DNA of 64,000 nucleotides from Candidatus Saccharimonadales bacterium. Lineage in GTDB: Bacteria > Patescibacteriota > Saccharimonadia > Saccharimonadales > UBA4665. Below the pieces are notes generated by a model. The model ran no database searches, was not told the origin of the DNA, and saw only the letters and a list, made by a program, of their open reading frames with translations. This document shows positions 1 through 64,000 of this stretch, piece after piece. Within the stretch, counting starts at the first letter, position 1; each line of letters starts with the position of its first letter. The position numbers were made by a program, and so were the translations under genes. The stretch lies in contig DATIIE010000015.1 of assembly GCA_035479955.1 (NCBI GenBank), positions 2,268-66,267 on the forward strand, in the 5' to 3' direction.

Positions 1-1065
1 TTCCTCTTGGGTGTAGGTACGCAGCGGGTCCTGGTGGGTCAGGTACTCCTCCAGCTTGCGATAAGCGCTTACTAACTGGCTTTTCTGGGGTGCGCTTAGC
101 TGGCCGCCCTTTGGCAGGCTGGAGGTAATGAACCGCATGTCGTCCATGATAGGGTCAATGGCGCGCGGGCTGGACGCCAGGCTGGCTACAGTTATGAGGC
201 TTTCGAGATAGTCGCGGTCGGTGGTAGCCGCAGGGGCCGCGTCTGATACTTCCCCACGGGCGGTAAGCAGGCGGAACTCGTAACTGGCGCGCAAGAATAA
301 CGCTGCCGCTGCAATGAAGCCCCACAGATATACGCCATAATCTTCGTACCAGTCGCCGGCTTGCAAGAACCAAGTGGTGACAATCTCATGGATTGCGCCG
401 AGCGTAAAGGCGAAAAACGCCCACGCTTGCCAGCGGAGTGCCGGGCCATAGCTTGGCCCAATATTCTTGCCAATCTTACGGGCCAACAGGGCTGCGGCCA
501 ATGCAAGGGCGCCAGCCCATCCCATTACTGCCTCGTACACTGTTACTCCATCTAGTTGGTACTGCACCACGTACGACGCCAGTACCCCACTGCCTGCGGC
601 AACCGCCACACTCATACCCGTTACTACCCAAAGCGAGGTCCACACCCCTTTCACGCTCTGCAGGCGGGCAAATTGCCACATGCTGAGGTACATAAAGAAC
701 GTACCTATAAGGAACGGCACCAGTAAGCCGCCGCCGGTTGCCCAGGCGCTGTCCCATTGGTCTAACAAGCCTATGATGGCTGTTTGCGACATGGCAATGC
801 TGAAACAGATCAAGCCAACACCCAGAAGGATGTACGCCTTACGCAGGCGCACCTTAAATTGGCGCAGACTGCGCATAAACCATACGGCAGAGCTCGTAAT
901 AAGCACGGTCAGCAGGGTGGTGAACGACATGCGCCAGTGCGCTGCCGCAGGGTTATCAACCGTGCCCGCAACCGGGATAACGTATGCTAGCCCGGCTATT
1001 ACAACCGCGGCCGCTAAAAGTGTATAGTATAGTTTCTTCTGATATTGTTGGGATTGGGAAAGCAT
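1..1065 (-). CDS. Multi-pass membrane protein (about 8 TM) with C-terminal cytoplasmic domain; 3' end runs off the window
   Basis: Hand translation from ATG at 1065 (MLSQSQQYQKKLYYTLLAAAVVIAGLAYVIP...) stays open to base 1 (355 codons). About 8 hydrophobic segments, then a helical soluble part. Absent from the ORF track because there is no stop in the window. Confidence 0.85.
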   Translation of the reverse strand, partial: MLSQSQQYQKKLYYTLLAAAVVIAGLAYVIPVAGTVDNPAAAHWRMSFTTLLTVLITSSAVWFMRSLRQFKVRLRKAYILLGVGLICFSIAMSQTAIIGLLDQWDSAWATGGGLLVPFLIGTFFMYLSMWQFARLQSVKGVWTSLWVVTGMSVAVAAGSGVLASYVVQYQLDGVTVYEAVMGWAGALALAAALLARKIGKNIGPSYGPALRWQAWAFFAFTLGAIHEIVTTWFLQAGDWYEDYGVYLWGFIAAAALFLRASYEFRLLTARGEVSDAAPAATTDRDYLESLITVASLASSPRAIDPIMDDMRFITSSLPKGGQLSAPQKSQLVSAYRKLEEYLTHQDPLRTYTQEE

Positions 1066-1128
1066 ACTACCTATCATCGCGTCCTGTTATTAAACGAGCA
1101 TTAAACAAAGCTTTCTAACTGGTTATGA

Positions 1129-1836
1129 TTATAAGCCTGTAGCCGTATGACGCAAAGCCTTGTGCACAGCTTCGGCGGTCAGGCCGTCCATTTGCAGGGC
1201 GTCCTGCAGCTGGAACGCGCCCACACGGGTACGCTGCAACCCAGCCATATAGGCACCTGTGCCCAGTGCCCTGCCAATGTCCTCTACCAGTGAACGCACA
1301 TAGGTGCCGCTGCTGACATGCACGGTAAAACGGACGTCGGGATAGTCATACCCAGTGAAAATAATGCGCTCAATATGTGCCGGGCGCGGTTCCATTTCGG
1401 GCGCTTTGCCATCGCGCGCCAGTTTGTAGGCGCGCTGGCCATTAATCTTAATAGCCGAATAAACGGGTGGCGTTTGCATAATATCGCCCTCGAAACGGGC
1501 CATGGCGATGTGCAGCTCCTCTTTGGTGGGCACCACGTTGGAAGCGAGGGTTTTCTCGCCTTCTTCATCACCGGTGGTGCTGGTTTGGCCCAGGCGCATT
1601 ACAACGTCGTAGGTTTTGTCCATTTTGGTGTACAGAGGCACCTGTTTGGTGTACGCGCCCAGCATGAGCACCAGTAGGCCAGTCGCCAGCGGGTCGAGCG
1701 TGCCAGTGTGCCCCACCGGGAAGCGCTTTTTGTTTGATTGGCTCAGGCCGCTCTGCTGCACCATGCGGCGCACTTTGTTCACCACGTCAAAGCTGGTCCA
1801 GCCCTGAGGCTTGTCTATAAGTAAAATACCGTCCAT
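1129..1836 (-). CDS. truB: tRNA pseudouridine(55) synthase TruB
   Basis: DGILLIDKPQGWTSFDVV, GHTGTLDPLATGLL, K.Y, PP.YSAIKING, SSGTYVRSL motifs. Confidence 0.97.
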   Translation of the reverse strand: MDGILLIDKPQGWTSFDVVNKVRRMVQQSGLSQSNKKRFPVGHTGTLDPLATGLLVLMLGAYTKQVPLYTKMDKTYDVVMRLGQTSTTGDEEGEKTLASNVVPTKEELHIAMARFEGDIMQTPPVYSAIKINGQRAYKLARDGKAPEMEPRPAHIERIIFTGYDYPDVRFTVHVSSGTYVRSLVEDIGRALGTGAYMAGLQRTRVGAFQLQDALQMDGLTAEAVHKALRHTATGL

Positions 1837-1903
1837 TACCTAAGAGGATAGCGGGCGCTGCGGTAGTTGGCAACTACGCTTTGCCGTGTTTACGGGGAAT
1901 ATG

Positions 1904-4165
1904 TTACTGGCCAAGGTTGCTTGGTGGCATCATGGGCGGGGGCGAGGCAGGCGGCGCGCTTGGGCCGGATGTGGCAGGTGCGCCATCAACATCGGGCAGA
2001 GTAAATGTCGGGTTAGAGGTGGCGTCCATATTAATAGGAGGCTGTGGCCCCATAGGGGCAACCACGGACGGGTCTTCATGCAGCGGCGTACCTAACGGCT
2101 GAGCGTTTAATGCCTGGATTGGCTCCGGGCCAACAGCAGTTTCAGGCTGGGAAGCAATTGCCTGCATTACAGCGTCGCGGGCGCTGGCAAGGTCCGTTGA
2201 CGGGCTGGGAGCTGGAACTGCGGGCTGCGCCATGTTGTCTGGCAGTGGCGCCTGGGGCAGTTGCGGCATGGCCGGAGCAGCCTGAGGGTCAGATGCGGCA
2301 GTTGCGGTTGGCAACGGCGGCATAAGGTCTGGGGCGTACGGCGGAGGCGTGCTGGGCGCTGGTGCGCCGGCAAATAACGGGCCGCCAGGTGCAGGAGGCT
2401 GGATTGTAGGCGCATAGCTCGGTTGGGCAGACATAGTCGGTTCTACAGGGGTTGTTGGCGAAAACGACGTGCCCGGCTGAATATGCGGGCTGTTTACATC
2501 AGCTTCAATTTCACTGAGTGTTTCCCCGCCCGGAGTTGCCGGGGCAAATGGCAGCGCTGGCGTGGCCATGCTATCGGGCGCGGGAGCTGGGGCCTGGGGC
2601 GTACCTCCGGGGTGCACAATTTGTGGCGGCGCAGCTGGCGGCGGCACCATGTTGGAGTCGTCATCATCAGTTGCAGAATTGTCCTGCGAGTCAGCTGCCA
2701 TGGGGTCGGGACCTTGGGGGACCGAAAGTGTACCCGGCGTAGAGCCACCTGGCGTCATGCTGGGCGGCAGGTATGGCATGTCGGGCGGCGCAATATTCGC
2801 CGATGCGGCCGGCGATGGGCCAAACCCGCCGTTACCGCCGTTAAAACCAGAGCCGTCTGGTGCAGGCAGCGATAACGGGTCGGTGGAGGTCTCTTCATCT
2901 TCGGGCATGCTGGCACCGCCCATTTGGCCGCCCATTTGGTTGTTGGCGCCCATTGGGGGCTGGAGGATCATGTGCGAGCTGGCCATGTGCTTATTCGGGT
3001 CAGTGTTGCCGCCCAGCAGCGGTTCCCCGCCGTGGTTGTTGATTTGCTCCATGCCCTGCAATGAGCCGTGCTCATCGATGTGGATTTGCGGGACATCTTC
3101 CTCTACCTTAGGAAGTTCAGGGCTTGGCTGGTAAGCGGGCGCAGCCGGCATAGGCTCAGGCTGTATTTCCTCAGGCTTAGCAGGCTCTTCCGGCGGGTGA
3201 TACTCTTCCTTTTTTTCTTCTTCGTGGTGTTCGGGCTCATGGTTGTCGTTAGAGTGGCCCTCTTCCGGCTTCCAGGGTTCCTCATTTTGGGCGGGGTGCG
3301 TAATTTCAAGTGTGCCGTCGTCTGGGTGTGACTCAGGCTTGCCTTGGTCGCCTTGCAGCTTCGCGCCTTCGTCGTGGGCCGCGGTTGGTAATACCGGCGC
3401 TGCTGGCGAGGGCGGCGGCGGAGCAACTGGCTCTTGCAGCTTTGTAGCAACCAACATTGGGTTGGCGCCAAAACCCATAAGTTCGGCGCTGGCGCTCATA
3501 ACGGCCGGAGTGGTCTTTTCGTTACTGAAACGGTTGGTTTCAGCAACAATGCCGGTTAGCAGCGCAGTAGCCATTTGGCCATCCATCACCTGCTTGTCGA
3601 TAGCGTCAATTAACTGCACTGTCAGTTCTGACAGGCTGCTGGCGGTAGTGTCCATCCAGTTAACCGTGCCCAGGTCGCCGCCTGGTTTGGTGTTAATGGC
3701 TGCTACAACAGCGTCGTGCAGAATGCGGCCATGCGCCGTAATTGCCTGGTCGAGTTCATTCTGCTGGTGTACGCCCAGGGCTACAACTACGTCAACGTTG
3801 AAATCGCCTTGGCTGAAATCGAGGTCTTTATCGGTAATGGAGGTTTTGTACGGTGTGATGAAAATTTTAACGACTTTATCTTCAACTTTGTAGCGCAGCT
3901 TGTCGGCCTTGGCTTTGTCGAGGGCGATGATGAAGTCGCGTAACGAGTCGGTATTCTTTTCGATGGTTTTGTCGGGTTGCAGGAACTCAAGCGTGCTGGG
4001 CACAGTGCCGCTAAATACGGCAGTGGCGTGCTTGCCTAGTTTGTTCAGTGCCAGCGTCAAACCAATACAGGCAGACAGCTGGTCAACAGATGGGTTATTA
4101 CTAACCGTTACCAGGATGTTGTTTGATTGTTTTAGGCGGTCGGCTATTGCCTGTTTTTGTTCCAT
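1904..4165 (-). CDS. DHH/NrnA-like N-terminal domain (catalytic motifs degenerate) plus about 500-aa Pro/acidic low-complexity tail
   Basis: N-terminus has DHH-family layout (ILVTVSNNPSVDQL; TALLTGIVAETNRFSNEKTT), but DxD and DHH motifs are not intact. The remainder is P/A/E/D-rich. Confidence 0.75.
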   Translation of the reverse strand: MEQKQAIADRLKQSNNILVTVSNNPSVDQLSACIGLTLALNKLGKHATAVFSGTVPSTLEFLQPDKTIEKNTDSLRDFIIALDKAKADKLRYKVEDKVVKIFITPYKTSITDKDLDFSQGDFNVDVVVALGVHQQNELDQAITAHGRILHDAVVAAINTKPGGDLGTVNWMDTTASSLSELTVQLIDAIDKQVMDGQMATALLTGIVAETNRFSNEKTTPAVMSASAELMGFGANPMLVATKLQEPVAPPPPSPAAPVLPTAAHDEGAKLQGDQGKPESHPDDGTLEITHPAQNEEPWKPEEGHSNDNHEPEHHEEEKKEEYHPPEEPAKPEEIQPEPMPAAPAYQPSPELPKVEEDVPQIHIDEHGSLQGMEQINNHGGEPLLGGNTDPNKHMASSHMILQPPMGANNQMGGQMGGASMPEDEETSTDPLSLPAPDGSGFNGGNGGFGPSPAASANIAPPDMPYLPPSMTPGGSTPGTLSVPQGPDPMAADSQDNSATDDDDSNMVPPPAAPPQIVHPGGTPQAPAPAPDSMATPALPFAPATPGGETLSEIEADVNSPHIQPGTSFSPTTPVEPTMSAQPSYAPTIQPPAPGGPLFAGAPAPSTPPPYAPDLMPPLPTATAASDPQAAPAMPQLPQAPLPDNMAQPAVPAPSPSTDLASARDAVMQAIASQPETAVGPEPIQALNAQPLGTPLHEDPSVVAPMGPQPPINMDATSNPTFTLPDVDGAPATSGPSAPPASPPPMMPPSNLGQ

Positions 4166-4269
4166 GCTTTTTGGTGTCTTCTATCTGTAAAGTCAGCGTA
4201 TCATATAAGCATTAGCTTTGCCAAATTTTTTATAGCCCTGGTCGCGTAAGGCTGCGGAAAAACTATTCC

Positions 4270-4407
4270 CACTAAGGCACCTCGGAAGCTCGAAATGTGC
4301 GCGTGGTACTAACTTCAGAAAACCGCTCCCACGGCACTTGCGGGTCTGGAAATTTGCTTTTTATAGCACATTTCCAGCTTCCGAGGTGCCTTAGTGAGCG
4401 GTTTTCT
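4270..4407. repeat. Long inverted repeat with nested complementary segments (hairpin/pseudoknot or MITE/REP-like element)
   Basis: 4270-4300 matches the reverse complement of 4366-4396 at 30/31 nt; 4317-4328 is perfectly complementary to 4396-4407. Confidence 0.85.
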
Positions 4408-4430
4408 TACGTTCGCTACGTCTGAGCTGT

Positions 4431-7283
4431 TTACGCAGTGCGGCGTTTGCGGCGCACTTTGCTCGCCACAATCACACCAATCAGCACCACAAGGATGATC
4501 AGCGGAATTGCCTTGCCCGCGCCTGCCTTAACAGCGCCAAATGACAATGCAATGCTTAAGCCCAGCCAGGTTAGCACTGGCGTGCGGCCAATGCGGGTGC
4601 GCAGGTATTCCCCGCCCAGGTAGTAGTACGGGAATACAGTGATGACCAAGAAAGTACTGGATAGCAGGCCGCAGATAAGCACCACGGTCAGGCCTTCCCA
4701 GAACGGGTCAGACAGGTACAACGGGATTAAAGATACGACTGCAGTAAAGCTGGTGGCAATCAGCGGGCGGAACCGTTCGCGCAATGCGCCCACCGCAGCG
4801 TCAACAGCCGATTCGCCTGAACGGCGCAGTTGGTTGGCGTAGTCGGTCAGCAAAATAGTGTTCTTAATACTTAAGCCAAGGAGAGCGAAGAAGCCCAGCA
4901 TAGTAAAGAAGCTGAAGGCGTTCTTGGTGGCGTACAGGCCCAGCGTAATACCGAACAGGCTGAACGGGATTGCCATAAAGATAAGCAGCGGCTGCAGCAA
5001 CGAGCGGAACTGGATCGCCAGCAGCAAGAAGATCACGCCCAGCAGAATCGGGAACGCCATAAGCAGCGTGCCAAACGAGTTCTGGTTGTCCTCTTCCTGG
5101 CCAAGGTCATATTTCAGCACGTCTTTGTTCAAGCCGTAAGACGCAATTTTGCTGTCGGTGAATTCCTTTTTCACAGCATCCTGCGCCAGGGTTACCAGCG
5201 TACTGGTGTCGTTGGCGTTAAACTTGGCGCTCACTTCCACATACTGCTTGCCGTCTTCGCGCTCATAGATGCCAGGGTCGGATACAGTGGTAGATACAAT
5301 TTTGGCCTTTTCACCGCTGACACGGGTCAGCTCGCGGTTGTTCAGGTAGGCTTGGATGTCGTTAGCCAGGCGCAGTGACGCGTCGCGGTCCTTGCTGACA
5401 ATGCGTACGCCAAAGTTAGATGACGGCGGCCCAATATCCTGCTGCGTTATCTCAACCTGGGCGCCCGTAAAGTCTTTGAATTCAGCCTTCAGCTGCTTTT
5501 GCAGCTCCGGAGCTGTTACGTCGCGGTCCTTAAATGACTCAAGGTAGATGAACGACTGCACGGTTTGCGCGTTGGCGTTGCTGTAATAAGCAGATGTTTT
5601 GAAATTACTGCCTAAGAACTTGCCTGCTACTTTGTTGGCTTTATCTGAGACTTTTTCGGCTTGCTGGATGGTAGTACCAGGCGCAAAGCTCAGCTGCATA
5701 ATAAGGCCGTTGCTGTCTTTGCTGGGTGGGAAGATGTTAAACGTCACCTTCTGGAATAGGAATCCAGCGGCCACCACAAAACCCAGGCCAATTAATACGG
5801 CAACTAAGCCAACGCTTACCAGTTTCTTTTTGGAGTCGCGGGCCCACAGCATGGGCTTGCCTACAAATTCGGCCACTTTGTCTTCCAGGCGGGCAGCGGG
5901 TTCGCTTACATCGCCCTTTGGCCCCATTTGTTTCTTACCCAGCAGCAGGTAGCGGGCGAACAGCGGGATAAATATCAGTGCCACTACCAAGCTGGTTACC
6001 AGGCTGGTGATAACTGTTACTGGAATGGCGCGGATAAAGCTGCCCAAAATACCGCTTACAAACAACAGCGGTGCAAAACTCAGCACAGCAGTTGACGTTG
6101 CAGCCACCATGGCGCGGCTTACCTTGCGGGTAGCAATCTGTACAGCTTCACGCGGATCTTTTCTCCGCCGCCGCTGCGCGTCTATCGCCTCAACCATAAT
6201 GATGGTGTCGTCAACAATCAAAGCCAGACACAGCACCAGCGAGAACAGCGTAATCGTGTTCAGGGAGTAACCCACCAGATACAGCACGCCAAGCGTAATA
6301 GTCAGCACCGTAAGCATGGCCAGCACAGTAATGAGTGAGGCGCGGATAGCAATTACCAGCGAACCAATAATAAGCACAGCGCCCAGGCCCTCAAGCAGTG
6401 ACTGCTGCAACCCGCCAATTTGTTCCTTGATGTCGTTGGCGTAGGTGGCGCTGATAACTGCCGTGTAGGGTGAGTCCTTGTGTTCGGCGTTGTAGGCCGC
6501 CAGCGTTTCCTTCAGCTTGTCATCTAGCTTAATGACATCGGTGCCGGTTTTTTGGGAGTAACCAACAGATACCGAGTCATAGAAATTGTTCTGGTCGCCA
6601 GTGCGCTCGCCGTAACGGTCGAACAGCTTCTGGCTGGTGACAGCTTTGCCGCTCAGCGGGTCGCTGCCCTCTACGAACGGGTCAATAACTGACACACTCT
6701 TGATAGATTCAAGGTGCTTGCTGCTAATGTATGCAGCTACTTTTTCGCCTTCTGCGGTGAGCTGCTCAACAGTTGCGCCGTCGTTCTTGGCGTATACCGA
6801 AATAACGCCATCGTCACCGCGCTCTGTAAAGCCGATTTTCGGCGTCTGCATGGTAAGGGTGGCGCGCTCCGGCAAAAGATGTGCGTCGGTAATGCGCTGC
6901 TGGATTTGCTTGCCTGCGGCATCAGCGTTCGTACCTTCCTTGTACTGCACTGCCAGGAAATAGAAATTGTCGTGCGAGTTTGCCTGCACGCTCTTCACGC
7001 GTGAGTCCTTCAGCACCAAATCGCTTACCGGGCCGGCAACTTGCGAGTCTACCTTGCTGGCGTCATTTACAAAATAAGTACCGTTGATGGTGGAGAATGG
7101 TATATCTATACTCGGAAAACCTTCCCGCTGTAATAGCGTGGTATAGCTAACAACACCGAATATCGTCAGCGCCAGCCAAATGACCGCGGCAAACTTAGAC
7201 CGGTTAAATACAAATAAGCTCAAGCGCGGCAGCAGCCGGTCTTGGCCGTCGTTTGAGTACATCTTCTTCACTTTATTTTTCAC
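4431..7283 (-). CDS. RND-family (AcrB/CzcA-like) transporter permease
   Basis: 950 aa, two repeats of TM + extracytoplasmic loop + 5 TM; LALIVDDTIIMVE, KNTILLTD and ERFRPLIATS motifs; GTG start after AAAGGGGA. Confidence 0.92.
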   Translation of the reverse strand: MKNKVKKMYSNDGQDRLLPRLSLFVFNRSKFAAVIWLALTIFGVVSYTTLLQREGFPSIDIPFSTINGTYFVNDASKVDSQVAGPVSDLVLKDSRVKSVQANSHDNFYFLAVQYKEGTNADAAGKQIQQRITDAHLLPERATLTMQTPKIGFTERGDDGVISVYAKNDGATVEQLTAEGEKVAAYISSKHLESIKSVSVIDPFVEGSDPLSGKAVTSQKLFDRYGERTGDQNNFYDSVSVGYSQKTGTDVIKLDDKLKETLAAYNAEHKDSPYTAVISATYANDIKEQIGGLQQSLLEGLGAVLIIGSLVIAIRASLITVLAMLTVLTITLGVLYLVGYSLNTITLFSLVLCLALIVDDTIIMVEAIDAQRRRRKDPREAVQIATRKVSRAMVAATSTAVLSFAPLLFVSGILGSFIRAIPVTVITSLVTSLVVALIFIPLFARYLLLGKKQMGPKGDVSEPAARLEDKVAEFVGKPMLWARDSKKKLVSVGLVAVLIGLGFVVAAGFLFQKVTFNIFPPSKDSNGLIMQLSFAPGTTIQQAEKVSDKANKVAGKFLGSNFKTSAYYSNANAQTVQSFIYLESFKDRDVTAPELQKQLKAEFKDFTGAQVEITQQDIGPPSSNFGVRIVSKDRDASLRLANDIQAYLNNRELTRVSGEKAKIVSTTVSDPGIYEREDGKQYVEVSAKFNANDTSTLVTLAQDAVKKEFTDSKIASYGLNKDVLKYDLGQEEDNQNSFGTLLMAFPILLGVIFLLLAIQFRSLLQPLLIFMAIPFSLFGITLGLYATKNAFSFFTMLGFFALLGLSIKNTILLTDYANQLRRSGESAVDAAVGALRERFRPLIATSFTAVVSLIPLYLSDPFWEGLTVVLICGLLSSTFLVITVFPYYYLGGEYLRTRIGRTPVLTWLGLSIALSFGAVKAGAGKAIPLIILVVLIGVIVASKVRRKRRTA

Positions 7284-7368
7284 CAGAGGATCCCCTTTAT
7301 GCCTTCATACTACCAGCCAGTGCCCTGTCAGCACAATGAAATACAGATTAAACATTCAAGGGGGCGGC

Positions 7369-7397
7369 TTTACAAAGTGTTCCACCTCTGGTATATT
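7369..7397 (+). promoter_or_regulatory. Sigma70-type promoter of rpsT
   Basis: TTTACA-N17-TATATT. Confidence 0.6.
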
Positions 7398-7429
7398 TCG
7401 TGTAGTAAATAACAACAAAGGTACTTTTA

Positions 7430-7777
7430 ATGCCCATCATTAAGTCAGCAAAGAAGCGCGTTCGCACCAGCACCAAAGCAGCTGTGCGCAACAGCAAAAC
7501 CAAGCGCAGCCTGAAGGGCGCGCTGAAAGCTTTCCACAAGGCCATCACAGGTGGTACTAAGGAAGTTAAGAGCCTTGGAAGCAAGGCCCAAAGCGAGCTG
7601 GACAAAGCCGCTAAAAAAGGCGTGATGCACAAGAACAAAGTTGCCCGCAAGAAGAGCCAGTTGGCTCGCGATGCCAAGGCTGCTGCCACTGCCACTCCTA
7701 AGGCTGTTAAAAAGGCTCCGGCAAAGAAGCCGGCTGCCGCTAAAAAGCCTGCTGCTAAGAAAACTGCCAAAAAATAG
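7430..7777 (+). CDS. rpsT: 30S ribosomal protein S20 with Lys/Ala-rich C-terminal tail
   Basis: MPIIKSAKKRVR...RN...K, LDKAAKKGVMHKNKVARKKSQL. Confidence 0.96.
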   Translation: MPIIKSAKKRVRTSTKAAVRNSKTKRSLKGALKAFHKAITGGTKEVKSLGSKAQSELDKAAKKGVMHKNKVARKKSQLARDAKAAATATPKAVKKAPAKKPAAAKKPAAKKTAKK

Positions 7778-7792
7778 GCAATTCTAGCATTT

Positions 7793-7827
7793 AAAAAACG
7801 CCCTGCCCGCGCGGCAGGCGTTTTTTT
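7793..7827. terminator. Intrinsic terminator after rpsT
   Basis: AAAAAACGCCCTGCC-CGCGC-GGCAGGCGTTTTTTT, a GC stem flanked by A and T tracts. Confidence 0.85.
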
Positions 7828-7860
7828 ATTGTTTCCCTTTAGTTCATGGCTGTAAACATA

Positions 7861-7889
7861 TTGCCTATTATGCTTATAGATGCTATAAT
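7861..7889 (+). promoter_or_regulatory. Near-consensus extended -10 promoter of the orphan at 7899
   Basis: TTGCCT-N17-TATAAT with TGn; ATG lies 9 nt downstream. Confidence 0.7.
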
Positions 7890-7898
7890 AAAAGCGTA

Positions 7899-9152
7899 AT
7901 GACTGATGGACCACTCCCCCGCCACGCGCATGAATTAGCCGCCCCACTCGAAGCTGGGACATCCGGCACCCATGGCGCAGAGGCCTTACCACTTGTACTC
8001 CAGGCCTCTGGCGCTGTTGCTGATGTTATTCACGCCCACGACATGGACACCCTTCGCTTACTCGCCGCTGGCCAGTTGCCTGAAGGCTGGGACCCTCGCT
8101 TCGCAGAACACAGCGGCGTTATGGCCATCGCAGCAAATGAATTCCTCACCAAAGGCGACCGCAACACCACCATCGTAGACGGCGTAAATGTCCACGTTGA
8201 CGATGCCCGCGAAGCCGAACAACGGCGCGCATATGCACAAAGCGGCGGCGGCAGCGAAAACGGCGTTGCCGGCAGCTTGCTGGCAGGCGTAGAAAAAGTT
8301 GCCGTTGCACCTGCCGACGACCACCTGGACGCTATGGGCGCAACGGCCATGGACGGTATACTAGCCCGCTTGCGTAGCGCATCCACAACCAACGAAGCGC
8401 AGCCTGGGGCTAGCGAGCCAGCAGCACCTGCCCCGCTGCCAAAACGCCCAGTCGCCGCCCCTGCCCCTCATGGTGAGGCTACGCAAATAATCGCGTGGCG
8501 CCCTCAGCAGCAGGACCCGGCCGGGGAAGCCACTCAAATAATTAAACGCCCGGCCCACTTAGGCGACGTCACCCAGAAAATAACCCCGCCTGCGGCAGAA
8601 GCTGACGCTGAAACGCGCCGCCTGCCACGTAGTGCAATCGCAAGCGTGCTGGGACGCACCGGCACGGGCGGCCGCCACCGCCGTAGGGTTGGCGAAGGCG
8701 AACGCGTTATCTTCACCGACGCCCGCGACACTAACCTGCCTGGCGCAGGCGATGCCGCAACGCAGCGCCTCAACGTAAACAGCGGCGCTGGTGAACAAAC
8801 CGTGGTAATTAACGCTCCACACAGTGAAAAAACAGGTGAAAAGACAGTTGTGATCAATGGCGGCGGGCGCCATGCTGAAGCTGAAAAAACTACCCCTCTG
8901 CAGCGCCCGGTACGCCTGGGTGAATTCCCAGAACCAGCCTCCCACCCTGACCCTGACGCAACCGCTGTACTGAGGGCTAGCCTGCACGCCATAGGCGAAC
9001 GCACGGGCCTAGTAGACCCTGACGCCAGTCCTGGCGAAAATACAGTGATGATAACTACCGCTGGTTCTGAATCAACGCGGCGCATTGCACCGGTTGTTGG
9101 TGAAGTAACCCAGATTATTCCTGGCCAAATGCCACGGAACTTTAACCAGTAG
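7899..9152 (+). CDS. Orphan, largely disordered protein with 12 acidic-x-T-x-x-I/L motifs
   Basis: 417-aa ORF with its own promoter. The repeated motif is conserved at protein level with synonymous differences between copies. Confidence 0.85.
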   Translation: MTDGPLPRHAHELAAPLEAGTSGTHGAEALPLVLQASGAVADVIHAHDMDTLRLLAAGQLPEGWDPRFAEHSGVMAIAANEFLTKGDRNTTIVDGVNVHVDDAREAEQRRAYAQSGGGSENGVAGSLLAGVEKVAVAPADDHLDAMGATAMDGILARLRSASTTNEAQPGASEPAAPAPLPKRPVAAPAPHGEATQIIAWRPQQQDPAGEATQIIKRPAHLGDVTQKITPPAAEADAETRRLPRSAIASVLGRTGTGGRHRRRVGEGERVIFTDARDTNLPGAGDAATQRLNVNSGAGEQTVVINAPHSEKTGEKTVVINGGGRHAEAEKTTPLQRPVRLGEFPEPASHPDPDATAVLRASLHAIGERTGLVDPDASPGENTVMITTAGSESTRRIAPVVGEVTQIIPGQMPRNFNQ

Positions 9153-9157
9153 TAGTC

Positions 9158-10072
9158 CTACAGCGTCAGCAAGTACAGCTGCAACGCTTCATCGGCGTCC
9201 ATGCTTTTGGTTTTGAGGCTTAAGTCGAGCTCCAGCAGCTCGGCTATTTTTTTGCGCAAATTAGGAAGCGTTAGGCCACGGGCCAGGCCCTGGCTTTTAC
9301 GCACCACAAACGGGTTCAATTTGGCAGCGCGGGCAATGTCTTCTGCGCTACGGACGCCTGCAGTTTTAATCACAGCCAGTACGTGCAGCTGCCAGGCCAG
9401 CATGGCGATGATTGCCTGCGGCTCAACCTTCAGGGCACGCTGTTCACGGTACAGTTCAAAGGCACGCTTGGTGCGGCCGGCAAATGCGGCGTCAAGCAGT
9501 TCAAATACAGTGCTTTGCGGCGTCGCCTCGGTAAGCAGTTCAATTGTTTGGCGGGTAATGTGCAGGTCGTAGGCCAGTAATTTGTCGAGCTCCTGCTGCA
9601 ACAGCTGCTGGCTTGCGCCAATACGGTCAATAATAAGGCGTGCGTCGTTTTGGGCAAGCGTGCCATTGTGGGCCTGGGCATATTCTGCTGCCCAGCGGGC
9701 CAGGCCCGAAGCGTCCAGGTCGTTCAGCTCGCGGAAGTCAGTCTCTTTTTTGAGTGTTTTATAGTAGCTCAAACGCTTGTCGAGCTTGGGCTCTACGATT
9801 ATCAGGTCGGTGGTGTCAGCCGCCTCTTTGAAAATTTCGGTGATGTGTTCGGCAAACGCCTTTTGCTTGCCTGGCTCGCGCAGCACCACCATTTTACGGG
9901 CGGTCAGGAACGGCATGCTGGCGGCGCTTTCACGCATGCGGCTAGCGTCGTGTTCATCGCCGTCCAGGCGCTCCAGGCCCATATCGGTATGTTCCTGCAC
10001 AAAAGCAGACACCAGCTTCTTGAGCTCGCGCGAACGCGCAAAATCGTTACTCCCGGTCAACGTCACAATCAT
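9158..10072 (-). CDS. holA: DNA polymerase III subunit delta
   Basis: MIVTLTGSNDF, SMPFLTARKMVVL, ELDKLLAY, TVFELLDA. Start at 10072 is preferred over 10078 from -10 spacing. Confidence 0.93.
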   Translation of the reverse strand: MIVTLTGSNDFARSRELKKLVSAFVQEHTDMGLERLDGDEHDASRMRESAASMPFLTARKMVVLREPGKQKAFAEHITEIFKEAADTTDLIIVEPKLDKRLSYYKTLKKETDFRELNDLDASGLARWAAEYAQAHNGTLAQNDARLIIDRIGASQQLLQQELDKLLAYDLHITRQTIELLTEATPQSTVFELLDAAFAGRTKRAFELYREQRALKVEPQAIIAMLAWQLHVLAVIKTAGVRSAEDIARAAKLNPFVVRKSQGLARGLTLPNLRKKIAELLELDLSLKTKSMDADEALQLYLLTL

Positions 10073-10115
10073 GTTCATCTATGATAACACTGTTCGGGTG
10101 CAGCGTGCGCGGATG

Positions 10116-10991
10116 CTACAGGTGGCGCTGCTGGCAATGCGGGCAAATATGCGTACCGCGGCCGGCCACGCGCAGTTTCACAATAGGTGTGCCGCAGCGC
10201 GGGCATGGCTGCCCTTCGCGGCGGAACACGTTCGCAAACCCCAGATAGCTGCCGCGCTTGCCTTCATGGTTAACATAGTTGCGGTCGGTGCTGCCGCCTT
10301 TTTCAATGCTTAAACGCAGCACGGCCTGCAAGCTTTTGAATAGCTCCTCTAGCTGCGGTGCGGGGATATCGGCCACGCGTGTTTGTGGGTGGATTTTGGC
10401 GCCCCACAAACTCTCGTCGCTATAAATATTGCCGATACCGGCCACCACGGTCTGGTCGAGCAGCACGGCTTTAATGGCGCTGCTTTTGCGGCGCATAAGG
10501 CGGGTTATGAACTGTTCGGCGGTAAAATCGGCGGCGAGCGGCTCAGGGCCTACTTTTTGGAAAAAATCGAGCTGCTCTACCTCCGGTGTTGGCAGCAGCC
10601 GCATCCAGCCAAATTTGCGCTGGTCGTTAAAATACAGCGTGCTGTGGTCGGCAAAGGTGATAATTACGCGGGTGGATTTGTCGGGCAGCTCGCCTATTAA
10701 GCTGCTATTTGGGTGGCCCGCGCCAAAATGCTCTTTCTGGCTGCGAAACACCAGCTGGCCGGTCATTTTTAAATGCGCTACTAACGAGTAATCGCTGGAA
10801 AGGTCGATGATCAGCACTTTGGCGCGGCGGCGCACCGCCGTTACTGTGGCGCCCTGAAGGAAAGTTTCCACATCGGCGGGCGCGTTTGGGAAACTTTTCG
10901 GCCAATCGTGGGTGGCGCTGGCTATGGTGCGGCCGGGCAGCAAACCGGCCAGGCCGGCGCGCACCGTTTCTACTTCTGGCAATTCGGGCAT
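10116..10991 (-). CDS. mutM: Formamidopyrimidine-DNA glycosylase MutM/Fpg
   Basis: True start MPELPEVET at 10991 (track ORF is over-extended); HLKMTG, D.RKFG, LLDQ..VAGIGNIY, CPRCG...C..CQ zinc finger. Confidence 0.97.
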   Translation of the reverse strand: MPELPEVETVRAGLAGLLPGRTIASATHDWPKSFPNAPADVETFLQGATVTAVRRRAKVLIIDLSSDYSLVAHLKMTGQLVFRSQKEHFGAGHPNSSLIGELPDKSTRVIITFADHSTLYFNDQRKFGWMRLLPTPEVEQLDFFQKVGPEPLAADFTAEQFITRLMRRKSSAIKAVLLDQTVVAGIGNIYSDESLWGAKIHPQTRVADIPAPQLEELFKSLQAVLRLSIEKGGSTDRNYVNHEGKRGSYLGFANVFRREGQPCPRCGTPIVKLRVAGRGTHICPHCQQRHL

Positions 10992-10995
10992 GAGT

Positions 10996-11643
10996 CTATT
11001 GTACGGCAGGTGCGGCGGCCTGCACCATATCAGTGGTGGCGGCCTGCATTTCCTGTGTGTATGTCGTAAAGAGGACATCGGCGGCAACAACTTGGGCAAC
11101 TTCTGTATTGCCGAGCTCCACCTGGCACGCTAAAGCGGCGGCGGCAACCAGACGCTGGTCTAAATCAACGAATTCTGGCGCGGGGGTTGCCAAGTGTTGC
11201 TCAAGCATACGGCGCTGGCGGTCACGCATCTGCTGCTCGTCGGATAATTTTACCCGCGGCAGGATATGGGCGCGGCGCAGTACGCGCGTGCAAAAATCAC
11301 TAGCTGCAGCTAAACGCCCTTTTTCCAGCAGGCCGGCAACATTGGTGGCATCCAGCGACGATTCTATCCGCGCGGCGCGCGGCGCATTCACCACCGCGTC
11401 CAGGTCTACCGATACAGCCATGCGGTCAACTGTTTCCCAGTCGGCGCGCTGGGCAGCCACAGTGGCAGTGGCGGCCACTAAATCAGGGTCGATTTCCTCT
11501 GTTAACACATTGCCGTAGTCACGGAGTGCTGCAGAAACGGCAGCCCAGCGCGTCCATACGCTGAGCGGCGCGGCCGGAGATTCGTAGGTAGGCGGCTGCA
11601 CACGCCCAAACCGTGATGCCGTCCTATATGGTATAGTTGTCAT
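10996..11643 (-). CDS. Orphan helical protein
   Basis: 215-aa ORF exactly filling the gap between mutM and 11740; no recognised motif. Confidence 0.7.
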   Translation of the reverse strand: MTTIPYRTASRFGRVQPPTYESPAAPLSVWTRWAAVSAALRDYGNVLTEEIDPDLVAATATVAAQRADWETVDRMAVSVDLDAVVNAPRAARIESSLDATNVAGLLEKGRLAAASDFCTRVLRRAHILPRVKLSDEQQMRDRQRRMLEQHLATPAPEFVDLDQRLVAAAALACQVELGNTEVAQVVAADVLFTTYTQEMQAATTDMVQAAAPAVQ

Positions 11644-11739
11644 GCTTTATTTGCTGTTGTCAATTTAGCTATCAATATACTCTTTTTGCGGCATGCGTCA
11701 AGCGACCCGGGACTGACCTGTTCTTGCTATACTTAAGAA

Positions 11740-11976
11740 ATGGAACATATTGGCGACTTATTGGGCAAATACACTCCTGCCGCATCAAATGAAATTACGG
11801 CTATTAAAAAGTACATTGCCACTGAATTTGGGGCGGAGTCGAGCGTGGCTATCCAGGGCGAGGCCGTGGTTATCACCGTGCAAAGCGCGGCGCTGGCCAA
11901 CGCCCTGCACCTGCGCCAAACCGCTATACAAACAGCAGCCGCTACAAGTAAACGGCTGCTGTTCCGGATTGGCTAG
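11740..11976 (+). CDS. Small protein, possibly DciA/DUF721-like
   Basis: TGcTATACT 6 nt upstream of ATG; VITVQSAALANAL resembles the DUF721 strand-helix pattern. Confidence 0.55.
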   Translation: MEHIGDLLGKYTPAASNEITAIKKYIATEFGAESSVAIQGEAVVITVQSAALANALHLRQTAIQTAAATSKRLLFRIG

Positions 11977-12011
11977 TGTTCGAGCGTCTCTGCCCTAAGT
12001 AGGTTAAAAAG

Positions 12012-12575
12012 TTACTGGGCGATAGTGACGTCACTGGTAAATGTGGCGTAATCGGGAATTTGGCTGCGGAATAAGGAACGGATAACCTGGGAGTTGCCCT
12101 TGAACGTACCGACACCGCAGGTGCCGATCCAGAAACGCTGTACATCGGCGTTGCCGCTGACAATTTCGTATACGTAGCGGTTGCCAGTTGGGCAGTAGCC
12201 GCGTTCGTCGGCCAGCTTGGGGTCGGGGTTGCCTTTAGTGAAGTTCAGCAGCTGCAAGGAACGCAGGAAGTTACCGTAGGCATCACTGTTGTTGGGGTAG
12301 GTTTTGGCCTTTACGACGTTGCCTTGGTAGCCGTTTACCACCTCAACGGTGCTCGCGTCGCGGCCAACGGTGATGCGGATTTCGTCATAATTCTGGTTAG
12401 CCGTAACCGGACCTTCGGTGGTAAAGCGCATTACCGTGCTGGTGTTGGTATAGTCAGAGAGGTCGGTTTGGGGCTTGTCGTTCTTGGAGCCGCCGCCGCT
12501 AAAGCCGCGCACAATCAATACGAACACTAAGATAATTAGTGCCACAACTCCTATGAATCCGATAAAATACTTCAT
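12012..12575 (-). CDS. Membrane-anchored hypothetical protein
   Basis: N-terminal TM/signal anchor, GAGG RBS, two Cys in the extracytoplasmic domain. Confidence 0.8.
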   Translation of the reverse strand: MKYFIGFIGVVALIILVFVLIVRGFSGGGSKNDKPQTDLSDYTNTSTVMRFTTEGPVTANQNYDEIRITVGRDASTVEVVNGYQGNVVKAKTYPNNSDAYGNFLRSLQLLNFTKGNPDPKLADERGYCPTGNRYVYEIVSGNADVQRFWIGTCGVGTFKGNSQVIRSLFRSQIPDYATFTSDVTIAQ

Positions 12576-12663
12576 TTCCTCATAACCTCTTTCGGATGTA
12601 TAAACAATACCACATTAGAGGTTAAAATACAAGGGTTGCAGACTACTTTACTACGCCCGGAGT

Positions 12664-13098
12664 TTAGCGGTCGCGCAGGCGCAAAAATGCTTCAACTGCG
12701 GCAAGGTCTGCGGGCAGCAGCGCATATTTGTCGCGTTCGTCGGGGTTCATCCATACAGATTCGTCATGTTCGGCGCTCAGCACCACGTCGCCGCCCGTGT
12801 AGTGGCACAGTACAAATACACCGACAATCTGTTGTTCGGCGCCATCTATAACTGGCCGCCATTCATCAACGTGGATGGCTTCGCCAACCGCAATGTCGGT
12901 AAGGCCGGTTTCTTCGCGGATTTCGCGGTTCAGGCCATCGTGGAAGGCCTCGCCTGCTTCCAGCCGGCCGCCGGGCAGATGGTATTTGCCGGTGTTAGTA
13001 CCGTCGGCGTAGCCAGCGGCTTCGCGCAAAATAAGCACGCGCCCTTCACTGTTTACAATGACTGCTTTCGCGGCAACGCGTAGTGTACTGTCGGCCAT
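12664..13098 (-). CDS. NUDIX hydrolase (MutT-like)
   Basis: Intact Nudix box GGRLEAGEAFHDGLNREIREETGL. Confidence 0.92.
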   Translation of the reverse strand: MADSTLRVAAKAVIVNSEGRVLILREAAGYADGTNTGKYHLPGGRLEAGEAFHDGLNREIREETGLTDIAVGEAIHVDEWRPVIDGAEQQIVGVFVLCHYTGGDVVLSAEHDESVWMNPDERDKYALLPADLAAVEAFLRLRDR

Positions 13099-13142
13099 CT
13101 GCTATCCCCTTGTGCTTATCTATACCGCCAGTATAGCAGACG

Positions 13143-13721
13143 CTATTTGTTCATTTCGGGCGGGGCGGAAGCCAGGAGCGCGTCGAAAATTTGTGGATAG
13201 TAGGCGCCTTCACGCGGGAAATACTTGCTGGCAGTGTCAGTGCCGCCGATTTCAGCCATTACCTGCACCACCGGGCGCCAAATAAGCTGCGAAATTTTGC
13301 TGGAATCAAGGGTAACGGTGTTGATGTCGATGTCCAGCTTCAACAAAAATACATGCCCCAGCACGCAGTGCTTGCTGCCGTTTGGCATTGGGTTTCTGGC
13401 TTTGATATTAAACAGGTGTTTCAGGCTTTCGGGCAGCACAGTTACACCCAGTTCACCAGCTAGGCCGCGGGCTGCGGCAGCTACTGGGTCTTCGCCAGGG
13501 CGCATATGCGTGCCAACGGCCACATCCCACACGCCTGGCGACAATTCTACCTCTGGCGAACGGAGCTGCAGCAGCACCTCGCCGTCGTGGTTCAAAATCC
13601 ATACGTTTACTACTTCGTGCCACAATTCACGGCGGTGCACTTCGGCGCGGCCCAGTACTTCCCCTGTTTGGTGGCCATTTTCGTCCAAAACATCGTACTG
13701 TGGCTCGGCTGTATCTGTCAT
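13143..13721 (-). CDS. NUDIX-fold protein of the IDI type 1/YfcD-like group with a degenerate Nudix box
   Basis: YDVLDENG..TG, HRRELWHEVVNVWILN..GEVLLQLRS, PGVWD. Start at MTDTAEP (13721), 6 nt after TATCAT. Confidence 0.75.
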   Translation of the reverse strand: MTDTAEPQYDVLDENGHQTGEVLGRAEVHRRELWHEVVNVWILNHDGEVLLQLRSPEVELSPGVWDVAVGTHMRPGEDPVAAAARGLAGELGVTVLPESLKHLFNIKARNPMPNGSKHCVLGHVFLLKLDIDINTVTLDSSKISQLIWRPVVQVMAEIGGTDTASKYFPREGAYYPQIFDALLASAPPEMNK

Positions 13722-13802
13722 ATCTTTATGATACTCCCTATTTATGAAGCCACGCTTTACTTTTTGGGCAGTTTCGCCGAATATAAGCATAAAGGAGACG
13801 TC

Positions 13803-14564
13803 ATGGACCAACCCGCACCAGCCCAGAAAAAACTAACCCTTAGCCTGGATTACCGCATAGTGTGCGTGGTTCTGGCTGTAATTATCCTGGCAATGATTGC
13901 TGTGTGGCGGCCGTGGCAGCCTGCGCCCAGCGCCAAAGACCGCACGGTTACGGTCACCGGCGAAGCGCGGCTAACAGCCGAACCAGACGAATTTGTATTT
14001 AACCCCAGTTACCAGTTTAAGGAAGCCGACAAAGACACCGCCATTGCGGCCATGACTGCTAAAAGTAACAGCGTTGTGGCCGAGCTGAAAAAACTAGGTG
14101 TGGCCGACAGCAAAATTAAAACCAACGCCGACGGTTGGGCGTACCCCAGTTATAACGACAGTGACCGCACACCTACCTACACTCTTAGCATCACTGTAAC
14201 TATCGCCGACAAAACCACTGCCCAGAAGGTGGAAGACTACCTGGTAACTACCTCGCCCACTGGCACACTCACGCCGCAGGCCACATTCAGCGCCAGCAAA
14301 GAGAAATCATTGCAGGCCAAAGCGCGCGACCAAGCCACGAAGGAAGCACGCGCCAAAGGCGAGCAAAGCGCCAAAAACCTGGGCTTTAAGCTTGGCGCCG
14401 TGAAGTCGCTGGATGACAGCAACGGCTTTGGGCATGGGCCAATTTACAGCATGGACGCCTCGGAACCGCTCAGCAAAGCCAGCACTGCCAGCCCGCAGCT
14501 TGCAGTGCAGCCCGGTGAAAACTCGCTGGATTACAGCGTTACCGTCGTTTATTACATCCGCTAA
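13803..14564 (+). CDS. SIMPL (DUF541) domain membrane-anchored protein
   Basis: AAAGGAG RBS before ATG 13803; TM then RTVTVTGEARLTAEPD, AR..A..LA..LG..LG.V and ...SVTVVY. Confidence 0.88.
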   Translation: MDQPAPAQKKLTLSLDYRIVCVVLAVIILAMIAVWRPWQPAPSAKDRTVTVTGEARLTAEPDEFVFNPSYQFKEADKDTAIAAMTAKSNSVVAELKKLGVADSKIKTNADGWAYPSYNDSDRTPTYTLSITVTIADKTTAQKVEDYLVTTSPTGTLTPQATFSASKEKSLQAKARDQATKEARAKGEQSAKNLGFKLGAVKSLDDSNGFGHGPIYSMDASEPLSKASTASPQLAVQPGENSLDYSVTVVYYIR

Positions 14565-14574
14565 CGGGCGGCCG

Positions 14575-15225
14575 TTACGGTTTGGCGTTACTTACCCGGT
14601 GGATAGCCGCTGCACCAATTTCCCGCAGCCAGCGCATGCGCCACGGGTCGCCCTCAAAACCGCGCAGCCAGTCCAGCTCCAAGGGCTCTGCTACGTCCCC
14701 AGTCCACCTTCCTTCGTTGCAGCGTTGGTTAGCCACGCTCGCCCCTGTTATGGTCGTATAATACAGCGCCTTTGGGTGTTCGGTAATATCCGGGTTAAAG
14801 TCTTCGAGTTCACGCTTGCCCATACGGAACATCTTACGCAGGCCGTTGAGCACTGGCAGCCATGTGTCAATTTCGTCGAACGGCAGTTGCTCCATAGTAC
14901 CCTGCAAATTTAGGGCTTTGCCGGAGCTGAACGACTTAACAACCGTAAGATCCACCTCGCCGCCGGAGTTTTCCAGGTTGAGCGCATGCCGTGTGTCCGG
15001 GAACGACCACGAGTAGAATTCCAGCGGCGGCTCGCTCATATCCAAAGATGAGCGGAAACCAGCCGACAGCACAGTGCCATGCGGCCGAGGCGTGAAACTA
15101 ACAGGGTCTATACCCACGGTGGAAAGTGTTACGTTGCGGGTAGTTAGCAGCAAGTAGCGGGCGCGGTTTACTGCTGAGGCGAGTTCAGGGGGCGGGGTAA
15201 ATAGTTCGGGGTTGAATTCTGTCAT
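14575..15225 (-). CDS. Pyridoxamine 5'-phosphate oxidase-like (split-barrel) protein
   Basis: VTLSTVG.D...PHGT, F.WS...TRHALNLE, V.LTV, LNLQGT pattern. Confidence 0.55.
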   Translation of the reverse strand: MTEFNPELFTPPPELASAVNRARYLLLTTRNVTLSTVGIDPVSFTPRPHGTVLSAGFRSSLDMSEPPLEFYSWSFPDTRHALNLENSGGEVDLTVVKSFSSGKALNLQGTMEQLPFDEIDTWLPVLNGLRKMFRMGKRELEDFNPDITEHPKALYYTTITGASVANQRCNEGRWTGDVAEPLELDWLRGFEGDPWRMRWLREIGAAAIHRVSNAKP

Positions 15226-15309
15226 AGCGCACAACTATAACAGAGGTAGCAAAATCAGTTCAACTTGTGCATCAAAATGAGCAACTAACAGGGCTACGCA
15301 ACAGTAGGG

Positions 15310-17859
15310 TTAAATTTCGCCCCAGTCCTTGCCTGTTTTAACGTCTACAGCCAGTTTTACCGGCAAGTCGTACACGTGTTCCATGGTGTCTTTCAAAACT
15401 TCTGCTACCTTTTCGGCGTTTTCGGCGGGGCATTCTACCAGGATGCTGTCATGGATTTGCAGCAATTGCTCGCCCAGGCCGTCTAAGGCCTTCTCTACTT
15501 TGAGCATGGCCATTTTCATGAGGTCGGCTTCGGTGCCCTGGATGGGCATGTTTATGGCGGCACGCTTGGCGGCCTCACGCACAACCCAGTTACTGCTTTT
15601 CATGTCAGGCGTGGGGCGGCGGCGGCCGAAAATAGTCTCTACGTACCCCTGTTTGAGGGCGAGCTCGGCAGTGTGCTCCATGTATTTGCGCAGCGGGGCG
15701 CGCAGGGCAAAATAGCGTTCAATAAACTCTTTGGCTTCCATGATTGTCATGCCCGTGGCAACGCTTAAGCCGTGCGGGCTCATGCCATACAAAATGCCAA
15801 AGTTCACGGCTTTGGCGCGGCGGCGCATTTCTTTGTCTACTTGTTCTAATGGTACGCCGGCAACTTGGGCAGCAGTCGCGGTGTGGATGTCGATGTCTTT
15901 GTTAAAGTCTTCCAGCATCTGTTTATCGTCGGCCATGTACGCGGCCAGGCGCAGCTCGAACTGGCTGTAGTCGGCGCTGACAAACACATTGCCCTCGGCG
16001 GGTTTGAACGCGCCGCGGATAGCCTGCCCCAGCTCAGTGCGCGTGGGGATATTTTGCAAATTAGGGTCGTGCGAGCTTAACCGGCCAGTGGCTGCAACAT
16101 CTTGGGCATACGTGGTGTGCAGCTTGCCACCCGCGTCCACCAGCTTAGGCAGCGCATCTATGTACGTGCTCTTCAGCTTGGTGTACTCGCGGTATTCGGT
16201 AATCAGGTTGATGATAGGGTGCAGGCCGCGCAGTTTGTCCAGCTCGGCCGAGCCGGTGCTGTAGCCAGTCTTCCCTTTTTTTACACCCGTTGTTGGCAAA
16301 CCCAGTTTTTCGTACAAAACGGTGCCCAGTTGCGCCGGCGAACTGATGTTGAACTTGTCGCCGGCCTCTTTGTAGATTTTCTGCTCAATACCAACAATTT
16401 TGATCTCGAATTCGTCGCTCATTTGGCGCAAGTAGGCGGTATCCAGCAAAATGCCGCGGTGCTCCACGGTTGCCAGCAGCGGCACCATTGGGAAGTCCAG
16501 CCGGCGCGCCACTTTCTCTAGTGTGGGCGCTTTTTTGAACTCTTTTTGTTGTTCGTTATACAACTGCCAGGTAGCAGTGATTATTCGGCCGGGATCGTCT
16601 GCTGCAATGGTTTGGCCAATAAGGTCAGACAGCTCCAGCGAACGTTGCAAAGAGTTCAAAATAAAGGCGGAAAGGCGGGTATCGTGGGCCACTTGCTGGG
16701 GCGGCTCTATATTGGCGGCCAGCAAGGCGCGGAAAATTGCTTTCAGGTCGTGTCCGATAACCGGGCCCTGGAGCACACCTGCGTGCAGGTCGCTCAACTG
16801 CACGGCCGAGTACTCCCCTGGTTTAGCGCTCAGCCACAATGTGACCGCGTCCGGGCTCAGGGCAATCAGGCGCGGTTCATCGCCGGCGAACGCTTTTTCG
16901 CTAAACGGCACTTGCTTGGCTTCTTCCAATTGTTTGATATAGCCGGCAGCGTTCTCATCTGTTTCAGCTTCAACGCCGGCCTGGGCTTGGGCAGCCTCCA
17001 GCTGGCGCAGCAATGTGCGGAATTCCAGCTCGCGCACTTTGGCAATGAACGCCGGCGGTACACCCTCAGCTGGCAGCCGCATTTTGTCGAATTCCAACTC
17101 CAGCGGCGCATCGGTATACAACGTGACTAGCTTCTGGCCTAAGAACGCCATGTCGCGGTCTTTTTCCAGCTTGGCGCGGAGGTTCGGTTTTATATCAGGC
17201 AGGTGCTCATACACACCCTCTAATGTTTCATAGGTAGAAATGAGCTCCAGTGCGCTCTTTGGGCCCACTAAGTGTACGCCAGGGATGTTGTCGGAGGAGT
17301 CGCCCTGCAGCGCCTTTACGTCGGCCCACTGGTGCGGGCCAACGCCGTATTTCTCGCGAAATGCAGCTTCATTGAACAATTCAATTTCACTGAAGCCCTT
17401 GCGCGGGATGCACACGTGCGTGTGGCTGTTTACGGTTTGCAGCAGGTCGAAGTCGCCGCTTATCAGATACGTTTCAATGTCTTTGGCCTTGGCTTTCAGG
17501 GCAAGCGTTGCCATAATGTCGTCGGCTTCGTAATCGTCAAGCTCATATAAAGGCCAGCCCAGGCTTTTCAAGACGTCCTGCAAAATAGCTACTTGGTCGT
17601 AAAAATCTTCAGGGGCGGCTTTGCGGTTAGCCTTGTACTCGGGGTACAGCTCGCGCCTGCGGCGGATATTGGTATGGCGCTTGTCCCAGGCCACGCACAC
17701 GTAGTCTGGCTTAAAGCGCTTGATAACTTCCAGCGCCATAACGGCAAAGCCGTACACGCCGCCCGTGGGCTTGCCATCGCGGGTGCTTAAGTTGGGCATA
17801 GCGTAGTAGCCGCGGTACAGCACGCTTTTGCCGTCAATGATAACCAGTCGCTCACTCAT
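15310..17859 (-). CDS. polA: DNA polymerase I (5'-3' exonuclease + polymerase; proofreading domain degenerate)
   Basis: IIDGKSVLYRGYY, EADD, GDSSDNIPGV, TGRLSS.DPNLQNIP, DYSQFELR, R.AKAVNFGILYG, QIHDS. Confidence 0.98.
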   Translation of the reverse strand: MSERLVIIDGKSVLYRGYYAMPNLSTRDGKPTGGVYGFAVMALEVIKRFKPDYVCVAWDKRHTNIRRRRELYPEYKANRKAAPEDFYDQVAILQDVLKSLGWPLYELDDYEADDIMATLALKAKAKDIETYLISGDFDLLQTVNSHTHVCIPRKGFSEIELFNEAAFREKYGVGPHQWADVKALQGDSSDNIPGVHLVGPKSALELISTYETLEGVYEHLPDIKPNLRAKLEKDRDMAFLGQKLVTLYTDAPLELEFDKMRLPAEGVPPAFIAKVRELEFRTLLRQLEAAQAQAGVEAETDENAAGYIKQLEEAKQVPFSEKAFAGDEPRLIALSPDAVTLWLSAKPGEYSAVQLSDLHAGVLQGPVIGHDLKAIFRALLAANIEPPQQVAHDTRLSAFILNSLQRSLELSDLIGQTIAADDPGRIITATWQLYNEQQKEFKKAPTLEKVARRLDFPMVPLLATVEHRGILLDTAYLRQMSDEFEIKIVGIEQKIYKEAGDKFNISSPAQLGTVLYEKLGLPTTGVKKGKTGYSTGSAELDKLRGLHPIINLITEYREYTKLKSTYIDALPKLVDAGGKLHTTYAQDVAATGRLSSHDPNLQNIPTRTELGQAIRGAFKPAEGNVFVSADYSQFELRLAAYMADDKQMLEDFNKDIDIHTATAAQVAGVPLEQVDKEMRRRAKAVNFGILYGMSPHGLSVATGMTIMEAKEFIERYFALRAPLRKYMEHTAELALKQGYVETIFGRRRPTPDMKSSNWVVREAAKRAAINMPIQGTEADLMKMAMLKVEKALDGLGEQLLQIHDSILVECPAENAEKVAEVLKDTMEHVYDLPVKLAVDVKTGKDWGEI

Positions 17860-17897
17860 GCTAACAGTATAACCTCGGAGCTGGCGGATAGCGAACG

Positions 17898-20090
17898 CTA
17901 ATCCTCGAGGTAACCCTTTAAGTGCGCTGAGTTTACCGGCTTGCGGAGTTTTTCCATTGCCCGTGCTTCTATCTGGCGGATGCGTTCGCGGGTCACGCCG
18001 TACACCTGGCCAATTTCATCAAGCGTCCTGGGTATGCCATCAGTCAGCCCGAAACGCAAACGGATTACGCCGGCTTCCCGGTCACTCAATACGCCCAGCG
18101 TCTTTTCAAGGCCGTCCTGCAGCATGACAAACACTGCCTGGTTATGGTCTGCACCTTCCGCGTCAGTGTCACTTATAAAGTCGCCTAACTCAACGTCCCC
18201 GTCTTCGCCAACTTTTCTGTCCAAAGAAATAGGTTCGCGGGAATAGCCCATGATCTCCAAGATTTTATCGGGGGTGGTGTCCATTTCCATGGCAATCTCC
18301 TCGGGGGTGGCCTCACGCCCGAGCGTCCCTAAAAGCTCACGCTGGATCTTGCCCAATTTGTTGATTTGCTCAACCATGTGCACCGGGATGCGGATGGTGC
18401 GCGCCTGGTCGGCCATTGCCCGGCTAATAGATTGGCGGACCCACCAGGTGGCGTAGGTGCTGAACTTGTAACCTTTTTCGTAGTCGAATTTTTCAACCGC
18501 CCGGATCAAACCAGTGTTACCTTCCTGGATAAGGTCGAGGAATGCCATGCCACGGCCGGTGTACCGCTTAGCCACGCTCACAACCAGGCGCAGGTTCGCT
18601 TCCAGCATGTGGTCCTTAGCGCTTGCACCTGCGCGTTCCAAATATTGCAGGTCGCGTTTCAGCTGCGCACCACTAACACCTGTAAATTTTTCGCCGCTGT
18701 CTAATCGTTCGCGGGCAAACAGGCCCGCTTCAATAGTTTTGGCCAGCTCAACTTCCTCTGCGGCATTTAGCAATGGCGTCCTGCCAATAGTCTTAAGCCA
18801 AATTCCTACGCTATCCTGCGACATTGCGCGGCCGGTTTGAGGTTCGGCGTAGGCTTCATCGCCGATGTCTTCAGAAAAGCGGCCGGCGCGTTCTGCCAGC
18901 TCGCGGCGTTCGCGGCGGCGGTCTTCTGCGGTGCTGAAGGCGTCTTCTGCCACAGCCGCGGTCAGTTGGGCAGTCGCATCCTCAACGGTTAAGAGCACTT
19001 CGTCGGCTCCGGCTAAAAGTTCGGCGCCTGAGGGGCCATCAGAGGGTGGCGGTGCCTTTTTGGCTGGCACGGCTTTTTTAGCGGGCGTTGCCTTTGCCGC
19101 AGTCCCAGACGTTGCCGCTGTTTTCTTGGCCGGGGAAGCTTTTTTGACCGCTACATAACCAGCCGGGCCGGCAACTTTCTGTGTGGCAGGTGCCTTAACT
19201 GCCGTTTCCGGGCGCGGCGTAGCCACTTGGCGTACGTCCTGCATCTGCATAAAACCTATGAAAATATCTTCGAGGTGGGAGTGTAGTGTGCTGCGCAGTT
19301 CGGCGGCGCGCTCCGGGTAGGTGCCGATCATCTGGCGGAAGGAACGCATTTCCCTTCTGCCGGTAATACCCAGCAAGGAATCCATAAGCTGGAATGCTTC
19401 GCCCTGCTCATCCAGGCCATGTTGGTCGGCCCATTGCACATACCGGTCGCGGAAACGCGTCAGTATAAAAGTTAGGTCGTCGGAAGGCAAAATGCCGGGC
19501 GGCGCGTTGGTGTCGCCAGAAAAGTGGTGCAACAGCGCCTGCGTCTCGCGTGCCGAGCGTATGGTGTCATCGCGGTGAGGGGTAAGGTTATTTCCTATGA
19601 AACGGATGGCGCGGTGGGTGTCGTCGTTTGGATAAACCGCGTGCGCCATTAAATCTGCTGCCTGGCGGCGCATAAGTTCAGTTATGCCAGGCAGGTCGGG
19701 GTCGCGCACCGGCCCGCGGGTTACGGTATTTATCATTTGGCGCAGGCGGCCGCCTACCCTGCGGCGGGCGACGTTCAGTAGCTCGTATGACGCATGCTGG
19801 CCAGTGGCTGCAGCTGCGCCGGCCAATGTTTGCTCACTGGTGCGGCCGCTTAGCAGCCCCTGGATTACCAGAACACGGCGTTCGCTGACCACCTCTCTTG
19901 CAGCTACTGCACCCGCATGGTCATGGTTGGCGGCAGCCCAGGCGGCGTCATGCAGGGCCGCGCGGGTTGCTTCATCCGGATTCTCGAGTAAAGGAGCCAG
20001 GCGCGTCTCCAAAAGGCCGTTCTCTAAAATAGCAGCATATACGGGGTCGCCCAGCACCTCACCTGGCACACCTGGAGTTGTCTCAGACAT
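17898..20090 (-). CDS. Second group-1 sigma70 factor, actinobacterial HrdB/SigA-type core (17898-18815), fused to a novel 425-aa N-terminus
   Basis: Complete regions 1.2, 2, 3 and 4; [92 protein letters not shown]. Confidence 0.93.
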
Positions 20091-20118
20091 ATTCCTATTA
20101 GATTACCTGTCATGACCC

Positions 20119-20154
20119 ATTGTTGTAAACCTGCAAAAACAGTTTTACAACAAT
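20119..20154. promoter_or_regulatory. Palindromic operator-like site between the extra sigma gene and the P-type ATPase
   Basis: ATTGTTGTAAA-N14-TTTACAACAAT, perfect 11-bp arms. Confidence 0.55.
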
Positions 20155-20201
20155 ATTACCGAACGCGCCAAAACGTGAGCGTATTCGGCTATAATGCCTG
20201 T

Positions 20202-23021
20202 ATGGAACAAAAAACCCAGCTCCCGTATTACCGTGTTGACAGCTCGGAGGTACTGCGCGGCCTAAGCACTAGCCCCGACGGCTTATCTAGCGCCGAAGCC
20301 CGCGAGCGCCTGGCCAAAAATGGCCCGAACGAACTCCAGCGCACCAAGCGTGAACCGGGCATCGTTACCTTTTTGCGCCAATTCAAAAACCTGCTGCTGA
20401 TTTTGCTCATTATTAGCGCCCTGATTTCGCTGTATCTGCAGGACTACCGCACCGCCGTTATCCTCTTCTTTATTGCCGCGATAAACACTGTGGTTGGGTT
20501 CGTGCAGGAGCACAAGGCTGAGTCGCTCATGGCCAGCCTGGAGAAATTAACAGTGCCGCGCGCCAAGGTAGTGCGCGGCGGCAAGCTGGTGGAAATTGAC
20601 TCACCCTCCCTGGTTGTAGGCGACATTGTGTACGTAGAGGAGGGCGACTCAGTGCCCGCGGACTTGCGCGTCATAGACGAGCAGGAACTGAGCACCAACG
20701 ACTTCGCGCTCACCGGCGAAAGCTCACCGGCCCGCAAATTTGTGCATGCCATTTCCGGGGATGTGCCATTGGGCGGGCGCCACAACCTGCTGTTTATGGG
20801 CACTACCGTAGCCACGGGCAACGGCCACGGTGTGGTCGTAGGCACGGCCATGAACACCGAGCTGGGGCGCATTGCTAACCTCAGCCAAACCACTAAAAGC
20901 GACGCCAGCCCGCTGACGCGCGAGCTGAACAACCTCAGTAAACGCCTCACCCAGGGCGTGGCCATTTTGGCGCTGCTGCTCACCTGGATTGCGCTGGAAT
21001 CGCACCTGGGGCTGAAAGCGGCGCTGCTGTTTGCCATTAGTATTAGCGCCGCCATGATTCCTAACGGCCTGGCCGCCGAGGTTAGCATTACCCTTGCCCA
21101 AACCGCTGGCCGCATGGCGCGCGCCCGCGCGCTCGTCAAAAAACTATCGGCCGTGGAAACGCTGGGCGCCACCAACATTATTGCCACCGACAAAACCGGC
21201 ACACTCACCAAAAACGAAATGACTGTTGAGCACCTGCTGGTGGGCCGCACCGAGTATGGCGTAACCGGCACCGGCTACCAGCCGGACGGTGTTATTGTAG
21301 ATGCCGAGAACGAACCGCTTACCGGCCAGCAAATGGAAACCATTAAACTGTTTTTTGAAACTGGCGCCCACGCCAGCAACGCCCATGTAAACCCGCCAGA
21401 CGACGAACACGGCAGCTGGTACTGCGTGGGCGACCCCACTGAAGGCGCAGTGGTAACGCTGGCGCGCAAAGTTGGCATCGACACCGACAAGCTCAACACC
21501 GCCAACAAAGAAATTAAAGAGTTCCAGTTTGACTCCGCGCGCAAACGCATGAGCTCAGTACGCCGCTACAACCAAAGCCTCACCGTCTTCACCAAAGGCG
21601 CGCCCGAAAGCGTGCTGGAGCGCTGCACCCACCTATGGGACCACGGCCACGTCCGCCCGCTCACCGCCAAAGACCGCGAGTTTTTCAAAGCATATAACGA
21701 GCGCCAGGCTGGCGATGCCATGCGCAACCTGGGCTTTGCCTACGGCACCCTGCCCGCTGGCTCCAAACCCACAAAAATGACATTCGATGAGGTTGAGCAA
21801 AACCTGGTATTCCTGGGTATGGTCAGCATGGTTGACCCGCTGCGTGACGAAGTGCCGGCTGCCATGGTTGCCGCCCGCGGCGCCCACATTAAGGTGTCTA
21901 TCATCACCGGCGACTACCCTACTACTGCCCAGGCAATTGCCCGCAAAGCGCAGCTTGCTCCCGAGGGTGAAGACATTCAGATTGTGCTTGGCGAGGATTT
22001 GCCCGGCTTAAGCGATGCCCAAATCCTGCAGCTGGTACTACGAGGCGGCGTGGTATTTTCGCGCGTGGCACCCGAAGACAAACTGCGCATTGTTGAAATT
22101 TCCAAAGCAGCCGGCAAAGTTGTAGCCGTAACCGGCGACGGCATTAACGACGCGCCGGCACTGAAGCGCGCCGACATTGGCGTAGCCATGGGCCGCACAG
22201 GTACCGACGTTGCCAAAGAAGCCGCCGCCATTGTGCTGCTGGACGACAGCTTCAGCACGCTGGTGGGCGCGATTGAGCAAGGGCGGCTCACCTTCCGCAA
22301 TATTACCAAGGCCGCACGCTGCGCACTCACCGACAACGCCGGCGAACTGTTTGCGGTGCTTATAAGTTTGGTTGGGCAGGCAGTGTTCGACGTGCCAATT
22401 GCTATTTTGGCTGTACAGATTCTGGCCATCGACCTCATTGCCGAATTATTCCCGGTAACTGCCCTTGGGTGGGACCCGGCGCAGAACGATCTTATGCACG
22501 ACCATCCGCGCAACTTAAAGGACCACATCATTAACGCCCGCGCCGTTGGCGAGTTCGTAGTGTATGGCCTGCTGTCGGCCGGGCTTGCCTACAGCAACTT
22601 CCTGCTGTTCTTTGCCCGCCAGGGCCTAAGCCCAGTGGGCGCGTCAACAAGCACCTCCCTGTACGCCCAGGCCACTATCCTCACCTACGTCACGATTGTG
22701 CTGTGCCAGTTCATCAACCTGCTGTTTGTGCGCACCAGCCCCAGCGAATCCTTCTTCACCCGCTACCTGTGGAGCAACAAAAAGCTGCTCGTCGCTTTTG
22801 CAGCGTCGTTTGTGTGTATCTTGAACATCGTATACAACCCGTGGGTGCAGCCCTACTTTAACGCCCGCCCGCTAAGCGTTATGGACTGGTTATTTGCCTT
22901 AGCAGCGGCCGCTGTGTATTTGTTAGTGCGCCTGTTCCACCATTGGAGTTTAAAGCACAGCCGCAGCGCTGTGCTGGAATTACACCGCACAAAACAGCGT
23001 GCGGGTGCAAAAGCAGCTTAA
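20202..23021 (+). CDS. Cation-transporting P-type ATPase (type II, Ca2+/Mg2+-like)
   Basis: TGES, DKTGTLT, KGAPE, MVDP, TGD, GDGINDAPALK; start MEQKTQ at 20202, 6 nt after TATAAT. Confidence 0.96.
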   Translation: MEQKTQLPYYRVDSSEVLRGLSTSPDGLSSAEARERLAKNGPNELQRTKREPGIVTFLRQFKNLLLILLIISALISLYLQDYRTAVILFFIAAINTVVGFVQEHKAESLMASLEKLTVPRAKVVRGGKLVEIDSPSLVVGDIVYVEEGDSVPADLRVIDEQELSTNDFALTGESSPARKFVHAISGDVPLGGRHNLLFMGTTVATGNGHGVVVGTAMNTELGRIANLSQTTKSDASPLTRELNNLSKRLTQGVAILALLLTWIALESHLGLKAALLFAISISAAMIPNGLAAEVSITLAQTAGRMARARALVKKLSAVETLGATNIIATDKTGTLTKNEMTVEHLLVGRTEYGVTGTGYQPDGVIVDAENEPLTGQQMETIKLFFETGAHASNAHVNPPDDEHGSWYCVGDPTEGAVVTLARKVGIDTDKLNTANKEIKEFQFDSARKRMSSVRRYNQSLTVFTKGAPESVLERCTHLWDHGHVRPLTAKDREFFKAYNERQAGDAMRNLGFAYGTLPAGSKPTKMTFDEVEQNLVFLGMVSMVDPLRDEVPAAMVAARGAHIKVSIITGDYPTTAQAIARKAQLAPEGEDIQIVLGEDLPGLSDAQILQLVLRGGVVFSRVAPEDKLRIVEISKAAGKVVAVTGDGINDAPALKRADIGVAMGRTGTDVAKEAAAIVLLDDSFSTLVGAIEQGRLTFRNITKAARCALTDNAGELFAVLISLVGQAVFDVPIAILAVQILAIDLIAELFPVTALGWDPAQNDLMHDHPRNLKDHIINARAVGEFVVYGLLSAGLAYSNFLLFFARQGLSPVGASTSTSLYAQATILTYVTIVLCQFINLLFVRTSPSESFFTRYLWSNKKLLVAFAASFVCILNIVYNPWVQPYFNARPLSVMDWLFALAAAAVYLLVRLFHHWSLKHSRSAVLELHRTKQRAGAKAA

Positions 23022-23036
23022 CCTAGCGCAGGCCGC

Positions 23037-24395
23037 CTACGCGGCTGGTGCGAGCGCGTCTTCAGCGGCGGCGGCGCGCGGCGGAAACTTAATTGTTACG
23101 CCATTTACCGTACGCAATGTCTTGTTTATGGGTACGCCAGCCAGTTGGGCGCGGCGGTTAGAGGCCAAACGGTTATCTTGCGATGCAGAGTCAATCGCAC
23201 CGCTGTTGTTGTAGCTAATGTTCTCTTCCGGGATGCCAAGGTCTAATAACTCCTGGACACGGGTGCGCTTTGTAATTTTCGGGTAATTAATGTGGCAGCG
23301 CTCACCATCGCCTGGGCAGCCTTGGGGGCCGCGCGGCGACTCTTCCAGGCCGGCTTCACCCTCAAACTGGCCATAAATTTCGCCGCTCACTAACGCGCCG
23401 GGGTATTGGTCGTCCATAAGCTGGGTAGGAGTAATGCTGTCGAGCACTTCACCGGTTTGCGTGTCGATAATTTCATGCTTGCGCATAAGTTGCAACGCAT
23501 AGCGCGTCGGGCCGGTAATGCGCTTATCGCGGTCTGCAACTGGCACTTTGGCGCCTTCTTCAGCCAAAACAATGTCCACAACTTCTTTGGATGTCATGCC
23601 TGCTGGCACCGTGTATTCGGGCACCCGCACTTCGTGCGCAAAATTCTTGAGTGACGCAGAATAACCAATCTCAATTTGCGGGTTCATTTTGCGCAGCGCT
23701 TCCTGGCGCGCTTCGCCTTGCAGCCCGTGGCGATCCAAGATAGCATTGTGCGTGTTGTACAGCAACCGTGCAGCACCGTCGCGGTCGCCCAGGTTTTCAC
23801 GCGATGAATAGAATACTGCCGCATAGCGGGTGCCTTCTAACTCATGGGTTTCCACGCCCACAACACTGTCGGCAAGGTTCAATTTAACGGAGACGCCGTC
23901 AGGTTTGTCAGCGAGGTCGTGCTCAGAAATGATCAGCACTGAGCCAGTAGCCACTTTTTGGAAGAGGGTCTCAGTTTCGCCCTGTTCATTTTGGACGTTT
24001 ATGGGTTTGGAGACGCCTTCATCGCCAAAGAACACAATATTGTTGCTGAGCGGCGTCATGACGTAGGCTTCCGACGCCTCAGGCGTAGGTATGGTGTTTG
24101 CGGCGGCACAGTTTGCCTCACGGCGCATGTCGTTACTAATAGCCAGGTCGCCCAAGCCACAAGCGGTGGCGGTGCAGCCATCTGCGGCTTCACATAAACG
24201 GGGTACGGTGTTGCCGGTAACTTGGAACTTCCCCTCCTCGGCGGGCTGTAGCCCGAGAGTGGTCGCGCCAAACTCAACTACTACGCCGTGCCGGGTGGTA
24301 AGCGCCTCGCCCGGTAAGGAGCCGGGGGCAGCCGGTTCGGTGTTGCCAAAAATTTCTACTGCTTGGGGTTGGGTGATAATAAGTGCTTCTGCCAT
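23037..24395 (-). CDS. Highly diverged PgeF/YfiH (Cu-oxidase_4)-like protein lacking the His-Cys-His site
   Basis: LNLADSVVG ~ TADCVP; AAVFYSSRENL ~ AAxHAGWRG; IEIGYSASLKNFAHEV ~ IGPSI..CYEV; QELLDLGIPEENI and LASNRR ~ QL...GV..I and FSYRR. Confidence 0.55.
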   Translation of the reverse strand: MAEALIITQPQAVEIFGNTEPAAPGSLPGEALTTRHGVVVEFGATTLGLQPAEEGKFQVTGNTVPRLCEAADGCTATACGLGDLAISNDMRREANCAAANTIPTPEASEAYVMTPLSNNIVFFGDEGVSKPINVQNEQGETETLFQKVATGSVLIISEHDLADKPDGVSVKLNLADSVVGVETHELEGTRYAAVFYSSRENLGDRDGAARLLYNTHNAILDRHGLQGEARQEALRKMNPQIEIGYSASLKNFAHEVRVPEYTVPAGMTSKEVVDIVLAEEGAKVPVADRDKRITGPTRYALQLMRKHEIIDTQTGEVLDSITPTQLMDDQYPGALVSGEIYGQFEGEAGLEESPRGPQGCPGDGERCHINYPKITKRTRVQELLDLGIPEENISYNNSGAIDSASQDNRLASNRRAQLAGVPINKTLRTVNGVTIKFPPRAAAAEDALAPAA

Positions 24396-24458
24396 AAGGC
24401 ACTGATTTTACACCCTTTTTACGAACATGGCTAGAGTCAAACCCCGCCAACGCGCAGG

Positions 24459-25538
24459 TTACGTTATGCGCGCCCCAAGGTACGCTTCCAGGCCTTCCAG
24501 AAATACAGTGCCTTCGGTGGTCCACAGTTGCTTGGTGGCCGTGAGTGCTTCATGCGCCTTTTGCCCTTCGCTGTCAGCTAATTTTTGGGCGTAAGCACGG
24601 GCGCCAGATGCCTCTATGATGCCGCGGCAGCGGACAAAATCACTTTTTGACAATTTCCCGTTGCCCAGACATTTTTGCAGAAACGCATAGTCTTCAGGGG
24701 TGATATGTTGTAAAGCGTACACCGTAAGTAGCGTGCCCTTCCCTTCACGGATATCATCCATAGGGCTTTTACCGAGCGCTTTTTCATCTCCGAAAATGCC
24801 CAAAATGTCATCTGTAATTTGGAACGCAATGCCTAAATGGTGCGCAAAGGGCGTAATAGCATCAGTTTCCCGGCAGCCCGCGCCCGCCAGCACCATGCCC
24901 ACATGCAATGGGTTTACGAAGCTATACTGGGCAGTTTTCCATTCCAGGGTGTGCCAGATGTCTTCTTCAGAGGGTTCGGCTACCAACTCGTTCATAATGT
25001 CGTAGGTTTGGCCATGTTCAGTAATGCCCAATGTGCGGTTGGTGATGCTAATGGCGTTCAGCTTTAGCTGCGGGTCTGCGTCCAGATTTGCCAGAACTAC
25101 CTGGGCCGCATGGGCGCCGGCCAGGCCAGCGTTCAACGCTAAACTTGCGCCGGCGTGGGCGGCATCACCCTTCAAATGGTGGGCGCGGTGGTATGCGGCA
25201 AGCATCTCATGGGCACTGGGTTTACCGCGGCGCACGCTGGAGCGGTCCTGGATATCGTCGCATATCAGCAAGTAGGCGTGGAACATTTCCATAGCGCGGG
25301 CAGCCTGCACAATCATTTTCATATCAGTGCCGCCACACATTTCATACCCGGCCATAACCAGCGCACCACGAATGCGCTTCCCCCCACGGGACAACATATC
25401 CAAAAAGGCATCTACCTCTAGCTCACCGTACGGCCCGTATTGCTCTGCAACGGTTTTGCGGGAATAACCGGCATAATCTGCAATATCGGCCTCAATCGCT
25501 GCCCTATATTTAGCGAGTTGTGTAGCAAAATCTGCCAT
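24459..25538 (-). CDS. Polyprenyl diphosphate synthase (IdsA/CrtE family)
   Basis: GGKRIRG, first DDIQDRS..RRG and second FQITDDILG Asp-rich motifs. Confidence 0.95.
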   Translation of the reverse strand: MADFATQLAKYRAAIEADIADYAGYSRKTVAEQYGPYGELEVDAFLDMLSRGGKRIRGALVMAGYEMCGGTDMKMIVQAARAMEMFHAYLLICDDIQDRSSVRRGKPSAHEMLAAYHRAHHLKGDAAHAGASLALNAGLAGAHAAQVVLANLDADPQLKLNAISITNRTLGITEHGQTYDIMNELVAEPSEEDIWHTLEWKTAQYSFVNPLHVGMVLAGAGCRETDAITPFAHHLGIAFQITDDILGIFGDEKALGKSPMDDIREGKGTLLTVYALQHITPEDYAFLQKCLGNGKLSKSDFVRCRGIIEASGARAYAQKLADSEGQKAHEALTATKQLWTTEGTVFLEGLEAYLGARIT

Positions 25539-25543
25539 ACCGT

Positions 25544-26137
25544 TTAGTGGAGCAGCGGAGCAACTTTGTTCTGGATTTCCAGTTTCAGTTCTTCCAGTGT
25601 GCCACTGTTTGAAATAACCGCGTCGGCGCTATCAATGATAGAACGGATGCCGCGCCCTGGCCCGCTGTGGCTGAGCCCCTTGTTTTCGTATTCATCCTGC
25701 TTTAGGAATTCTTCAAGTGTCCACTGCGCCTCAGTGTCGCGGCGGCGGGCAGTCATGCGGTCGTAACGGATATGCGCATCTGCGTCCACGCCCACAATAA
25801 TGCCGCCGGCTTCACGGATAGCCTCTGCTTCGCCCATCGAGCGCAAGCCAGAAATAACAGCGCCAGGCAGCCGCTGCACCTGCGCTTGCAGGATGCATAA
25901 ATGTACCAATGTGGCTGGGTTGATCTCGGTACGCAAGTAATTGGCAACTTGGTACAGTTGGTCGCGCGCCGGGTTAAAGTCGTACGGCTGACGATATGCA
26001 TACCGCGTAATAACCCGCAAAAAGTCGCCGCTGGATAGGTTTTGCATACCAAAAATCTGGCATAACAAATCTGCCGCAGTGTCCTTGCCAGCACCCGCAG
26101 TGCCCGTCACCCCAATAAGTCGTAGAGAATGATTCAT
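25544..26137 (-). CDS. P-loop nucleotide kinase (dephospho-CoA/NMP kinase-like)
   Basis: GVTGTAGAGKDT Walker A, VISGLRS..E, ADAVISNSGTLEEL. Confidence 0.8.
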   Translation of the reverse strand: MNHSLRLIGVTGTAGAGKDTAADLLCQIFGMQNLSSGDFLRVITRYAYRQPYDFNPARDQLYQVANYLRTEINPATLVHLCILQAQVQRLPGAVISGLRSMGEAEAIREAGGIIVGVDADAHIRYDRMTARRRDTEAQWTLEEFLKQDEYENKGLSHSGPGRGIRSIIDSADAVISNSGTLEELKLEIQNKVAPLLH

Positions 26138-26225
26138 GCCTTTATTCTATATGATCTTCGGTCATTTGCAGAATAATGGTATAGAATGTTGTGTTTATAA
26201 CAGTTATATGAGATAATTAACAGAC

Positions 26226-27404
26226 ATGACAGCAACTGTCTTCGAAGCACCAGCCCAACAGCACCCCGACGCTCTCGACCCCAGTCAACTGCCCCTCACC
26301 GGCAATGGTATTACTGGTGGCCAAACCGTTGTTTACTCCGATACTGTCGCCGGCCGCCAACCAGTTAGGCAACTAGACGATTTCGAAAAAATCATGGCTG
26401 AAGCTGGCCACCTGCCCTCTTACGTTGTTTCGGCTGCTACCGCGCCCGCGGAGCGCACAAACGGTGGCCGCATATACACCTCAACCCATGCCGTTGAAAG
26501 TGCCAGGACCCGCGGGCCGGCTTGGCATGAATTTGTCGGCAGCAGTGCAACCGCACAGCATATCGCCCCAACCGAAAATGCTGCTACCGCGCGCGCAGAG
26601 ACTACTTCCCGCCCTCGCTGGCACGTTCGTGCCGGCCGCTTTATTACCAATGCCGCCCTGCGCATGTTTAGTATGGGCAGCGAAACAAATGGCACTGAAG
26701 CTGCAAGCTATGCCGGTGCCGCTCCCAACGATTACGTTGGGAGCCGCCGCCGCACAGACACCAGCGCCGCAGATGTTGCCTACGCCACTACAACCTCTTA
26801 CGTCACCCCGGCCAAAACAGCAACTGTCCTGCCTGCTGAGCCACAGCTGTTATACATTGGCGGCCACAACAGGCACGCCGAACCCCGTCACACTGCAGTC
26901 GCTGCAGAAACAGCCCTAGTGCCCGAAACAGTCGTACATGCCCCAGCCACACCCTCGCCCAAAGAGCCCGTAGCGCAAAAAACGCCCTCTACTGAACTGG
27001 TACACATCCCGCGCGCTGCTGAACAAAACATAGCCGGTGGCAAACCTCAAGACGCATTGCTGCAAGGATTGCAGGAAGCTGGCTACGACAGCCTAGAGGC
27101 CTTCAAAAACGCCGCTCGTTTCGCCCTCCCCGCAGACCGTATCGCGTTTTACCACACGCTGCGCCGCATTGTACGAGCAAAGGGCGCCGCCTGGCACACA
27201 GCCGCCAACCTCGAGGGCGACACAGAAGCGCAAGCCAAATTTACCCAGCTTACAACCATCGTTGACGGGCTTGATAAAGAACTGCGCCTCCGCCCCCAGC
27301 AAGAGTCAGCTGACGAGAAGGAACGCAAGCAAGCCGCAGGCACCCAGCCAGACATCGAGCGCATGCGTGAAATGGTTGCAGCCAGCCGCATGTTCCGCCG
27401 CTAG
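26226..27404 (+). CDS. Orphan protein, disordered T/A/P-rich middle, helical C-terminal domain
   Basis: 392-aa ORF divergent from the kinase gene, AT-rich upstream region. Confidence 0.8.
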   Translation: MTATVFEAPAQQHPDALDPSQLPLTGNGITGGQTVVYSDTVAGRQPVRQLDDFEKIMAEAGHLPSYVVSAATAPAERTNGGRIYTSTHAVESARTRGPAWHEFVGSSATAQHIAPTENAATARAETTSRPRWHVRAGRFITNAALRMFSMGSETNGTEAASYAGAAPNDYVGSRRRTDTSAADVAYATTTSYVTPAKTATVLPAEPQLLYIGGHNRHAEPRHTAVAAETALVPETVVHAPATPSPKEPVAQKTPSTELVHIPRAAEQNIAGGKPQDALLQGLQEAGYDSLEAFKNAARFALPADRIAFYHTLRRIVRAKGAAWHTAANLEGDTEAQAKFTQLTTIVDGLDKELRLRPQQESADEKERKQAAGTQPDIERMREMVAASRMFRR

Positions 27405-27431
27405 CGCCTAGCTGCTAGGCATAGGTACTGC

Positions 27432-27605
27432 CCGGCCCACGCGTGTCACTCAGGTGCGCCTTTTATTACCCTGCGGAAACCCGCTCCAAGAAAAACATAG
27501 AAGCCACCGGCGACAGTAAGTGGGTGGGGCCAACAAAACGTGTTTCCAACTTTATTTTCGTTTCGCCTTACTGCCGCCAGATGGGCCGGCCCCAGAGTAG
27601 CCGGC
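27432..27605 (-). ncRNA. Candidate structured non-coding RNA of unknown class (about 175 nt)
   Basis: Promoter TTGCAA-N17-TAGATT (27640-27612). A 9-bp closing helix, a 14-bp helix and two small hairpins; all three non-Watson-Crick positions in the two long helices are G-U on the minus strand. Confidence 0.6.
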
Positions 27606-27611
27606 GGTGTA

Positions 27612-27640
27612 AATCTATCCAAGGTTGCCCGCGGTTGCAA
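27612..27640 (-). promoter_or_regulatory. Sigma70-type promoter of the candidate ncRNA
   Basis: TTGCAA-N17-TAGATT, downstream of the rpoD terminator. Confidence 0.65.
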
Positions 27641-27708
27641 GTACTTTTTTTAAAAAACGCTAAAAACAGGCAAACTAGCCCGGCACAGCGAAAATCCGTA
27701 GCTCTGTA

Positions 27709-27750
27709 ATAACAAAAAGCACCCCGTACCTCAGGGATGCTTTTTGTTAT
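27709..27750. terminator. Bidirectional intrinsic terminator after rpoD
   Basis: ATAACAAAAAGCA...TGCTTTTTGTTAT, 13-bp arms plus CCC/GGG. Confidence 0.85.
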
Positions 27751-27810
27751 GGAAGGGCGGGCACATTTTCGCTGTGCCGGGCTAGTTTGCCCTACTACAC
27801 CTACTGCAAA

Positions 27811-28977
27811 TCATTTAATGTAATCGTGCAGCTTACGGGCATCCTTGTGCTTGCGCAGCTTGGCCAGGGCCTTTGCCTCAATCTGGCGGATACGTTCGCG
27901 GGTTACGCTAAATTCCTGGCCCACTTCTTCCAACGTGTGCTGTTTGCCATCTTCCAGGCCGAAACGCAGCTTAATGATCTTCTGCTCGCGCTCAGTAAGC
28001 GCGGCCAGCATGTCTTTTACTTGCTCTTTCAGCAGCTGGTTAGTGGCAGATTCTTCCGGCGAAATGGTGTCTTCATCTTCAATAAAGTCAGCCAGAACAG
28101 ATTCTTCCTCGTCGTCGCGGATGCTGGCGTCCAAAGAGGAAATGTCCTGCTTAATCTTCATAATGTGCTCAACCTTGTCTACCTCAATCTCCATGGCGTT
28201 GGCGATTTCTTCATTGGTAGGCTCGCGGTTCAATTCCTGGGTCAGGCGGCGCTGGGTGCGCAGCAATTTGTTGATGGTTTCAACCATGTGCACGGGGATA
28301 CGGATGGTGCGCGCTTGGTCGGCAATGGCGCGGGTAATGGCCTGGCGGATCCACCAGGTGGCGTAGGTACTGAATTTAAAGCCCTTGTCCGGGTCAAACT
28401 TCTCTACCGCACGCAGCAAGCCGGTGTTGCCTTCTTGGATCAGGTCCAACAGGTCCAAACCGCGGCCAACGTAGCGCTTGGCAATCGAAACAACCAAACG
28501 CATGTTTGCTTCAGCCATTTTGTCTTTGGCGTCTTTGTCGCCGGCAACAACGCGCTGGGCCAGCGCCAGTTCTTCTTCGGCGCTGAGCAGCGGGATCTTA
28601 CCAATCTCGCGCAGGTACAGGCGCACGCTGTCGTCAGCGATGTCGTCCAGGTAGTGCTGGTCTTCGGTAATTACCTCTTCACCGTCTTCAACAGTCCATT
28701 CGTCGCTCAACTCAACTGGCTCTTCTGTTTCCAGAGGCGCAGCTGTTGTAACAACCTCTACGTTCATGTCGGCGAGCTCAGTATACAGCTTGTCGAGCAG
28801 CTCAGCGTTCTCAGGGGTTTCAGCAATAGCAGTGCTAATGTCACGCTGGTCAATCTTACCGGCCTTCTTCGCTTGCGCGACGAGGTCTTTTTTCACTTGC
28901 TCAAGGTCTACTGGCGCAGTGGCGGCAGCAGCCTTTGGTGCTGCGGGGGTCTTTGGCTTCTTTGGCATAGGCTTCAA
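27811..28977 (-). CDS. rpoD: Resident primary sigma factor RpoD
   Basis: Directly downstream of dnaG; region 1.1, [46 protein letters not shown]. Confidence 0.97.
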
Positions 28978-28983
28978 GCTCCT

Positions 28984-30741
28984 TTATGCTTTATGGGTTC
29001 GTAATAAGTTATCGAGTTTCGCGGCGGTCTCCAGCAGTTTTTGGGAGCGCGAGTCATCTGTTGTCGTATCCAGTTCGCGGGAAATCCGCTGTTTTTGCAT
29101 TTTTACGTAACGTTCTATCAATTGGGCCTGCAATCGAGTGGCTTCGTAATGAAGTTCCGTAATCTCGAGGTCTTGATAGAGCTCTTCAAACAATAATGAT
29201 AACATTTTACCATAATCCGCCAGTGGGCGCCATGCGTCATCTGCGGTGGGGCCTGCGGTGAAGTCCGGATGCTCGGCCAGGAACGTCAAAAGGTTGCGCG
29301 CCTGCTCTTCTACCAGCATGCCGGGCTTGAACGGTTCCAGGTAACGGCGCAGCTTGGGCTGCAGCAGCGCCAGCGACAATAAATGGTTCTCTGTCTTAAT
29401 CATTTCCGATGCGGCTTTGTCGGGCGCCACGTTCGGCGTCCTTTTCGTTTTTAGCCGCGGAGCAGGCGCATCAGGGTTGGCCAGCTTGTTTAGCAGCGCT
29501 TCCCGGCTCACGCCAATCAGCTCGGCCACACGGCCGATGTAGTGCTCCTGCTCAACCTGGTCGTCCAGGCCGCGCACAGTGTTCAAAATGATGTCACTGA
29601 ATTGCTTTTTACCTTGGGCGCTGTGTATGTCCAGTTCCGTTTGGTAGCGCTCAATCAGCCAGTCTAGGGCGTACTTCGGCTGCTGTATAATCTGTTGCCA
29701 TGTTGCCGGGTTTTGCTTAATAAGCTCGTCTGGGTCCTTGCCACTGGGGATAGTAATGATGCTGAGGCTAACGCCAACCTTGCTGGCAATGGGAATGGCG
29801 CGCTCGGTGGCGTTCAGGCCGGCTTTGTCGGCGTCAAAGCTCAGGCGGATGTCGCCGGTAAAGCGGCTCAGCGCCTTCAGGTGCTGCTCGGTGAGCGCTG
29901 TGCCTGCTGTTGCCACCACCTGCCGCACACCGGCCTGGTGGCTCATAATAACGTCCAGGTTGCCTTCAGCAACCACCACATACTTGCTTTTGCGGATCAT
30001 TTCCTTGGCCAGGTACAGCCCGTACACATGGCGTGACTTGTCATATAGCAGGGTTTGCGGCGTGTTGATATACTTTGGCGCCTCAGGGTCATCTTGCAGC
30101 AGGCGCGCAGTAAAACCTATAACACGCCCCTGCGGGTCCTGCAGGGGAATCATCAGCCGCCCGCGAAACATGTCGCCGGTGCCGCGGCTGCGCTGGGCAC
30201 TAAGCCCTGCACCTTTCACCTCTTTGTCGGTAAAGCCCTTTTTCCGCAGGAAATCCACAAGCGCACCCCCGGTGTTCGGGCTATACCCCAGGCGCCAGTC
30301 CAGTACCGTTTGCTTGGCGAATTGCCGCTTTTTAAACACGTAATTCAGCGCCAGTTCACTGCGGCTGAACTGTACCTGGTAGAACCGGGCTGCCAGCTCC
30401 AGTGCCTCGTGCAGGCGCTCCTTCTCTTTCGTGTTGCTGCGCTGGCCGCCGCCGGTGCGATATTGCTCTAAATCAACGCCTGCTTTACGGGCCAGCAGCT
30501 CCAAAGCACCCTTAAAGTCCAGGCCTTCCATCTCCATGACAAAACTGAACATATTGCCGCCCTTGCCACTGCTGAAGTCGTGCCAGATTTGCTTCTCCGG
30601 GCTGACCATAAAACTGGGCGTACGCTCGCTGCTGAACGGGCTCAATCCCTTAAAATTGCGCCCGGCGCGCTTCAATTCCACATACTGCGAGACAACATCC
30701 TCGATGTTTAACCGGCTTTTAATTTCCTCGACAGCATCCAT
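28984..30741 (-). CDS. dnaG: DNA primase
   Basis: LSPFSSERTPSF (zinc-finger Cys replaced), FRGRLMIP, KYINTPQT, AEGNLDV, FDADKAG, PSGKDPDE. Confidence 0.97.
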   Translation of the reverse strand: MDAVEEIKSRLNIEDVVSQYVELKRAGRNFKGLSPFSSERTPSFMVSPEKQIWHDFSSGKGGNMFSFVMEMEGLDFKGALELLARKAGVDLEQYRTGGGQRSNTKEKERLHEALELAARFYQVQFSRSELALNYVFKKRQFAKQTVLDWRLGYSPNTGGALVDFLRKKGFTDKEVKGAGLSAQRSRGTGDMFRGRLMIPLQDPQGRVIGFTARLLQDDPEAPKYINTPQTLLYDKSRHVYGLYLAKEMIRKSKYVVVAEGNLDVIMSHQAGVRQVVATAGTALTEQHLKALSRFTGDIRLSFDADKAGLNATERAIPIASKVGVSLSIITIPSGKDPDELIKQNPATWQQIIQQPKYALDWLIERYQTELDIHSAQGKKQFSDIILNTVRGLDDQVEQEHYIGRVAELIGVSREALLNKLANPDAPAPRLKTKRTPNVAPDKAASEMIKTENHLLSLALLQPKLRRYLEPFKPGMLVEEQARNLLTFLAEHPDFTAGPTADDAWRPLADYGKMLSLLFEELYQDLEITELHYEATRLQAQLIERYVKMQKQRISRELDTTTDDSRSQKLLETAAKLDNLLRTHKA

Positions 30742-30795
30742 TACTTGTATTGTACGCTATGCTACCTCTGGCGCGTATACACAACCACCATAACC

Positions 30796-30824
30796 TTGCA
30801 AAAAGCACATTATTATGCTAATGT
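30796..30824 (+). promoter_or_regulatory. Promoter nearly identical to the one at 63005
   Basis: TTGCAA-N11-TTATGC-TAATGT, ATG 6 nt later. Confidence 0.7.
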
Positions 30825-30830
30825 TTAACC

Positions 30831-31772
30831 ATGAGCGAACGTCCCGCTGAAACCCGCCACTCACGCAAAAATGCTTACCCTGTTGTGGCAACTGGCGCCA
30901 CATTGGTAGGTGAAATGAGCGCCGCAATCTCCCGTGAACTCGGCAAAGAACCACCCCGAACTGGAAATATAGTGAACCGCGAACGCTTCCGCCGCCAGCA
31001 GGAATCCCGCGTGGCCGGGATCCGCCGCACCCGCGATACACTGCAGGCTACACCAGGCGTTGCCAGCATGACCCATACCCAAGCCTCAGAACATGTGCAG
31101 GAACTGGCGCGCATTGGTAGACTACGTGCCGACGACCAGCGCGTCGCCAGCCGTGAAGCCCGCTACGCCCACGATTTCCCCACCCCCGAAGCCCAGCGCG
31201 AAGCCCTTTTGGCCGAAGTCGCTGACATTGCCCGGCGCGGCGACACCGCTGGCGCATACGTAAACACGCCCCACGTACGCGGCAAAACATTCGGCGCCGG
31301 CTACATAGACGGCCAGTTCAGTTTCCGCGCGCCTATGGATCCTGTCACCCCCGGCCGCAAGGCAAACCCGGTAACAGAGGGCATTTCCTTCACTCCCGCA
31401 CGCCGCAATAATGGCAGCCGCGACACATTCGTTGTCGTAGACTACCAGTTTGACCGCGGCGGTTCTACGGTTACCGCCCGTGTGGCGGTTCCGCCGCCGC
31501 TCGGCCACCGCATGCTTGCCGCCTCTGTTGAAGACCCCGGTTTCGGCCGCGACATGGCCAGCACCATTCTTGATACCCGCGCCTTAAGCATAGACGGCAG
31601 CCAGGCCACCGACCCCACATTTGCAGCAAACCCTATCGGCGCCGTGCAAGTATTTGATGGCATCACCCAGGGCCCGCTGCAGGAAACCGCCGACAAAGTC
31701 GGCACCGGCCGCTTGTTCCTCCCAGCAGGCACACACATCCAATACCCTTCCCACGCACCCGCAGCTGTCTAA
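30831..31772 (+). CDS. Orphan protein (Arg-rich helical N-half, alpha/beta C-half)
   Basis: 313-aa ORF with its own leaderless promoter. Confidence 0.8.
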   Translation: MSERPAETRHSRKNAYPVVATGATLVGEMSAAISRELGKEPPRTGNIVNRERFRRQQESRVAGIRRTRDTLQATPGVASMTHTQASEHVQELARIGRLRADDQRVASREARYAHDFPTPEAQREALLAEVADIARRGDTAGAYVNTPHVRGKTFGAGYIDGQFSFRAPMDPVTPGRKANPVTEGISFTPARRNNGSRDTFVVVDYQFDRGGSTVTARVAVPPPLGHRMLAASVEDPGFGRDMASTILDTRALSIDGSQATDPTFAANPIGAVQVFDGITQGPLQETADKVGTGRLFLPAGTHIQYPSHAPAAV

Positions 31773-31837
31773 GCACAGACAAAAACAAGCACTTTGCGAC
31801 TTGCGAAACACAAGCAGCGTATGGTTACATGTGAGGT

Positions 31838-32467
31838 ATGAATCCACAGCAGTATGGCGGCTATCCGCCTACTCCGCCAAACAACCCATACGACTTCATT
31901 ACCTCTGCGCAGCAAAAGCCGCCGCGCGCCCCTGGCACCGTTGGCGGTAATTCGTTTATAGGCCGCTTGCTGCTTATTGTTGGCGGTGCAGTTGTATTTA
32001 TGGTTGTAGGTGCCGTGGTTGTTAACCTGCTTTTTAGCAGCAAAACAAACGTCGGCAGCTTAATTGCCATTACGCAAACACAGCAGGAAATCATCCGTGT
32101 CGCCGGCCAAGGCAGCGACCAAGGAGTAAGTGACCAAGTCATAGCTGGTTCAGGCATGAACGCGCGCCTGGTGCTAACTACCCAGCAACAGAACATGCTC
32201 ACCTACATGGGTACGCAGGGCAAAAATGTGAACAAAAAAGAGCTCGACCTAAAAAAAGACACTAAAACCGACACGCAATTCGCCCAGGCAAAAGCCACCA
32301 GCACATTCGATATAGTGTACGCCCAGGTACTTACCCAGGAATTGAAAGACTACGCCGCATCTTTAAAAACCGCCTACAACAACGCCAGTTCAACTGAAAT
32401 GAAAACGCTGTTGGCCAAAGACTACAACGAAACCCAGCTGTTGCTAAAACAGTGGCCTAATGACTAG
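31838..32467 (+). CDS. Single-TM hypothetical protein with a helical C-terminal domain
   Basis: P-rich N-terminus NPYDFI, TM at about residues 43-65, GAGG RBS. Confidence 0.82.
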   Translation: MNPQQYGGYPPTPPNNPYDFITSAQQKPPRAPGTVGGNSFIGRLLLIVGGAVVFMVVGAVVVNLLFSSKTNVGSLIAITQTQQEIIRVAGQGSDQGVSDQVIAGSGMNARLVLTTQQQNMLTYMGTQGKNVNKKELDLKKDTKTDTQFAQAKATSTFDIVYAQVLTQELKDYAASLKTAYNNASSTEMKTLLAKDYNETQLLLKQWPND

Positions 32468-32471
32468 CTAG

Positions 32472-32795
32472 CTATGCGCCCGTAACAAGCTGGTACGAAT
32501 GGCGGATAAGGTCTTGCACCTCTTCCCAGCTGAGCTGCCCGCTGATAATAATAGTATTCCAGTGTTTTTTGTTCAGGTGGTAGCCGGGCATAACACTTTC
32601 GTACTTTTCGCGCAGGTGTTTGGCGAGCGTGGGGTCACATTTCAGGCTGATACTTACCGGTGTACTGCCTTCTTTTACCAGGGCAAACATTTTGTCGGCA
32701 ACCTTATACACGGCAACGCCCTCGCCAAATGGATAATCCAGCACGGCGTTTGGCATAGTCAACAGATAGTCTTCTACTTCTTTATGGGAAACCAT
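32472..32795 (-). CDS. MmcQ/YjbR family protein
   Basis: YPFGEGVAVYKVADKMFAL, LKCDP, PGYHLNKKHWNTI, LIRHSYQLV. Confidence 0.93.
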   Translation of the reverse strand: MVSHKEVEDYLLTMPNAVLDYPFGEGVAVYKVADKMFALVKEGSTPVSISLKCDPTLAKHLREKYESVMPGYHLNKKHWNTIIISGQLSWEEVQDLIRHSYQLVTGA

Positions 32796-32799
32796 GTAT

Positions 32800-33246
32800 C
32801 TACTCTATCACTTCCAGGACGGCAGCCATGTTAGGAACAACGTGGTCGGCGCCGGCTTCGTGTAGTGGTGCGCCGTCTTGGCCATGCATTACGCCAATGG
32901 TGCGGCTCAGGCCTGCGTCTTTGCCCAGCAAAATGTCGGCGTGGGCGCGGCTTACCAGTACGGCTTCGTGGGCCTCAACCTGCAATAAGGCAAGCATGTG
33001 GTGCACACCGGAAGTTTGCTTTGGCTCAACGGTTTGGTCGGCGCACAGCAATTTGTCGAAGTAAGGGGTGAGGCCGGCTTCGTTAAGACGCACCAACGCA
33101 CGGTGGTCGCTGGCACTAAGCCCGCCAATACGCATGCCCAGCCGGCGCAGAATAGCCAGCAGGTCGCGTACGCCGTCGTGCACTGCACCTTCGGCGGCAA
33201 AAATGGTGTGGTCAATGTCGAAGATGACCGCGCGCATATGCATCAC
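32800..33246 (-). CDS. HAD-family hydrolase, cap-less, motif IV degenerate
   Basis: AVIFDIDHTI motif I; YFD, K, AG..TIGV..G; AGGAG RBS. Confidence 0.7.
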   Translation of the reverse strand: MMHMRAVIFDIDHTIFAAEGAVHDGVRDLLAILRRLGMRIGGLSASDHRALVRLNEAGLTPYFDKLLCADQTVEPKQTSGVHHMLALLQVEAHEAVLVSRAHADILLGKDAGLSRTIGVMHGQDGAPLHEAGADHVVPNMAAVLEVIE

Positions 33247-33296
33247 TCCTTAGTGTTGATGCACTAATTATATACTAAATTATGCTATTTGTACAC

Positions 33297-33851
33297 TTAC
33301 TGCTTCTTGCGAAGCCACTCGAGGTAGTATTGCAGCTCAGCAATGCTTGCCTGGATGTCATCAAAAGCGCGGTGCACTTCCCTTTTTTCAAACTCAACGC
33401 CAAATTTGCCCTGCATGAATACCTTCAGGGCGCTTACGTCCAGCATGCGGTAGTGCAGCTTGAGGTCCAGCTGCGGCCACCAGTACTTAATAAAGTTGCG
33501 GTCGTTGTGGATGGAATTGCCGCCCAAAATTGCCGGCTCGTGGCCGAAATGCGCCTGCACTAGTTCAATTAACTGCTTTTCCACTTCTTTTGGCGGCAAT
33601 GCGTCGTCCAGTTTTTGCAAAAATTCGTCGCGGTTTTCGGGATAATCTTTCCACCACACATTCTGTTGCATGCGCTCGGCAACCAGCTCACGCTTGTGTT
33701 TCACGCGGGCTTCGTAGCTGCCCAGGGTCTTAAAGTCAAAGTCGGTTACCTCGGCGGCAACCTCCAAAATAACGTCTTTGGTTGGCTCAAGGCCGGTCAT
33801 CTCTAAATCCACCCAGAGAATTTTTGTGGGGATTGCGTGCTTGTTGATCAT
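33297..33851 (-). CDS. orn: Oligoribonuclease
   Basis: WVDLEMTGL, ILEVA, GNSIHNDRNF, HYRMLDVS, HRAFDDIQASIAEL. Confidence 0.95.
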   Translation of the reverse strand: MINKHAIPTKILWVDLEMTGLEPTKDVILEVAAEVTDFDFKTLGSYEARVKHKRELVAERMQQNVWWKDYPENRDEFLQKLDDALPPKEVEKQLIELVQAHFGHEPAILGGNSIHNDRNFIKYWWPQLDLKLHYRMLDVSALKVFMQGKFGVEFEKREVHRAFDDIQASIAELQYYLEWLRKKQ

Positions 33852-33876
33852 GTGGGTAGTATAGCGCGTTTACACG

Positions 33877-34278
33877 CTATTTCTTGGGCTCGAAGTTAAG
33901 CGCTACAGAATTTATGCAAAAGTGCTGGCCGGTTGGCGACGAAGCGTCGTCGAACACATGGCCGAGGTGGCTGCCGCAGTTGGAGCAAACGACCTCTGTA
34001 CGGTTCATGCCGTGAGTAGTGTCGGGTTTTAGTTCAACTGTGCCATTGGCGGCGGCTTCGGAAAAGCTGGGCCAGCCTTCCAGGCCCGGCAAATCGGAGT
34101 CGTATTTGGCGTCACTCTTAAAAATGACCTGGCCGCAGGCGGCGCAGGCATATTCGCCAGTGTCTTTGTTTTGTAACAGTTTGCCAGAGTACGGCGCTTC
34201 GGTGCCCTTGTGGCGCAGTACGTCGTATTGGTCTGGTGTGAGTTTCTTCTTCCATTCGTCGTCGCTGAGTTGCAACAT
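33877..34278 (-). CDS. msrB: Peptide-methionine (R)-S-oxide reductase
   Basis: LTPDQYDVLR.KGTE, CAACG, GWPSF, RTEVVCSNCGSHLGHVF, CINS. Confidence 0.97.
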   Translation of the reverse strand: MLQLSDDEWKKKLTPDQYDVLRHKGTEAPYSGKLLQNKDTGEYACAACGQVIFKSDAKYDSDLPGLEGWPSFSEAAANGTVELKPDTTHGMNRTEVVCSNCGSHLGHVFDDASSPTGQHFCINSVALNFEPKK

Positions 34279-34295
34279 GATGTGGCGCCCCCCTA

Positions 34296-34775
34296 TTATT
34301 TTTTCTTAGCTAAACGGTCCAGTTTAAACAGTTTGAAGATGGCGTACACAATGGCCGCAACAACCACAAAGTTGAACAGGTTGTACACAATAACGCCCCA
34401 GTTAACTGCTACGGCGCGGTGGTCGGTGACATGCACGTTTACCACCTGTTCGGCCAGGCTCTTTTGGTTAGGCAGCACCAGCTGGGTTAAAGGCAGCACC
34501 AGGCCGGTGGTAATACTGTCGACGACCACTTTGAGCTGTGTACCCAGTACTAAACCGATACCAATGCCAATGACGCTTTGGTCGCGCAAGAAGTCGGAAA
34601 ATCCGTTCAGCTGCTTGCTTACCTGCTTGCTGATAACGTCGTTCACTACCTCTGCCTGGGCAACCGGGCCAAGATTGCGCAGCTTGGAAGCCACCTCTTT
34701 CTTCTGGCGCAGGCGCTCTTCACGTTCGGTAAGTTTGGAAGCGTTGTCTTTAGTCTTCTTCTTGGCTTGTGCCAT
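34296..34775 (-). CDS. mscL: Large-conductance mechanosensitive channel
   Basis: F..FL...SVIGIGIGLVLG, NWG...NLFNFVVVAAIVY; extra basic N-terminus. Confidence 0.85.
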   Translation of the reverse strand: MAQAKKKTKDNASKLTEREERLRQKKEVASKLRNLGPVAQAEVVNDVISKQVSKQLNGFSDFLRDQSVIGIGIGLVLGTQLKVVVDSITTGLVLPLTQLVLPNQKSLAEQVVNVHVTDHRAVAVNWGVIVYNLFNFVVVAAIVYAIFKLFKLDRLAKKK

Positions 34776-34809
34776 GTTCGTTCTCCTACGTTCCTTGTAT
34801 TATACCCTG

Positions 34810-36483
34810 TTACATACGTTCGGGTGCGGCAATGCCCAACAAGCCCAGTCCGTCCTGTAATACGTCGGCGTACAGCGAGACAAGCTTGAGGCGCACAGCT
34901 TCGCGCGGGTCGCCCACAACATGCGCGTGCTCGTAAAAACGGTTGAAGATTTGGGCCAGCTCGTACAGATAGGTGCAGATGTGGTGTGGCATGAATTCGC
35001 GGGCGGACTTTTCTAAAACTTCGGGGTATTCGCTTATTTTGCGGGCTAGCGGGCGCTCCAGTTCGTCGAGTTCCGCCAAGTGCTCGGCTGCAGTCCCACC
35101 CTTCACAAGCACGCTGCGCGCGCGGGCGTGGGCATATTGCAAATACGGGCCGCTGTTGCCTTCCAGGCTCACGGATTCCTTGGGGTCAAAAATAATGTCG
35201 GCGCCAATGCGCTGCTTCAAAAAGGCGTACTTTATCGCGCCCAGCACTGCCCGTTCGTCGTCGCGGCCGGTTGCAGCGCGGTTGGCTTCATTGGCTGCAT
35301 CCAGTACGTCAACAGCGCGCAAAAAGTTGCCTTTACGGCTGCTCATTTTTACGCCGCCCTGGAGTTTTACATTGCCGTGGGTGAAATGCGTGGTGCGGCG
35401 GGCGAGTTCCGGCTCATACTGCTCCACGCTTTTTAAAACTACTTTCATGTATTCGTCGATGTCATTGCCGGTAATGACGATGGAGCGGTCAAAATGGTAA
35501 TCCCGCCACTTGCTCATTAGCACGCCGACATCTTTGGCTTCGTACGTAGGCAGGCCCTGGCTGTTGATGAACACGCGGGTGTGCAGGCCGTATTTTTCGC
35601 CGTCGAACACTACGGCGCCGTTGCTTTCTTCGTACACACCTTTAGCCTGTTGGTCGCGGACGGTTTGCAGGCCCAGGGGCGCTACTTCACTTTCGGGGTA
35701 ATACTTTTCAAATGGAGTGCCGATACGCTTGTAGAAAACGTTGAAATAATCGTAGCTCCACTGGCGGCAGGTCCAGTAAATGTGCGCGAACGGTGACTCG
35801 TGGTCGTTATCGGCAAACAGCTGGTATACACGTTTGTTCAGGGCGATGATTTCGGCTTTGGCAGTTTCGTCGTCTTCGTAGGCCTTGGTGCCGGCCACGT
35901 AACATTTGGCCATCCACTCGCTACGGCCGTTTTCCGGGACGTCTTGCAATTTCTCTGGATGTTCGCCGCCCAGCTCCTGCAGAATTGCCCACATGGTTTT
36001 GCCCACATGCAGGCCAACGTCACCGCCAAAGTTTACGCGGTGCACATTGCCGCCGGCTTTTTCTACGACGTTAGAGATGCTGTCGCCCACCACACTTGTG
36101 TACAAATGACCGGCGTGCAGCACCTTGAACGGGTTTGGGTCGGAATATTCGGTAACTATTACCTGGCCTTTGAACTGCTGTGGCGGCGTGGTTGGGGCAG
36201 CCTCAGCGGCGGTGGCCAGCGCGCTATCGCTCAAGCGGATGTTGATAAAACCAGGGCCGGCAATGGTAATGTCGCTAACACGTTCGCCGTACGCTTCGCG
36301 CAGTTTCTCGACGAGCTGTTCGGCCACGCCGCGCGGCGGTTTGCCGACGCGTCCGGCCAGCTGCAACGCAACGTTTGTGGCGTAATCGCCAAACTGCGGC
36401 TCTGGCCGGGTCAGTTCGGCTTTTACATCTGCACCAAATAGGTCGTGGATAACGGTGGCGAGCACCGTGGTCATCTCTTGCAT
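34810..36483 (-). CDS. argS: Arginine--tRNA ligase
   Basis: FGDYATN, GPGFINI, EYSDPNPFKVLHAGH, KMSSRKG, GNSGPYLQYAHAR. Confidence 0.97.
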   Translation of the reverse strand: MQEMTTVLATVIHDLFGADVKAELTRPEPQFGDYATNVALQLAGRVGKPPRGVAEQLVEKLREAYGERVSDITIAGPGFINIRLSDSALATAAEAAPTTPPQQFKGQVIVTEYSDPNPFKVLHAGHLYTSVVGDSISNVVEKAGGNVHRVNFGGDVGLHVGKTMWAILQELGGEHPEKLQDVPENGRSEWMAKCYVAGTKAYEDDETAKAEIIALNKRVYQLFADNDHESPFAHIYWTCRQWSYDYFNVFYKRIGTPFEKYYPESEVAPLGLQTVRDQQAKGVYEESNGAVVFDGEKYGLHTRVFINSQGLPTYEAKDVGVLMSKWRDYHFDRSIVITGNDIDEYMKVVLKSVEQYEPELARRTTHFTHGNVKLQGGVKMSSRKGNFLRAVDVLDAANEANRAATGRDDERAVLGAIKYAFLKQRIGADIIFDPKESVSLEGNSGPYLQYAHARARSVLVKGGTAAEHLAELDELERPLARKISEYPEVLEKSAREFMPHHICTYLYELAQIFNRFYEHAHVVGDPREAVRLKLVSLYADVLQDGLGLLGIAAPERM

Positions 36484-36516
36484 ATCAGAGACAAGTATAC
36501 CAGATTACGGGAGTCT

Positions 36517-37293
36517 CTACGAATGGGCGCCAGCGGGCGCTACGCGGTCAAAACCTACAACGTGGGCAACGGCTGGAGGCAGGCTAATGCCGGCGGGCTG
36601 TTCCTGTGGCGGCTCCTGCCCTTGTCCGCCCGTGCTCGCTTCAGGGGTTTCTTCGGGGGCGAATGTGCCGGTTGGACGCAGGAGTGAGCTGTGGCCGCGG
36701 ATGCTGATACGCAGCGTACCTTTGGTTTCGTCGTAGCGGTAATCGGTAACTTCGTATCTCTTGCCAATGGTGCGCGGGCGCACAAGCTGCACATGCATGC
36801 CGTTCACAATAGTAAAGGAGTTGCTGAACGGGTCTTTGGTAATGGTAGCTGCAGGCGAGATGTAGCCAAGCCCGCCGGCGCTGCGCAACGCAGCCTGGGC
36901 CTGCTGGCGTGTGCTGTGGTGGGCAGTCTCTGCCTTAGCCGCGATTATTGCAGCAGTGAGTGCAGCGACTCCAGTTTCGGGCTGCGGCTCTTCTGGCTGG
37001 GCGTTTGAGCGTTCCAGTGCGAGTGTGCGCTGTGTGTCTTCCTCGATAGCCTCTTCGTGCGCGGCTTCAATGTCGTGTACGCGGCCAGCGTCTTCAGAGC
37101 GGATATCGGCACCGTTGGCGATCGCCTCTAGCGCTGCGAAATCGTCGCTGGTAAGTTCCGGCAATGTGTCAATGTCGTTAATAGTACCGTTCACCATAAT
37201 GTCGCCGAGGTCACGCGGGCGTGGCGCGGCCGCAGGTGGGGTGAAGCGGTTCTCGGGTTGCTCAGGGTTGGGTTGCATGGGGTTTTCTGACAT
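36517..37293 (-). CDS. Orphan acidic protein (alternative GTG start at 37305)
   Basis: ORF fills the argS-DUF1361 gap; upstream TTGACA-N11-TTATGC-TTAAAT. Confidence 0.72.
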   Translation of the reverse strand: MSENPMQPNPEQPENRFTPPAAAPRPRDLGDIMVNGTINDIDTLPELTSDDFAALEAIANGADIRSEDAGRVHDIEAAHEEAIEEDTQRTLALERSNAQPEEPQPETGVAALTAAIIAAKAETAHHSTRQQAQAALRSAGGLGYISPAATITKDPFSNSFTIVNGMHVQLVRPRTIGKRYEVTDYRYDETKGTLRISIRGHSSLLRPTGTFAPEETPEASTGGQGQEPPQEQPAGISLPPAVAHVVGFDRVAPAGAHS

Positions 37294-37355
37294 AGTTTCG
37301 GGCACCGCTAAATGGTTTATTACTCTTCAAATTTAAGCATAAGAAGGTAAAAATG

Positions 37356-38054
37356 TCAATTTGCTGGTGGCGTTTGTTCAGGTAATTTTACGGCGTGCGT
37401 GGCGCGGATGGCATACCACATCACAACGTACACACTGCTGATAAGTACAGCAAAGCTAAGGGTAGTTGTGAACATTTCAGGGTGCTGGTGCGGCGCCAGC
37501 AAACGGTCGGATACATCGAAGAGGATGCTGGCCGGGTTCAACAAAATGTCCCAGGTATTCCAGCGCAGGTCGCGGCCGATGTAAATGGCAAAGCTGGTTA
37601 GGAAAATAGTTAGGCCCACAAGCCACCACGACGCTTGCAGCGACACGCGTTTGCGCAGTTCGGCATGCACTAGGTACAAACTCACCAGCCCCACAATAAA
37701 GGCGTTGAAAATGAACGAACTGAACATGACAACGTCAAGCGTCACATCTACGCGCGGCACTTCCAGCACATGGATATAGTCGCTCACCATATAAAAGCTG
37801 TTCGGCAAAAAGCCCAGCCAAAACAGCGTCAGCAGGAATGTCGGCCAGCTGGACCATACGTGGTGGCGCAGCAGGCGTTGCAGCCATAGGGTGAGGATCA
37901 GCGGAATCCACGCCAGGAACAGGTTGTACATAAGGTAGGCGTAGCGCAGGTCGTGGTTGCGCCAGGCAGCCAGCGAAAACAGCAAAGCACTGGCAATACT
38001 GGATGCAACCAATGCCAGGCCTAAACGGTCCCGTGTGGAAATGTACCACTTCAT
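37356..38054 (-). CDS. DUF1361 family membrane protein
   Basis: NLFLAWIP, W..FLPNSFY..SD.IH, YIGRDLRWNTWD. Confidence 0.92.
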   Translation of the reverse strand: MKWYISTRDRLGLALVASSIASALLFSLAAWRNHDLRYAYLMYNLFLAWIPLILTLWLQRLLRHHVWSSWPTFLLTLFWLGFLPNSFYMVSDYIHVLEVPRVDVTLDVVMFSSFIFNAFIVGLVSLYLVHAELRKRVSLQASWWLVGLTIFLTSFAIYIGRDLRWNTWDILLNPASILFDVSDRLLAPHQHPEMFTTTLSFAVLISSVYVVMWYAIRATHAVKLPEQTPPAN

Positions 38055-38099
38055 AATGCTTGTATTATACCAGCCCTGCCCCGTCGGCTTATAGCGTAC

Positions 38100-39119
38100 T
38101 TATTTTGCCAGCGGCAAACGCATCATAAAACAGGCGCCGCCGCCTGGTACGTTTTGCACTTTCAGTTCGGCGTTGTTGGCTTTGGCAATGATTTGCGCCA
38201 GGCTCAGGCCAAGGCCGTAACCGGCAACTTTGCTGGAGCGGGCTTTGTCGCCGCGGAACAGGCGCTCAAATACGTGCGGCAGGTCGGACTCCGGAATGCC
38301 CGGGCCTTCATCCTGCACCCACAATACGTAGTGGCCTTCATCGCGCTTGCCGCCAATGGTGACGGTGCCCTTCTCCGGCCCGTACTTTACGGCGTTATCC
38401 AGTAAAATGGCAATGGCTTCGGCCAGGCTGTCGCGGTGCCCAAGCACTGCCCCGGCTGCGGCCTCACTTTTAAACACTACTTTTTTGTCGGTGGCTGGGC
38501 GTGATTTCAGCTTCATGGCGTCGGCCACAATAGTGCGCACTGGCACCTGCTTAAGTTTCAGCGGCGCGTTGCCGTATTGGGTGAGCGCCAGCAAGTTGGA
38601 ACTGAGGCCTTCCAGCCGCTGCACTTCTTCGAGGTTGCTGTGGATGAGCTCGCGGGCTTCACGTTCGGTAAATTGCTTTTGGCGTAGGAACACTTCGTTC
38701 TCCAGGCGCAGGTTGGTGAGCGGCGTGCGCAGCTCGTGGCTAGCGTCGGCGGCAAAACGCGCCTGGGCATGGTGTGCTTCTTCAATGGGGCGTAAGGTGC
38801 GGCCGGCAAACCAGTAGCTCAGCAAACCGCCCAGGGCAACTGCGCCCACATTAATAAGCACAAAATCACGGTTCAGGCGCTGGCGCGTCAGGCCGGCTTG
38901 GTCTTCTTGCAAATCAGTAAAGTCGTTGTACGGGCGCGGCTCGTTGGGTATATAAAAGCCGCGCAGGAACAGCTGGCGCACGCCGGAGCGCTGCGCGTCA
39001 TTGCTGCGGCTGTACTCTTGCTCGAACAACACCCGGAAACTAACGGTGAGCGTTAAGGTGAACGCCAACAGTATAGCCAGGTAAAACAAGGTTAGCTTTA
39101 GCCGCGCCGACTCAAACAT
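38100..39119 (-). CDS. Sensor histidine kinase
   Basis: DASHELRTPL, LLDNAVKY, V.DEGPGI, FERLFRGD, GYGLGLS. Confidence 0.96.
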   Translation of the reverse strand: MFESARLKLTLFYLAILLAFTLTLTVSFRVLFEQEYSRSNDAQRSGVRQLFLRGFYIPNEPRPYNDFTDLQEDQAGLTRQRLNRDFVLINVGAVALGGLLSYWFAGRTLRPIEEAHHAQARFAADASHELRTPLTNLRLENEVFLRQKQFTEREARELIHSNLEEVQRLEGLSSNLLALTQYGNAPLKLKQVPVRTIVADAMKLKSRPATDKKVVFKSEAAAGAVLGHRDSLAEAIAILLDNAVKYGPEKGTVTIGGKRDEGHYVLWVQDEGPGIPESDLPHVFERLFRGDKARSSKVAGYGLGLSLAQIIAKANNAELKVQNVPGGGACFMMRLPLAK

Positions 39120-39125
39120 GTATCC

Positions 39126-39782
39126 CTATTTTACTTTGTAGCCGTGGCCACGCACAGTCTGAATTACCGCTTCGCCGATTTTTTTGCGCAAATTGGCCAC
39201 AAATGTCTCCACGGTATTGTGCTGCACGCGGGATTCATCGGCCCAAACATGGTCCAGTAATTGGTCTTTGCTGATAACTTCGCCTTGGTGGCGCAGCAGG
39301 TATTCAAGCAGTTGGAATTCTTTGGCGGTGAGGTGTACGGTTGTGTCGTCGACGGTCACCTCTTTACTGACGACGTCGAGCTGCAGTGGGCCGGTAGTGA
39401 ACGTGTTGCCGGTGCGGGGCTGCGGGCGGCGCAGCAGGGCGCGGACACGGGCCAGTAATTCGTCGAAGGCAAATGGTTTGGGCAAATAATCGTCGGCGCC
39501 GGCGTCCAGACCCTGCACGCGGTCACCTATGGTGGTGCGCGCGGTGAGCATCAGCACTGGCACTTGTACGCTGTTGCCGCGCCACAATTGCACCAGGCCG
39601 GGGCCATCACGGCGGCCAGGGATCATCCAGTCCAGCAGCACCAAGTCGTATTCGTTGGCGTCTACCAGCGTTTCGGCCATGTCGCCGTCTGGGGCAACAT
39701 CAACCACGTAGCCTTCGGCGGTTAAGCCCTTTTCCAGGCTGCGGGCGATTTTTTCTTCATCTTCTACTACCAGTACTCTCAT
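39126..39782 (-). CDS. OmpR-family response regulator
   Basis: MRVLVVEDE (start 39782), LLDWMIP, GADDYLPKPF, TVRGHGY. Confidence 0.96.
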   Translation of the reverse strand: MRVLVVEDEEKIARSLEKGLTAEGYVVDVAPDGDMAETLVDANEYDLVLLDWMIPGRRDGPGLVQLWRGNSVQVPVLMLTARTTIGDRVQGLDAGADDYLPKPFAFDELLARVRALLRRPQPRTGNTFTTGPLQLDVVSKEVTVDDTTVHLTAKEFQLLEYLLRHQGEVISKDQLLDHVWADESRVQHNTVETFVANLRKKIGEAVIQTVRGHGYKVK

Positions 39783-39846
39783 GCTTCCTATTATACAGCC
39801 GCCCCTGTACTCCAGCTGGAGATACAATTATATGCGTTTTATGGTG

Positions 39847-40311
39847 TTACAGCAGGCGGGCGTTTTTAGCGTACTCGGCGTCGCGTTCTTCAGGGGTTTG
39901 GTCGGGGCGGGCAAAATCGTCTTCCAAGCGCCAGGTAGTGCCAAGTTCAGGGGTGGAAACCTCTAAAATGTCGCAATCAGTAATGCCCTTCAAGCGGTGT
40001 TTTTGGCCCAGCTGGGTGCTGTAGCCCTTGCCTGCTTCTAATGCAGTCTCTATTACTTCGCCCTGGTTGTTTTCCCAAATAACTGCGGCCTGGCCGTTCA
40101 TTACAAACCAGCTTTCCTGTTTTTGGTCGTGCACTTGCAGGCTCAGGCGTTTGCCAGCGTTGATATGCAGCACCTTGCCCATATAGGGTGCATGTTCCGG
40201 CACCCAGTGCAGTTCGTATCCCCAGGGCTTTTCTACCTTTTTTACGTACGGGCTGGTGTTGAAGTTTTTAGGGTCAAAGTGTGGGGCTTGCCCGCTGTTC
40301 TCGCTGGCCAT
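39847..40311 (-). CDS. Cupin (mannose-6-phosphate isomerase type II C-terminal-like)
   Basis: VEKPWG, G.RLSLQVH..KQESW, HRL, EVST. Confidence 0.88.
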   Translation of the reverse strand: MASENSGQAPHFDPKNFNTSPYVKKVEKPWGYELHWVPEHAPYMGKVLHINAGKRLSLQVHDQKQESWFVMNGQAAVIWENNQGEVIETALEAGKGYSTQLGQKHRLKGITDCDILEVSTPELGTTWRLEDDFARPDQTPEERDAEYAKNARLL

Positions 40312-40312
40312 A

Positions 40313-41350
40313 TTACGCGTTCAGTTCCTTTTTAAATTTCTCTACGAGGCCCACAGGCGCAGGGTCTACCCCGTTTAAAAATGCCAGGTACAGCGTTACA
40401 AAGTCGCCGTACGCCAGCGCCCACAGCAGCTGCTCCAAAAGCGTGTCGCCCTGCACGGTCACCACGTGCGGCGCGGGGCGCAGGCCGGACAGCAGCCGCT
40501 CGGTTACCTCGAACCGTTTTTGCACACGCGGGTGCTCCAGGTTGCTGCGCAAATCTACCACAGCGTAAGGTTTGTCGATGGGATGGCTGCTCCAACCAAT
40601 AAATTCGTTGTGGTTGAATTCCGGGATTTGGCTGCACCAGGCCACTTGCTTGGCGTTTTCGTTGCAGCCGATCTTCCATTTATATGCTGCCGGGAACAGC
40701 TTTGGCCCAGCGTACATAACCAAGGATTTGCCCATCAGCTCCTGCGCCAGCTGTTTCGCCGGGTTTCCCGCTGTGGCCACCTCTGGCAGCCAGGCTTCGA
40801 TAGCCTTGGTAGTGTGTGCGGCAGCGCTGGCTAGCTCGCTCTTATAATTGTTGCCTGCGGCCAGCACAGCGGCCATGTCGAGTATGTCCAGCAGCGCCCG
40901 GAACATGGCAAATACCGCGTAGCGGGGCTGCTCGGCACGCGGCACCTCGGCAAATAAATACCCCTTCTCTTTCGCAGCTTCAGCCAATTTGCCGCCAGCG
41001 GCAATAATAGCAATGCGCGCGCCGCGTTCTTCAGCCTGGGCCAGGGCGCTCAGTGTTTCCTCGGTGTTGCCCGAGTAGCTGCACGCAATAAACAAAGTGT
41101 CCGCACCAATGTACGGTGGAATGTCGTAACCGCGCACAATTTCATATGGCTTTGTTACGCCTGGCCAAGTCGTTGGGTACAGTGCCGGCAGCGCTGAGCC
41201 GCCCATGCCAGCGAACACAATGTTTGCAGCCTGCCCTAAATCGGTGGGCGGCAAATTAAATTCGTGCGTCAGCTGGGAGCACTGGCGGTGCGCTATCCCC
41301 AAGCTGTCTTCCGGGTCTTTTTCGTGTATCCACTTCAGGTCATCTAACAT
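40313..41350 (-). CDS. Bifunctional phosphoglucose/phosphomannose isomerase (SIS domains)
   Basis: GMGGSAL, SYSGNTEET, QPRYA, ENAK, PEFNHNE. Confidence 0.92.
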   Translation of the reverse strand: MLDDLKWIHEKDPEDSLGIAHRQCSQLTHEFNLPPTDLGQAANIVFAGMGGSALPALYPTTWPGVTKPYEIVRGYDIPPYIGADTLFIACSYSGNTEETLSALAQAEERGARIAIIAAGGKLAEAAKEKGYLFAEVPRAEQPRYAVFAMFRALLDILDMAAVLAAGNNYKSELASAAAHTTKAIEAWLPEVATAGNPAKQLAQELMGKSLVMYAGPKLFPAAYKWKIGCNENAKQVAWCSQIPEFNHNEFIGWSSHPIDKPYAVVDLRSNLEHPRVQKRFEVTERLLSGLRPAPHVVTVQGDTLLEQLLWALAYGDFVTLYLAFLNGVDPAPVGLVEKFKKELNA

Positions 41351-41416
41351 TGTCCAAAATCCTTGTGCTTAGTGCTAATGCTAGCTATACTATAGCCAAT
41401 AAGTGAGAGGAAGTGT

Positions 41417-41917
41417 ATGTTCGGGCATGACGACAACGCGCAAGTGACACAAGACGCTGCAGCACAAGGGGCAACGACAGATAGTGGTCTGGGCGTGCCC
41501 GCAGCAAACAACATGGACGTAACCACCGTGGGCGCTGACGCGCAAGCGCCGGCCCAGGATGGTTTTAGCGGCGGCGCTGAGCTGCCAGCCACTGTTCCTG
41601 AAGCAGAACCTGCAGCCGTAGCTGCTCCAGCACCTGTTGCTCCCATGGGCGACGACCCTATTGGCGGCGGCGAAGACCTCCTGCAAATCAAGCAGCAAGC
41701 ATTGCAGCAGCTGTCCCCGCTGGTTGGCCACCTCGACCAAACCCCTGAAGAAAAATTCCGCACGACCATGATGATGATCCAGGCTTCCGACAACCAGGAG
41801 CTCATCAAAGACGCCTACACTGCAGCCCAATCTATCGAAGACGAAAAGACCCGCGCCCAAGCGCTGCTCGACATCATCAACGAAATCAATTACTTCACCC
41901 AGCAGCACCAAGCGTAG
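41417..41917 (+). CDS. Hypothetical protein, disordered acidic N-half and helical C-terminal domain
   Basis: TTGTGC-N17-TATACT promoter, GAGAGG RBS. Confidence 0.82.
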   Translation: MFGHDDNAQVTQDAAAQGATTDSGLGVPAANNMDVTTVGADAQAPAQDGFSGGAELPATVPEAEPAAVAAPAPVAPMGDDPIGGGEDLLQIKQQALQQLSPLVGHLDQTPEEKFRTTMMMIQASDNQELIKDAYTAAQSIEDEKTRAQALLDIINEINYFTQQHQA

Positions 41918-41935
41918 GCCGGGCCGGGGCACACG

Positions 41936-42511
41936 GTGGTCCGCCTCAAACACGTAAATAACCTGCTGTTTGCCGCAACGGTGGTAATTTTACTGTACAT
42001 AATTGTTGCGCCAGCATTGCCGATGCTGACGTTTTGGCTGCAAAGCCGCACCATGCGCGCCACGCAGCTAGCCGCCCAATTACACGTGCCTTCCACCAAG
42101 GTAACCGTGCCCACTGGCGAACGCCTGGTAGTGCCGGCCATGCTGCTGAACGAACCAATTAATGAGGGCGCGAACCTCAGCGCCCTGAACCACGGCGGCA
42201 CCTGGCGGCGCCCCAAAACAAGCACGCCGGACGCTGGTGGCAACACGGTAATTGTGGCGCACCGCTACACCTACACTAACCCGCGCGGCACATTCTATTT
42301 CCTGAATAAAATAAAAGTTGGCGATGAAATTGGCGTGTTCTGGCACGGCAAGCGCTATGTGTACCGCACTACAAGCGTCCGCACCGTGAACCCTAACGAC
42401 GCAACCGTGGAAGCGCCCACTAAAAACGCCCAGCTGACGCTGTACACCTGCACTCCATTGTGGCTTCCTAAAGACCGGTTGGTGGTAATTGCCGAACTGG
42501 AGAAACCATGA
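41936..42511 (+). CDS. Sortase (class E/D-like)
   Basis: N-terminal TM; catalytic His (AHRY), Cys (LTLYTC) and Arg (DRLVV). Confidence 0.93.
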   Translation: MVRLKHVNNLLFAATVVILLYIIVAPALPMLTFWLQSRTMRATQLAAQLHVPSTKVTVPTGERLVVPAMLLNEPINEGANLSALNHGGTWRRPKTSTPDAGGNTVIVAHRYTYTNPRGTFYFLNKIKVGDEIGVFWHGKRYVYRTTSVRTVNPNDATVEAPTKNAQLTLYTCTPLWLPKDRLVVIAELEKP

Positions 42512-42618
42512 GCGACAAAACGCGCTTCTGGCTGCTGCTTTCGTTATTCATATTGAGCGTGGTGCTGCTGGTCATACTCAATTCAGCACTGGCCCAGCAA
42601 GTACTGGTGCACAGTTAA
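42508..42618 (+). CDS. 36-aa single-TM peptide translationally coupled to the sortase
   Basis: MSDKTRFWLLLSLFILSVVLLVILNSALAQQVLVHS; its ATG overlaps the sortase TGA (ATGA); below the ORF-track cutoff. Confidence 0.6.
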   Translation: MSDKTRFWLLLSLFILSVVLLVILNSALAQQVLVHS

Positions 42619-42637
42619 ACCGCGCGGCTCTTCCCTG

Positions 42638-42922
42638 TTATTCGGGCTTGGCTGCGCCAGATGGGGCATTAGCCTGCACCCGGGCCGCACTCTTCGCCGG
42701 GCGGCGCCAAAAGCGCACCAGCACCACAATAAGCAGCAGCAAACACGCAACCCCCACAATAAGGGCAACCAAAACACCGGTATTTGCCAGCGGGTTCGTG
42801 CCAGTGCCCGAGCTACCACCCGCAGTAGAACAATTTGTGCCGGTATGGGTTTGCGTGTTACATGCGTACGTATTCTCGCCATAAGCGTTGGAACCATACA
42901 CATCTGCAAATCTGCTATACAT
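42638..42922 (-). CDS. Minimal sortase substrate (LANTG + TM + RR tail)
   Basis: NPLANTG-VLVALIVGVACLLLLIVVLV-RFWRR; AAAGG RBS. Confidence 0.8.
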   Translation of the reverse strand: MYSRFADVYGSNAYGENTYACNTQTHTGTNCSTAGGSSGTGTNPLANTGVLVALIVGVACLLLLIVVLVRFWRRPAKSAARVQANAPSGAAKPE

Positions 42923-42992
42923 ATCGTGCCTTTCGTATAAGCGTTACCTATATGCTATCATACAAGAGGTCAACATAATAAAGTGAGGCGAC

Positions 42993-43199
42993 ATGACTGG
43001 CACCTTTGCCTTTCTAGATTTAGGCACTCCTGAGCTCATCATTATCCTGGTGATCGTGCTGCTTTTATTTGGCGGCCGCAAACTTCCGGAACTATCCCGC
43101 AGTATTGGGCAATCTATGCGCGAAATTCGTAATGGGCTAAACGGCGACGGGCACCATGAGAGCAAAAAAACAGAGGAAAAACCAAAGCACAACGGCTAG
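42993..43199 (+). CDS. tatA: Twin-arginine translocase TatA
   Basis: LG.PELIIILVIVLLLFGGRKLPELSRSIGQSMRE. Confidence 0.93.
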   Translation: MTGTFAFLDLGTPELIIILVIVLLLFGGRKLPELSRSIGQSMREIRNGLNGDGHHESKKTEEKPKHNG

Positions 43200-44385
43200 C
43201 GCGGCCTCGCGCGAGCACAATCCGAAGCTGCCTTTTATAGAGCACCTGCTAGAGCTGCGTAAGCGCTTGTTTTACGTGGCGTTGTCGGTTATTTTATGGA
43301 GCGTTGCGGCTTATTTTGTGCAGCAACACATTGTTAGCATATTGCTGCGGCCGGCGCATAACCAGCAATTTATTTATACCAGCGTGGGCGGCGGCATCGA
43401 CTTCCTGTTCCGCGTATGTTTGTACGCGGGTATTGTGTTTAGTATCCCCGTTATTGTGTTCCAGGTGCTCAAATATTTGCAGCCGCTTATTAAGAAAGAC
43501 GCTGTGCGGTTTATTGCCGGCGGCAGTGTCGTTTCAGGGGTGCTGGCGGCGGCTGGCATGATGTTTGGTTATTTCCTGGGGCTGCCCGCTGCCCTGCACT
43601 TCTTGCTGCACCAGTTCACTAGCGGCCAGATCCACCCGCTGCTTACTATCCAGTCGTATATGTCATTCGTAACACTGTACATGCTGGGGTCGGCGTTGCT
43701 GTTCCAGCTGCCCCTGCTGATGGTGTTGATTAACCGTATTAAGCCGCTGAAGCCCAAAAAATTGCTTGGCTACGAGCGCTGGGTAATTTTACTAGCGTTT
43801 GTGGGCGGCGGCATTATGAACCCCTCGCCGCGCGTGCAGGACCAGCTGATGCTGGCAGTGCCGATTATTTTGGCCTACCAGGTTGGCGTAGGGCTGGTGT
43901 GGTACATGAACCGGGGTGGCCGCTCTGAAAAGATGCGTGCCATGCTTGCAAAAGACGCCGCCGAGCGCCAGCAGCGCCATTCGCGTTTCGTAGAGGCGCA
44001 AACTGCGTTACAGCAAAAAATGGCCACAACTGTGCAGCCTTCGGCAGCAGCACATGCCCGGCAGGCCGCGCCGCGCGCCGCGGCCGTGGTTACAGCACCC
44101 AAGCCTACTGTCATACATACACCAGCTGTTGCCAGCGTTCCTGTAGCAGCCCGGCCCGCCCATAAGCGCATGGATGTGTCGCCAGTCAAAGTGGCGCCTG
44201 CTGCAACGGCGCAGCCCCAACAGGCCCAGCGCACCACCCGCACCGCTGCCACCAGCCGGCCCATATCCCGTGCAGCACAGCCGCCGCGCCGCGCCTACTT
44301 CAACGATTTCGTGCCACGCCGCGTACCAGCAGCAAACACCTACCGTGTGGCACCCCGCCAGGGAAACTCCCCCGAAGCAGCATAA
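43156..44385 (+). CDS. tatC: Twin-arginine translocase TatC with about 160-aa disordered C-terminal extension
   Basis: LPFIEHLLELRKRL, SIP...QV..YLQP, FQLP, P.P.V.DQLMLAVPIILAYQ; start overlaps tatA by 44 nt. Confidence 0.92.
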   Translation: MRAKKQRKNQSTTASAASREHNPKLPFIEHLLELRKRLFYVALSVILWSVAAYFVQQHIVSILLRPAHNQQFIYTSVGGGIDFLFRVCLYAGIVFSIPVIVFQVLKYLQPLIKKDAVRFIAGGSVVSGVLAAAGMMFGYFLGLPAALHFLLHQFTSGQIHPLLTIQSYMSFVTLYMLGSALLFQLPLLMVLINRIKPLKPKKLLGYERWVILLAFVGGGIMNPSPRVQDQLMLAVPIILAYQVGVGLVWYMNRGGRSEKMRAMLAKDAAERQQRHSRFVEAQTALQQKMATTVQPSAAAHARQAAPRAAAVVTAPKPTVIHTPAVASVPVAARPAHKRMDVSPVKVAPAATAQPQQAQRTTRTAATSRPISRAAQPPRRAYFNDFVPRRVPAANTYRVAPRQGNSPEAA

Positions 44386-44390
44386 GCGGC

Positions 44391-44419
44391 TTGACGCCTT
44401 AGGCAACCTGGCCTACAAT
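44391..44419 (+). promoter_or_regulatory. Promoter of the small TRKEFL peptide gene
   Basis: TTGACG-N17-TACAAT. Confidence 0.7.
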
Positions 44420-44444
44420 CAGGTTACAAACTTAAAAACAAAAA

Positions 44445-44639
44445 ATGACCATGAACAAAGCACTACAAAACCTCATGGAAAAAGAGATGACACGCAAAGA
44501 ATTCCTGGCCGCGTGCGGCCTGGGCATTGCCAGCTTGCTGGGCTTTGGGTCTCTTATCCGCATGCTGAATGGCAAAGACCAAGCCACTGGTGGCGCCGGT
44601 CTTACCAACGGCTACGGTGTGCACCGCTACGGGCGCTAA
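44445..44639 (+). CDS. 64-aa peptide resembling a Tat signal (TRKEFL + hydrophobic segment) with a short GYG..RYG tail
   Basis: MTRKEFLAACGLGIASLLGFGSLI; own promoter; directly after tatC. Confidence 0.75.
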   Translation: MTMNKALQNLMEKEMTRKEFLAACGLGIASLLGFGSLIRMLNGKDQATGGAGLTNGYGVHRYGR

Positions 44640-44684
44640 CCTCTTTTTCACCCCCCCAGTTACAACGAAATCCTACAGCCAATT

Positions 44685-44717
44685 AAAAAGAGCCGGCCAC
44701 CTCAGCCGACTCCTTTT
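44685..44717. terminator. Bidirectional terminator between the small peptide gene and groEL
   Basis: AAAAAGAGCCGGC-CACCTCA-GCCGACTCCTTTT. Confidence 0.65.
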
Positions 44718-44745
44718 CTGCTGTTTGTTTGATTCTATTGTACCA

Positions 44746-46392
44746 CTACATCATGCCCATGCCGGACATATCGGGTGCTCCGCCGGCATCTTTTTTCTCC
44801 GGGATTTCCACAACCAAGGCGCCCATGGTCATGCTGGTTCCGGCAATGCTTACAGCGTTGAGTAGTGCCTCTTTGGTTACGCGGGCTGGGTCAACAACAC
44901 CGTTCGCCTTGAGGTCTACCAGCTTAGCCGGGTTGTTTACGTTAACGCCATAGCCGGGCTTGCCTGCACGCACTTGTGGCAGCCATTCGTCGGGGTTGAG
45001 GCCGGCGTTGCTTAGCAAAATGCGGAACGGCTGTTCTAAAGCGTTCTTCAGTATCATCTTGCCGGCGGCAACAGCGGCGTCGTCATCGTTGCTGGAGGTA
45101 ATGGTAGCGCTCAGGTTAATCAGCGTTACGCCACCGCCAGGCACAATACCTTCAGAAAGTGCAGCCTTCACAGCGGCAACTGCGTCGTCTACGCGGAACT
45201 TCTTCTCTTCAATTTCGGTTTCGGTGGCGCCGCCAACTTTAATGACCGCAACCTTGCCAGAGAGAGCGGCGCGGCGCTGCTCGAGTGCCTGGCGCTCGTA
45301 GTCGCCGCTGGCGGCATCGATTTGGGCGTTGATTTGCTTAATGCGGGCAGTTACGTCGGCAGCTGCGCCAGCACCTTCCACAATGGTGGTGTCGTCTTTG
45401 CCGACGATCACCTTGCGGGCGGAGCCGATCATGTTCAGGTCAGCGTTTTCAAAGGTGTAACCACGCTCTTCAGAAATAACGGTGGCGCCGGTAAGGATGG
45501 CGATGTCGTCCATGATTTCCTTGCGGCGGTCGCCAAAGCTTGGGGCCTTAATGGCTACGGTGTTGAATACGCCCTTCAGGCGGTTCAAAATCAGCGTGCC
45601 CAGGGCTTCGCCTTCAATGTCTTCGGCAATAATTACTAAGTCTTTCTTGCCGGACTGTGCCAGTTTTTCAAGGATCGGCAGGAATTCCTGGATAGAGCTG
45701 ATTTTGCGGTCGGTAATAAGCACGGCAGGCTTGGTGTATACAGCTTCCATGCGGGCAGTGTCGGTAACCATTAAGGCGCTGACATAGCCCTTGTCGATGG
45801 TGAAGCCTTCAACCACTTCACTTTCCAGTGAAAGGCCCTGGCCTTCTTCAACAGTGACCACACCTTCGCGGCCAACTTTTTCCATAATGTCGGCGATCAG
45901 GTCGCCAATTAGGGCGTCGCCGGCGCTAATGGTAGCAACTTCGGCAATACGGCCCTTCTTGCCCTGGATGTCTTCACGCATGCCTTCTAATTTGCTCAGT
46001 ACGTCCTGGGCGGCAGCTTCTAAGCCCTTCCTGAGTAACATTGGGTTGTGGCCAGCAGCAATCAGCTTGTTGGCTTCGTTCAAAATGTGGTAGGTCAGCA
46101 CGGTTACGGGGGTGGTGCCGTCGCCGGCTACATCGTTCATTTTGCTGGCGGCTTGCTTAATCAGCTCGGCGCCAACTTTGTAGCCTAGGGTCTCGTCGTC
46201 GGCGTCAGCAATTTCCACGCCCTTGGCAACGGTTACACCGTCGTGGGTTACGGTTGGGCTGCCGTAGCTTTTGCTAATAACCACGTTGCGGCCTTTGGGG
46301 CCCATGGTTGTCTTTACAGCGTTGTATAAAATTTCGGCACCGGCCAGCACGCGCTTGCGGGCGTCGTCATCGTAGAATACTTTTTTTGCCAT
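44746..46392 (-). CDS. groL: Chaperonin GroEL
   Basis: TMGPKGRNV, THDGVTVAK, AGDGTT, GIVPGGG, GGAPDMSGMGMM tail. Confidence 0.98.
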   Translation of the reverse strand: MAKKVFYDDDARKRVLAGAEILYNAVKTTMGPKGRNVVISKSYGSPTVTHDGVTVAKGVEIADADDETLGYKVGAELIKQAASKMNDVAGDGTTPVTVLTYHILNEANKLIAAGHNPMLLRKGLEAAAQDVLSKLEGMREDIQGKKGRIAEVATISAGDALIGDLIADIMEKVGREGVVTVEEGQGLSLESEVVEGFTIDKGYVSALMVTDTARMEAVYTKPAVLITDRKISSIQEFLPILEKLAQSGKKDLVIIAEDIEGEALGTLILNRLKGVFNTVAIKAPSFGDRRKEIMDDIAILTGATVISEERGYTFENADLNMIGSARKVIVGKDDTTIVEGAGAAADVTARIKQINAQIDAASGDYERQALEQRRAALSGKVAVIKVGGATETEIEEKKFRVDDAVAAVKAALSEGIVPGGGVTLINLSATITSSNDDDAAVAAGKMILKNALEQPFRILLSNAGLNPDEWLPQVRAGKPGYGVNVNNPAKLVDLKANGVVDPARVTKEALLNAVSIAGTSMTMGALVVEIPEKKDAGGAPDMSGMGMM

Positions 46393-46404
46393 GTGTGGAG
46401 TCTC

Positions 46405-46674
46405 CTATTTAATTGTGGCGATGATGTTTTTGTGGAAAACAACGGTAAACTCTGCACCGTCGACTTTAACAGTCGTGGATTCGTACTCGTTTTTGTACAG
46501 CACGCGGTCGCCCACTTTTACAGCGGTTACTTCCGGGCCAACAGCTACAACTTTGGCTACCTTTGGCTTTTCGGCTGCGCCGCTCGGCAAAAACAAGCCG
46601 CTGGCGGTTTTAGTTTGGGCTTCCTCAGCCTGTACTACTACATATTCTGCAAGAGGTTGCACAGGAATACTCAT
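46405..46674 (-). CDS. groS: Co-chaperonin GroES
   Basis: QPLAEYVVV, TASGLFLP..A.EKP, VKVGDRVLY; AAGGGAGGA RBS. Confidence 0.96.
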   Translation of the reverse strand: MSIPVQPLAEYVVVQAEEAQTKTASGLFLPSGAAEKPKVAKVVAVGPEVTAVKVGDRVLYKNEYESTTVKVDGAEFTVVFHKNIIATIK

Positions 46675-46709
46675 CTCTATCCTCCCTTAATAAGTGTTCG
46701 TTGAGAACG

Positions 46710-46736
46710 CTAGCACTTTGCATGCATGAGTGCTGA
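46710..46736. promoter_or_regulatory. CIRCE element 1 (HrcA operator)
   Basis: CTAGCACTT-N9-GAGTGCTGA versus consensus TTAGCACTC-N9-GAGTGCTAA. Confidence 0.85.
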
Positions 46737-46740
46737 CGCG

Positions 46741-46767
46741 TTAGCACTCACTATATCGAAGTGCCAA
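46741..46767. promoter_or_regulatory. CIRCE element 2, overlapping the groES -10
   Basis: TTAGCACTC-N9-AAGTGCCAA; minus-strand promoter TTGACG-N17-TATAGT at 46778-46750. Confidence 0.85.
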
Positions 46768-46802
46768 CCACGCGTCAAGATTACACACGGCTGCTTAAAA
46801 AA

Positions 46803-47873
46803 TCAAGTGCGGGCTGTGCTGCTAGGTACGTCGCCAGGCTGCGGCTCCCGGCCCTCGCTCACTTCCTGGCGAGTGCGCTCCAGCACGATTTTATAGGTGC
46901 GGTCGAGCACGCTACGGTGCGGCGAATCAGATTGGCTCAGCGCCATATGATACTGCTCAAACAACGTATCCAGCTCAAACATAAACCGTTCCTCAGGTGT
47001 ATTAGGGCGCTGGTCAGCCGGCAAATTAGGATAAACATAGTCACGCATAGACAAGCGCACTCTGTAAAATTCCTGACGGAGCGACAATACCAACTGCTCG
47101 GGCACCGGATCATCCGGACCTGTCTTGTCTAGTAAGTCTTGGATGCTCGTGCCCTCTTCCATGTCGTGGACAATAATCTTACCTTCCTTCTCGCTGGTAG
47201 CCACATTCTTAAACTGCGGATCGCCATGGACCATGCCTTTTTCATGCAAGGCCAACATCATTTGCACGGCAGGTTGCAAGCGCTCGGCAACTTCGCCAGC
47301 CTGGATGCCACGCCAGTTTTCAGCGACGAGGGTAGATAGCTCATCCAGGTGCTCTGTCACTAAGTAATACCGCGGAACTTCGCTCCAACGGTCTGCAATA
47401 ATTGCCAGCGGCGTTAAGGTAGACAGCCCTTGTTGGCGTGCCCGCTGCAACATACCTACTTCCTGCGCTAGGTTACTGCCCTCGTTTAGCATGAACGGCT
47501 TCACCGCCACTAACCGGGTGTCCACCACTGCCCCGTCCGCAGACGCCATGCGCAGTTCTCCTAAAAATGTGCCGTGGTATGACTCTTCATGTCCCATCTC
47601 TAGCAAAGGCTTGCGGGCAAATGTCAGCTCGGCGGGCCCTTTTTCGCCATGGTCCCGAAAAGGCGCCAATACATCTGGTGAAAAGTTGGTATTGTCAAAG
47701 CGCTGAGCTAATTGGTCTGATGCTATATGCCCATTGTGGTCGAGCCGGGCGGCCATATCTGGCATAGTGCCAGATAGCCGGGCGTTGTGCATGCCCAAAC
47801 GGTCTATGAACGCCTGCTCCTGATGGGACGGCGAACGCAGGCTTTCGCCAGGCTGCAAATTTTCCATGCGCAT
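46803..47873 (-). CDS. Protein-kinase-like fold protein (Kdo/RIO/APH-like)
   Basis: VAVKPF (Lys), QEV (Glu), LVTEHL hinge, LHEKGMVHGDPQFKNV catalytic loop, HDME; ATG lies 1 nt after the upstream stop. Confidence 0.82.
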   Translation of the reverse strand: MRMENLQPGESLRSPSHQEQAFIDRLGMHNARLSGTMPDMAARLDHNGHIASDQLAQRFDNTNFSPDVLAPFRDHGEKGPAELTFARKPLLEMGHEESYHGTFLGELRMASADGAVVDTRLVAVKPFMLNEGSNLAQEVGMLQRARQQGLSTLTPLAIIADRWSEVPRYYLVTEHLDELSTLVAENWRGIQAGEVAERLQPAVQMMLALHEKGMVHGDPQFKNVATSEKEGKIIVHDMEEGTSIQDLLDKTGPDDPVPEQLVLSLRQEFYRVRLSMRDYVYPNLPADQRPNTPEERFMFELDTLFEQYHMALSQSDSPHRSVLDRTYKIVLERTRQEVSEGREPQPGDVPSSTART

Positions 47874-47874
47874 G

Positions 47875-48522
47875 TTAAATCCCACCCCCACCTTCCTGTA
47901 ATTGTTGGCCGAGCGCCAGGAGCTGCTTCTGCTGGAACAGGCCGGGCAACTGGGAAAGTTCATCGACTATACCGTGGGCAAAATCATCGCGGCGCGCTGA
48001 TGGGTCGAAGTTATATGGCGGAAGCAAGAATACGCCGATGCCGTCCGGGGACTGCACATCTGGCGCAAAAGCGAAACGGTCAATAAGCTGCACGCCTTCT
48101 ATAGGTGCTATGCCGCCTAGGCCGCTGTCGTATGCGGTCCGATGCGCTTCGCCCACCATTCGGAGCAAGCGGCCATACTTCTCTGGATGAACGGCAATCA
48201 GGTGGGCGCTATCCCCTAGTGTGTGGGTGCCTGGTGGAATCAGCCACAAACCAATGCCAGATTCGCTGCCCACCTTTGTTGGCACAGGCACAGCATTGTC
48301 GGCAAGCCGCGCCCGCCATAAGGCGTCTGTGCCATTTTCGGGCACAGCCAGTATGCGTACGCCATATTCAGACGATACGAACTCTGCTAGCTCATGCCCT
48401 TCTGCATGCCCCACAATAATGCGGCGGCTAAGAGCCACGGGCTCCATAGGTATGCCGGCCGTTGTAAGTGTCGCCAAAATATCGTCTGCACCGGCACCGG
48501 GTCGCTTCTCCCTTGAACTCAT
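47875..48522 (-). CDS. Hypothetical protein, possibly a degenerate kinase-like fold, co-transcribed with the kinase
   Basis: TATAGT 6 nt before ATG; VPVP, IPPG..TL, Y..L...VG; no HGD/DxE motifs. Confidence 0.6.
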   Translation of the reverse strand: MSSREKRPGAGADDILATLTTAGIPMEPVALSRRIIVGHAEGHELAEFVSSEYGVRILAVPENGTDALWRARLADNAVPVPTKVGSESGIGLWLIPPGTHTLGDSAHLIAVHPEKYGRLLRMVGEAHRTAYDSGLGGIAPIEGVQLIDRFAFAPDVQSPDGIGVFLLPPYNFDPSARRDDFAHGIVDELSQLPGLFQQKQLLALGQQLQEGGGGI

Positions 48523-48566
48523 GCCCTAACTATACCATCTGTTAGCTGTGCCCTATAATGGTGCCT

Positions 48567-49367
48567 ATGCCTAAAAAAATACTCATGACTCCAGCCGATT
48601 ATTTCGGCATCGAATACGAAATTAACGCCTGGATGCACGAGGAAAACCAGGTCAACCATGCCATCTCTGTTGAGCAGTGGCAAAAGGTGTACGACATCTA
48701 CACCAAACAACTTGGCTGGGAGGTGGTGCTGGCTGACCCGGTAAAAAATTTACCCGACATGGTGTTCTCCACCGACTGCTGCCTTATGATTGGCGGCAAA
48801 ATTTTGCTCAGCAGCTTCCGCTTCCCTGAGCGCCAACCCGAAACCGAACACTTTAAAAAATGGTTCGAGGCCAATGGCTACGGCTCGCAAATGAAACAGG
48901 CCGTGCACCGTTTTGAAGGCGGCGGCGACAACTTAGTGTGCGGCAATAAAATTCTAGCTGGCTACGGCTTCCGCTCCGACCCTGAGGCCGCCCAGGAAAT
49001 GCGTGATTACTTTGGCCTTGAGGTTGTGCCGCTGCACATCGTAGACCCGTTCTTTTACCACCTAGACACTTCTGTTGCCGTTTTAAGTAACGACACTGTC
49101 GCCTTCTACCCTGCCGCCATCGACGAAGACAGCCAAAAACGCCTGCGCGCCGCCATACCAAACGTGATTGAAGCCACACTGGAAGAAGCCCAAGGCTTTG
49201 GCCTGAACGCGGTAAGCGACGGCAAAACTATTATCACCAGCGACGAATCACAGAGCTTGCTCGACAAATACAAAGCAGCAGGCTTTGAAGTTATTGGCAC
49301 GCCCATTTTGGAATTCCGCAAATCCGGCGGCGGCGTTAAGTGTATGACGCTGGAACTGCGCAGCTAA
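48567..49367 (+). CDS. Amidinotransferase/DDAH/arginine deiminase superfamily protein
   Basis: M.P.DYFGIEYEINAWM, LPDMVF..D, FEGGGD, FYHLDT, GGGVKCMT; start MPKK 7 nt after TATAAT. Confidence 0.92.
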   Translation: MPKKILMTPADYFGIEYEINAWMHEENQVNHAISVEQWQKVYDIYTKQLGWEVVLADPVKNLPDMVFSTDCCLMIGGKILLSSFRFPERQPETEHFKKWFEANGYGSQMKQAVHRFEGGGDNLVCGNKILAGYGFRSDPEAAQEMRDYFGLEVVPLHIVDPFFYHLDTSVAVLSNDTVAFYPAAIDEDSQKRLRAAIPNVIEATLEEAQGFGLNAVSDGKTIITSDESQSLLDKYKAAGFEVIGTPILEFRKSGGGVKCMTLELRS

Positions 49368-49380
49368 AACCTGGCAACAG

Positions 49381-49662
49381 CTAGGCGCGCTGTGCTTCGG
49401 CGTTCATAAGCCCGGCTAGTGCTTCGACCGGGAGTGAGCCACGCTCTTGCCCCCAGCGGATACTTACCAGGTCTTCACCTAAAATTATAGAGTACGGCGG
49501 CACTACTTCGTCGGGCGATGATATCACCGGGCCAGGCCGGCCTTCAGCCCATTCGCCGCGGGCAAAATCTACAGCTTCACGGAGCGCATCTACGCCAACA
49601 TGGTCGGCAACGCGTCCGAATAAATCAAAAGCTAAGTATCTCTCTTTGCCAGCCTCGTTCAT
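49381..49662 (-). CDS. Small acidic protein, putative EndoU immunity protein
   Basis: 93 aa directly downstream of the EndoU gene; own promoter TTTACG-N17-TATAAT (49699-49671). Confidence 0.6.
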   Translation of the reverse strand: MNEAGKERYLAFDLFGRVADHVGVDALREAVDFARGEWAEGRPGPVISSPDEVVPPYSIILGEDLVSIRWGQERGSLPVEALAGLMNAEAQRA

Positions 49663-49699
49663 GAATTGTGATTATATACTCTTTAAGTGTTTTCGTAAA

Positions 49700-50488
49700 C
49701 TACTTATGTAGGTTCTGCTGGCTGGCCGGGCTACCAGTGGCGTGCGCCCACATCTGCTCTGGCTCCAAATCCATAATGCCCTTTTTGCCGGAAATCATGG
49801 GGAATGCTGCCTTCACCCGCTTAGTGTCGGCATTTAATATCAAGCGGATAGGCATTTTTGAGACACCGTCAATTAATACCGCTTCGCCTTGTGTAACGAC
49901 CACTGGTTCGCCGTACGAATCTACTGAAGCGCGTGCTTTTGATTCGTCTTGCGTGTTAACGGCCTGGCGAACCGCTTGCGCCACGCCCAGCGCATCATAC
50001 TCATTCGGGAACATGGCGTTGCGGGTATGCATGAGGTGCTGTTCGCCGTTCGGTGCTTTGGTAAGCTGCATTTTCGGGCGGCCGTCCAGGGCGATTTTTG
50101 CGAGGAACGGTTCGGCTGGGCGCTCTTTGTACCAACGGCTGTGGGCGCTGTTGGCGCCTTCAAGGTGGGAGCGGTCCACTTCCCTTGCCGGCACTTCTTC
50201 ACCATTGGGCAGCGTAACATTACCCAACACTTTGCCCGATGGCTCGTGGTGAAAGCCGCCGGTTTCCACGTCGCCCGCAAAAGTGTGCATAAGGCCGTCC
50301 ACCCCTTCTGCTGGACGGTAATCGAACATATCGATGATGCCAGAATCGTGCGCGTAGTCGTAATCTACACCAAACAGCTCTTTTAGCTGCGCATCACGTT
50401 CTGGGGTAGAGGCGGCCTGCTCAGCCGGCGCCTGCGCGGGTGCGGTGGCTACATCTGGCTGGGGTATGGTGCGTACTGCTTCGCTCAT
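49700..50488 (-). CDS. Bacterial EndoU-family ribonuclease (toxin-type) with a disordered A/P/Q leader
   Basis: HTFAG...GGFHH, AMFPNEY...VAQAVRQA, final I.LIL....VKAAFP. Confidence 0.78.
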   Translation of the reverse strand: MSEAVRTIPQPDVATAPAQAPAEQAASTPERDAQLKELFGVDYDYAHDSGIIDMFDYRPAEGVDGLMHTFAGDVETGGFHHEPSGKVLGNVTLPNGEEVPAREVDRSHLEGANSAHSRWYKERPAEPFLAKIALDGRPKMQLTKAPNGEQHLMHTRNAMFPNEYDALGVAQAVRQAVNTQDESKARASVDSYGEPVVVTQGEAVLIDGVSKMPIRLILNADTKRVKAAFPMISGKKGIMDLEPEQMWAHATGSPASQQNLHK

Positions 50489-50566
50489 GTGTTTGTTTCG
50501 CTATTTACATCTTAATTATTAGCATAAAGGCGATGGAATGTCAATTATGTGGCACGCCAGCAACTG

Positions 50567-51277
50567 CTAATTAATGTGCCGCAGCGTCATACCAAAAAGC
50601 CGGCGGTACAGTTTCACTTCTTTATTCGGGTCGTTGCCGTTGTGGGCGAACCGGGCAACGGTGAGTACATGATTTCCGTCCCGTTCCACCACGCGCACCG
50701 GCCCCCAATATGTGCGCGACTTAGCGCCCACATAGCGTGAGTAAAACGGCCCTGACATGCCCGTGTTGCGGCGCACAGCATTGCGCGCCCAGCCGTTGTC
50801 GATATACACGCGCAGGTCGCGGTAGAAATGGCTTTCCAGCCGCTCTGTTTCTGCAGCGTCGGGCACTATGTCGCCCAGCACGCCGGCCACCTGCGGGCGC
50901 AGGTCAACCACGCGCACTACTTTTTCGGCGTCGGTGGTCAGTTCAGCACCGTCAACTACATACAGGCCTTCGCCCAGCAGTGGCTCCATATGTGTGAACT
51001 GTTCTGCCGGAACCTCTACCCCGCTTATCGGCGTGGCGGTTGTGAATGCCTCTGGCACAGGCAGCGCAACTTCGGGGTTACCTTCGGCAGACACGCCCGG
51101 GGCGGACAGTATAAGGTCATAGCCTTCATGCACAGCCAGCTCTGCGATTATCCCGGCCATCTGGCCATACTCATACGATCGGGGGTGCAGCGCTTTTAGC
51201 TCCGCGCATAAACTCGTAATATACGCAGCAGCAACTGGGTCACATTCTGGCGGGTGGTTGTTTATCTCTACGCCCAT
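50567..51277 (-). CDS. Orphan; C-terminal about 95 aa possibly RelE/ParE-like
   Basis: Two helices then FYSRYVGAKSRTYW...VLTVARFAH...LY, echoing the RelE YRLRVGDYRIIY...V.VL.VGHR..IY order. Confidence 0.55.
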   Translation of the reverse strand: MGVEINNHPPECDPVAAAYITSLCAELKALHPRSYEYGQMAGIIAELAVHEGYDLILSAPGVSAEGNPEVALPVPEAFTTATPISGVEVPAEQFTHMEPLLGEGLYVVDGAELTTDAEKVVRVVDLRPQVAGVLGDIVPDAAETERLESHFYRDLRVYIDNGWARNAVRRNTGMSGPFYSRYVGAKSRTYWGPVRVVERDGNHVLTVARFAHNGNDPNKEVKLYRRLFGMTLRHIN

Positions 51278-51407
51278 AGTTCGTACCTATATGGCGTACG
51301 ATAGCACTTCGGGCGGGCACAAGAAATATATTGTGATATATATCACTAACTCCCCTGTTATGAGAGGGGCAAATTCTGTAGTATGTAGGGCTTTGGCAGG
51401 TGGGGGG

Positions 51408-52772
51408 TTAGCGCTTCTTTTTGAGCGCTTTCAATGTTTTGCGGGCCACGGCGATTTCGTCGTAATCGCGCTTTACGGTACGGCGCGGGTCGCTGTCGTC
51501 TTGTTGGAGATGGCGCAGCTCAGCTGCCTTGGGGCCGTTGCTAAGGATGGATTTCTCGTGCCCCTTGCCCAGCAGCAGTACAATGTCGCCCTTCTTGGCC
51601 ATGCCAATGGCGGTTTGCACCGCTTCTTCACGGTCGTGCACTAGGAATAAGTCGCGACCGCGTTTCTTGCCGGTCTTCTCTGCCCCGCTGGCGATTTGCT
51701 CTAAAATCTCCTGGCCGTCGATGTCGCGGTCGTCCTCTTCGGTCACGATTACCACGTCAGTGCCTTGGCCAGCAGCCTGGCCTTGCAATGCGCGCTTGGC
51801 TTCGTCGCGGCGCCCGGCCGAGCCGAACACAGAAATGATGCGGCCCGTAGCCAGCGGCCGTACTTCCTTGAACAATTTTTCAAAACTTTCGGGCGTGTGG
51901 GCGTAATCTACAATGACGCTAAAGTCTTGGCCTTCGTCGACGTGGGTCATGCGGCCTTCCACGGCGTGCAAGCTGGCGATGCCTTTTTCAATTTGCTCGC
52001 GGCTTAGGCCAATGGCCCGGCCAACGCCCACAGCTGCCAGCGAGTTGTACACATTGAAACTGCCTGGCAGGTTACATGTAATGTGGTATTCGTCGCCGTC
52101 AATTTTGGCAACGTAGGTGCTGCCGTTTGGCGTCAGCTTAATATCATGGGCGCGCAGGCCGCCTTTTTTCACGCCGTATAAAATTGGGTTTTTAACGGCT
52201 GAGGCAAACAGCTCACCGTTCGGGTCGTCGGCGTTAGCCACGCCCACGCGCAGGCCGGCACGGTTGCGGTCGGTTTGTTGGAACAGCATGCGCTTGGCTT
52301 TGCGGTAGTTTTCGAACGTGCCATGGTAGTCCAAATGCTCGTGGCCCAAGTTGGTCAAAACAGCAACGCTGTACGGGATCGACCATACACGGTGCTGCGC
52401 CAGCGCGTGGCTGGTGGTTTCCAAAACAAGCCATTCAACTTTGTTGGCCTTCATTTTCACAATCTTGTTGATGAGCGAGCCCACGCTCAGCGTGGTCAAA
52501 CGCGAGGGGTTGGGCTGGGCACCCTTGCCGTCGCCGTAGTCCACCGAGATAGTGGTCATCATGCCCACTTTATGGCCGCTTTCACGCAGCATGGCAGTAA
52601 TAAGCGTGCTGGTGGTGGTTTTGCCGTCGGTGCCGGTTACACCGATGACCTTGATGCCTTTTGCCGGGAAACCAGCTTTGGCCTGGCGCAGCATGGCTTC
52701 GCCAAGATGGCCGACTGGCTCAATTTTACGAAATAATGAACGAGGGATGACTTTTTTAATGAGTGTACGCAT
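51408..52772 (-). CDS. murE: UDP-N-acetylmuramyl-tripeptide synthetase
   Basis: GVTGTDGKTTT, LETTSHAL, TNLGHEHLDYH, GRM, VDYAHTP, FGSAGRRD, GKGHE. Confidence 0.95.
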   Translation of the reverse strand: MRTLIKKVIPRSLFRKIEPVGHLGEAMLRQAKAGFPAKGIKVIGVTGTDGKTTTSTLITAMLRESGHKVGMMTTISVDYGDGKGAQPNPSRLTTLSVGSLINKIVKMKANKVEWLVLETTSHALAQHRVWSIPYSVAVLTNLGHEHLDYHGTFENYRKAKRMLFQQTDRNRAGLRVGVANADDPNGELFASAVKNPILYGVKKGGLRAHDIKLTPNGSTYVAKIDGDEYHITCNLPGSFNVYNSLAAVGVGRAIGLSREQIEKGIASLHAVEGRMTHVDEGQDFSVIVDYAHTPESFEKLFKEVRPLATGRIISVFGSAGRRDEAKRALQGQAAGQGTDVVIVTEEDDRDIDGQEILEQIASGAEKTGKKRGRDLFLVHDREEAVQTAIGMAKKGDIVLLLGKGHEKSILSNGPKAAELRHLQQDDSDPRRTVKRDYDEIAVARKTLKALKKKR

Positions 52773-52840
52773 GCCACAGAGTATAAGCCTATCTGTTACG
52801 CAGCGCCAGTCCCCTGTCCTTTTGTGGTATTATATGGCCA

Positions 52841-53902
52841 ATGAGAGTCCTGGGCATTGAGTCGAGCTGTGACGAAACTGCCGCCGCTGTGGTTGAAGAC
52901 GGCCGGCGGTTGCTGAGTAATGTGGTGGCCAGCAGCATGGATATCCATGTGCAATACGGCGGCGTGGTGCCGGAAATTGCCGCCCGCAGCCACATTGAGG
53001 CCGTGATGCCGGTAATCCAGCAGGCGCTGGACGACGCCGACTGCACCTGGGACGACATCGACGCCATTGCCGTTACTTATGGCGCTGGCCTGAACGGCAG
53101 CCTGCTTATTGGGGTATTGGCCGCACGCACACTGGCTATTGTGAAAAATAAGCCGCTGTACGCCATCAACCACGTTGAGGGGCATATTTACGCTAATTTC
53201 CTTACCGAAACCACGCTTACGGGCCTTACTATGCGCACTTCCCAGCCCGTGTTCCCAATGTTAGGGCTGATTGTAAGCGGCGGCCACAGCCAGCTTGTGG
53301 TGTGGCGCAACCATTTCGACTACACATTATTAGGCCAAACATTAGACGACGCTGTCGGGGAAGCCTTCGACAAAGTCGCAAAAATTTTAGGGCTTCCCTA
53401 CCCCGGCGGCATCAGCGTTTCAGTACTCGCCCAGCAAGGCGACGCTAAAGCGTTCCGTTTACCCAAAGCCCGTCTGGAACATAAGTACGACTTTAGCTTC
53501 TCCGGCCTGAAGACCGCAGTACTGCGTGCCGCCCAGGAAGCTGTTGGCAGAGACTATTCCCTGCCCTCTATCCAGTTGCCGAACATGCTTAATGACACCC
53601 AGAAAGCCAACCTGGCTGCCAGTTTTGAGCGCATCGCTTACGAAACACTGGTAGACAAAGCCGTATTGGCGTTTGAAGAGTTTGCTCCGAAGAGCTTTGT
53701 GATTGGCGGCGGCGTGGCAGCCAATGCCGAACTCCGTCGCCAGCTGGCTGAGCGCATCCCCTTGCCTATTGAATATCCCGACCGCAAATTATGCGGCGAC
53801 AACGGCGCCATGATCGCCACGTTGGGCTGTTTCCATATGCAGCACGGCCGCCCAACCGTGGACCCGTTCGCTTTGGAAACTGCCCCTAACCTTTCTATGT
53901 AA
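52841..53902 (+). CDS. tsaD: tRNA N6-adenosine threonylcarbamoyltransferase
   Basis: GIESSCDETAAA, GGVVPEIAARSH, NHVEGH, SGGHS, DDAVGEAFDK, FSFSGLKT, GGVAAN, DNGAMIA. Confidence 0.98.
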   Translation: MRVLGIESSCDETAAAVVEDGRRLLSNVVASSMDIHVQYGGVVPEIAARSHIEAVMPVIQQALDDADCTWDDIDAIAVTYGAGLNGSLLIGVLAARTLAIVKNKPLYAINHVEGHIYANFLTETTLTGLTMRTSQPVFPMLGLIVSGGHSQLVVWRNHFDYTLLGQTLDDAVGEAFDKVAKILGLPYPGGISVSVLAQQGDAKAFRLPKARLEHKYDFSFSGLKTAVLRAAQEAVGRDYSLPSIQLPNMLNDTQKANLAASFERIAYETLVDKAVLAFEEFAPKSFVIGGGVAANAELRRQLAERIPLPIEYPDRKLCGDNGAMIATLGCFHMQHGRPTVDPFALETAPNLSM

Positions 53903-53921
53903 TTATCCCTGTAAAACCTGC

Positions 53922-54116
53922 TTGACATCCGAGGCAACCCCGCCTATTCTGTTCCAGCACAAAAATAAAAACGTGAAAATAAAACATACCCATCCAGAGA
54001 CTATTACTATGTACGGTTTGGTCGTACCAGCCGGTTTTTCTATCCCTGCAATTGGGGTGGATTTGAGGTGGGCTTTCACGCGAAAAGCCCTGTTTGCATT
54101 GGCTTTTTTCATGTGA
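53922..54116 (+). promoter_or_regulatory. valS promoter and long leader with competing hairpins and a small ORF (attenuator-like)
   Basis: TTGACA-N17-TATTCT (53922-53950); GGGCTTT/AAAGCCC versus AAAAGCC/GGCTTTT hairpins; ORF 53973-54116 with GTC-GTA Val codons. Confidence 0.4.
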
Positions 54117-54241
54117 AAAATTCTCATTTTTGCGACAATGCGGCAGGTACCATAGTGCTGTATTAACAGAGGTGGTAAATCACTCCATAAAGTGTTATGC
54201 TGTTGTTTGATATCACTAACTTTAGCTCAAAGGGAACGACT

Positions 54242-56791
54242 ATGAAGTTACCGAAGGTGTACGAACCGGCCGCGTATGAGGCCGACATCTACGCACTCTG
54301 GGAAAAAACCCAGGCTTTTCTACCACGTAAAACCGGGAAAAGCTATTCTGTCGTCGTCCCGCCACCCAATGCTAATGGCAACCTGCATCTTGGCCACGCT
54401 ATGACCCTCGGCATCCAGGATATTTCGGTGCGCTACCACCGCCTGAAAGGTGAGAGCGCCCTGTTGCTGCCTGGCGCCGACCACGCCGGTTTTGAAACGC
54501 AGGTGGTATATGAAAAGCAGCTCGCCAAAGAAGGGAAGAGCCGTTTCGATTTCACCCGTGAAGAGTTATACGCGCAAATTTGGGACTTCGTCGCCCAGAA
54601 CCGCACAAACTTTGAAGACCAGTTCCGGCGCCTCGGGGCAGGGGTGGACTGGAGCCGCTATACTTTCACACTCGACGACAAAATCGTAAAACGCGCCTAC
54701 GCCACGTTCAGAAAAATGTGGGATGAAGGTCATATCTACAGAGGTGAACGCCTGGTTAACTACTGCACCCACCACCGCACTGGCTTTGCCGACATCGAGG
54801 TGGTCTACCGTGAGCAAACCACCCCGCTGTACTACATGAAATATGGCCCGTTCACCCTGGCCACCACCCGCCCGGAAACAAAATTCGGCGACACCGCCGT
54901 AGCCGTACACCCCGACGACAAGCGCTACCAAAAATATGTAGGCCAGGTAATTGAAATTGAAGGCGTAAACGGCCCATTCACTGTGCAAGTTGTTGCCGAT
55001 GAAATGGTTGACCCTAACTTCGGCACAGGCGTTGTGAAGATCACACCGGCTCACTCCTTTGACGACTGGGATGTTGCCCAGCGCCACAACCTGCCGGCCA
55101 AGCGCATTATCAACCACGACGGCACGCTCAACCACTTTGCCGGCCGCTTCGAAGGCCTCACTATTATGGAAGCCCGCAAAGCCGTAGTAGCCGCCCTGGA
55201 AGAAAAGGGGCTGCTTGTAAAAGTAGACAAAGACTACAAAAACCGCGTTGGCCACTGTTACAAGTGCGACACTGTTATTGAACCGATGCTTATGGAGCAG
55301 TGGTTCATCGAGATGCAGCCGCTTGCGCAACCCGCCATCCAGGCGCTGAAAGAAGGGAAGGTGGCATTCCACCCTGAAAGCAAGAAACGCCAGCTGATTG
55401 CTTACCTGGAAAACCTGAAAGACTGGAACATCAGCCGGCAGATCGCCTGGGGCATCCCCATTCCGGCCTACCAAAACGTTGATGACACCGACGACTGGAT
55501 ATACGACGACGCCGACCTCACCAAAGAAATCATTGAAAAAGACGGCAAAACCTACCGCCGCGACCCAGACGTATTTGACACCTGGTTCAGCAGCGGCTCG
55601 TGGCCCTACAGCACCCTCGATTTCCCAGACGGCACCGACTTTAAAGATTTCTACCCCTTAAGCCTGATGGAAACCGGCTTCGACATCCTCTTCCCCTGGG
55701 TCAGCCGCATGCTGATGCTGGGCCTGTACGTAACCGGCGATGTACCCTTTAAAACCGTGTACCTGCACGGCCTTATCCTGGACGAGCACGGCCAAAAAAT
55801 GAGCAAAAGCAAAGGCAACGTGGTCAACCCCATGGAAATTGTCGACGAGCATGGCTCCGACGCGTTGCGCATGGGCATTATCACCGGCCAAAGCGCCGGC
55901 AACAACCAGCCGTTTGGCTTGCCAAAGGTAATTGGCGCCCGCAACTTCTGCAACAAACTATGGAACATTGCCCGTTATGTAGAAGAGAAGGTGGGTAACC
56001 CCAAGACCCTGCCCAGTGTTGAGGCCCACAGCGACGCCGACCACTGGATCTTGAGCCGTTTGGCCGAAACCACAGATACGGTTAGTGACTATCTGGAGCA
56101 ATACCGCTTCAGCGAAGCGTACGAAACCCTCTACCACTTTGTGTGGGACGATTTTGCCGACTGGTACATCGAAGCCAGCAAGGCAGAGGAGAACAAGGCG
56201 CTGCTAGCTTACGCCCTGGAGGTCATCTTAACCATTGCCCATCCGTTTGCGCCGTTCCTGACGGAAACTATCTGGCAAACACTGGCCTGGGCGCCAAATA
56301 CAGTGCTGGCCAGCGGAGCATGGCCCACAGGCATCCCACAGGCCGATAAGAAGCGCATGCGCGCCTTCGACGAAGTGAAGGGCATTGTGGGCGAAGTACG
56401 CGCCGTTATGAAGGCGGTAGGCGTCCACAAAACAACGCTGTACTATACCGAGGCGCCGATTGTCACTGCCAACGCCGCCCTGATTGCCCGCCTGGCGCAC
56501 CTGGAAAAGGTGGAACGCAGCACAGCAGCTGGCGGTGTAAAACTCACCCAAACCAAGCTCGAACTGCGCCTGGACATTAGCGAATCTGCAGCCAGAAAGT
56601 ACCTAGGCAAGCTGGCCGAGCAAGAGCAGGCCGAAACAGAGGCCAAGAAGCGCCTTGAAGGCCGCCTGGGCAACAAGAGTTATGTGGAAAATGCGCCGGA
56701 AACAGTTGTAGCGCAAACCCGCCAGCAGCTGGAAGAAACGGACATGCGCCTGCAAAACCTGAAGCTCGAAAAGAAGCGCTTCCAGGACTAG
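54242..56791 (+). CDS. valS: Valine--tRNA ligase
   Basis: MKLPKVYEP start after AAGGGA; PPPNANGNLHLGH, DHAG, TTRPET, KMSKSKGN, C-terminal coiled coil. Confidence 0.98.
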   Translation: MKLPKVYEPAAYEADIYALWEKTQAFLPRKTGKSYSVVVPPPNANGNLHLGHAMTLGIQDISVRYHRLKGESALLLPGADHAGFETQVVYEKQLAKEGKSRFDFTREELYAQIWDFVAQNRTNFEDQFRRLGAGVDWSRYTFTLDDKIVKRAYATFRKMWDEGHIYRGERLVNYCTHHRTGFADIEVVYREQTTPLYYMKYGPFTLATTRPETKFGDTAVAVHPDDKRYQKYVGQVIEIEGVNGPFTVQVVADEMVDPNFGTGVVKITPAHSFDDWDVAQRHNLPAKRIINHDGTLNHFAGRFEGLTIMEARKAVVAALEEKGLLVKVDKDYKNRVGHCYKCDTVIEPMLMEQWFIEMQPLAQPAIQALKEGKVAFHPESKKRQLIAYLENLKDWNISRQIAWGIPIPAYQNVDDTDDWIYDDADLTKEIIEKDGKTYRRDPDVFDTWFSSGSWPYSTLDFPDGTDFKDFYPLSLMETGFDILFPWVSRMLMLGLYVTGDVPFKTVYLHGLILDEHGQKMSKSKGNVVNPMEIVDEHGSDALRMGIITGQSAGNNQPFGLPKVIGARNFCNKLWNIARYVEEKVGNPKTLPSVEAHSDADHWILSRLAETTDTVSDYLEQYRFSEAYETLYHFVWDDFADWYIEASKAEENKALLAYALEVILTIAHPFAPFLTETIWQTLAWAPNTVLASGAWPTGIPQADKKRMRAFDEVKGIVGEVRAVMKAVGVHKTTLYYTEAPIVTANAALIARLAHLEKVERSTAAGGVKLTQTKLELRLDISESAARKYLGKLAEQEQAETEAKKRLEGRLGNKSYVENAPETVVAQTRQQLEETDMRLQNLKLEKKRFQD

Positions 56792-56820
56792 CCTCTGTCA
56801 GCAGGTCATCCACGCTGTAG

Positions 56821-56837
56821 TTGCAACAAAGTCGCAA
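56821..56837. promoter_or_regulatory. 7-3-7 palindrome over the -35 of the Fur-family gene (putative autoregulatory operator)
   Basis: TTGCAAC-AAA-GTCGCAA (1 mismatch). Confidence 0.5.
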
Positions 56838-56856
56838 TACATGTTACCGTATTTAT

Positions 56857-57279
56857 ATGAGTTTGCCCCGCGACGCCTTCCGCGCCCTGCTAAAAACCAA
56901 CGGCTATAGCGTTACGAAAGCGCGCTTGGCTGTGTTTGACGCGCTGCTCGGCAAAGAGCCGCTCGGCATGCACACTCTGGTAGAAAAAACAGGGCAGGTG
57001 GACCGCGCCAGCGTATACCGCGCCGTTGAACTGTTTGAACGCCTGGGCATAACGCAGCGCCTGCACACCGGCTGGAAGTACAAGCTGGAGCTGACCGACA
57101 AGTTTGCCGAGCACCATCACCACCTTACCTGTGTGCGCTGCGGCAAAACCATACCCATGAACGAGCACGAGTTGGAAACACTCATCACTAAACTAGCGGC
57201 CGCGCACCAATTTACGCCAACCGCGCACCAAATAGAGATTCAAGGTGTTTGCGCAGCGTGCGCACACCTGGAAAAGTAA
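56857..57279 (+). CDS. Fur-family metalloregulator (Fur/Zur-like)
   Basis: T.ARLAV, ASVYRAVELFERLG, HHHHLTCVRCG, G.CAAC. Confidence 0.93.
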   Translation: MSLPRDAFRALLKTNGYSVTKARLAVFDALLGKEPLGMHTLVEKTGQVDRASVYRAVELFERLGITQRLHTGWKYKLELTDKFAEHHHHLTCVRCGKTIPMNEHELETLITKLAAAHQFTPTAHQIEIQGVCAACAHLEK

Positions 57280-57282
57280 AAA

Positions 57283-58140
57283 TTATTCCGCAGGCTCAAG
57301 CGAGCTACGCACCCGCTCGGCAGATTCATCCGGGCGGTAATCGTCAAACCATAGCACGTGCCAGCCCTGTTTTTCGGCGGCCATAAGGTTCACGCGCGAA
57401 TCGTCTACCAGCAGGATTTGCGAGGCAGGGCAGTTGGCGCGCTCGCTGGCGATCTTGTAAATTTCAGCTTCGGGCTTTATTGCTTTTACCTTAGAAGAAT
57501 CAATTATGGTGTCGTACGGGATGTTTGGTATTAAGCTGCGCTTCTTAAGCTCGTCTACGAAGCCAGGCATGATGTTAGTAAGCAGGCCTACATGGTAGCG
57601 CTCGGCAGCCCAGCGCACCAGGTCGTGCATCACCGGGATCGGCTCAACAGCGTCCAGGTAATAATCCATCCAGTCAACGTTGTGGATGCCCAGTTCCTCG
57701 GCCAGCTTCTGGTTAAAGGCCGGCATGTCCATTTCGCCGCGGCAGACGAGGTCGTTGTAGTGCCAGAAAATCATCTCGATAACATCGGGTGAGGCGCCGG
57801 TTTGCTCGCTTAAACGCGAAAAGGCGCCATGGAAGAAGCGCACCAGGCAGCCGTTAATGTCGAAGTATACGAAGCTGACACCGCTTTTGCTGTGCAGTTT
57901 AGGGGTGTGCGGAGCTGCAGTGCCCGCGGCAGTGGCGCCGCCCATAAGTTCGTCCAGGCCAATGCCCAGGGCGGTAGCGATACTTTGGATAGTGAAGATG
58001 GAGGGCGACTTAATGGCGCCGCGCTCAATTTTCGTAAGCGTGGAGTAACTGAGGTTGGCCTTTTGGCACAACGACTGTTGCGTTAACCCTGCTTGCACCC
58101 GCGCAGCTTGCAGCCGCCGGCCCAACCGCTCCTCATTCAT
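57283..58140 (-). CDS. XRE-type HTH fused to a HAD-family hydrolase
   Basis: LQAARVQAGLTQQSLCQKANLSYSTLTKIERG; YFDINGCL, LLTN, KP..EIY, LVDDSRVN; start 6 nt after TATCAT. Confidence 0.88.
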   Translation of the reverse strand: MNEERLGRRLQAARVQAGLTQQSLCQKANLSYSTLTKIERGAIKSPSIFTIQSIATALGIGLDELMGGATAAGTAAPHTPKLHSKSGVSFVYFDINGCLVRFFHGAFSRLSEQTGASPDVIEMIFWHYNDLVCRGEMDMPAFNQKLAEELGIHNVDWMDYYLDAVEPIPVMHDLVRWAAERYHVGLLTNIMPGFVDELKKRSLIPNIPYDTIIDSSKVKAIKPEAEIYKIASERANCPASQILLVDDSRVNLMAAEKQGWHVLWFDDYRPDESAERVRSSLEPAE

Positions 58141-58209
58141 AGCCATATGATACCAGTTGGCGCCAAAAAATCCAACAACTAGCCGCATTCGGCCAGGAGC
58201 CGTAAGCAG

Positions 58210-58998
58210 CTAGGACTGGAGTTCGGCGTAGGCTGCAGCCACATGGCGCTTGATTTCGGTGCGGCGTTCCGGCGTCAGGCGCGTGTCAGCCGCCAGGGCA
58301 TCGTCCAGTTCGCTGGTAAGGCGCCAGAAACTTGGCGCTTTATTTGCATTGTGCGAGAGGGTGAAGCCGCAAGGGTCAACCCAGCCAATCTGCTCGTTGC
58401 CGTTATATAGGCCAAAGGGGCGCAGGGGTTTTGTGGCAACGCTGCCCGCCGCCAGGGTAGCAAACGCCCCAACACGCATTGGCTTGTCGCGCTCGCCGCA
58501 CACTACGGTTGCGTTGGCGCCAATGGACGCGCCAAACTCGATTGTTGTTTCGCCGACTTCCCAGGGGCCAAACGCGCGCGGATGGCGGTCGTTCGGGAAC
58601 TTAGCGCCCGGCCCGATAAACACTGAGCTGGCCACGGTTATGCCCTCCGGAATAGATACGTGGTTTTGGATGCGGCTGTAGGGGCCAATTTGCACATTGG
58701 TGTTTACGACACTGGCATGGCCTATTGCTGCGCCAGCGCCTAAACGGGCGCCCGGCCGCACTTGGGAATGGTCCCAGGCTGCGGCGCCTTCGGCGAGATG
58801 GGCGCCATTTATATGGGCGCCCATTCCTACGATACTGCCATCAGCCAGTGCTGCTTCGCCTTCAATAACAGCGCCGGCGTGGATTCTCACCCCTTCGCCA
58901 ATAACCGCCTCCGGCATAATAGATGCCGATGAGTGCGCTAAATAAGTTGGGCCGCCATTCACTAACTGTACCGGCCGCAGCTCGTATCCTAATCCCAC
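58210..58998 (-). CDS. Left-handed beta-helix (hexapeptide) acyltransferase, WbpD/WxcM-like
   Basis: Hexapeptide repeats; IQNHVSI..G.T....VFIGPGAKFPND..PR, GASIGANATVVCG. Confidence 0.85.
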   Translation of the reverse strand: MGLGYELRPVQLVNGGPTYLAHSSASIMPEAVIGEGVRIHAGAVIEGEAALADGSIVGMGAHINGAHLAEGAAAWDHSQVRPGARLGAGAAIGHASVVNTNVQIGPYSRIQNHVSIPEGITVASSVFIGPGAKFPNDRHPRAFGPWEVGETTIEFGASIGANATVVCGERDKPMRVGAFATLAAGSVATKPLRPFGLYNGNEQIGWVDPCGFTLSHNANKAPSFWRLTSELDDALAADTRLTPERRTEIKRHVAAAYAELQS

Positions 58999-59098
58999 AG
59001 GAGACTCCTCTCTGTAATAATGAGGCGATTATATAAGACGCCACCCCTGGAATGCAAATAGGTATACGGCGGCCTGCGAAAAGGGCTACAATAAGCAT

Positions 59099-60265
59099 AT
59101 GCAATTCTTACGTAAAGCAGCCCTGACAGCCGCTGCATCACTCCTAGGTATCACGCTGTTCAGCTTTGGGTTAACCTGGAGCCTGTACCAAGTTTTTAGC
59201 ACGCCGCACCAGCTGAAAACATCTATTACCAGCAGCGGCTTATACGACTCAGCCATAGCCGCCATATTAAAACAGCAAAGCAAGACCGCCGAGCCCGGTG
59301 GCGCAAGCAGCGATGTGCCGGTAAACCGCCCGGAAGTGCAAAAAATAATTGAGCAGGCGTTCCCGCCGCAGCTGCTGCAATCGCAAACAGAGCAGGTGAT
59401 TGACGCAACCTACACCTGGCTGAGCGGCGATGCGGCCAGCTTGCAATTCAGCCTCGACTTTTCACAGGCCAAAGCCAACCTTGCCAATGGGTTGCAGCAA
59501 TATGCAAAGCAGCGGTTAAGCTCATTGCCAGCGTGCCCGGCCAACACGATTCCGTATGAAGGCGTGGATGTATTTAATGCCACCTGCGTGCCGCCCGGCG
59601 CAGACATAAATGCCATCGCCGCGAAAGCGCACGATGACATTATGAACGGCGACTTTCTAAAGGACCCGACCCTAAACGCCAGCACTCTCAAAACATCCGA
59701 CGGCAAACCGCTGCAGGAACAGCTGCGCGAAGCGCCAGGCATTTACCGCGCCGTAACATGGAGCGTCTATGGCGGTGCCGTGCTAGCACTGCTGCTGGCA
59801 GCGGCCATGGTATTTTTGAGTGTCACACGCCGCGTTGGCGTGCGGCGGGTGGCCATTTCCAGCATCACAGTTGGCGCATTGAGCGCGGTGCTGGGCTGGC
59901 TGAGTAGTTTTGCAGTGCACCAACTTGCACATAAATTTACTGATTCGCAAACATCGAACACATCTTTGCAGCCGCAAATCAGCAACCTGGTGCAGTCATT
60001 GGCCGACGACCTGCGGAACTGGTGGGTCATCTTCGGCCTGACATGTGTGGTGTTGGGGATTGCCGCGCTGATTGCACTCCACGTAACAAAGCCAAAAAAT
60101 GCGATTGATTTGCGCACGCAAGGGAAGCCCCATCCCAAAAGTGACGCGCCAGATTTAATTCCCAGTGACGACAGCAAGCCAGCAATGGCCACGCGCCACG
60201 AACATGTGGTTGCGCCGCCCACAGAAAACAAGCAGCCAAAACCGCGGCCGCCGGCCCAAGGCTAA
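59099..60265 (+). CDS. Membrane protein (N-terminal TM, helical extracytoplasmic domain with a Cys pair, 3 C-terminal TMs)
   Basis: Hydrophobicity pattern; TACAAT 6 nt before ATG. Confidence 0.82.
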   Translation: MQFLRKAALTAAASLLGITLFSFGLTWSLYQVFSTPHQLKTSITSSGLYDSAIAAILKQQSKTAEPGGASSDVPVNRPEVQKIIEQAFPPQLLQSQTEQVIDATYTWLSGDAASLQFSLDFSQAKANLANGLQQYAKQRLSSLPACPANTIPYEGVDVFNATCVPPGADINAIAAKAHDDIMNGDFLKDPTLNASTLKTSDGKPLQEQLREAPGIYRAVTWSVYGGAVLALLLAAAMVFLSVTRRVGVRRVAISSITVGALSAVLGWLSSFAVHQLAHKFTDSQTSNTSLQPQISNLVQSLADDLRNWWVIFGLTCVVLGIAALIALHVTKPKNAIDLRTQGKPHPKSDAPDLIPSDDSKPAMATRHEHVVAPPTENKQPKPRPPAQG

Positions 60266-60820
60266 CTACACAACGATAACATTCTCAGGAGGGATAGGCC
60301 GCGTTACACCAGGCGTTAGCGGCATATTTGCCACATCTACCCCCAGCAGGGCGCTGATAGCAATCTGCGAATACGGGTCTATGCCGCTAAATGGTACCTC
60401 ATTGCCAATGACGGGATGAAAGTTAACAGGGGGGGTAACGAGCTCGGTTGTGGCGCGCGGGAAGCCAATTATGATACCTGGCACAGCATGCACGCCCGTG
60501 CGGCCGGTCATGGCCGCCAGTTCTTCAGCCTCTCCCTGGTTAAAGTGGCCTTGGTACAGGCCGCCGCGTGACAGCATGTAGGCATGCCCGTGCGCGTATG
60601 CGTGGTCATTGTCTGTTCGCTTAGCAACAACGTGCATAAAAAAATCGTCGCGGGGGTTAACGCGGTTAACGCCATGTGCCAGGTTTAAGGCCAGTGCGCC
60701 CAACGAAGCACCGCGCAAGTAATAATTGGCGCGCTCGGCAGGCGGAATAAAGTCGATAACCGTGCCTCGGGGAAGGTTAAACAGTGGCTCTGGGTTAAAA
60801 CCGGCGGGGCGGTTGCTCAT
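60266..60820 (-). CDS. Orphan protein
   Basis: Start MSNRPAG 7 nt after TGgTAAAAT, with TTGCAA upstream. Confidence 0.7.
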   Translation of the reverse strand: MSNRPAGFNPEPLFNLPRGTVIDFIPPAERANYYLRGASLGALALNLAHGVNRVNPRDDFFMHVVAKRTDNDHAYAHGHAYMLSRGGLYQGHFNQGEAEELAAMTGRTGVHAVPGIIIGFPRATTELVTPPVNFHPVIGNEVPFSGIDPYSQIAISALLGVDVANMPLTPGVTRPIPPENVIVV

Positions 60821-60862
60821 AAAGTATATTTTACCATGAAAACATGTTTTTGCAACGTAACA

Positions 60863-60897
60863 GAAAAACACCTTGGGTTGATTCCAAGGTGTTTTTC
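60863..60897. terminator. Intrinsic terminator downstream of tRNA-Ser(GCT)
   Basis: GAAAAACACCTTGG-N7-CCAAGGTGTTTTTC, perfect 14-bp stem. Confidence 0.88.
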
Positions 60898-60899
60898 GT

Positions 60900-60992
60900 T
60901 GGCGGAGAGGGAGGGATTCGAACCCTCGCGGGGGATTGCTCCCCCCTATCGATTTAGCAAACCGACCCCTTCAGCCTCTTGGGTACCTCTCC
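60900..60992 (-). tRNA. tRNA-Ser(GCT)
   Basis: GGAGAGG acceptor, TCGGT-TTGCTAA-ATCGA anticodon arm, long variable arm, GTTCGAATC, encoded CCA. Confidence 0.97.
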
Positions 60993-61067
60993 ATTTGCTG
61001 CCAAAAGTTCTATTTTTCGGCTCGACCAGAGAATTGTACTATATTTTATCTCTGTTGGCGAGGGGTT

Positions 61068-61985
61068 TTATGCCGAGCCTGGGCCATTGCCGCGCGCCCA
61101 CCTGCGGCGGTGTGGCTGGCCTGGAGCGCGGGGCGGCTCATCCTTGCCAATAGTAGTGTACTTGCCGACAGTAGCCGGGCCTTCACTCTGGGCCTGCTGG
61201 CGGGATGCCAGTATTTGGGCGGTGATTGTCTCATATGCCCGGTCGGCACCATATGGAACCATTAGGGTGCGGCCGACGATTGCTGTAGCCGGTGTTTCGC
61301 CTTCGGCTACGGGCAGCGCCCATTGGCCAGCTTCAATCTCTAAGTGGTAGCCGTCTTTCACCTTTGTAGCAGGGGAGGTGTCCAAGCTAACCTGGCGGTG
61401 CATAACAGCTTCAGCTACAGAAACGGATGCGACAGCAGGGTGCCTGGCATAATCGGCTGGGCGGGCGGCTGCGCCCACTAAGCGCACGTCGGCTTCGGTG
61501 GCCGCTTCAGTGGTGCGCGCAACCGTAAGTTCGCCCGCATTGCCAACGCCATATGTGGCAACTACAGCGCCGGTTTCAGTACGGACGCTGTGTGTGGTGC
61601 CGGGCAATAAGGGCTGAAATATTGGCTCAGGCTGGGCGTCGGGTGCGGGAGTTTCCCAATGCAGGCTGGCGTACCGTGGTTTTACCGGCAGCTGGCCGTC
61701 GGCAGTAACGGTTATGGGCAGCGCGCCGATATCCAAAATACGCGTGGCTGCAGTTTGGGCGTCATAGTTATAGCCAAACGCGCCACCATTCGGCTTGCGG
61801 CCTTCGTAACGGCCGGTAACTATTGTCAGCACATCTTCACCGCCAGGGGTGTTCTGTAATTCGGCCATGCCCAAGCTAACTATTTCCACGCTGGCGCCCG
61901 GATTTAATATGCTGAGGCCGCTCAGGCTGGCTGGGCTATCAATTAATTCTGGCTGCTGGGGCGCGCCTTCTGCGGGACTGGTCAT
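61068..61985 (-). CDS. Orphan beta-rich protein between two tRNA-Ser genes
   Basis: AGGAG RBS; ATG 30 nt downstream of the tRNA-Ser(TGA) 3' end; Arg-rich C-terminus. Confidence 0.78.
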   Translation of the reverse strand: MTSPAEGAPQQPELIDSPASLSGLSILNPGASVEIVSLGMAELQNTPGGEDVLTIVTGRYEGRKPNGGAFGYNYDAQTAATRILDIGALPITVTADGQLPVKPRYASLHWETPAPDAQPEPIFQPLLPGTTHSVRTETGAVVATYGVGNAGELTVARTTEAATEADVRLVGAAARPADYARHPAVASVSVAEAVMHRQVSLDTSPATKVKDGYHLEIEAGQWALPVAEGETPATAIVGRTLMVPYGADRAYETITAQILASRQQAQSEGPATVGKYTTIGKDEPPRAPGQPHRRRWARGNGPGSA

Positions 61986-62014
61986 ATACTATGTACTCCT
62001 GTAATCTGGTCGAA

Positions 62015-62102
62015 TGGCGGAAGGGGTGGGATTCGAACCCACGGTGAGTTGCCCCACACTTGTTTTCAAGACAAGGTCCTTAAACCACTCGGACACCCTT
62101 CC
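62015..62102 (-). tRNA. tRNA-Ser(TGA)
   Basis: CTTGT-CTTGAAA-ACAAG anticodon arm, long variable arm, GTTCGAATC, CCA. Confidence 0.97.
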
Positions 62103-62198
62103 GTATAACAGGGGTCATTATATCATCTGTGGCTATTATTGCCAAAATTCTGCGGGAACGCTTCTGCTTAACAACAATACGTTGTACAATACTGGCAT

Positions 62199-62792
62199 AT
62201 GGCAGGGGGAGAGAACGAACCACCACAGAACCAAGAGCAGGGATCTTGGTCGTACCGACCTGAAGGCAGCGACGCTTCTGCAACTACCTCTACAGAGCAA
62301 CATTTAGCAGCAGAGGCTGTCGCCCCACAGGACGACAATGCAGTCACCTGGACAGCGTCGGAGTTTATTGCGCACGAAAAAAATCCGTTATGGTATGTTG
62401 TGCTCATTTTAGTTACCGTCGCAATTGGCGCAGGGCTATTCCTGCTAACGCGCGACTACATTTCAGTAGCAGTTGTGGCGGTGCTGGCAACCGTATTCGG
62501 CGTCGCCGGTTCACGCAAGCCGCGCGTGGTGTCATACCGCGTTGACCGCGGCGGTATCAGCGTAGGTAAAATATTCCACCCTTATGGCTCATTCCGCTCT
62601 TTTGCCGTGGTAGACGAGGGGGCATTTTCCAGCATTACATTCCTGCCGCTGAAGCGCTTTAACCTGCCACTCAGCATTTACTTTGCCGAAGAAGACGAGC
62701 ACAGAATTATGGACGTTTTAGGCAACCACCTGCCACTAGAACCAGGGCAGCTTGATGCGTTGGAACGCGCCATGCGCAACCTGCACTTCTAA
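62199..62792 (+). CDS. Two-TM membrane protein with a PH-like C-terminal domain (DUF5673-like)
   Basis: VTWTASEFIAHEK...WY, two TMs, YRVDRGGI.VG..FHPY..FRSF. Confidence 0.75.
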   Translation: MAGGENEPPQNQEQGSWSYRPEGSDASATTSTEQHLAAEAVAPQDDNAVTWTASEFIAHEKNPLWYVVLILVTVAIGAGLFLLTRDYISVAVVAVLATVFGVAGSRKPRVVSYRVDRGGISVGKIFHPYGSFRSFAVVDEGAFSSITFLPLKRFNLPLSIYFAEEDEHRIMDVLGNHLPLEPGQLDALERAMRNLHF

Positions 62793-62885
62793 CCTGTAAA
62801 ATACCCAGGCGAACCTCTGGAAAAAACTTCTCGTATCTGCTATTATTAGTGTTGCTCGCGCGTGAGGTCACGCAAAAAGCATTAT

Positions 62886-62962
62886 GCACCCGTAGCTCAG
62901 CTGGATAGAGCGTTGGCTTGCGGAGCCAAAGGTCGTAGGTTCGAATCCTGTCGGGTGTACCA
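62886..62962 (+). tRNA. tRNA-Arg(GCG)
   Basis: TTGGC-TTGCGGA-GCCAA anticodon arm, TAGCTCAGCTGGATAGAGC D arm, GTTCGAATC, CCA. Confidence 0.96.
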
Positions 62963-62974
62963 AATTGAATATGT

Positions 62975-63003
62975 GAGACTCCTCTTTGCAGGAGTCTCTT
63001 TTT
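62975..63003 (+). terminator. Intrinsic terminator after tRNA-Arg
   Basis: GAGACTCCT-N6-AGGAGTCTC-TTTTT. Confidence 0.9.
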
Positions 63004-63004
63004 A

Positions 63005-63033
63005 TTGCAAAAACGTCAATATTATGCTAATGT
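63005..63033 (+). promoter_or_regulatory. Promoter nearly identical to the one at 30796
   Basis: TTGCAA-N11-TTATGC-TAATGT, ATG 6 nt later. Confidence 0.7.
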
Positions 63034-63039
63034 TTATAT

Positions 63040-63690
63040 ATGTCTGCGTCCACTGTTACGCCGCAAGAACTGGCACGTTTCACCGCTTATACCGAGCCTG
63101 GCACACAGGTGATCGGCAATGACGCAGCCGGCAATAAAATTTCGTATCCGGTTGATAAAATTATCGCCCTAGCCGGTAATGATGGGGAAGCTACGCGCCA
63201 CGCTGGCCGCACCGATATTGAAGGGGCCAACCGGCGCGAATTACATCTTCCGGCGCGTATCGGCGGCGCCGTTATGGACGTACTCGAGGAGCGCGGTATC
63301 TTAACCTGCCATGGCTTTGCGCATCGTCTTACGAAAGGGCTCGCCCACGACAACCTGCCGTCCGCCCCAGTGTCGCCTGGGCACCAAACGAACACATTAG
63401 GAGTAGGGGAGATGGGAGTCATTGGCGACCCCGCATCTCCTGAGGTAAGGAATCCTAACGGCCACATCATATTAAACCCGGCCGAGCCGCTGCACAGCGT
63501 GGTTGGCCTGGGGCATGACAGCAAGGAGGTTATCGACATGGCGGAGATGCTGGCGCCTCCCTCCATCACCCCAATCGACAGCTTAGTTACGAGCTACCAG
63601 CAGCTTAGCGGGCAAAACGTAAACTTGCACCGCGCTGCACCGCCGCCGGATATTCCACCGCCAGTAAATCCCTATAACCCGTTTTCGTAG
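63040..63690 (+). CDS. Orphan with a papain-like Cys-His signature (putative peptidase/deamidase)
   Basis: TCHGFAH nucleophile-type motif, PLHSVVGLG His strand; no signal peptide. Confidence 0.6.
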   Translation: MSASTVTPQELARFTAYTEPGTQVIGNDAAGNKISYPVDKIIALAGNDGEATRHAGRTDIEGANRRELHLPARIGGAVMDVLEERGILTCHGFAHRLTKGLAHDNLPSAPVSPGHQTNTLGVGEMGVIGDPASPEVRNPNGHIILNPAEPLHSVVGLGHDSKEVIDMAEMLAPPSITPIDSLVTSYQQLSGQNVNLHRAAPPPDIPPPVNPYNPFS

Positions 63691-63741
63691 CCTCCTGGCA
63701 CCACAGCATTCTGATCTGTTACAATAATACCGTCCATTTAT

Positions 63742-63833
63742 GGAGAGGTCGCATAGTTTGGTCTAGTGCGCTGCACTCGAAATGCAGTATAGGGGTGACT
63801 CTATCGAGGGTTCGAATCCCTCCCTCTCCGCCA
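63742..63833 (+). tRNA. tRNA-Ser(CGA)
   Basis: CTGCA-CTCGAAA-TGCAG anticodon arm, long variable arm, GTTCGAATC, CCA. Confidence 0.97.
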
Positions 63834-63844
63834 GATTTGTTTTT

Positions 63845-63874
63845 AGCCCGTTACCTAGGAAGTAGCGGGTTTTT
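63845..63874. terminator. Bidirectional terminator between tRNA-Ser(CGA) and comF
   Basis: GCCCGTTAC...GTAGCGGGT stem flanked by T tracts. Confidence 0.7.
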
Positions 63875-63875
63875 A

Positions 63876-64000
63876 TTATGGGCGTGCCGGGCGGGGAGCA
63901 GCGGCAAACGTAAGCAACACAACACTCGCCGCTTCGGCCTTGAGGAGCGCCGCTGTGGCCGCTTCGCATGTGGCGCCTGTTGTAAGTACGTCATCAATGA
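63876..64000 (-). CDS. comF: C-terminus of a ComF-family phosphoribosyltransferase-fold protein (5' part outside the window)
   Basis: Hand translation IDDVLTTGATCEAATAALLKAEAASVVLLTFAA...stop at 63876. Confidence 0.85.
   Translation of the reverse strand, partial: IDDVLTTGATCEAATAALLKAEAASVVLLTFAAAPRPARP

What the first reader, a model, noticed from the sequence alone, without database searches (positions are those of the whole stretch)
8472..9119. Array of 12 acidic-x-Thr-x-x-Ile/Leu motifs: candidate decoy for actinobacterial Ser/Thr kinase-FHA signalling
Seen: residues 192-407 of the 417-aa orphan contain GEATQII (twice), GDVTQKI, DAETRRL, DAATQRL, GEQTVVI, GEKTVVI, AEKTTPL, PDATAVL, GENTVMI, SESTRRI and GEVTQII. 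Every Thr has an acidic residue at -1 to -3 and I/L at +3. The linkers are disordered and differ, and the two GEATQII copies differ synonymously (GGTGAGGCTACGCAAATAATC versus GGGGAAGCCACTCAAATAATT), so selection acts on the peptide motif. GGRHRRR and GGRHA also occur, reminiscent of the GRHR motif of actinobacterial proteins. Established: mycobacterial PknA/PknB-type kinases prefer Thr with upstream acidic residues and a large hydrophobic residue at +3 (TQxI-like), and many FHA domains read pThr-x-x-I/L/V; this circuit controls cell wall growth and division in Actinobacteria. Inference: a multivalent kinase substrate or FHA sponge delivered to the host, or a scaffold for the parasite's own kinase (see 46803).
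Basis: partly seen in the sequence, partly recalled or inferred. Interest (0 to 1): 0.85.

Follow-up and report, generated by a model that had tools for sequence, protein, structure and literature searches.

The report
Threonine-motif array in orphan Saccharibacteria protein

Summary
ORF 7899-9152 (+) encodes a 417-aa protein. Residues 185-417 hold 12 acidic-x-T-x-x-I/L motifs against 0.7 expected (P<5e-5). No other ORF in the genome has such an array, and the DNA shows no tandem repeat.

It is a real gene. It has a near-consensus extended -10 promoter and a probably leaderless start. Five homologous clusters were found among 1.8 billion representatives; the four I looked up all lie between rpsT and holA in soil Saccharimonadales.

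All share a small helical N-domain and a disordered tail with 4-13 copies of G-E-x-T-[Q/V/R]-x-[I/L]. Thr, the -2 acid and the +3 I/L are conserved while linkers drift. Ser almost never replaces Thr.

The motif fits the published actinobacterial Hanks-kinase acceptor and FHA-ligand rules. A 2026 preprint shows hosts fight Saccharibacteria through a kinase-to-FHA pathway.

Against the decoy reading: no signal peptide and no delivery route found, relatives carry an LRR-kinase whose site here falls at a contig end, and a non-phospho docking array fits almost as well. The decoy idea is plausible (about 0.3) but unproven.

The parts
7802..7826 (+). rpsT intrinsic terminator, which separates the orphan gene from rpsT transcription
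   Evidence: 6-bp GC stem plus T-run
7861..7889 (+). Promoter: TTGCCT, 17 nt, (TG)CTATAAT, with extended -10. It ends 9 nt before the ATG, so the mRNA is probably leaderless.
   Evidence: 10 of 12 matches, TG present.: conserved in L043, L044 and L045, and also in front of G008's non-alignable gene.
7899..9152 (+). CDS of orphan protein P0001 (417 aa)
   Evidence: Three of the 4 population variants inside it are at third codon positions.
7989..8162 (+). Small three-helix N-terminal domain (residues 31-88) ending in the invariant GDRNT. This is the only confidently folded part.
   Evidence: pLDDT 70-88; invariant G86 D87 R88 N89 T90. No fold match.
8343..8393 (+). Conserved helix G(I/L)L(A/E)RLR (residues 149-165). 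A similar stretch sits at the N-termini of the positional analogues in G008 and G007.
8472..9119 (+). Disordered tail holding the array of 12 G-E-x-T-[QVR]-x-[IL] motifs (residues 192-407)
   Evidence: (pLDDT 30-40)
8472..8492 (+). motif 1, GEATQII (T195)
8523..8543 (+). motif 2, GEATQII (T212)
8562..8582 (+). motif 3, GDVTQKI (T225). Positionally conserved in P0002 and P0003.
8604..8624 (+). motif 4, DAETRRL (T239). Conserved in P0002, P0003 and P0004.
8667..8687 (+). GGRHRRR, one copy of the recurrent GRH mini-motif
8751..8771 (+). motif 5, DAATQRL (T288)
8790..8810 (+). motif 6, GEQTVVI (T301)
8835..8855 (+). motif 7, GEKTVVI (T316)
8862..8876 (+). GGRHA, second GRH mini-motif
8880..8900 (+). 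motif 8, AEKTTPL (T331)
8952..8972 (+). motif 9, PDATAVL (T355). Conserved in P0002, P0003 and P0004.
9033..9053 (+). motif 10, GENTVMI (T382). Conserved in P0002, P0003 and P0004.
9066..9086 (+). motif 11, SESTRRI (T393). Conserved in P0002, P0003 and P0004.
9099..9119 (+). motif 12, GEVTQII (T404). Conserved, although P0004 has Ala in place of Thr.
9120..9149 (+). Conserved C-terminal tail PGQMPRNFNQ (family consensus PGQMPRxF)

Best explanation
P0001 is a real, lineage-specific protein of a soil Saccharimonadales epibiont, with a strong promoter. It has a small helical N-domain and a roughly 230-residue disordered tail. The tail's function lies in a multivalent array of Thr-centred short linear motifs, G-E-x-T-[Q/V/R]-x-[I/L].

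The most likely mechanism is that the motifs act as acceptor sites for Hanks-type Ser/Thr kinases. Once phosphorylated they would become pT-x-x-I/L ligands for FHA domains. The parasite's assembly encodes no Hanks kinase, FHA domain or PP2C phosphatase. The partners would therefore be those of its actinobacterial host, and the protein would work as a multi-site competitive substrate and FHA sponge. That could blunt host kinase-to-FHA signalling, for example the Esr-type anti-epibiont alarm or cell-wall and division control.

Shown here: the array, its statistical excess, its disorder, purifying selection on T(0), the acid at -2 and I/L at +3, Thr-over-Ser specificity, the promoter, synteny, and the absence of FHA, Pkinase and PP2C hits. 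Inferred: phosphorylation, FHA binding, translocation into the host, and the identity of the target pathway.
For: Array statistics: 12 observed against 0.69 expected, and unique in the genome.

Family: 5 further clusters among 1.8e9 representatives share the array. The four I looked up lie between rpsT and holA; the P0003 contig is too short to show its neighbours.

Motif logo over 57 instances: G(-3), E/D(-2) in 44 of 57, T(0), Q/V/R(+1), I/L(+3) in 48 of 57.

Conservation among the four long orthologues: T 0.67, +3 0.64, -2 0.44, against linkers 0.35 and other in-motif positions 0.29.

Thr specificity: in [DE]-x-X-x-x-[ILM], X is Thr in 40 of 56 cases (7.9-fold enrichment) and Ser in 1 of 56.

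Other sequence evidence: no DNA repeats, and copies differ at synonymous sites. The tail is predicted disordered.

Literature fit: Mtb kinases take Thr with a hydrophobic residue at +3/+5, and the FHA domains of Rv1827 and Rv0020c select a hydrophobic pT+3 (PMC3138270). Acidic residues at -2 to -5 promote phosphorylation (PMC6030727). PknA-dependent sites show upstream acids and Leu/Val at +3 (PMC7164672).

Own genome (97% complete): no PF00069, PF00498 or PF13672 hit, and no tblastn hit to relatives' kinases or FHA proteins.

Host side: Actinomycetota sense Saccharibacteria through a kinase (EsrE1) that phosphorylates a Thr in the disordered region of an FHA protein (EsrG1). One epibiont strain evades this by an unknown factor (PMC13622651).
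Against: No signal peptide or TM segment (maximum KD19 of 1.25). No WXG100 or VirB4 hit. No protein translocation from Saccharibacteria into hosts is established.

Family-bearing relatives encode kinase-fold proteins of their own. G016 and G008 have an LRR-Pkinase, and G000 and G008 have the Kdo/RIO-like P0007. In G000 the site syntenic to the LRR-kinase is the last 60 bp of contig C105, so that kinase could be hidden in an assembly gap.

The sharp -2 Glu/-3 Gly preference and the beta-prone T-[QVR]-[VRQ]-[IL] core also suit a non-phospho beta-strand docking motif. Pro at +2 and basic residues at +4, reported for PknA sites, are not prominent here.

There is no expression data, since no RNA run holds the gene. 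The host of this soil lineage is unknown.
Confidence: 0.32

Rival explanations
1. Non-phospho multivalent docking array. Each G-E-x-T-x-x-I/L unit is a short beta-strand that adds to the edge of a partner's sheet, as LC8 clients or TonB boxes do. The protein would be a flexible scaffold that gathers many copies of one partner, from the parasite or the host, with no kinase involved.
For: The core residues are strongly beta-prone (T, Q, V, I, R; TVVI, TQII, TVRI), with a position-specific Glu at -2 and Gly at -3 rather than a diffuse acidic patch. No kinase, FHA or PP2C hit in the genome. The tail is disordered with irregular spacing of 11-49 residues. Other conserved linear elements (RPVRLGE, AIAxALG, PGQMPRxF) suggest a hub with several binding partners.
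Against: Thr is almost never replaced by Ser or by beta-branched Val or Ile (X is V in 1 of 56). A pure strand-former would tolerate those. The three-feature match to the kinase and FHA consensus of the presumed host clade would then be coincidence. No partner has been identified.
Confidence: 0.3
2. Endogenous multi-site substrate or scaffold of the parasite's own atypical kinases. Candidates are the LRR-Pkinase seen in G016, G008 and G021, or the Kdo/Bud32/RIO-like P0007 at 46803-47963. The protein would act inside the epibiont.
For: Each of the three strongest array-bearing genomes examined has at least one kinase-fold gene. G016 has the LRR-kinase, G008 has the LRR-kinase, a P0007 homologue and a 174-aa FHA protein, and G000 has P0007. 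G007, with only a weak array, has neither kinase type. P0007 keeps VAVK, HGDxxxxN and a DFG-position Asp. The G000 LRR-kinase site is at a contig end. The protein has no export signal.
Against: No single kinase tracks the family: P0007 is absent from G016, and the LRR-kinase is not found in the G000 assembly. G000 and G016 have no FHA reader, and G000, G016 and G008 have no PP2C. P0007's nearest families act on small molecules or are atypical.
Confidence: 0.22
3. Not functional: a spurious or decaying ORF in a GC-rich spacer, with the motif excess a by-product of composition or old duplications.
For: It is an orphan with no Pfam, NCBIfam or PHROG hit. Long antisense ORFs overlap it. The site is a variable hot spot that is empty in many genus members.
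Against: The promoter and start context are conserved. Homologues at 24-44% identity share conserved domain and motif columns, and those looked up are syntenic. The shuffle test gives P<5e-5. Three of the 4 population variants are synonymous third-position changes, and no frameshift occurs in four metagenomes.
Confidence: 0.03

Closest known systems
Actinobacterial Hanks-kinase substrates read by FHA domains (GarA/OdhI, the Rv1747 linker, EsrG1)
   Same: A Thr acceptor lies in a disordered segment with upstream acids and a hydrophobic residue at +3. Once phosphorylated, such sites become pT-x-x-I/L/V ligands for FHA domains. Multi-site linkers of this kind can give multivalent assemblies (PMC3138270, PMC6030727, PMC7164672; Rv1747 condensates reviewed in PMC8573418; EsrG1 in PMC13622651).
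   Different: Those proteins sit in genomes that encode the kinase, the FHA domain and the phosphatase, and they usually carry 1-2 sites. Here there are 12 sites in a genome with no detectable kinase of that type, FHA or PP2C. There is no sequence homology to any of them, and phosphorylation is untested.
Translocated effectors with tandem phosphorylation motifs in a disordered tail (EPIYA-type effectors such as CagA; PMC5408210)
   Same: The tail is disordered, and a short motif is repeated a variable number of times between strains. In those effectors the motif is phosphorylated by host kinases and then recruits host phospho-readers. Copy number tunes potency.
   Different: Those motifs are Tyr-based and SH2-read, they act in animal cells, and the secretion system and signal are known. 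Here the motif is Thr-based, the presumed host is a bacterium, and no delivery route is known.
LC8 (TQT-motif) multivalent clients
   Same: Arrays of Thr-Gln-centred beta-strand motifs sit in disordered chains with irregular spacing and a variable number of sites. This is a model for the non-phospho rival.
   Different: The LC8 anchor is T-Q-T, and here +2 is V, R or Q. LC8 is eukaryotic, and the partner here is unknown.

Membership tests
Hanks-kinase acceptor / FHA-ligand site class (pT-x-x-I/L/V) | Thr, not Ser, as the central residue | tested here: met
   X is Thr in 40 of 56 cases and Ser in 1 of 56 in [DE]-x-X-x-x-[ILM] across the family tails
Hanks-kinase acceptor / FHA-ligand site class (pT-x-x-I/L/V) | Large hydrophobic residue at +3 | tested here: met
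   I in 26, L in 22, V in 6 and M in 3 of 57. The rule comes from PMC3138270.
Hanks-kinase acceptor / FHA-ligand site class (pT-x-x-I/L/V) | Acidic residues between -2 and -5 | tested here: met
   E or D at -2 in 44 of 57, with further D/E at -3 and -4. The rule is as cited in PMC6030727.
Hanks-kinase acceptor / FHA-ligand site class (pT-x-x-I/L/V) | The Thr is actually phosphorylated and the phospho-form binds an FHA domain | not testable with these tools
   Needs a kinase assay with MS and binding assays
Hanks-kinase acceptor / FHA-ligand site class (pT-x-x-I/L/V) | Kinase, FHA reader and PP2C eraser are encoded in the same genome (endogenous circuit) | tested here: not met
   No PF00069, PF00498 or PF13672 hit in G000. 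tblastn was negative. Caveat: there are 133 contigs, and the LRR-kinase site lies at the end of contig C105.
Translocated tandem-phospho-motif effectors (EPIYA type) | Repeated phospho-acceptor motif in a disordered tail, with copy number varying between relatives | tested here: met
   4-13 copies across P0001-P0006. Disorder shown.
Translocated tandem-phospho-motif effectors (EPIYA type) | Recognisable secretion signal or dedicated translocation system | tested here: not met
   No signal peptide or TM segment. No WXG100 (PF06013) or VirB4 (PF03135) hit in G000 or relatives. Other routes were not surveyed.
LC8-type TQT clients | T-Q-T anchor triplet | tested here: not met
   +1 is Q in only 15 of 57, and +2 is V, R or Q, with Thr not among the common residues
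WXG100 / type VII secretion substrates | WXG100 helical hairpin detectable by PF06013 | tested here: not met
   No Pfam hit for any member. No PF06013 hit in the genomes. The N-domain model has no fold match.

The most novel reading that the evidence does not exclude
The protein is a counter-defence decoy. It would be passed from the epibiont into its actinobacterial host, where its 12 acceptor sites soak up the Esr-type alarm kinase. As pThr sites they would then occupy the FHA output protein, silencing the host's Esx-based anti-epibiont response. This would be the first bacterial effector aimed at another bacterium's Ser/Thr-kinase/FHA signalling, and a Thr/FHA counterpart of the EPIYA effectors.
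Probability: 0.12. Interest if true: 0.9.

Novelty: new variant of a known kind. Interest (0 to 1): 0.6.

Why it matters
Saccharibacteria and other Patescibacteria live on host bacteria. How they manipulate those hosts is largely unknown, and no host-directed protein effector has been defined.

A 2026 preprint shows that actinobacterial hosts raise an alarm through a kinase that phosphorylates a Thr in the disordered region of an FHA protein. Some epibionts evade this by unknown means.

The protein described here has 12 selected, Thr-specific sites of the matching type. It comes from a genome in which no Hanks-type kinase, FHA reader or PP2C eraser was found. That makes it a concrete, cheaply testable candidate for such evasion.

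Even if the phospho reading fails, it is a clean bacterial example of a disordered protein whose motifs are conserved while the rest of the sequence turns over. It would be useful for studying multivalent linear-motif hubs in bacteria.

Tried and rejected
**Family and homology searches**
- Pfam, NCBIfam and PHROGs on P0001 and its relatives gave nothing. The only hit was a meaningless PspA match at E=6.
- The word-indexed 5.8e9 protein search found only the query and the G016 orthologue.
- The full 1.8e9 representative scan gave the 5 relatives.
- A genome-contig scan found no relative.
- A family-level search of 201 genomes with the profile found no further member.
- tblastn against phages and plasmids found no match.
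- G008's positional analogue is itself a singleton. It is not alignable to P0001 beyond the motifs.

**Structure**
- AlphaFold of the whole protein and of the N-domain gave only a 3-helix unit.
- Foldseek against PDB gave no hit below E=1.

**Other ideas rejected**
- Recent tandem duplication: no DNA repeats.
- TonB box: similar wording (E-T-V-V-I), but I take these organisms to be monoderm and have no TonB context. This rests on knowledge, not a test here.
- WXG100/T7SS substrate, suggested by the GW turn in the N-domain: no PF06013 hit.
- P0007 as a PknB-type kinase: it is only a weak Kdo/Bud32 match.

**Dead ends**
- RNA evidence: no RNA run holds the gene.
- A motif-only survey of other genomes was not feasible. 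The motif is too short for the profile and pattern tools, and only the window's own genome can be scanned as a file.
- I could not retrieve Kang et al. 2005 to verify the +1 Gln preference of PknA/PknB. That point rests on memory only.
Full report
**1. What is there**

The window is contig C15 of a 1.18-Mb, 133-contig, 97%-complete genome. The NCBI name attached to the closest orthologue places it in Candidatus Saccharimonadales. Read recruitment shows it comes from soil and freshwater-sediment metagenomes.

ORF 7899-9152 (+) encodes a 417-aa protein, P0001. It lies between rpsT (7430-7777, +) and the convergent holA (9158-10078, -). fpg follows at 10116-11099.

So are the two codon versions of GEATQII and the GGRHRRR and GGRHA strings.

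In residues 185-417 the pattern "acid within -1..-3, Thr, x, x, Ile/Leu" occurs 12 times against 0.69 expected from 20,000 shuffles, and no shuffle reached 12. The N-terminal 184 residues show no excess. Among 4,793 ORFs of the genome, no other comes close: 13 motifs in 417 aa against at most 7 in 1,212 aa.

Tandem Repeats Finder and the repeat finder see no DNA repeat beyond 20-nt, 70-80% matches at the three G-E-x-TQII copies. The array is therefore not a recent duplication and is kept at the peptide level.

**2. It is a real gene**

A sigma-70-type promoter, TTGCCT-17-(TG)CTATAAT, scores 10 of 12 with an extended -10. It ends 9 nt before the ATG, which implies a leaderless or near-leaderless mRNA. 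rpsT has its own terminator just upstream.

The same promoter and start context are conserved in front of the orthologues in L043, L044 and L045. They are also conserved in front of the non-alignable gene at this site in genome G008.

In other metagenomes the gene is intact. Three of the four variants inside it are at third codon positions, the fourth is S348P in a linker, and there are no indels. No RNA run holds the sequence, so expression is inferred rather than shown.

**3. The family**

The word-indexed search found only the query. The exhaustive scan of 1.8e9 representatives found five relatives: P0002 (415 aa, 44% identity), P0003, P0004, P0005 and P0006.

P0002, P0004, P0005 and P0006 sit between rpsT and holA on Saccharimonadales contigs. 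The P0003 contig is only 1.8 kb, with unidentified gene fragments on either side. I read the family as orthologues of one lineage-specific gene. None has a Pfam or PHROG hit.

They share four elements:
- an N-terminal unit, LAAGxLPxGW...GDRNTT
- a helix, G(I/L)LARLR
- several short conserved elements (EETRRLSxxAIAxALG, RPVRLGE)
- the C-terminal block GExTVMxTTxGxESTRxI..EVTQxIPGQMPRxF

AlphaFold with the family alignment is confident only for a three-helix unit at residues 31-88 (pLDDT 70-88). Everything after about residue 124 scores 30-48. Foldseek finds no related fold.

Each member has 4-13 motif copies, all in excess over shuffles.

In the same genus most species have no gene at this site (gaps of 4-80 bp). 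G008 (296 aa) and G007 (182 aa) have proteins there that cannot be aligned with P0001. G008's starts behind the same promoter. Both open with a GLLERLR/NLLEKLQ helix and again carry motif copies. G008 has DQPTEVI, DERTQVV, LEQTQVI, SQATQVI and SENTVVI. G007 has GDTTARL and GDTVKLV.

**4. The motif**

Over 57 instances the logo is as follows:

| Position | Residues (count of 57) |
|---|---|
| -3 | G (19) |
| -2 | E (35), D (9) |
| 0 | T |
| +1 | Q (15), V (13), R (11) |
| +2 | V (15), R (12), Q (7) |
| +3 | I (26), L (22) |
| +4 | P (13) |

In the alignment of the four long orthologues, conservation is T 0.67, +3 0.64 and -2 0.44. The other in-motif positions score 0.29 and the linkers 0.35. 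Six of the twelve P0001 motifs (T225, T239, T355, T382, T393, T404) are positionally conserved.

The central residue is specifically Thr. In the frame [DE]-x-X-x-x-[ILM] of the tails, X is Thr in 40 of 56 cases (7.9-fold over background), Ser in 1 and Val in 1. Selection therefore acts on a Thr-centred linear motif.

**5. Fit to kinase and FHA rules**

The six studied M. tuberculosis Hanks kinases take Thr with hydrophobic residues at +3 and +5. [quoted passage not shown]

Acidic residues from -2 to -5 raise phosphorylation by most Mtb kinases (Prisic et al., as cited in PMC6030727). PknA-dependent sites show upstream acids, Leu/Val at +3 and basic residues at +4 (PMC7164672).

The family motif meets the three main rules. 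It does not show the Pro at +2 or basic +4 features. The +1 Gln preference of PknA/PknB is from my memory of Kang et al. 2005, and I could not verify it.

**6. Does the parasite have its own circuit?**

G000 has no hit to Pkinase (PF00069), FHA (PF00498) or PP2C_2 (PF13672). The positive-control genomes did give hits.

tblastn with the kinases and FHA proteins of genus relatives finds nothing.

The "46803 kinase" (P0007) matches only Kdo/WaaP, Bud32 and RfaY models weakly (E of 1e-3 to 1e-5). It keeps VAVK, HGDxxxxN and a DFG-position Asp. It is therefore a kinase fold, but not PknB-like. Homologues occur only in G006 and G008, weakly in G019 and G025, and not in G016.

Two caveats apply:
- G016, G008 and G021 encode a protein of about 420-460 aa with leucine-rich repeats and a Pkinase domain, downstream of a glycosyltransferase. 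In G000 that glycosyltransferase ends 63 bp before the end of contig C105. An orthologous kinase could therefore lie in an assembly gap.
- G008 also has a 174-aa FHA protein.

G000 and G016 have no FHA.

**7. Delivery**

The highest 19-residue hydropathy is 1.25, so there is no signal peptide or TM helix. The genomes give no WXG100 or VirB4 (PF03135) hit. I found no route into a host. This is the weakest link of the decoy idea.

**8. Context from the literature**

Wang et al. (bioRxiv, September 2026; PMC13622651) show that Schaalia senses Saccharibacteria through the Esr pathway. The kinase EsrE1 phosphorylates Thr152 in the disordered region of the FHA protein EsrG1, and this switches on Esx-dependent defence.

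Esr systems are widespread in Actinomycetales. One epibiont strain avoids triggering EsrG1 phosphorylation through unidentified strain-specific genes.

This gives a concrete host pathway that a multi-site Thr decoy could jam. It concerns oral strains, however, not this soil lineage, and nothing in it points to this protein.

**9. Reading and weights**

The layer I hold at about 0.85 is that this is a functional, rapidly evolving disordered protein whose activity lies in a multivalent Thr-centred motif array.

For the mechanism I weigh the readings as follows:

| Reading | Weight |
|---|---|
| Host-directed kinase substrate / FHA sponge | 0.32 |
| Non-phospho beta-strand docking array (LC8-client-like) | 0.30 |
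| Endogenous substrate or scaffold of the parasite's own atypical kinases | 0.22 |
| Non-functional ORF | 0.03 |
| Unassigned | remainder |

The host-directed reading is preferred narrowly. The motif meets three independent rules of the presumed host clade's kinases and FHA domains. Thr is not exchangeable for Ser or Val. The missing delivery route, the unassembled kinase site and the position-specific Glu at -2 keep the rivals alive.

**10. Novelty**

There is no sequence or fold relative with a known function. As a kind, it resembles known multi-site phospho-motif tails (kinase/FHA substrates, EPIYA-type effectors) or LC8-type clients.

It differs in three ways: it is Thr-based, it sits in a genome with no detected Hanks kinase or FHA reader, and it belongs to a bacterium that parasitises bacteria. 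I rate it a new variant of a known kind. It would be categorically new only if inter-bacterial delivery and FHA jamming were shown.

Noticed in passing
window 7778-7898 and 9153-9157; loci L015, L022, L024, L025, L029, L032: The rpsT-holA spacer is a hot spot for unrelated orphan genes across the genus and order. G021 and G004 carry a second family there (32% identical, shared LWAP..I.QRVG motif). G018, G009, G024 and G036 each have other orphans, and many species have only 4-80 bp.
   Followed up: partly
L050 1327-2607(-), L039 808-2184(+), L051 1318-2586(-); G000 contig C105 4556-5701: G016, G008 and G021 encode a signal-less protein of about 420-460 aa with leucine-rich repeats and a Pkinase domain (HGD..N, DFG/DLG), just downstream of a glycosyltransferase. 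In G000 the orthologous glycosyltransferase ends 63 bp from a contig end, so presence of the kinase there is undecided.
   Followed up: partly
window 46803-47963 (-): P0007 is a distant Kdo/Bud32/RIO-like kinase fold with the catalytic Lys, HGDxxxxN and Asp intact. Its distribution is patchy: G000, G006 and G008, with weak hits in G019 and G025. Its substrate is unknown.
   Followed up: partly
window 7920-7928, 8667-8687, 8862-8876; P0002-P0004, P0006: A second mini-motif, (G/P)RH(A/D/R), recurs 1-3 times per family member (GGRHRRR, GGRHA, VGRHAA, RGRHAA, PGRHDA). From memory it resembles the GRHR(K)P string near the N-termini of some actinobacterial cell-wall proteins. Its function is unknown.
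   Followed up: no
L036 1072-2361 (-) (genome G001): The one canonical Hanks kinase found in the genus (HRDVKPPN, DFG) has a disordered C-terminal tail. The tail contains Thr-x-x-Leu strings such as DEPIHTLRE and RQRTIRLGA, the latter recalling the family's RPVRLGE element.
   Followed up: no
window 10996-11643 (-): A 215-aa orphan downstream of fpg has no Pfam hit. A gene of similar size (210 aa, no Pfam) holds the same place next to fpg in the related contig L043.
   Followed up: no
window 8534-9085 (-): A 183-aa antisense ORF overlaps the motif array. Motif conservation and third-position variation in the + frame argue that it is a GC-content artefact.
   Followed up: partly

What the first reader, a model, noticed from the sequence alone, without database searches (positions are those of the whole stretch)
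17898..18815. A host-type primary sigma factor: actinobacterial HrdB/SigA core in a Saccharibacteria genome
Seen: the window holds two complete group-1 sigmas. The resident RpoD (27811, behind dnaG) has a short [13 protein letters not shown] junction and [19 protein letters not shown]. The second copy instead has [11 protein letters not shown]..(non-conserved region)..[50 protein letters not shown] and [29 protein letters not shown], which I recognise as the Streptomyces HrdB / Mycobacterium SigA signature. It is preceded by a KKAxPAKK-rich linker like the actinobacterial SigA N-terminus. Its codons (TTA, GTA, TCA, AAA) are not high-GC, so it is ameliorated rather than a contaminant. Established: the actinobacteria-specific activator RbpA docks on sigma domain 2, including this non-conserved region. 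Inference: keeping that surface makes most sense if the protein works on host RNA polymerase, as an exported sigma or dominant-negative mimic that redirects host transcription. I know of no described example from a bacterial epibiont.
Basis: partly seen in the sequence, partly recalled or inferred. Interest (0 to 1): 0.92.

Follow-up and report, generated by a model that had tools for sequence, protein, structure and literature searches.

The report
Actinobacteria-derived extra sigma factor in Saccharimonadales
A soil Saccharimonadales (TM7) genome carries, beside its own RpoD, a 730-residue second sigma factor whose core descends from an actinobacterial SigA and which has gained an N-terminal domain with no detectable relatives; it looks like a long-resident alternative sigma of the epibiont itself, not a weapon sent into the host.

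Summary
The interpretation does not.

**What is there**
- The ORF is larger than reported: 17898-20090 (-), 730 aa.
- It has four parts: an all-helical N-domain with no match in any library searched (aa ~15-285), a K/A/P-rich linker, an acidic stretch, and a complete sigma-70 core (regions 1.2, a 31-aa NCR, 2, 3, 4).

**Origin of the core**
- It is 69-71% identical to Mycobacteriales, Pseudonocardiales and Micromonosporales SigA, against 47-56% to the resident RpoD.
- It nests inside class Actinomycetes in ML trees (100/100 and 95/99).
- An AU test rejects a duplication of the Saccharimonadales RpoD (p=0.02).

**Not a recent or private gain**
- Fast-evolving positional orthologues lie between polA and a P-type ATPase, 5-15 kb from rpoD-dnaG, in at least 10 genomes of the genus and family. 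They are 36-64% identical to each other.
- GC3 matches neighbouring genes.
- Independent contigs span both junctions.

**Against a host-directed role**
- The genome has no rbpA.
- The NCR is only 16-35% conserved.
- 36% of Actinomycetes-specific near-invariant residues are replaced.
- There is no signal peptide.
- The gene sits 38 nt upstream of polA.
- The same N-domain is also fused to an ECF-type sigma.

**Verdict**
It is a domesticated, group-2-like alternative sigma for the epibiont's own RNA polymerase. An exported host-directed sigma is not excluded but has no support (~5%).

The parts
17898..20090 (-). Whole ORF of the extra sigma factor (730 aa, P0001), stop codon included
   Evidence: full-length relatives with the same architecture
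19236..20048 (-). N-terminal all-alpha domain (aa ~15-285) with no match in any library searched. Conserved motifs include NLx[14 protein letters not shown], RYxQW, LMDxLL and SFRQI
   Evidence: AF2 pLDDT 89.4, pTM 0.86, 13 helices. No Pfam, PDB-sequence or Foldseek match. About 13 significant cluster representatives (E<=1e-10) among 1.84 billion proteins. Found in 3 of 401 genomes sampled from the order
19050..19205 (-). Lys/Ala/Pro-rich basic linker (aa ~296-347), like the N-terminal tail of actinobacterial SigA
   Evidence: the NF004560 model aligns from aa 302; present in all fusion-family members
18816..19049 (-). Acidic segment (aa ~348-425) before region 1.2. It occupies the place of region 1.1, but Pfam does not detect region 1.1 here
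18714..18815 (-). Sigma region 1.2 (aa 426-459)
   Evidence: Pfam PF00140, E 7e-12; 71% identical to Mycobacteriales SigA
18621..18713 (-). 31-aa non-conserved region (NCR) between regions 1.2 and 2.1. It has the length of the actinobacterial NCR and is absent from the resident RpoD
   Evidence: only 16-35% identical to actinobacterial SigA
18396..18620 (-). Sigma region 2 (aa 491-565): core binding and -10 recognition
   Evidence: Pfam PF04542. 89% identical to Mycobacteriales SigA against 79% to the resident RpoD. The EGNTGL motif shares its Thr with the resident RpoD
18144..18371 (-). Sigma region 3 (aa 574-649)
   Evidence: Pfam PF04539; 65% against 41%
17940..18098 (-). Sigma region 4 (aa 665-717): -35 recognition helix TRERIRQIE intact
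   Evidence: Pfam PF04545; 81% against 62%
27811..28977 (-). Resident housekeeping RpoD (388 aa), downstream of dnaG (28984-30741)
   Evidence: mean 97% identity (min 93%) over the core among the 11 residents of the genus and family
15310..17859 (-). polA, co-directional, starting 38 nt after the sigma stop codon. This is the conserved downstream neighbour and probably shares an operon
20112..23021 (+). Divergently transcribed P-type ATPase, the conserved upstream neighbour. The true start is probably the Met at 20202

Best explanation
The gene encodes a domesticated alternative sigma factor, principal-like and functionally of the group-2 kind, that serves the Saccharimonadales cell's own RNA polymerase.

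**Inferred history**
- An ancestor of this Saccharimonadales family acquired a sigA-type gene from a member of class Actinomycetes, near the Mycobacteriales/Pseudonocardiales/Micromonosporales group. This is the phylum that supplies the known hosts of Saccharibacteria.
- The gene settled between polA and a P-type ATPase, close to rpoD-dnaG, and was ameliorated.
- It then duplicated in some lineages and was lost in others.
- It evolved roughly an order of magnitude faster than either the donor's SigA or the resident RpoD.
- In part of the family an all-helical ~270-aa domain was fused in front of the SigA-type basic tail.

**Inferred mechanism**
P0001 keeps intact core-binding and -10/-35 recognition determinants. 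It should therefore form a holoenzyme with the resident core and read consensus-like promoters in competition with RpoD. The N-domain would act as a cis-regulatory module (autoinhibition, partner binding or signal sensing) in the place where region 1.1 normally sits.

**Shown:** ancestry, synteny, amelioration, architecture, rate and the absence of library matches for the N-domain.
**Inferred:** use of the cell's own core polymerase and the regulatory role of the N-domain.
For: **Ancestry**
- The top 120 hits are all actinobacterial SigA.
- Careful ML tree: the extra sigmas lie inside a 100/100 clade with class-Actinomycetes SigA/SigB, and inside a 95/99 clade with Mycobacteriales, Pseudonocardiales, Micromonosporales and Glycomycetales.
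- AU test of extras plus resident RpoD as one clade: dlnL 49.4, p=0.0196.
- 45 of 70 diagnostic positions carry the Actino state, against 10 with the resident state.

**Long residence and vertical descent**
- The order polA, extra sigma(s), ATPase ... rpoD-dnaG is conserved in G003, G007, G008, G012, G021 (genus) and G024 (family). G014 and G032 share part of it, and G018 has the extra sigma beside rpoD-dnaG.
- Monophyly of 8 extra sigmas is not rejected (p=0.41).
- GC3 of each copy tracks its own genome.
- Fusion proteins from other assemblies have longest contigs of the same length as those of Saccharimonadales-type RpoDs, up to 1.2 Mb.

**Endogenous role**
- The gene lies 38 nt upstream of polA, co-directional, with an AGGA before the start codon.
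- Region 2.2 (DLIQEGN) and the recognition residues (WWx[11 protein letters not shown]) are intact.
- The same N-domain is fused to an ECF-type sigma in P0135, as expected of a sigma-regulating module.
- 10 of the 25 departures from the Actino state go to the resident RpoD's state, including Thr526 in the core-binding motif.

**Accessory rather than housekeeping**
- Present in 11 of the 37 family genomes sampled.
- Extra sigmas are 36-64% identical to each other, against 97% for resident RpoDs.
Against: - No expression or biochemical data. Only DNA runs from soil were found.
- The donor clade is resolved only moderately. Long branches pull the extra sigmas towards actinobacterial SigB-type sequences.
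- With P0001 alone, the AU test against a position next to the resident RpoD is borderline (p=0.055).
- Taxon sampling outside Actinomycetota and Saccharimonadales is a single E. coli sequence.
- Rapid divergence is also what an arms-race protein would show.
- The N-domain's function is entirely inferred.
Confidence: 0.7

Rival explanations
1. Host-directed effector. The sigma is exported into the actinobacterial host and hijacks or poisons host RNA polymerase as a SigA mimic.
For: - Actinobacterial ancestry.
- Saccharibacteria have a host range restricted to Actinobacteria (PMC11659515).
- Fast, arms-race-like divergence.
- Intact promoter-recognition residues.
Against: - No Sec or Tat-like N-terminus.
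- Located in a housekeeping neighbourhood and probably co-transcribed with polA.
- The NCR is 16-35% conserved, and 36% of Actinomycetes-specific near-invariant residues are lost, including the C-terminal tail.
- Several family members have diverged -35 recognition helices.
- The N-domain is also found on an ECF-type sigma.
- No secretion or effector genes are adjacent, and there are no PADLOC defence-system hits in the neighbouring genes.
Confidence: 0.05
2. An ancient duplicate of the Saccharimonadales (CPR) RpoD that resembles actinobacterial SigA by convergence or by retaining ancestral characters.
For: - It lies near rpoD.
- Other Saccharimonadales families have tandem sigma paralogues beside rpoD that cluster near the resident clade.
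- The AU test with P0001 alone gives p=0.055.
Against: - AU test with 8 extra sigmas: p=0.0196.
- 100/100 and 95/99 nesting inside class Actinomycetes.
- It shares the NCR insertion, the basic tail and the C-terminal YLD ending with actinobacterial SigA.
- 45 of 70 diagnostic positions are of the Actino type against 10 of the resident type.
Confidence: 0.04
3. A fresh, independent re-acquisition in this genome. A new actinobacterial sigA replaced an older paralogue at the same site, which would explain why P0001 is closer to Actinobacteria (69%) than to its positional orthologues (36-59%).
For: The identity pattern and the shortest branch among the extra sigmas.
Against: - P0001 shares the N-domain and linker architecture with G003, G008 and G021 and clusters with the fusion proteins P0123, P0125 and P0131.
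- It is fully ameliorated.
- Its branch is still 0.6-1.0 substitutions per site, against 0.02-0.1 for SigA orthologues.
- Monophyly is not rejected.
Confidence: 0.06
4. Assembly chimera or contaminating actinobacterial DNA in the bin.
For: The genome is a metagenome-assembled genome of 133 contigs.
Against: - Logan contigs of run X1 span both junctions (17806-18083 and 18384-20422) at an even depth of 8-12.
- The same gene order is found in eight other genomes, including closed contigs.
- GC3 matches the neighbouring genes.
Confidence: 0.01
5. A decaying, functionless relic of an old transfer.
For: Patchy distribution and very fast evolution.
Against: - Open reading frames of 380-780 aa are intact in every carrier.
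- 88% of universally conserved sigma positions are kept.
- The N-domain has invariant residues and a confident fold.
- Tandem duplicates are retained.
Confidence: 0.05

Closest known systems
Actinobacterial principal sigma SigA / HrdB (Mycobacterium, Streptomyces; NCBIfam PRK05901.1 models)
   Same: - Regions 1.2-4.2 are 64-71% identical.
- A short NCR of about 30 aa.
- A Lys/Ala/Pro-rich N-terminal tail followed by an acidic stretch.
- A YLD-type C-terminus.
- It nests inside the class in trees.
   Different: - It scores below the curated equivalog cut-offs (533 against 711, and 508 against 582).
- 39 of 207 class-invariant positions are changed.
- It carries an extra 300-aa N-domain.
- It sits in a genome without RbpA or CarD.
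- It is patchy and fast-evolving, so it is not the housekeeping sigma.
Group-2 (principal-like, non-essential) sigma factors such as mycobacterial SigB, Streptomyces HrdA/C/D and RpoS
   Same: - A full set of regions 1.2-4 with consensus-type recognition residues.
- It coexists with a housekeeping sigma.
- Dispensable across relatives.
- No detectable region 1.1.
   Different: - It did not arise by duplication within the lineage but by transfer across phyla.
- It is only 56% identical to actinobacterial SigB-type proteins.
- It carries a large structured N-terminal domain.
ECF sigma factors with fused regulatory extensions (e.g. the ECF41 and ECF42 types; my own knowledge)
   Same: The idea of a sigma regulated in cis by a fused domain instead of a separate anti-sigma. 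The same N-domain is in fact found on an ECF-type sigma (P0135).
   Different: The extension here is N-terminal, sits on a group-1-derived sigma, and has no sequence or fold match to known extensions.
MzaA, the sigma-70 family protein of the MZA anti-phage system
   Same: Similar total length (~726 aa) with the sigma domains at the C-terminus.
   Different: Only the sigma part matches (aa 491-729). The score is 322 bits against a cut-off of 800, and no Mza partner genes or other defence genes lie nearby.

Membership tests
Sigma-70 family, RpoD/SigA-type (groups 1-2) | Conserved regions 1.2, 2, 3 and 4 in order | tested here: met
   Pfam PF00140, PF04542, PF04539 and PF04545, all above gathering scores
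Sigma-70 family, RpoD/SigA-type (groups 1-2) | Core-binding motif in region 2.2 and the -10/-35 recognition residues (WWxRQ in 2.4; RERIRQ in 4.2) | tested here: met
   [19 protein letters not shown] and [10 protein letters not shown] are present. This is sequence-level evidence only
Group 1 (housekeeping) sigma | Region 1.1 present | tested here: not met
   PF03979 is found in the resident RpoD but not in P0001
Group 1 (housekeeping) sigma | Universally present and slowly evolving within the lineage | tested here: not met
   Present in 11 of 37 family genomes. Copies are 36-64% identical, against 97% for the resident RpoD
Actinobacterial SigA/HrdB equivalog (NCBIfam NF004560 / NF004561) | Score above the curated equivalog cut-off | tested here: not met
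   533.4 against 711, and 508.5 against 582
Actinobacterial SigA/HrdB lineage (by descent) | Branches inside class Actinomycetes in a phylogeny of regions 1.2-4.2 | tested here: met
   100/100 and 95/99 clades; AU rejection of the alternative, p=0.0196
RbpA-dependent actinobacterial sigma | RbpA partner encoded in the genome | tested here: not met
   No PF13397 match in the own genome; the Corynebacterium control is positive
RbpA-dependent actinobacterial sigma | Conservation of the NCR part of the RbpA-SID contact surface (NCR, 1.2 and 2.3; PMC7403470) | tested here: inconclusive
   The NCR is 16-35% identical while regions 1.2 and 2 are 71% and 89%. The contact residues themselves could not be looked up
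MzaA (MZA defence system) | Full-length match and Mza partner genes nearby | tested here: not met
   The match covers only aa 491-729, and the neighbouring genes have no PADLOC hits
Secreted or translocated effector | Sec or Tat signal, or linkage to a secretion system | tested here: not met
   The N-terminus [16 protein letters not shown] has no hydrophobic or twin-arginine signal by inspection. The neighbours are polA and a P-type ATPase. Signal-independent routes cannot be tested with these tools

The most novel reading that the evidence does not exclude
The family is a host-mimicking sigma. After contact-dependent transfer into the actinobacterial host it assembles with host core RNA polymerase, and its N-domain targets or regulates that activity. 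The fast divergence would then reflect an arms race with host transcription factors.

A milder variant is that Saccharimonadales imported a small actinobacterial transcription kit, a SigA-like sigma plus WhiB-like proteins, to tune their own transcription to host-type redox or NO signals.
Probability: 0.05. Interest if true: 0.95.

Novelty: new variant of a known kind. Interest (0 to 1): 0.5.

Why it matters
Principal-type sigma factors are core informational genes and are seldom seen to cross phyla. Here one moved from the host phylum into an obligate epibiont lineage. It was kept for a long time next to the epibiont's own rpoD, multiplied, diverged very fast and acquired a domain with no detectable relatives in the libraries searched.

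- **Host inference.** It gives a concrete genomic footprint of host association. The donor lies near Mycobacteriales, Pseudonocardiales and Micromonosporales, which can guide host prediction for uncultured soil Saccharimonadales.
- **Regulation.** It offers a handle on how reduced-genome epibionts, which have very few regulators, control transcription.
- **New domain.** The N-domain is a confidently folded helical module, restricted to sigma factors, with no relatives found.
- **Broader pattern.** WhiB-like genes are widespread in the same order. This suggests that more than one actinobacterial transcription component has been imported.

Tried and rejected
- **Function of the N-domain.** Pfam, PDB sequence profiles (best hit a FixJ LuxR-type region at E=0.29, not significant), Foldseek against PDB and against BFVD all found nothing. 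The sigma4/LuxR-like 'echoes' seen by eye could not be confirmed.
- **MzaA / defence system.** Rejected.
- **RbpA and CarD partners.** Absent.
- **WhiB-like genes tied to the extra sigma.** They occur in 7 of 11 carriers and 9 of 26 non-carriers in the family. There is no clear link.
- **First trees.** The trees were dominated by long branches. A single-sequence AU test was borderline (p=0.055). Adding closer fusion-family members broke the branch and gave decisive support.
- **The search for related loci on genomes.** It returned mostly Microbacteriaceae because of pattern bias. I used the hits only as named references.
- **RbpA-sigma contact residues.** The paper (PMC4466734) is not held.
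- **Literature.** Searches for sigma factor or WhiB in Saccharibacteria found nothing relevant.
- **Full-length structure prediction.** Not run, because no inter-domain confidence is returned.
- **dN/dS.** Not computed, because the copies are saturated.
Full report
**1. The observation**

The minus-strand ORF that contains the reported interval runs from 20090 to 17898 and encodes 730 residues. The reported coordinates (17898-18815) are exactly regions 1.2 to 4.2 plus the stop codon. Pfam finds sigma-70 regions 1.2 (aa 426-459), 2 (496-565), 3 (574-649) and 4 (665-717). No region 1.1 is found.

The resident RpoD (27811-28977, minus strand, 388 aa, directly after dnaG) has all five regions. The two proteins are 47% identical, and the second copy has a 31-residue insertion between regions 1.2 and 2.1 that the resident lacks.

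Against 5.8 billion proteins, the best 120 hits of the second copy are all actinobacterial SigA proteins. They include Actinoplanes, Rhodococcus, Gordonia, Nocardia, Kutzneria and Glycomyces. Identity is 69% over the C-terminal 42% of the query, with E about 1e-135. The best NCBIfam models are the actinobacterial PRK05901.1 equivalogs, though below their cut-offs. They align from residue 302, so they also cover the Lys/Ala/Pro-rich tail and the acidic stretch.

**2. The organism and the integrity of the locus**

The genome is 1.18 Mb in 133 contigs and 97% complete. Close relatives of its resident RpoD (86-99% identical) are named Candidatus Saccharimonadales or Patescibacteria. The sequence occurs in soil metagenome runs.

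Logan contigs of run X1 span the polA-sigma junction (17806-18083) and the junction from the sigma N-terminus into the ATPase gene (18384-20422). Their depth is an even 8-12. Breaks occur only in the universally conserved region 2.

GC3 of the gene is 0.61. Neighbouring genes range from 0.57 to 0.70, and the three high-GC actinobacterial sigA cores sampled from 0.83 to 0.96 (Trueperella is 0.52). In relatives, each copy tracks its own genome. Contamination and chimerism are excluded.

**3. It is one member of a syntenic family**

A search of 60 relatives shows that every complete genome has the resident RpoD, which is about 57% identical to the query core. Eleven genomes of the family also carry one or two extra copies. 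These are G000, G003, G006, G007, G008, G012, G014, G018 and G021 in the genus, and G024 and G032 in other genera of the family.

The extra copies lie in the same place. The order polA, extra sigma(s), divergently transcribed P-type ATPase, polyprenyl synthase, rpoD-dnaG is seen in six of these genomes, and three more show part of it.

Four of these copies share the whole architecture of P0001, with 36-50% identity over the full length. They are G003 (687 aa), G008 (736 and 757 aa) and G021 (776 aa). The others are 383-452 aa and lack the N-domain.

The extra sigmas are 36-64% identical to each other over the core. Resident RpoDs average 97% and class-Actinomycetes SigA 84%. P0001 is therefore closer to actinobacterial SigA than to its own positional orthologues because it is the least diverged member of a fast-evolving family. 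It is not closer because it is new.

**4. Phylogeny**

I assembled regions 1.2-4.2 from the following sources:
- named actinobacterial SigA;
- an even sample of 70 Actinomycetota genomes, including second (SigB-type) copies;
- resident Saccharimonadales RpoDs;
- the extra copies;
- E. coli RpoD.

A quick tree put all extra sigmas inside a 100%-supported clade of class-Actinomycetes SigA/SigB, apart from the resident RpoD clade.

A careful tree with many long-branched extra sigmas gave weaker support (81/77). An AU test of P0001 alone with the resident clade was borderline (p=0.055).

I then added the closer fusion-family proteins P0123, P0125 and P0131 and dropped the longest branches. The resulting careful tree (LG+C20 PMSF) places the eight extra sigmas as follows:
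- inside a 100/100 clade with class-Actinomycetes SigA/SigB, on a stem of 0.68;
- inside a 95/99 clade with Mycobacteriales, Pseudonocardiales, Micromonosporales and Glycomycetales, which excludes the group of Propionibacteriales, Actinomycetaceae, Microbacteriaceae and three unnamed large (7.5-9.2 Mb, probably Streptomyces-like) genomes.

Holding the extra sigmas and the resident RpoDs together costs 49.4 log-likelihood units (p-AU 0.0196). Holding the eight extra sigmas together costs 2.9 units (p 0.41).

Of 70 positions that are conserved within, and differ between, Actinomycetes SigA and the resident RpoDs, P0001 has the Actino state at 45, the resident state at 10 and another residue at 15.

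The attraction of the extra sigmas to SigB-type sequences is probably a long-branch effect, because P0001 is 56% identical to those and 69% to SigA.

Extra sigma paralogues in other Saccharimonadales families cluster elsewhere and are a different matter.

Conclusion: one old transfer from class Actinomycetes into this family, followed by vertical descent, duplication and loss.

**5. The N-terminal domain**

Residues 1-300 have no Pfam family and no PDB sequence relative. An exhaustive phmmer search of 1.84 billion cluster representatives finds about 13 significant relatives (E<=1e-10) besides the query itself. All are 494-776 aa, and all those read are the same kind of fusion.

One weaker hit (P0135, E 2.7e-4) carries the domain on an ECF-type sigma (regions 2 and 4 only). 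It shares the HF.D..APP, RY, LM..LL and S.R..L motifs in the alignment.

Several of these proteins have longest contigs of the same length (up to 1.2 Mb) as Saccharimonadales-type RpoDs, so they probably share contigs.

With a 14-sequence alignment, AlphaFold2 gives a confident 13-helix model (pLDDT 89.4, pTM 0.86). The model has no Foldseek match in the PDB or in BFVD.

In an even sample of 401 genomes of the order, the domain occurs in 3 genomes from 2 of 256 genera. It is a rare module found only on sigma factors, with no detectable homologues.

**6. Function**

P0001 keeps the region 2.2 core-binding motif and the -10 and -35 recognition residues, which are the same as in the resident RpoD. 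It should therefore bind core polymerase and read consensus-type promoters.

Several observations speak for an endogenous role:
- The gene lies 38 nt upstream of polA on the same strand, has an AGGA before its start codon, and sits in a conserved housekeeping neighbourhood.
- The N-domain is shared with an ECF sigma.
- Ten of its 25 departures from the Actino state go to the resident RpoD's residue, including Thr526 in EGNTGL. This last point is suggestive only.

Several observations speak against a role on host RNA polymerase:
- The genome has no rbpA and no CarD-type domain.
- RbpA's SID contacts the NCR and regions 1.2 and 2.3 (PMC7403470), yet the NCR is only 16-35% identical to SigA.
- Of 64 positions that are near-invariant in Actinomycetes SigA but different in the resident RpoD, 23 (36%) are replaced, against 12% of universally conserved positions.
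- The replaced positions include the C-terminal HPSRSQ tail. From memory, that tail is part of the WhiB-binding surface of sigma-A region 4.
- There is no signal peptide and no secretion or defence context.
- Other family members have divergent -35 recognition helices. This fits diversifying alternative sigmas better than mimics of a single host protein.

Export by an unrecognised route cannot be excluded, and I give it about 5%.

**7. Comparison and novelty**

By descent this is an actinobacterial SigA. By behaviour it resembles a group-2, principal-like alternative sigma. By architecture it is a new variant, because of the fused N-domain. It fails the equivalog cut-offs for SigA and the criteria for a housekeeping sigma. 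It is not MzaA.

I found no description of sigma factor transfer into Saccharibacteria in the held literature.

Interest is moderate. The transfer of a principal-type sigma from the host phylum into an epibiont lineage, its rapid diversification and the unmatched domain are all notable. The spectacular reading of an exported sigma has no support.

**8. Seen in passing**

WhiB-like domains, usually regarded as confined to Actinobacteria and their phages (my own knowledge), occur twice in this genome, on a 540-aa and a 176-aa protein. They are found in 33 of 61 Saccharimonadales relatives and are not clearly linked to the extra sigma.

Noticed in passing
outside the window: L182 169..1791 (+) = G000:C29, and L183 48..578 (+) = G000:C123: Two proteins with WhiB-like (Wbl) domains above the Pfam cut-off: a 540-aa protein with a C-terminal Wbl domain and a 176-aa protein. 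Wbl genes occur in 33 of 61 Saccharimonadales relatives (22 of 39 genera). The family is usually regarded as confined to Actinobacteria and their phages. Within the family they are not clearly linked to the extra sigma (7 of 11 carriers against 9 of 26 non-carriers)..
   Followed up: partly
protein P0135 (532 aa, JGI metagenome; not in the window): The same N-terminal domain appears fused to an ECF-type sigma (regions 2 and 4 only). The phmmer match is weak (E 2.7e-4, 24% identity), but the conserved motifs line up. The domain therefore looks like a portable module that attaches to sigma factors.
   Followed up: partly
window 18513-18515 (codon for Thr526, motif EGNTGL): In the region 2.2 core-binding motif, P0001 has Thr like the resident Saccharimonadales RpoD. 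The 31 Actinomycetes SigA sequences have Leu (at most one exception). Ten of its 25 departures from the Actino consensus match the resident RpoD. This may be adaptation to the resident core polymerase or a reversion to the general consensus.
   Followed up: partly
L168 (G056:C12), L169 (G052:C36), L171 (G049:C5), L173 (G039:C1): Other Saccharimonadales families carry two or three tandem, highly divergent sigma-70 paralogues next to rpoD. They do not group with the Actino-derived family. Their origin is unresolved.
   Followed up: partly
window 17860-17897: Only 38 nt separate the sigma stop codon from the polA start codon on the same strand. The gap is 10-29 nt in the three relatives checked, so the extra sigma is probably co-transcribed with polA.
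   Followed up: partly
L027 5309..6538 (+) (G044:C10): The only sigma-70 of genome G044, in another family of the order, clusters with the resident RpoDs. Yet its BLAST alignment to P0001 spans the NCR site (318 columns against 307, gaps included, for other resident RpoDs), which suggests an insertion there.
   Followed up: no
window 26226-27404 (+): A 392-aa Ala/Pro/Thr-rich orphan lies between the polyprenyl synthase block and rpoD. Its one positional counterpart found (G008) is only 28% identical, although the flanking genes are 60-80% identical.
   Followed up: no

What the first reader, a model, noticed from the sequence alone, without database searches (positions are those of the whole stretch)
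27432..27640. Unassigned structured RNA with its own promoter downstream of rpoD
Seen: after the rpoD terminator a minus-strand promoter (TTGCAA-N17-TAGATT) points into a gene-free 200 bp, with a predicted start at G27605. The transcript can form a closing helix (27589-27581 with 27440-27432, 9 bp), a 14-bp helix (27580-27567 with 27520-27507) and hairpins at 27484-27473 and 27459-27441, giving a multi-way junction. All three non-Watson-Crick positions in the long helices are G-U on the minus strand and would be A-C on the plus strand, which supports RNA-level selection and the strand call. A 5' GCCGGC/GCCGGC hairpin competes with the closing helix, and loop UGGGG could pair with CCCCA. It lacks the hallmark motifs of tmRNA, SRP and RNase P. 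Inference: a new ncRNA class or a highly diverged 6S-like RNA; adjacency to rpoD is suggestive only.
Basis: partly seen in the sequence, partly recalled or inferred. Interest (0 to 1): 0.7.

Follow-up and report, generated by a model that had tools for sequence, protein, structure and literature searches.

The report
Clade-specific small RNA beside rpoD

Summary
The promoter (TTGCAA-N17-TAGATT), the 5' GCCGGC hairpin, the 14-bp helix and the G-U strand asymmetry are all present as described. Two orthologues (G016, G008) keep the promoter and a core of about 105 nt, window 27605 to about 27490 on the minus strand. The core is a 5' hairpin P1 and a long hairpin P2/P3, with an invariant unpaired CCCCACCCA and a U-rich tail.

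- **Structure:** each orthologue folds the same way on its own (z -3.6 to -5.3; antisense -1.1 to -2.1). Six pairs show compensatory changes.
- **Not supported:** The closing helix and the 3' hairpins are not conserved. The 27441-27459 hairpin is the terminator of the convergent gene. The 191-nt fold is no better than shuffles (z -0.97).
- **Known families:** no Rfam family matches. It is not 6S, SRP RNA, tmRNA or RNase P RNA.
- **Distribution:** 3 of 23 species of the genus and none elsewhere, always next to a convergent, fast-evolving orphan 390-aa gene.
- **Promoter:** the same promoter module drives protein genes elsewhere, so the promoter call is sound.
- **Expression:** untestable, because no RNA-seq run holds the stretch.

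Verdict: a genuine lineage-restricted orphan sRNA, a new member of a known kind, of modest interest.

The parts
27641..27663 (-). A/T-rich UP-like tract upstream of the -35 (minus strand GCGTTTTTTAAAAAAAGTAC)
   Evidence: Sequence. AAAAAGTAC is kept in G016. AAAAAGTGC is kept in the paralogous promoter at C109 and in strain variant X3. A UP-element function is inferred.
27612..27640 (-). Promoter: -35 TTGCAA (27640-27635), 17-nt spacer with the conserved GGGCAACCTTGG, -10 TAGATT (27617-27612)
   Evidence: Present in G016 and G008 at the same distance from P1. The same roughly 45-nt module lies in front of a leaderless LTD-domain protein gene in the own genome (C109) and in G005, and downstream of rpoD in G011, G015 and G003, where it drives protein genes. 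It matches only 8 of 12 positions of the E. coli consensus, so the generic scan did not list it.
27585..27605 (-). P1: 5'-terminal hairpin starting at the inferred start site G27605. The stem is 27605-27599 with 27591-27585, and the loop is 27598-27592 (ACUCUGG)
   Evidence: The stem is invariant in 3 species, with one U-G to C-G change. The loop A(C/A)UCUGG is conserved. It is predicted independently in each orthologue.
27504..27584 (-). P2/P3 long hairpin. P2 is 27584-27567 with 27520-27504. P3 is 27562-27556 with 27538-27532. The P3 loop 27555-27539 is variable.
   Evidence: Five P2 pairs and one P3 pair have changes on both sides across the three species. A G-U pair is conserved in all three. 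Partner-slid controls are 54% paired or less. The separate minimum-energy folds agree.
27521..27531 (-). Unpaired 3'-side bulge GGCCCCACCCA. The CCCCACCCA part (27529-27521) is invariant in all three species.
   Evidence: Alignments. It is left largely unpaired in the folds; in two of them only a marginal 2-3-bp GG(C)/(C)CC hairpin forms within it. A role as the binding surface is inferred.
27487..27503 (-). U-rich tail after P2 (CUUCUAUGUUUUUCUUG), the probable 3' end or intrinsic terminator
   Evidence: Sequence. G008 has CAUUUUCU at the same place. G016 is only pyrimidine-rich. Not called by the terminator scan, so this is inferred.
27432..27486 (.). It is not part of the conserved RNA. 27441-27469 is the plus-strand terminator of ORF 26226-27404.
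   Evidence: No homology in G016 or G008 beyond about 27500. Plus-strand terminator call. No U-run follows it on the minus strand.
26226..27404 (+). Convergent orphan gene (392 aa) that always accompanies the RNA. It has a leaderless-type promoter (GAGATAAT, then 7 nt, then ATG).
   Evidence: Homologues occur only in G016 and G008, at 29-37% identity. No Pfam, PADLOC or PHROG match. The N-terminal 270 residues are modelled as disordered. Residues 271-350 form a helical domain with block-mean pLDDT 88-94 and no fold match.
27669..27793 (-). Compound rpoD terminator: a 26-bp perfect inverted repeat (27669-27694 / 27766-27791) around an inner terminator hairpin (27716-27750)
   Evidence: Absent in G016 (rpoD stop to promoter is 25 nt) and replaced by another terminator in G008.

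Best explanation
This is a separate small-RNA gene of about 100-115 nt on the minus strand.

**Transcription.** A sigma-70/SigA-type promoter (TTGCAA-N17-TAGATT with an A/T-rich upstream tract) starts transcription at or next to G27605, the first base of a GC-rich 5' hairpin (P1). A 5'-terminal hairpin of this kind would be expected to protect the end; that is inferred.

**Structure.** P1 is followed directly by a long two-part hairpin (P2/P3). Its 3' strand carries an invariant, unpaired C-rich bulge (CCCCACCCA). The hairpin plus the U-rich tail most likely ends the transcript near 27490.

**Function.** The RNA is an accessory, lineage-specific riboregulator. The invariant single-stranded elements (the C-rich bulge and the P1 loop A(C/A)UCUGG) are the working surfaces. 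Most likely they pair with G-rich RNA targets in trans or hold a protein.

**Shown versus inferred.** Shown here: promoter conservation, non-coding nature, strand, fold, covariation and narrow distribution. Inferred: the start site, the 3' end, expression, and the mode of action.
For: **Homologues**
- Found in G016 (69 bits, then 104 bits with the 3-sequence model) and in G008 (35, then 87 bits). Promoter and core are kept, while the flanks and the neighbouring ORF are diverged almost beyond alignment.

**Fold**
- The same architecture is predicted separately for each orthologue, at z -3.6 to -5.3. The opposite strand is clearly worse.
- Six pairs have compensatory changes and 95.6% of cells are paired, against 54% or less for slid partners. 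One G-U pair is conserved in all three sequences and would be C-A on the other strand.

**Non-coding**
- Indels of 1, 2 and 3 nt between orthologues, and no shared ORF, argue against coding.

**Promoter**
- The same roughly 45-nt module sits in front of bona fide protein genes in this genome and in relatives.
- The -35 and the A-tract survive in a strain variant whose neighbouring bases changed.

**Context**
- No co-oriented gene follows, so it is not a leader.
Against: - No transcript evidence: no RNA run holds the stretch.
- Only three species, all close relatives, so covariation rests on few independent events. The counted alignment was fitted to the structure.
- The terminator is atypical: a very long branched stem, an interrupted U-run, and a weak tail in G016.
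- No convincing target was found for the C-rich bulge. Exact complements occur at chance frequency (8 found; I reckon about 9 expected by chance) and lie inside coding regions.
- No complement was found for the P1 loop in the neighbouring genes.
- The promoter matches the E. coli consensus at only 8 of 12 positions.
Confidence: 0.6

Rival explanations
1. The RNA is the dedicated partner of the convergent orphan gene (26226-27404). It would act either as a convergent or 3'-overlapping antisense regulator, as in RatA/txpA-type pairs, or as an RNA bound by that protein. RNA and gene would together form one accessory two-part module.
For: RNA and ORF are present together in exactly the same 3 of 23 genomes, in the same convergent order between rpoD and the kinase gene. 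G019, G005, G018 and G009 lack both and have the kinase gene directly after rpoD. In G016 the RNA core ends 4 nt from the ORF's stop codon.
Against: - The three genomes are each other's closest relatives (RpoD about 95% identical), so co-occurrence may be one shared inheritance.
- In the window, about 100 nt and the ORF's own terminator separate the two.
- No complementarity above background was found between the RNA and the ORF mRNA, and no P1-loop complement.
- The ORF is a 390-aa, largely disordered protein, not a small membrane toxin.
Confidence: 0.2
2. It is a conserved leftover, not a working RNA. The promoter after rpoD is ancestral in the genus. In this clade its original cargo gene was lost or replaced, leaving a leader-plus-terminator stub that is transcribed but has no function of its own, for example acting only as an insulator against the convergent gene.
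For: The same promoter module after rpoD drives small membrane-protein genes with 60-300-nt leaders in G003, G011, G012 and G015. The site is a variable slot.
Against: - The core is kept at about 79% identity with compensated helices and an invariant unpaired motif, while surrounding non-coding DNA is unalignable and the neighbouring protein is only 29-37% identical.
- No sequence similarity to the leaders of the other species.
Confidence: 0.1
3. It is a highly diverged 6S-like RNA that binds RNA polymerase holoenzyme.
For: It lies next to rpoD. No 6S RNA is detectable in the genome with Rfam RF00013, so that niche is formally unfilled.
Against: - No match to RF00013 even at E up to 10.
- The conserved RNA is about 105 nt, without paired ends and without a large two-sided central bubble.
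- The proposed closing helix is not conserved.
- Present in 3 of 23 species only.
- The rpoD-adjacent site holds other cargo in relatives.
Confidence: 0.02
4. It is not an RNA gene at all. It would be a small protein-coding ORF (27446-27640 minus, 64 aa) or a DNA-level palindrome.
For: A 64-aa ORF overlaps the stretch.
Against: - That ORF starts inside the -35 box.
- The frame is broken by 1- and 2-nt indels in the orthologues, whose ORFs differ in frame and length.
- No family match.
- Compensatory changes, G-U asymmetry and the strand-specific fold energy favour RNA.
Confidence: 0.03

Closest known systems
Generic bacterial trans-acting small RNAs with their own promoter, a 5' stem-loop and a terminator hairpin, especially those that use C-rich single strands (actinobacterial 6C RNA, Rfam RF01066; Bacillus RoxS / Staphylococcus RsaE). 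Comparison from my own knowledge.
   Same: Size of about 100 nt. Stand-alone promoter. 5'-terminal hairpin. A long 3' hairpin followed by a U-rich tail. The most conserved unpaired element is a C-run (CCCCACCCA), as in RNAs that pair with G-rich sites.
   Different: - No Rfam model, 6C included, matches at E up to 10.
- The C-run sits in a bulge between two stacked helices, not in hairpin loops.
- The interrupting A makes it a poor anti-Shine-Dalgarno sequence.
- No target was identified.
- Distribution is three species.
6S RNA (Rfam RF00013)
   Same: A non-coding RNA with a strong promoter. It lies near the sigma-factor gene, which is suggestive only.
   Different: Length, architecture, lack of a closing stem and central bubble, no covariance-model match, and no broad conservation.
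Convergent 3'-overlapping type I toxin-antitoxin pairs (txpA/RatA, bsrG/SR4 of Bacillus subtilis; own knowledge)
   Same: The small RNA and the neighbouring gene face each other and co-occur strictly.
   Different: The neighbour is a 390-aa, mostly disordered orphan protein, not a small hydrophobic toxin. Overlap of the transcripts is not shown, and in the window it is unlikely.

Membership tests
6S RNA (RF00013) | Match to the family covariance model | tested here: not met
   No match in 27300-27900 at E up to 10. No match in the whole genome, while the same search matched in 5 of 14 control genomes.
6S RNA (RF00013) | A 150-200-nt rod in which the 5' and 3' ends pair (closing stem) around a large central bubble | tested here: not met
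   The conserved core is 105 nt: a 5' hairpin plus one hairpin with a one-sided 8-11-nt bulge. The proposed closing helix is absent from the minimum-energy fold and from the orthologues.
6S RNA (RF00013) | Housekeeping-type conservation across related species | tested here: not met
   3 of 23 genus genomes. None found in the 100 family and 40 relative genomes sampled.
6S RNA (RF00013) | Binds sigma-70 holoenzyme and templates product RNA | not testable with these tools
   Needs biochemistry.
SRP RNA (RF00169 / RF01854) | Covariance-model match with the domain IV motifs, and an Ffh partner in the genome | tested here: not met
   - No SRP match in the region or in the genome.
- No Ffh or FtsY homologue by tblastn, using an E. 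coli Ffh sequence validated against PDB entries.
- The apical loop is not conserved.
tmRNA | tRNA-like domain and tag reading frame | tested here: not met
   ARAGORN finds no tmRNA in the window or in the genome.
RNase P RNA (RF00010) | Covariance-model match | tested here: not met
   The genome's RNase P RNA is elsewhere (contig C99, 248 bits).
6C RNA (RF01066) | Two hairpins with C-rich loops, and a covariance-model match | tested here: not met
   Not among matches at E up to 10. The C-run lies in an internal bulge.
Independently transcribed bacterial sRNA (generic kind) | Own conserved promoter and no co-oriented downstream gene | tested here: met
   The promoter is conserved in three species and is paralogous to promoters of protein genes. 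The next gene is convergent.
Independently transcribed bacterial sRNA (generic kind) | Conserved secondary structure with covariation, and non-coding | tested here: met
   Frame-breaking indels.
Independently transcribed bacterial sRNA (generic kind) | Defined 3' end (intrinsic terminator) | tested here: inconclusive
   A U-rich tail follows P2 in the window and in G008, and is weak in G016. Not called by the terminator scan.
Independently transcribed bacterial sRNA (generic kind) | Detected transcript | not testable with these tools
   No RNA run holds the stretch. Only soil DNA metagenomes do.
Type I TA, convergent 3'-overlap type | Small hydrophobic toxin whose mRNA overlaps the RNA | tested here: not met
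   The neighbour is 392 aa and mostly disordered. In the window its own terminator lies between it and the RNA.

The most novel reading that the evidence does not exclude
The RNA and the convergent orphan protein together form a new kind of accessory RNA-protein module of epibiotic Saccharibacteria. Two versions of this reading are open. In one, the protein's conserved helical C-terminal domain binds the invariant C-rich bulge. In the other, the RNA is delivered to the actinobacterial host and imitates the host's C-rich (6C-type) regulatory RNAs. Nothing found here excludes either. Nothing supports it beyond strict co-occurrence, the convergent layout and the C-rich motif.
Probability: 0.05. 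Interest if true: 0.75.

Novelty: new member of a known kind. Interest (0 to 1): 0.3.

Why it matters
Very few regulatory RNAs are known from Saccharibacteria or the wider Candidate Phyla Radiation. A well-delimited RNA with its promoter, fold and conserved single-stranded motifs is therefore a usable entry point for Northern blots, RACE and pull-downs once a culture or metatranscriptome exists.

The locus also shows that the position after rpoD is a variable slot served by a reusable promoter module. That bears on how these reduced genomes gain and express accessory genes.

The find is not a missing housekeeping RNA, and it does not open the 6S question for this phylum.

Tried and rejected
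**Searches for more members**
- Rfam at gathering thresholds and at E up to 10 gave nothing in the region.
- A blastn-type search of 40 relatives gave only G016 plus a promoter-only hit in G005.
- The single-sequence model over 100 genera of the family and over the genus gave nothing new.
- A filter-free search of the 20 rpoD-downstream regions found G008.
- The three-sequence model over 40 relatives gave nothing new. The weak G018 hit lacks the motif.
- The metagenome pattern scan gave one chance hit inside a coding region.
- The genome-collection scan returned only the two known orthologues.
- The viral scan found none.
- A profile search with the neighbour protein led to a second assembly of the G008 species with an identical RNA.

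**Expression and strain variation**
- No RNA runs hold the stretch.
- Contigs of soil DNA runs added only near-identical strains and one promoter-region variant.

**Target hunting**
- Exact and G-U-tolerant complements of the C-rich bulge occur at chance level.
- Duplex energies against the neighbour mRNA are within background.
- No P1-loop complement in the neighbouring genes.
- The UGGGG:CCCCA pseudoknot, or a longer P1-3'-strand:bulge pairing, is 10 bp in the window but not kept in G016 or G008 by my hand pairing of their sequences.

**Neighbour protein**
- No Pfam, PADLOC or PHROG family, no distant homologues and no fold match.

**Other checks**
- Small membrane proteins found after rpoD in other species have no homologue in this genome.
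- Literature searches found nothing on Saccharibacteria small RNAs.

Full report
**Setting.** The window comes from a 1.18-Mb, 55% G+C assembly of a soil Saccharimonadales bacterium. The rpoD gene lies at 27811-28977 on the minus strand, behind dnaG.

Downstream of rpoD on the minus strand come four things:
- a compound terminator, a 26-bp perfect inverted repeat around an inner hairpin with a U-run (27669-27793);
- an A/T-rich tract;
- about 200 bp without a conserved ORF, reaching the 3' end of a convergent ORF (26226-27404, plus strand).

**The observation.**
- *Present as described.* The promoter hexamers, their 17-nt spacing, G27605 seven bases after the -10, the GCCGGC/GCCGGC hairpin, the 14-bp helix (which extends to 17 bp) and its G-U pairs are all in the sequence. 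The 9-bp closing helix can also be drawn.
Its minimum-energy fold does not use the closing helix.
- *One 3' hairpin has another explanation.* The 27441-27459 hairpin is followed by a T-run on the plus strand and by no U-run on the minus strand. It is the terminator of the convergent ORF.

**Homologues define a shorter RNA.**
- A DNA search of 40 relatives found one orthologue, G016, at 79% identity over window 27502-27657 only. That span is the promoter plus about 105 nt.
- A covariance model of the window sequence, run without filters over the rpoD-downstream regions of the genus, found a second and more diverged orthologue, G008.
- A three-sequence model found no others in 40 relatives.
- Pattern scans of the genome, metagenome and viral collections added nothing.
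- A second assembly of the G008 species carries the identical RNA.
- The family therefore has three known members, all in one sub-clade of one genus (RpoD about 95% identical among them).

**Anatomy.** In all three species the RNA has the same parts:
- *Start.* It begins seven bases after TAGATT, at the first G of a 7-8-bp GC-rich hairpin P1 whose loop A(C/A)UCUGG is conserved.
- *P2.* A 17-bp helix follows immediately.
- *P3.* This inner hairpin has a variable loop.
- *Bulge.* On the 3' side between P3 and P2 lies an unpaired strand containing the invariant CCCCACCCA.
- *Tail.* A U-rich or pyrimidine-rich tail comes last.

**Evidence for the fold.**
- Each orthologue, folded alone, gives this same architecture with z = -3.76, -5.25 and -3.56. 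The opposite strands give -1.10, -1.82 and -2.07.
- On the model-guided alignment, 95.6% of pair cells are standard pairs, against 54% or less when partners are slid.
- Six pairs, five in P2 and one in P3, changed on both sides. One G-U pair is kept in all three.
- The counted alignment was fitted to the structure, and three related sequences are few. The independent single-sequence folds give the same picture.
- Indels of 1, 2 and 3 nt, and the lack of a shared frame, exclude a conserved small ORF.

**The promoter is real.**
- The same roughly 45-nt module has an A-tract, TTGCA(A/T), a spacer containing GGG(C/T)AAC(C/G)TTGG, and TA(G/C)(A/T)(A/T)T. It stands in front of a leaderless gene for a secreted LTD-domain protein on contig C109 of this genome, and of its orthologue in G005.
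- In G011, G015 and G003 the module stands at this same place after rpoD. In G015 and G003 it drives short mRNAs for roughly 65-aa membrane proteins, and in G011 a longer leader followed by a larger membrane-protein ORF. G012 encodes a similar small membrane protein after rpoD, although I did not see the module there.
- A strain variant in one soil run keeps the -35 box and the A-tract while neighbouring bases differ.
- In G019, G005, G018 and G009 the kinase gene follows rpoD directly.
- The position after rpoD is thus a variable slot. In the G000/G016/G008 clade it holds the RNA plus the convergent 390-aa ORF, and these two co-occur exactly.

**The neighbour.**
- The ORF is real. It has a conserved leaderless-type promoter and a conserved N-terminal PxTGNG motif, and its length is maintained.
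- It evolves very fast, at 29-37% identity between species.
- It has no family or defence-system match and no detectable distant homologue.
- Its N-terminal 270 residues are modelled as disordered. Residues 271-350 form a confident helical domain (block-mean pLDDT 88-94) that resembles nothing solved.

**What it is not.**
- *Rfam.* No family matches, even at E = 10.
- *6S.* The 6S model finds nothing in the genome. Architecture, size and distribution also contradict 6S.
- *RNase P.* The RNase P RNA is on contig C99.
- *SRP.* SRP RNA is not detected in this genome or in any of the 23 genus genomes. The genome also has no Ffh or FtsY homologue, so an SRP role is excluded rather than open.
- *tmRNA.* ARAGORN finds no tmRNA.

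**How it most likely works.**
- The data show a separately promoted, structured, selectively maintained RNA whose most conserved unpaired parts are the C-rich bulge and the P1 loop.
- The best-fitting model is an accessory riboregulator. P1 would protect the 5' end. P2/P3 plus the U-rich tail would end and stabilise the transcript. The C-rich bulge, held between two helices, would be the surface that meets a G-rich RNA or a protein.
- I could not identify a target. Complements occur at chance frequency, and none lies in the neighbouring mRNAs.
- The main rival is that the RNA is tied to the convergent orphan gene, as antisense partner or as ligand. It rests on co-occurrence that may be simple shared descent.
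- Expression could not be tested, because no RNA run holds the stretch.

**Verdict.** This is a genuine, new, narrowly distributed orphan small RNA.
- The find is a new member of a known kind, of modest interest. Interest would rise if the RNA-protein module reading, or a host-directed role, were shown.

Noticed in passing
window 27612-27663; own genome contig C109 around 11268 (minus); L007 about 2500-2545; L046 665-700; L054 about 735-775; L058 about 575-620: A reusable promoter module of about 45 nt with a conserved spacer: AAAAAGT(A/G)C TTGCA(A/T) N4-5 GGG(C/T)AAC(C/G)TTGG(A/C) TA(G/C)(A/T)(A/T)T. It drives unrelated cargo: this RNA, a leaderless LTD-domain secreted protein, and membrane-protein genes. 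The conserved spacer hints at a shared regulator site or at a particular sigma factor. The genome has an extra actinobacterial-type sigma factor.
   Followed up: partly
rpoD-downstream regions of 22 genus genomes (alignment A7): The site between rpoD and the nucleotide-kinase gene is a variable slot. It is empty in G019, G005, G018 and G009, and holds the RNA plus the orphan ORF in G000, G016 and G008. G003, G012 and G015 carry roughly 65-aa Cys-containing membrane proteins, and G011 a larger membrane protein. Other genomes hold other sequence.
   Followed up: partly
whole genome G000 and the 23 genomes of the genus: No SRP RNA was detected: RF00169 in 0 of 23 genus genomes, and RF01854 none in G000. 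No Ffh or FtsY homologue was found in G000 by tblastn with a validated E. coli Ffh. ARAGORN finds no tmRNA in G000. The genus may lack the SRP pathway, or may carry unrecognisably diverged components. This deserves its own check.
   Followed up: partly
window 27669-27793: The rpoD terminator is a 26-bp perfect inverted repeat flanking an inner terminator hairpin. It is absent from G016 and G008. Short contigs from unrelated soil studies cover it at 95-99% identity, probably from related strains. A 45-nt look-alike of the inner hairpin exists on contig C78.
   Followed up: no
window 26138-26225: A divergent promoter region. Both the orphan ORF (GAGATAAT, then 7 nt, then ATG) and the kinase gene (TATAGAAT, then 6 nt, then ATG on the minus strand) look like leaderless or near-leaderless mRNAs. 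The same layout appears in G016, G008 and G019.
   Followed up: no
window 26226-27404: A fast-evolving orphan protein. About 270 N-terminal residues are modelled as disordered, with a conserved PxTGNG motif near the start. Residues 271-350 form a confidently modelled helical C-terminal domain with no fold match.
   Followed up: partly
window 27606-27660, run X3: A co-occurring strain has a 1-nt shift around the start site, giving the TAGATTACACGC spacing seen in G016 and G008. It also has several substitutions just upstream of 27630, while keeping TTGCAA and the A-tract.
   Followed up: no
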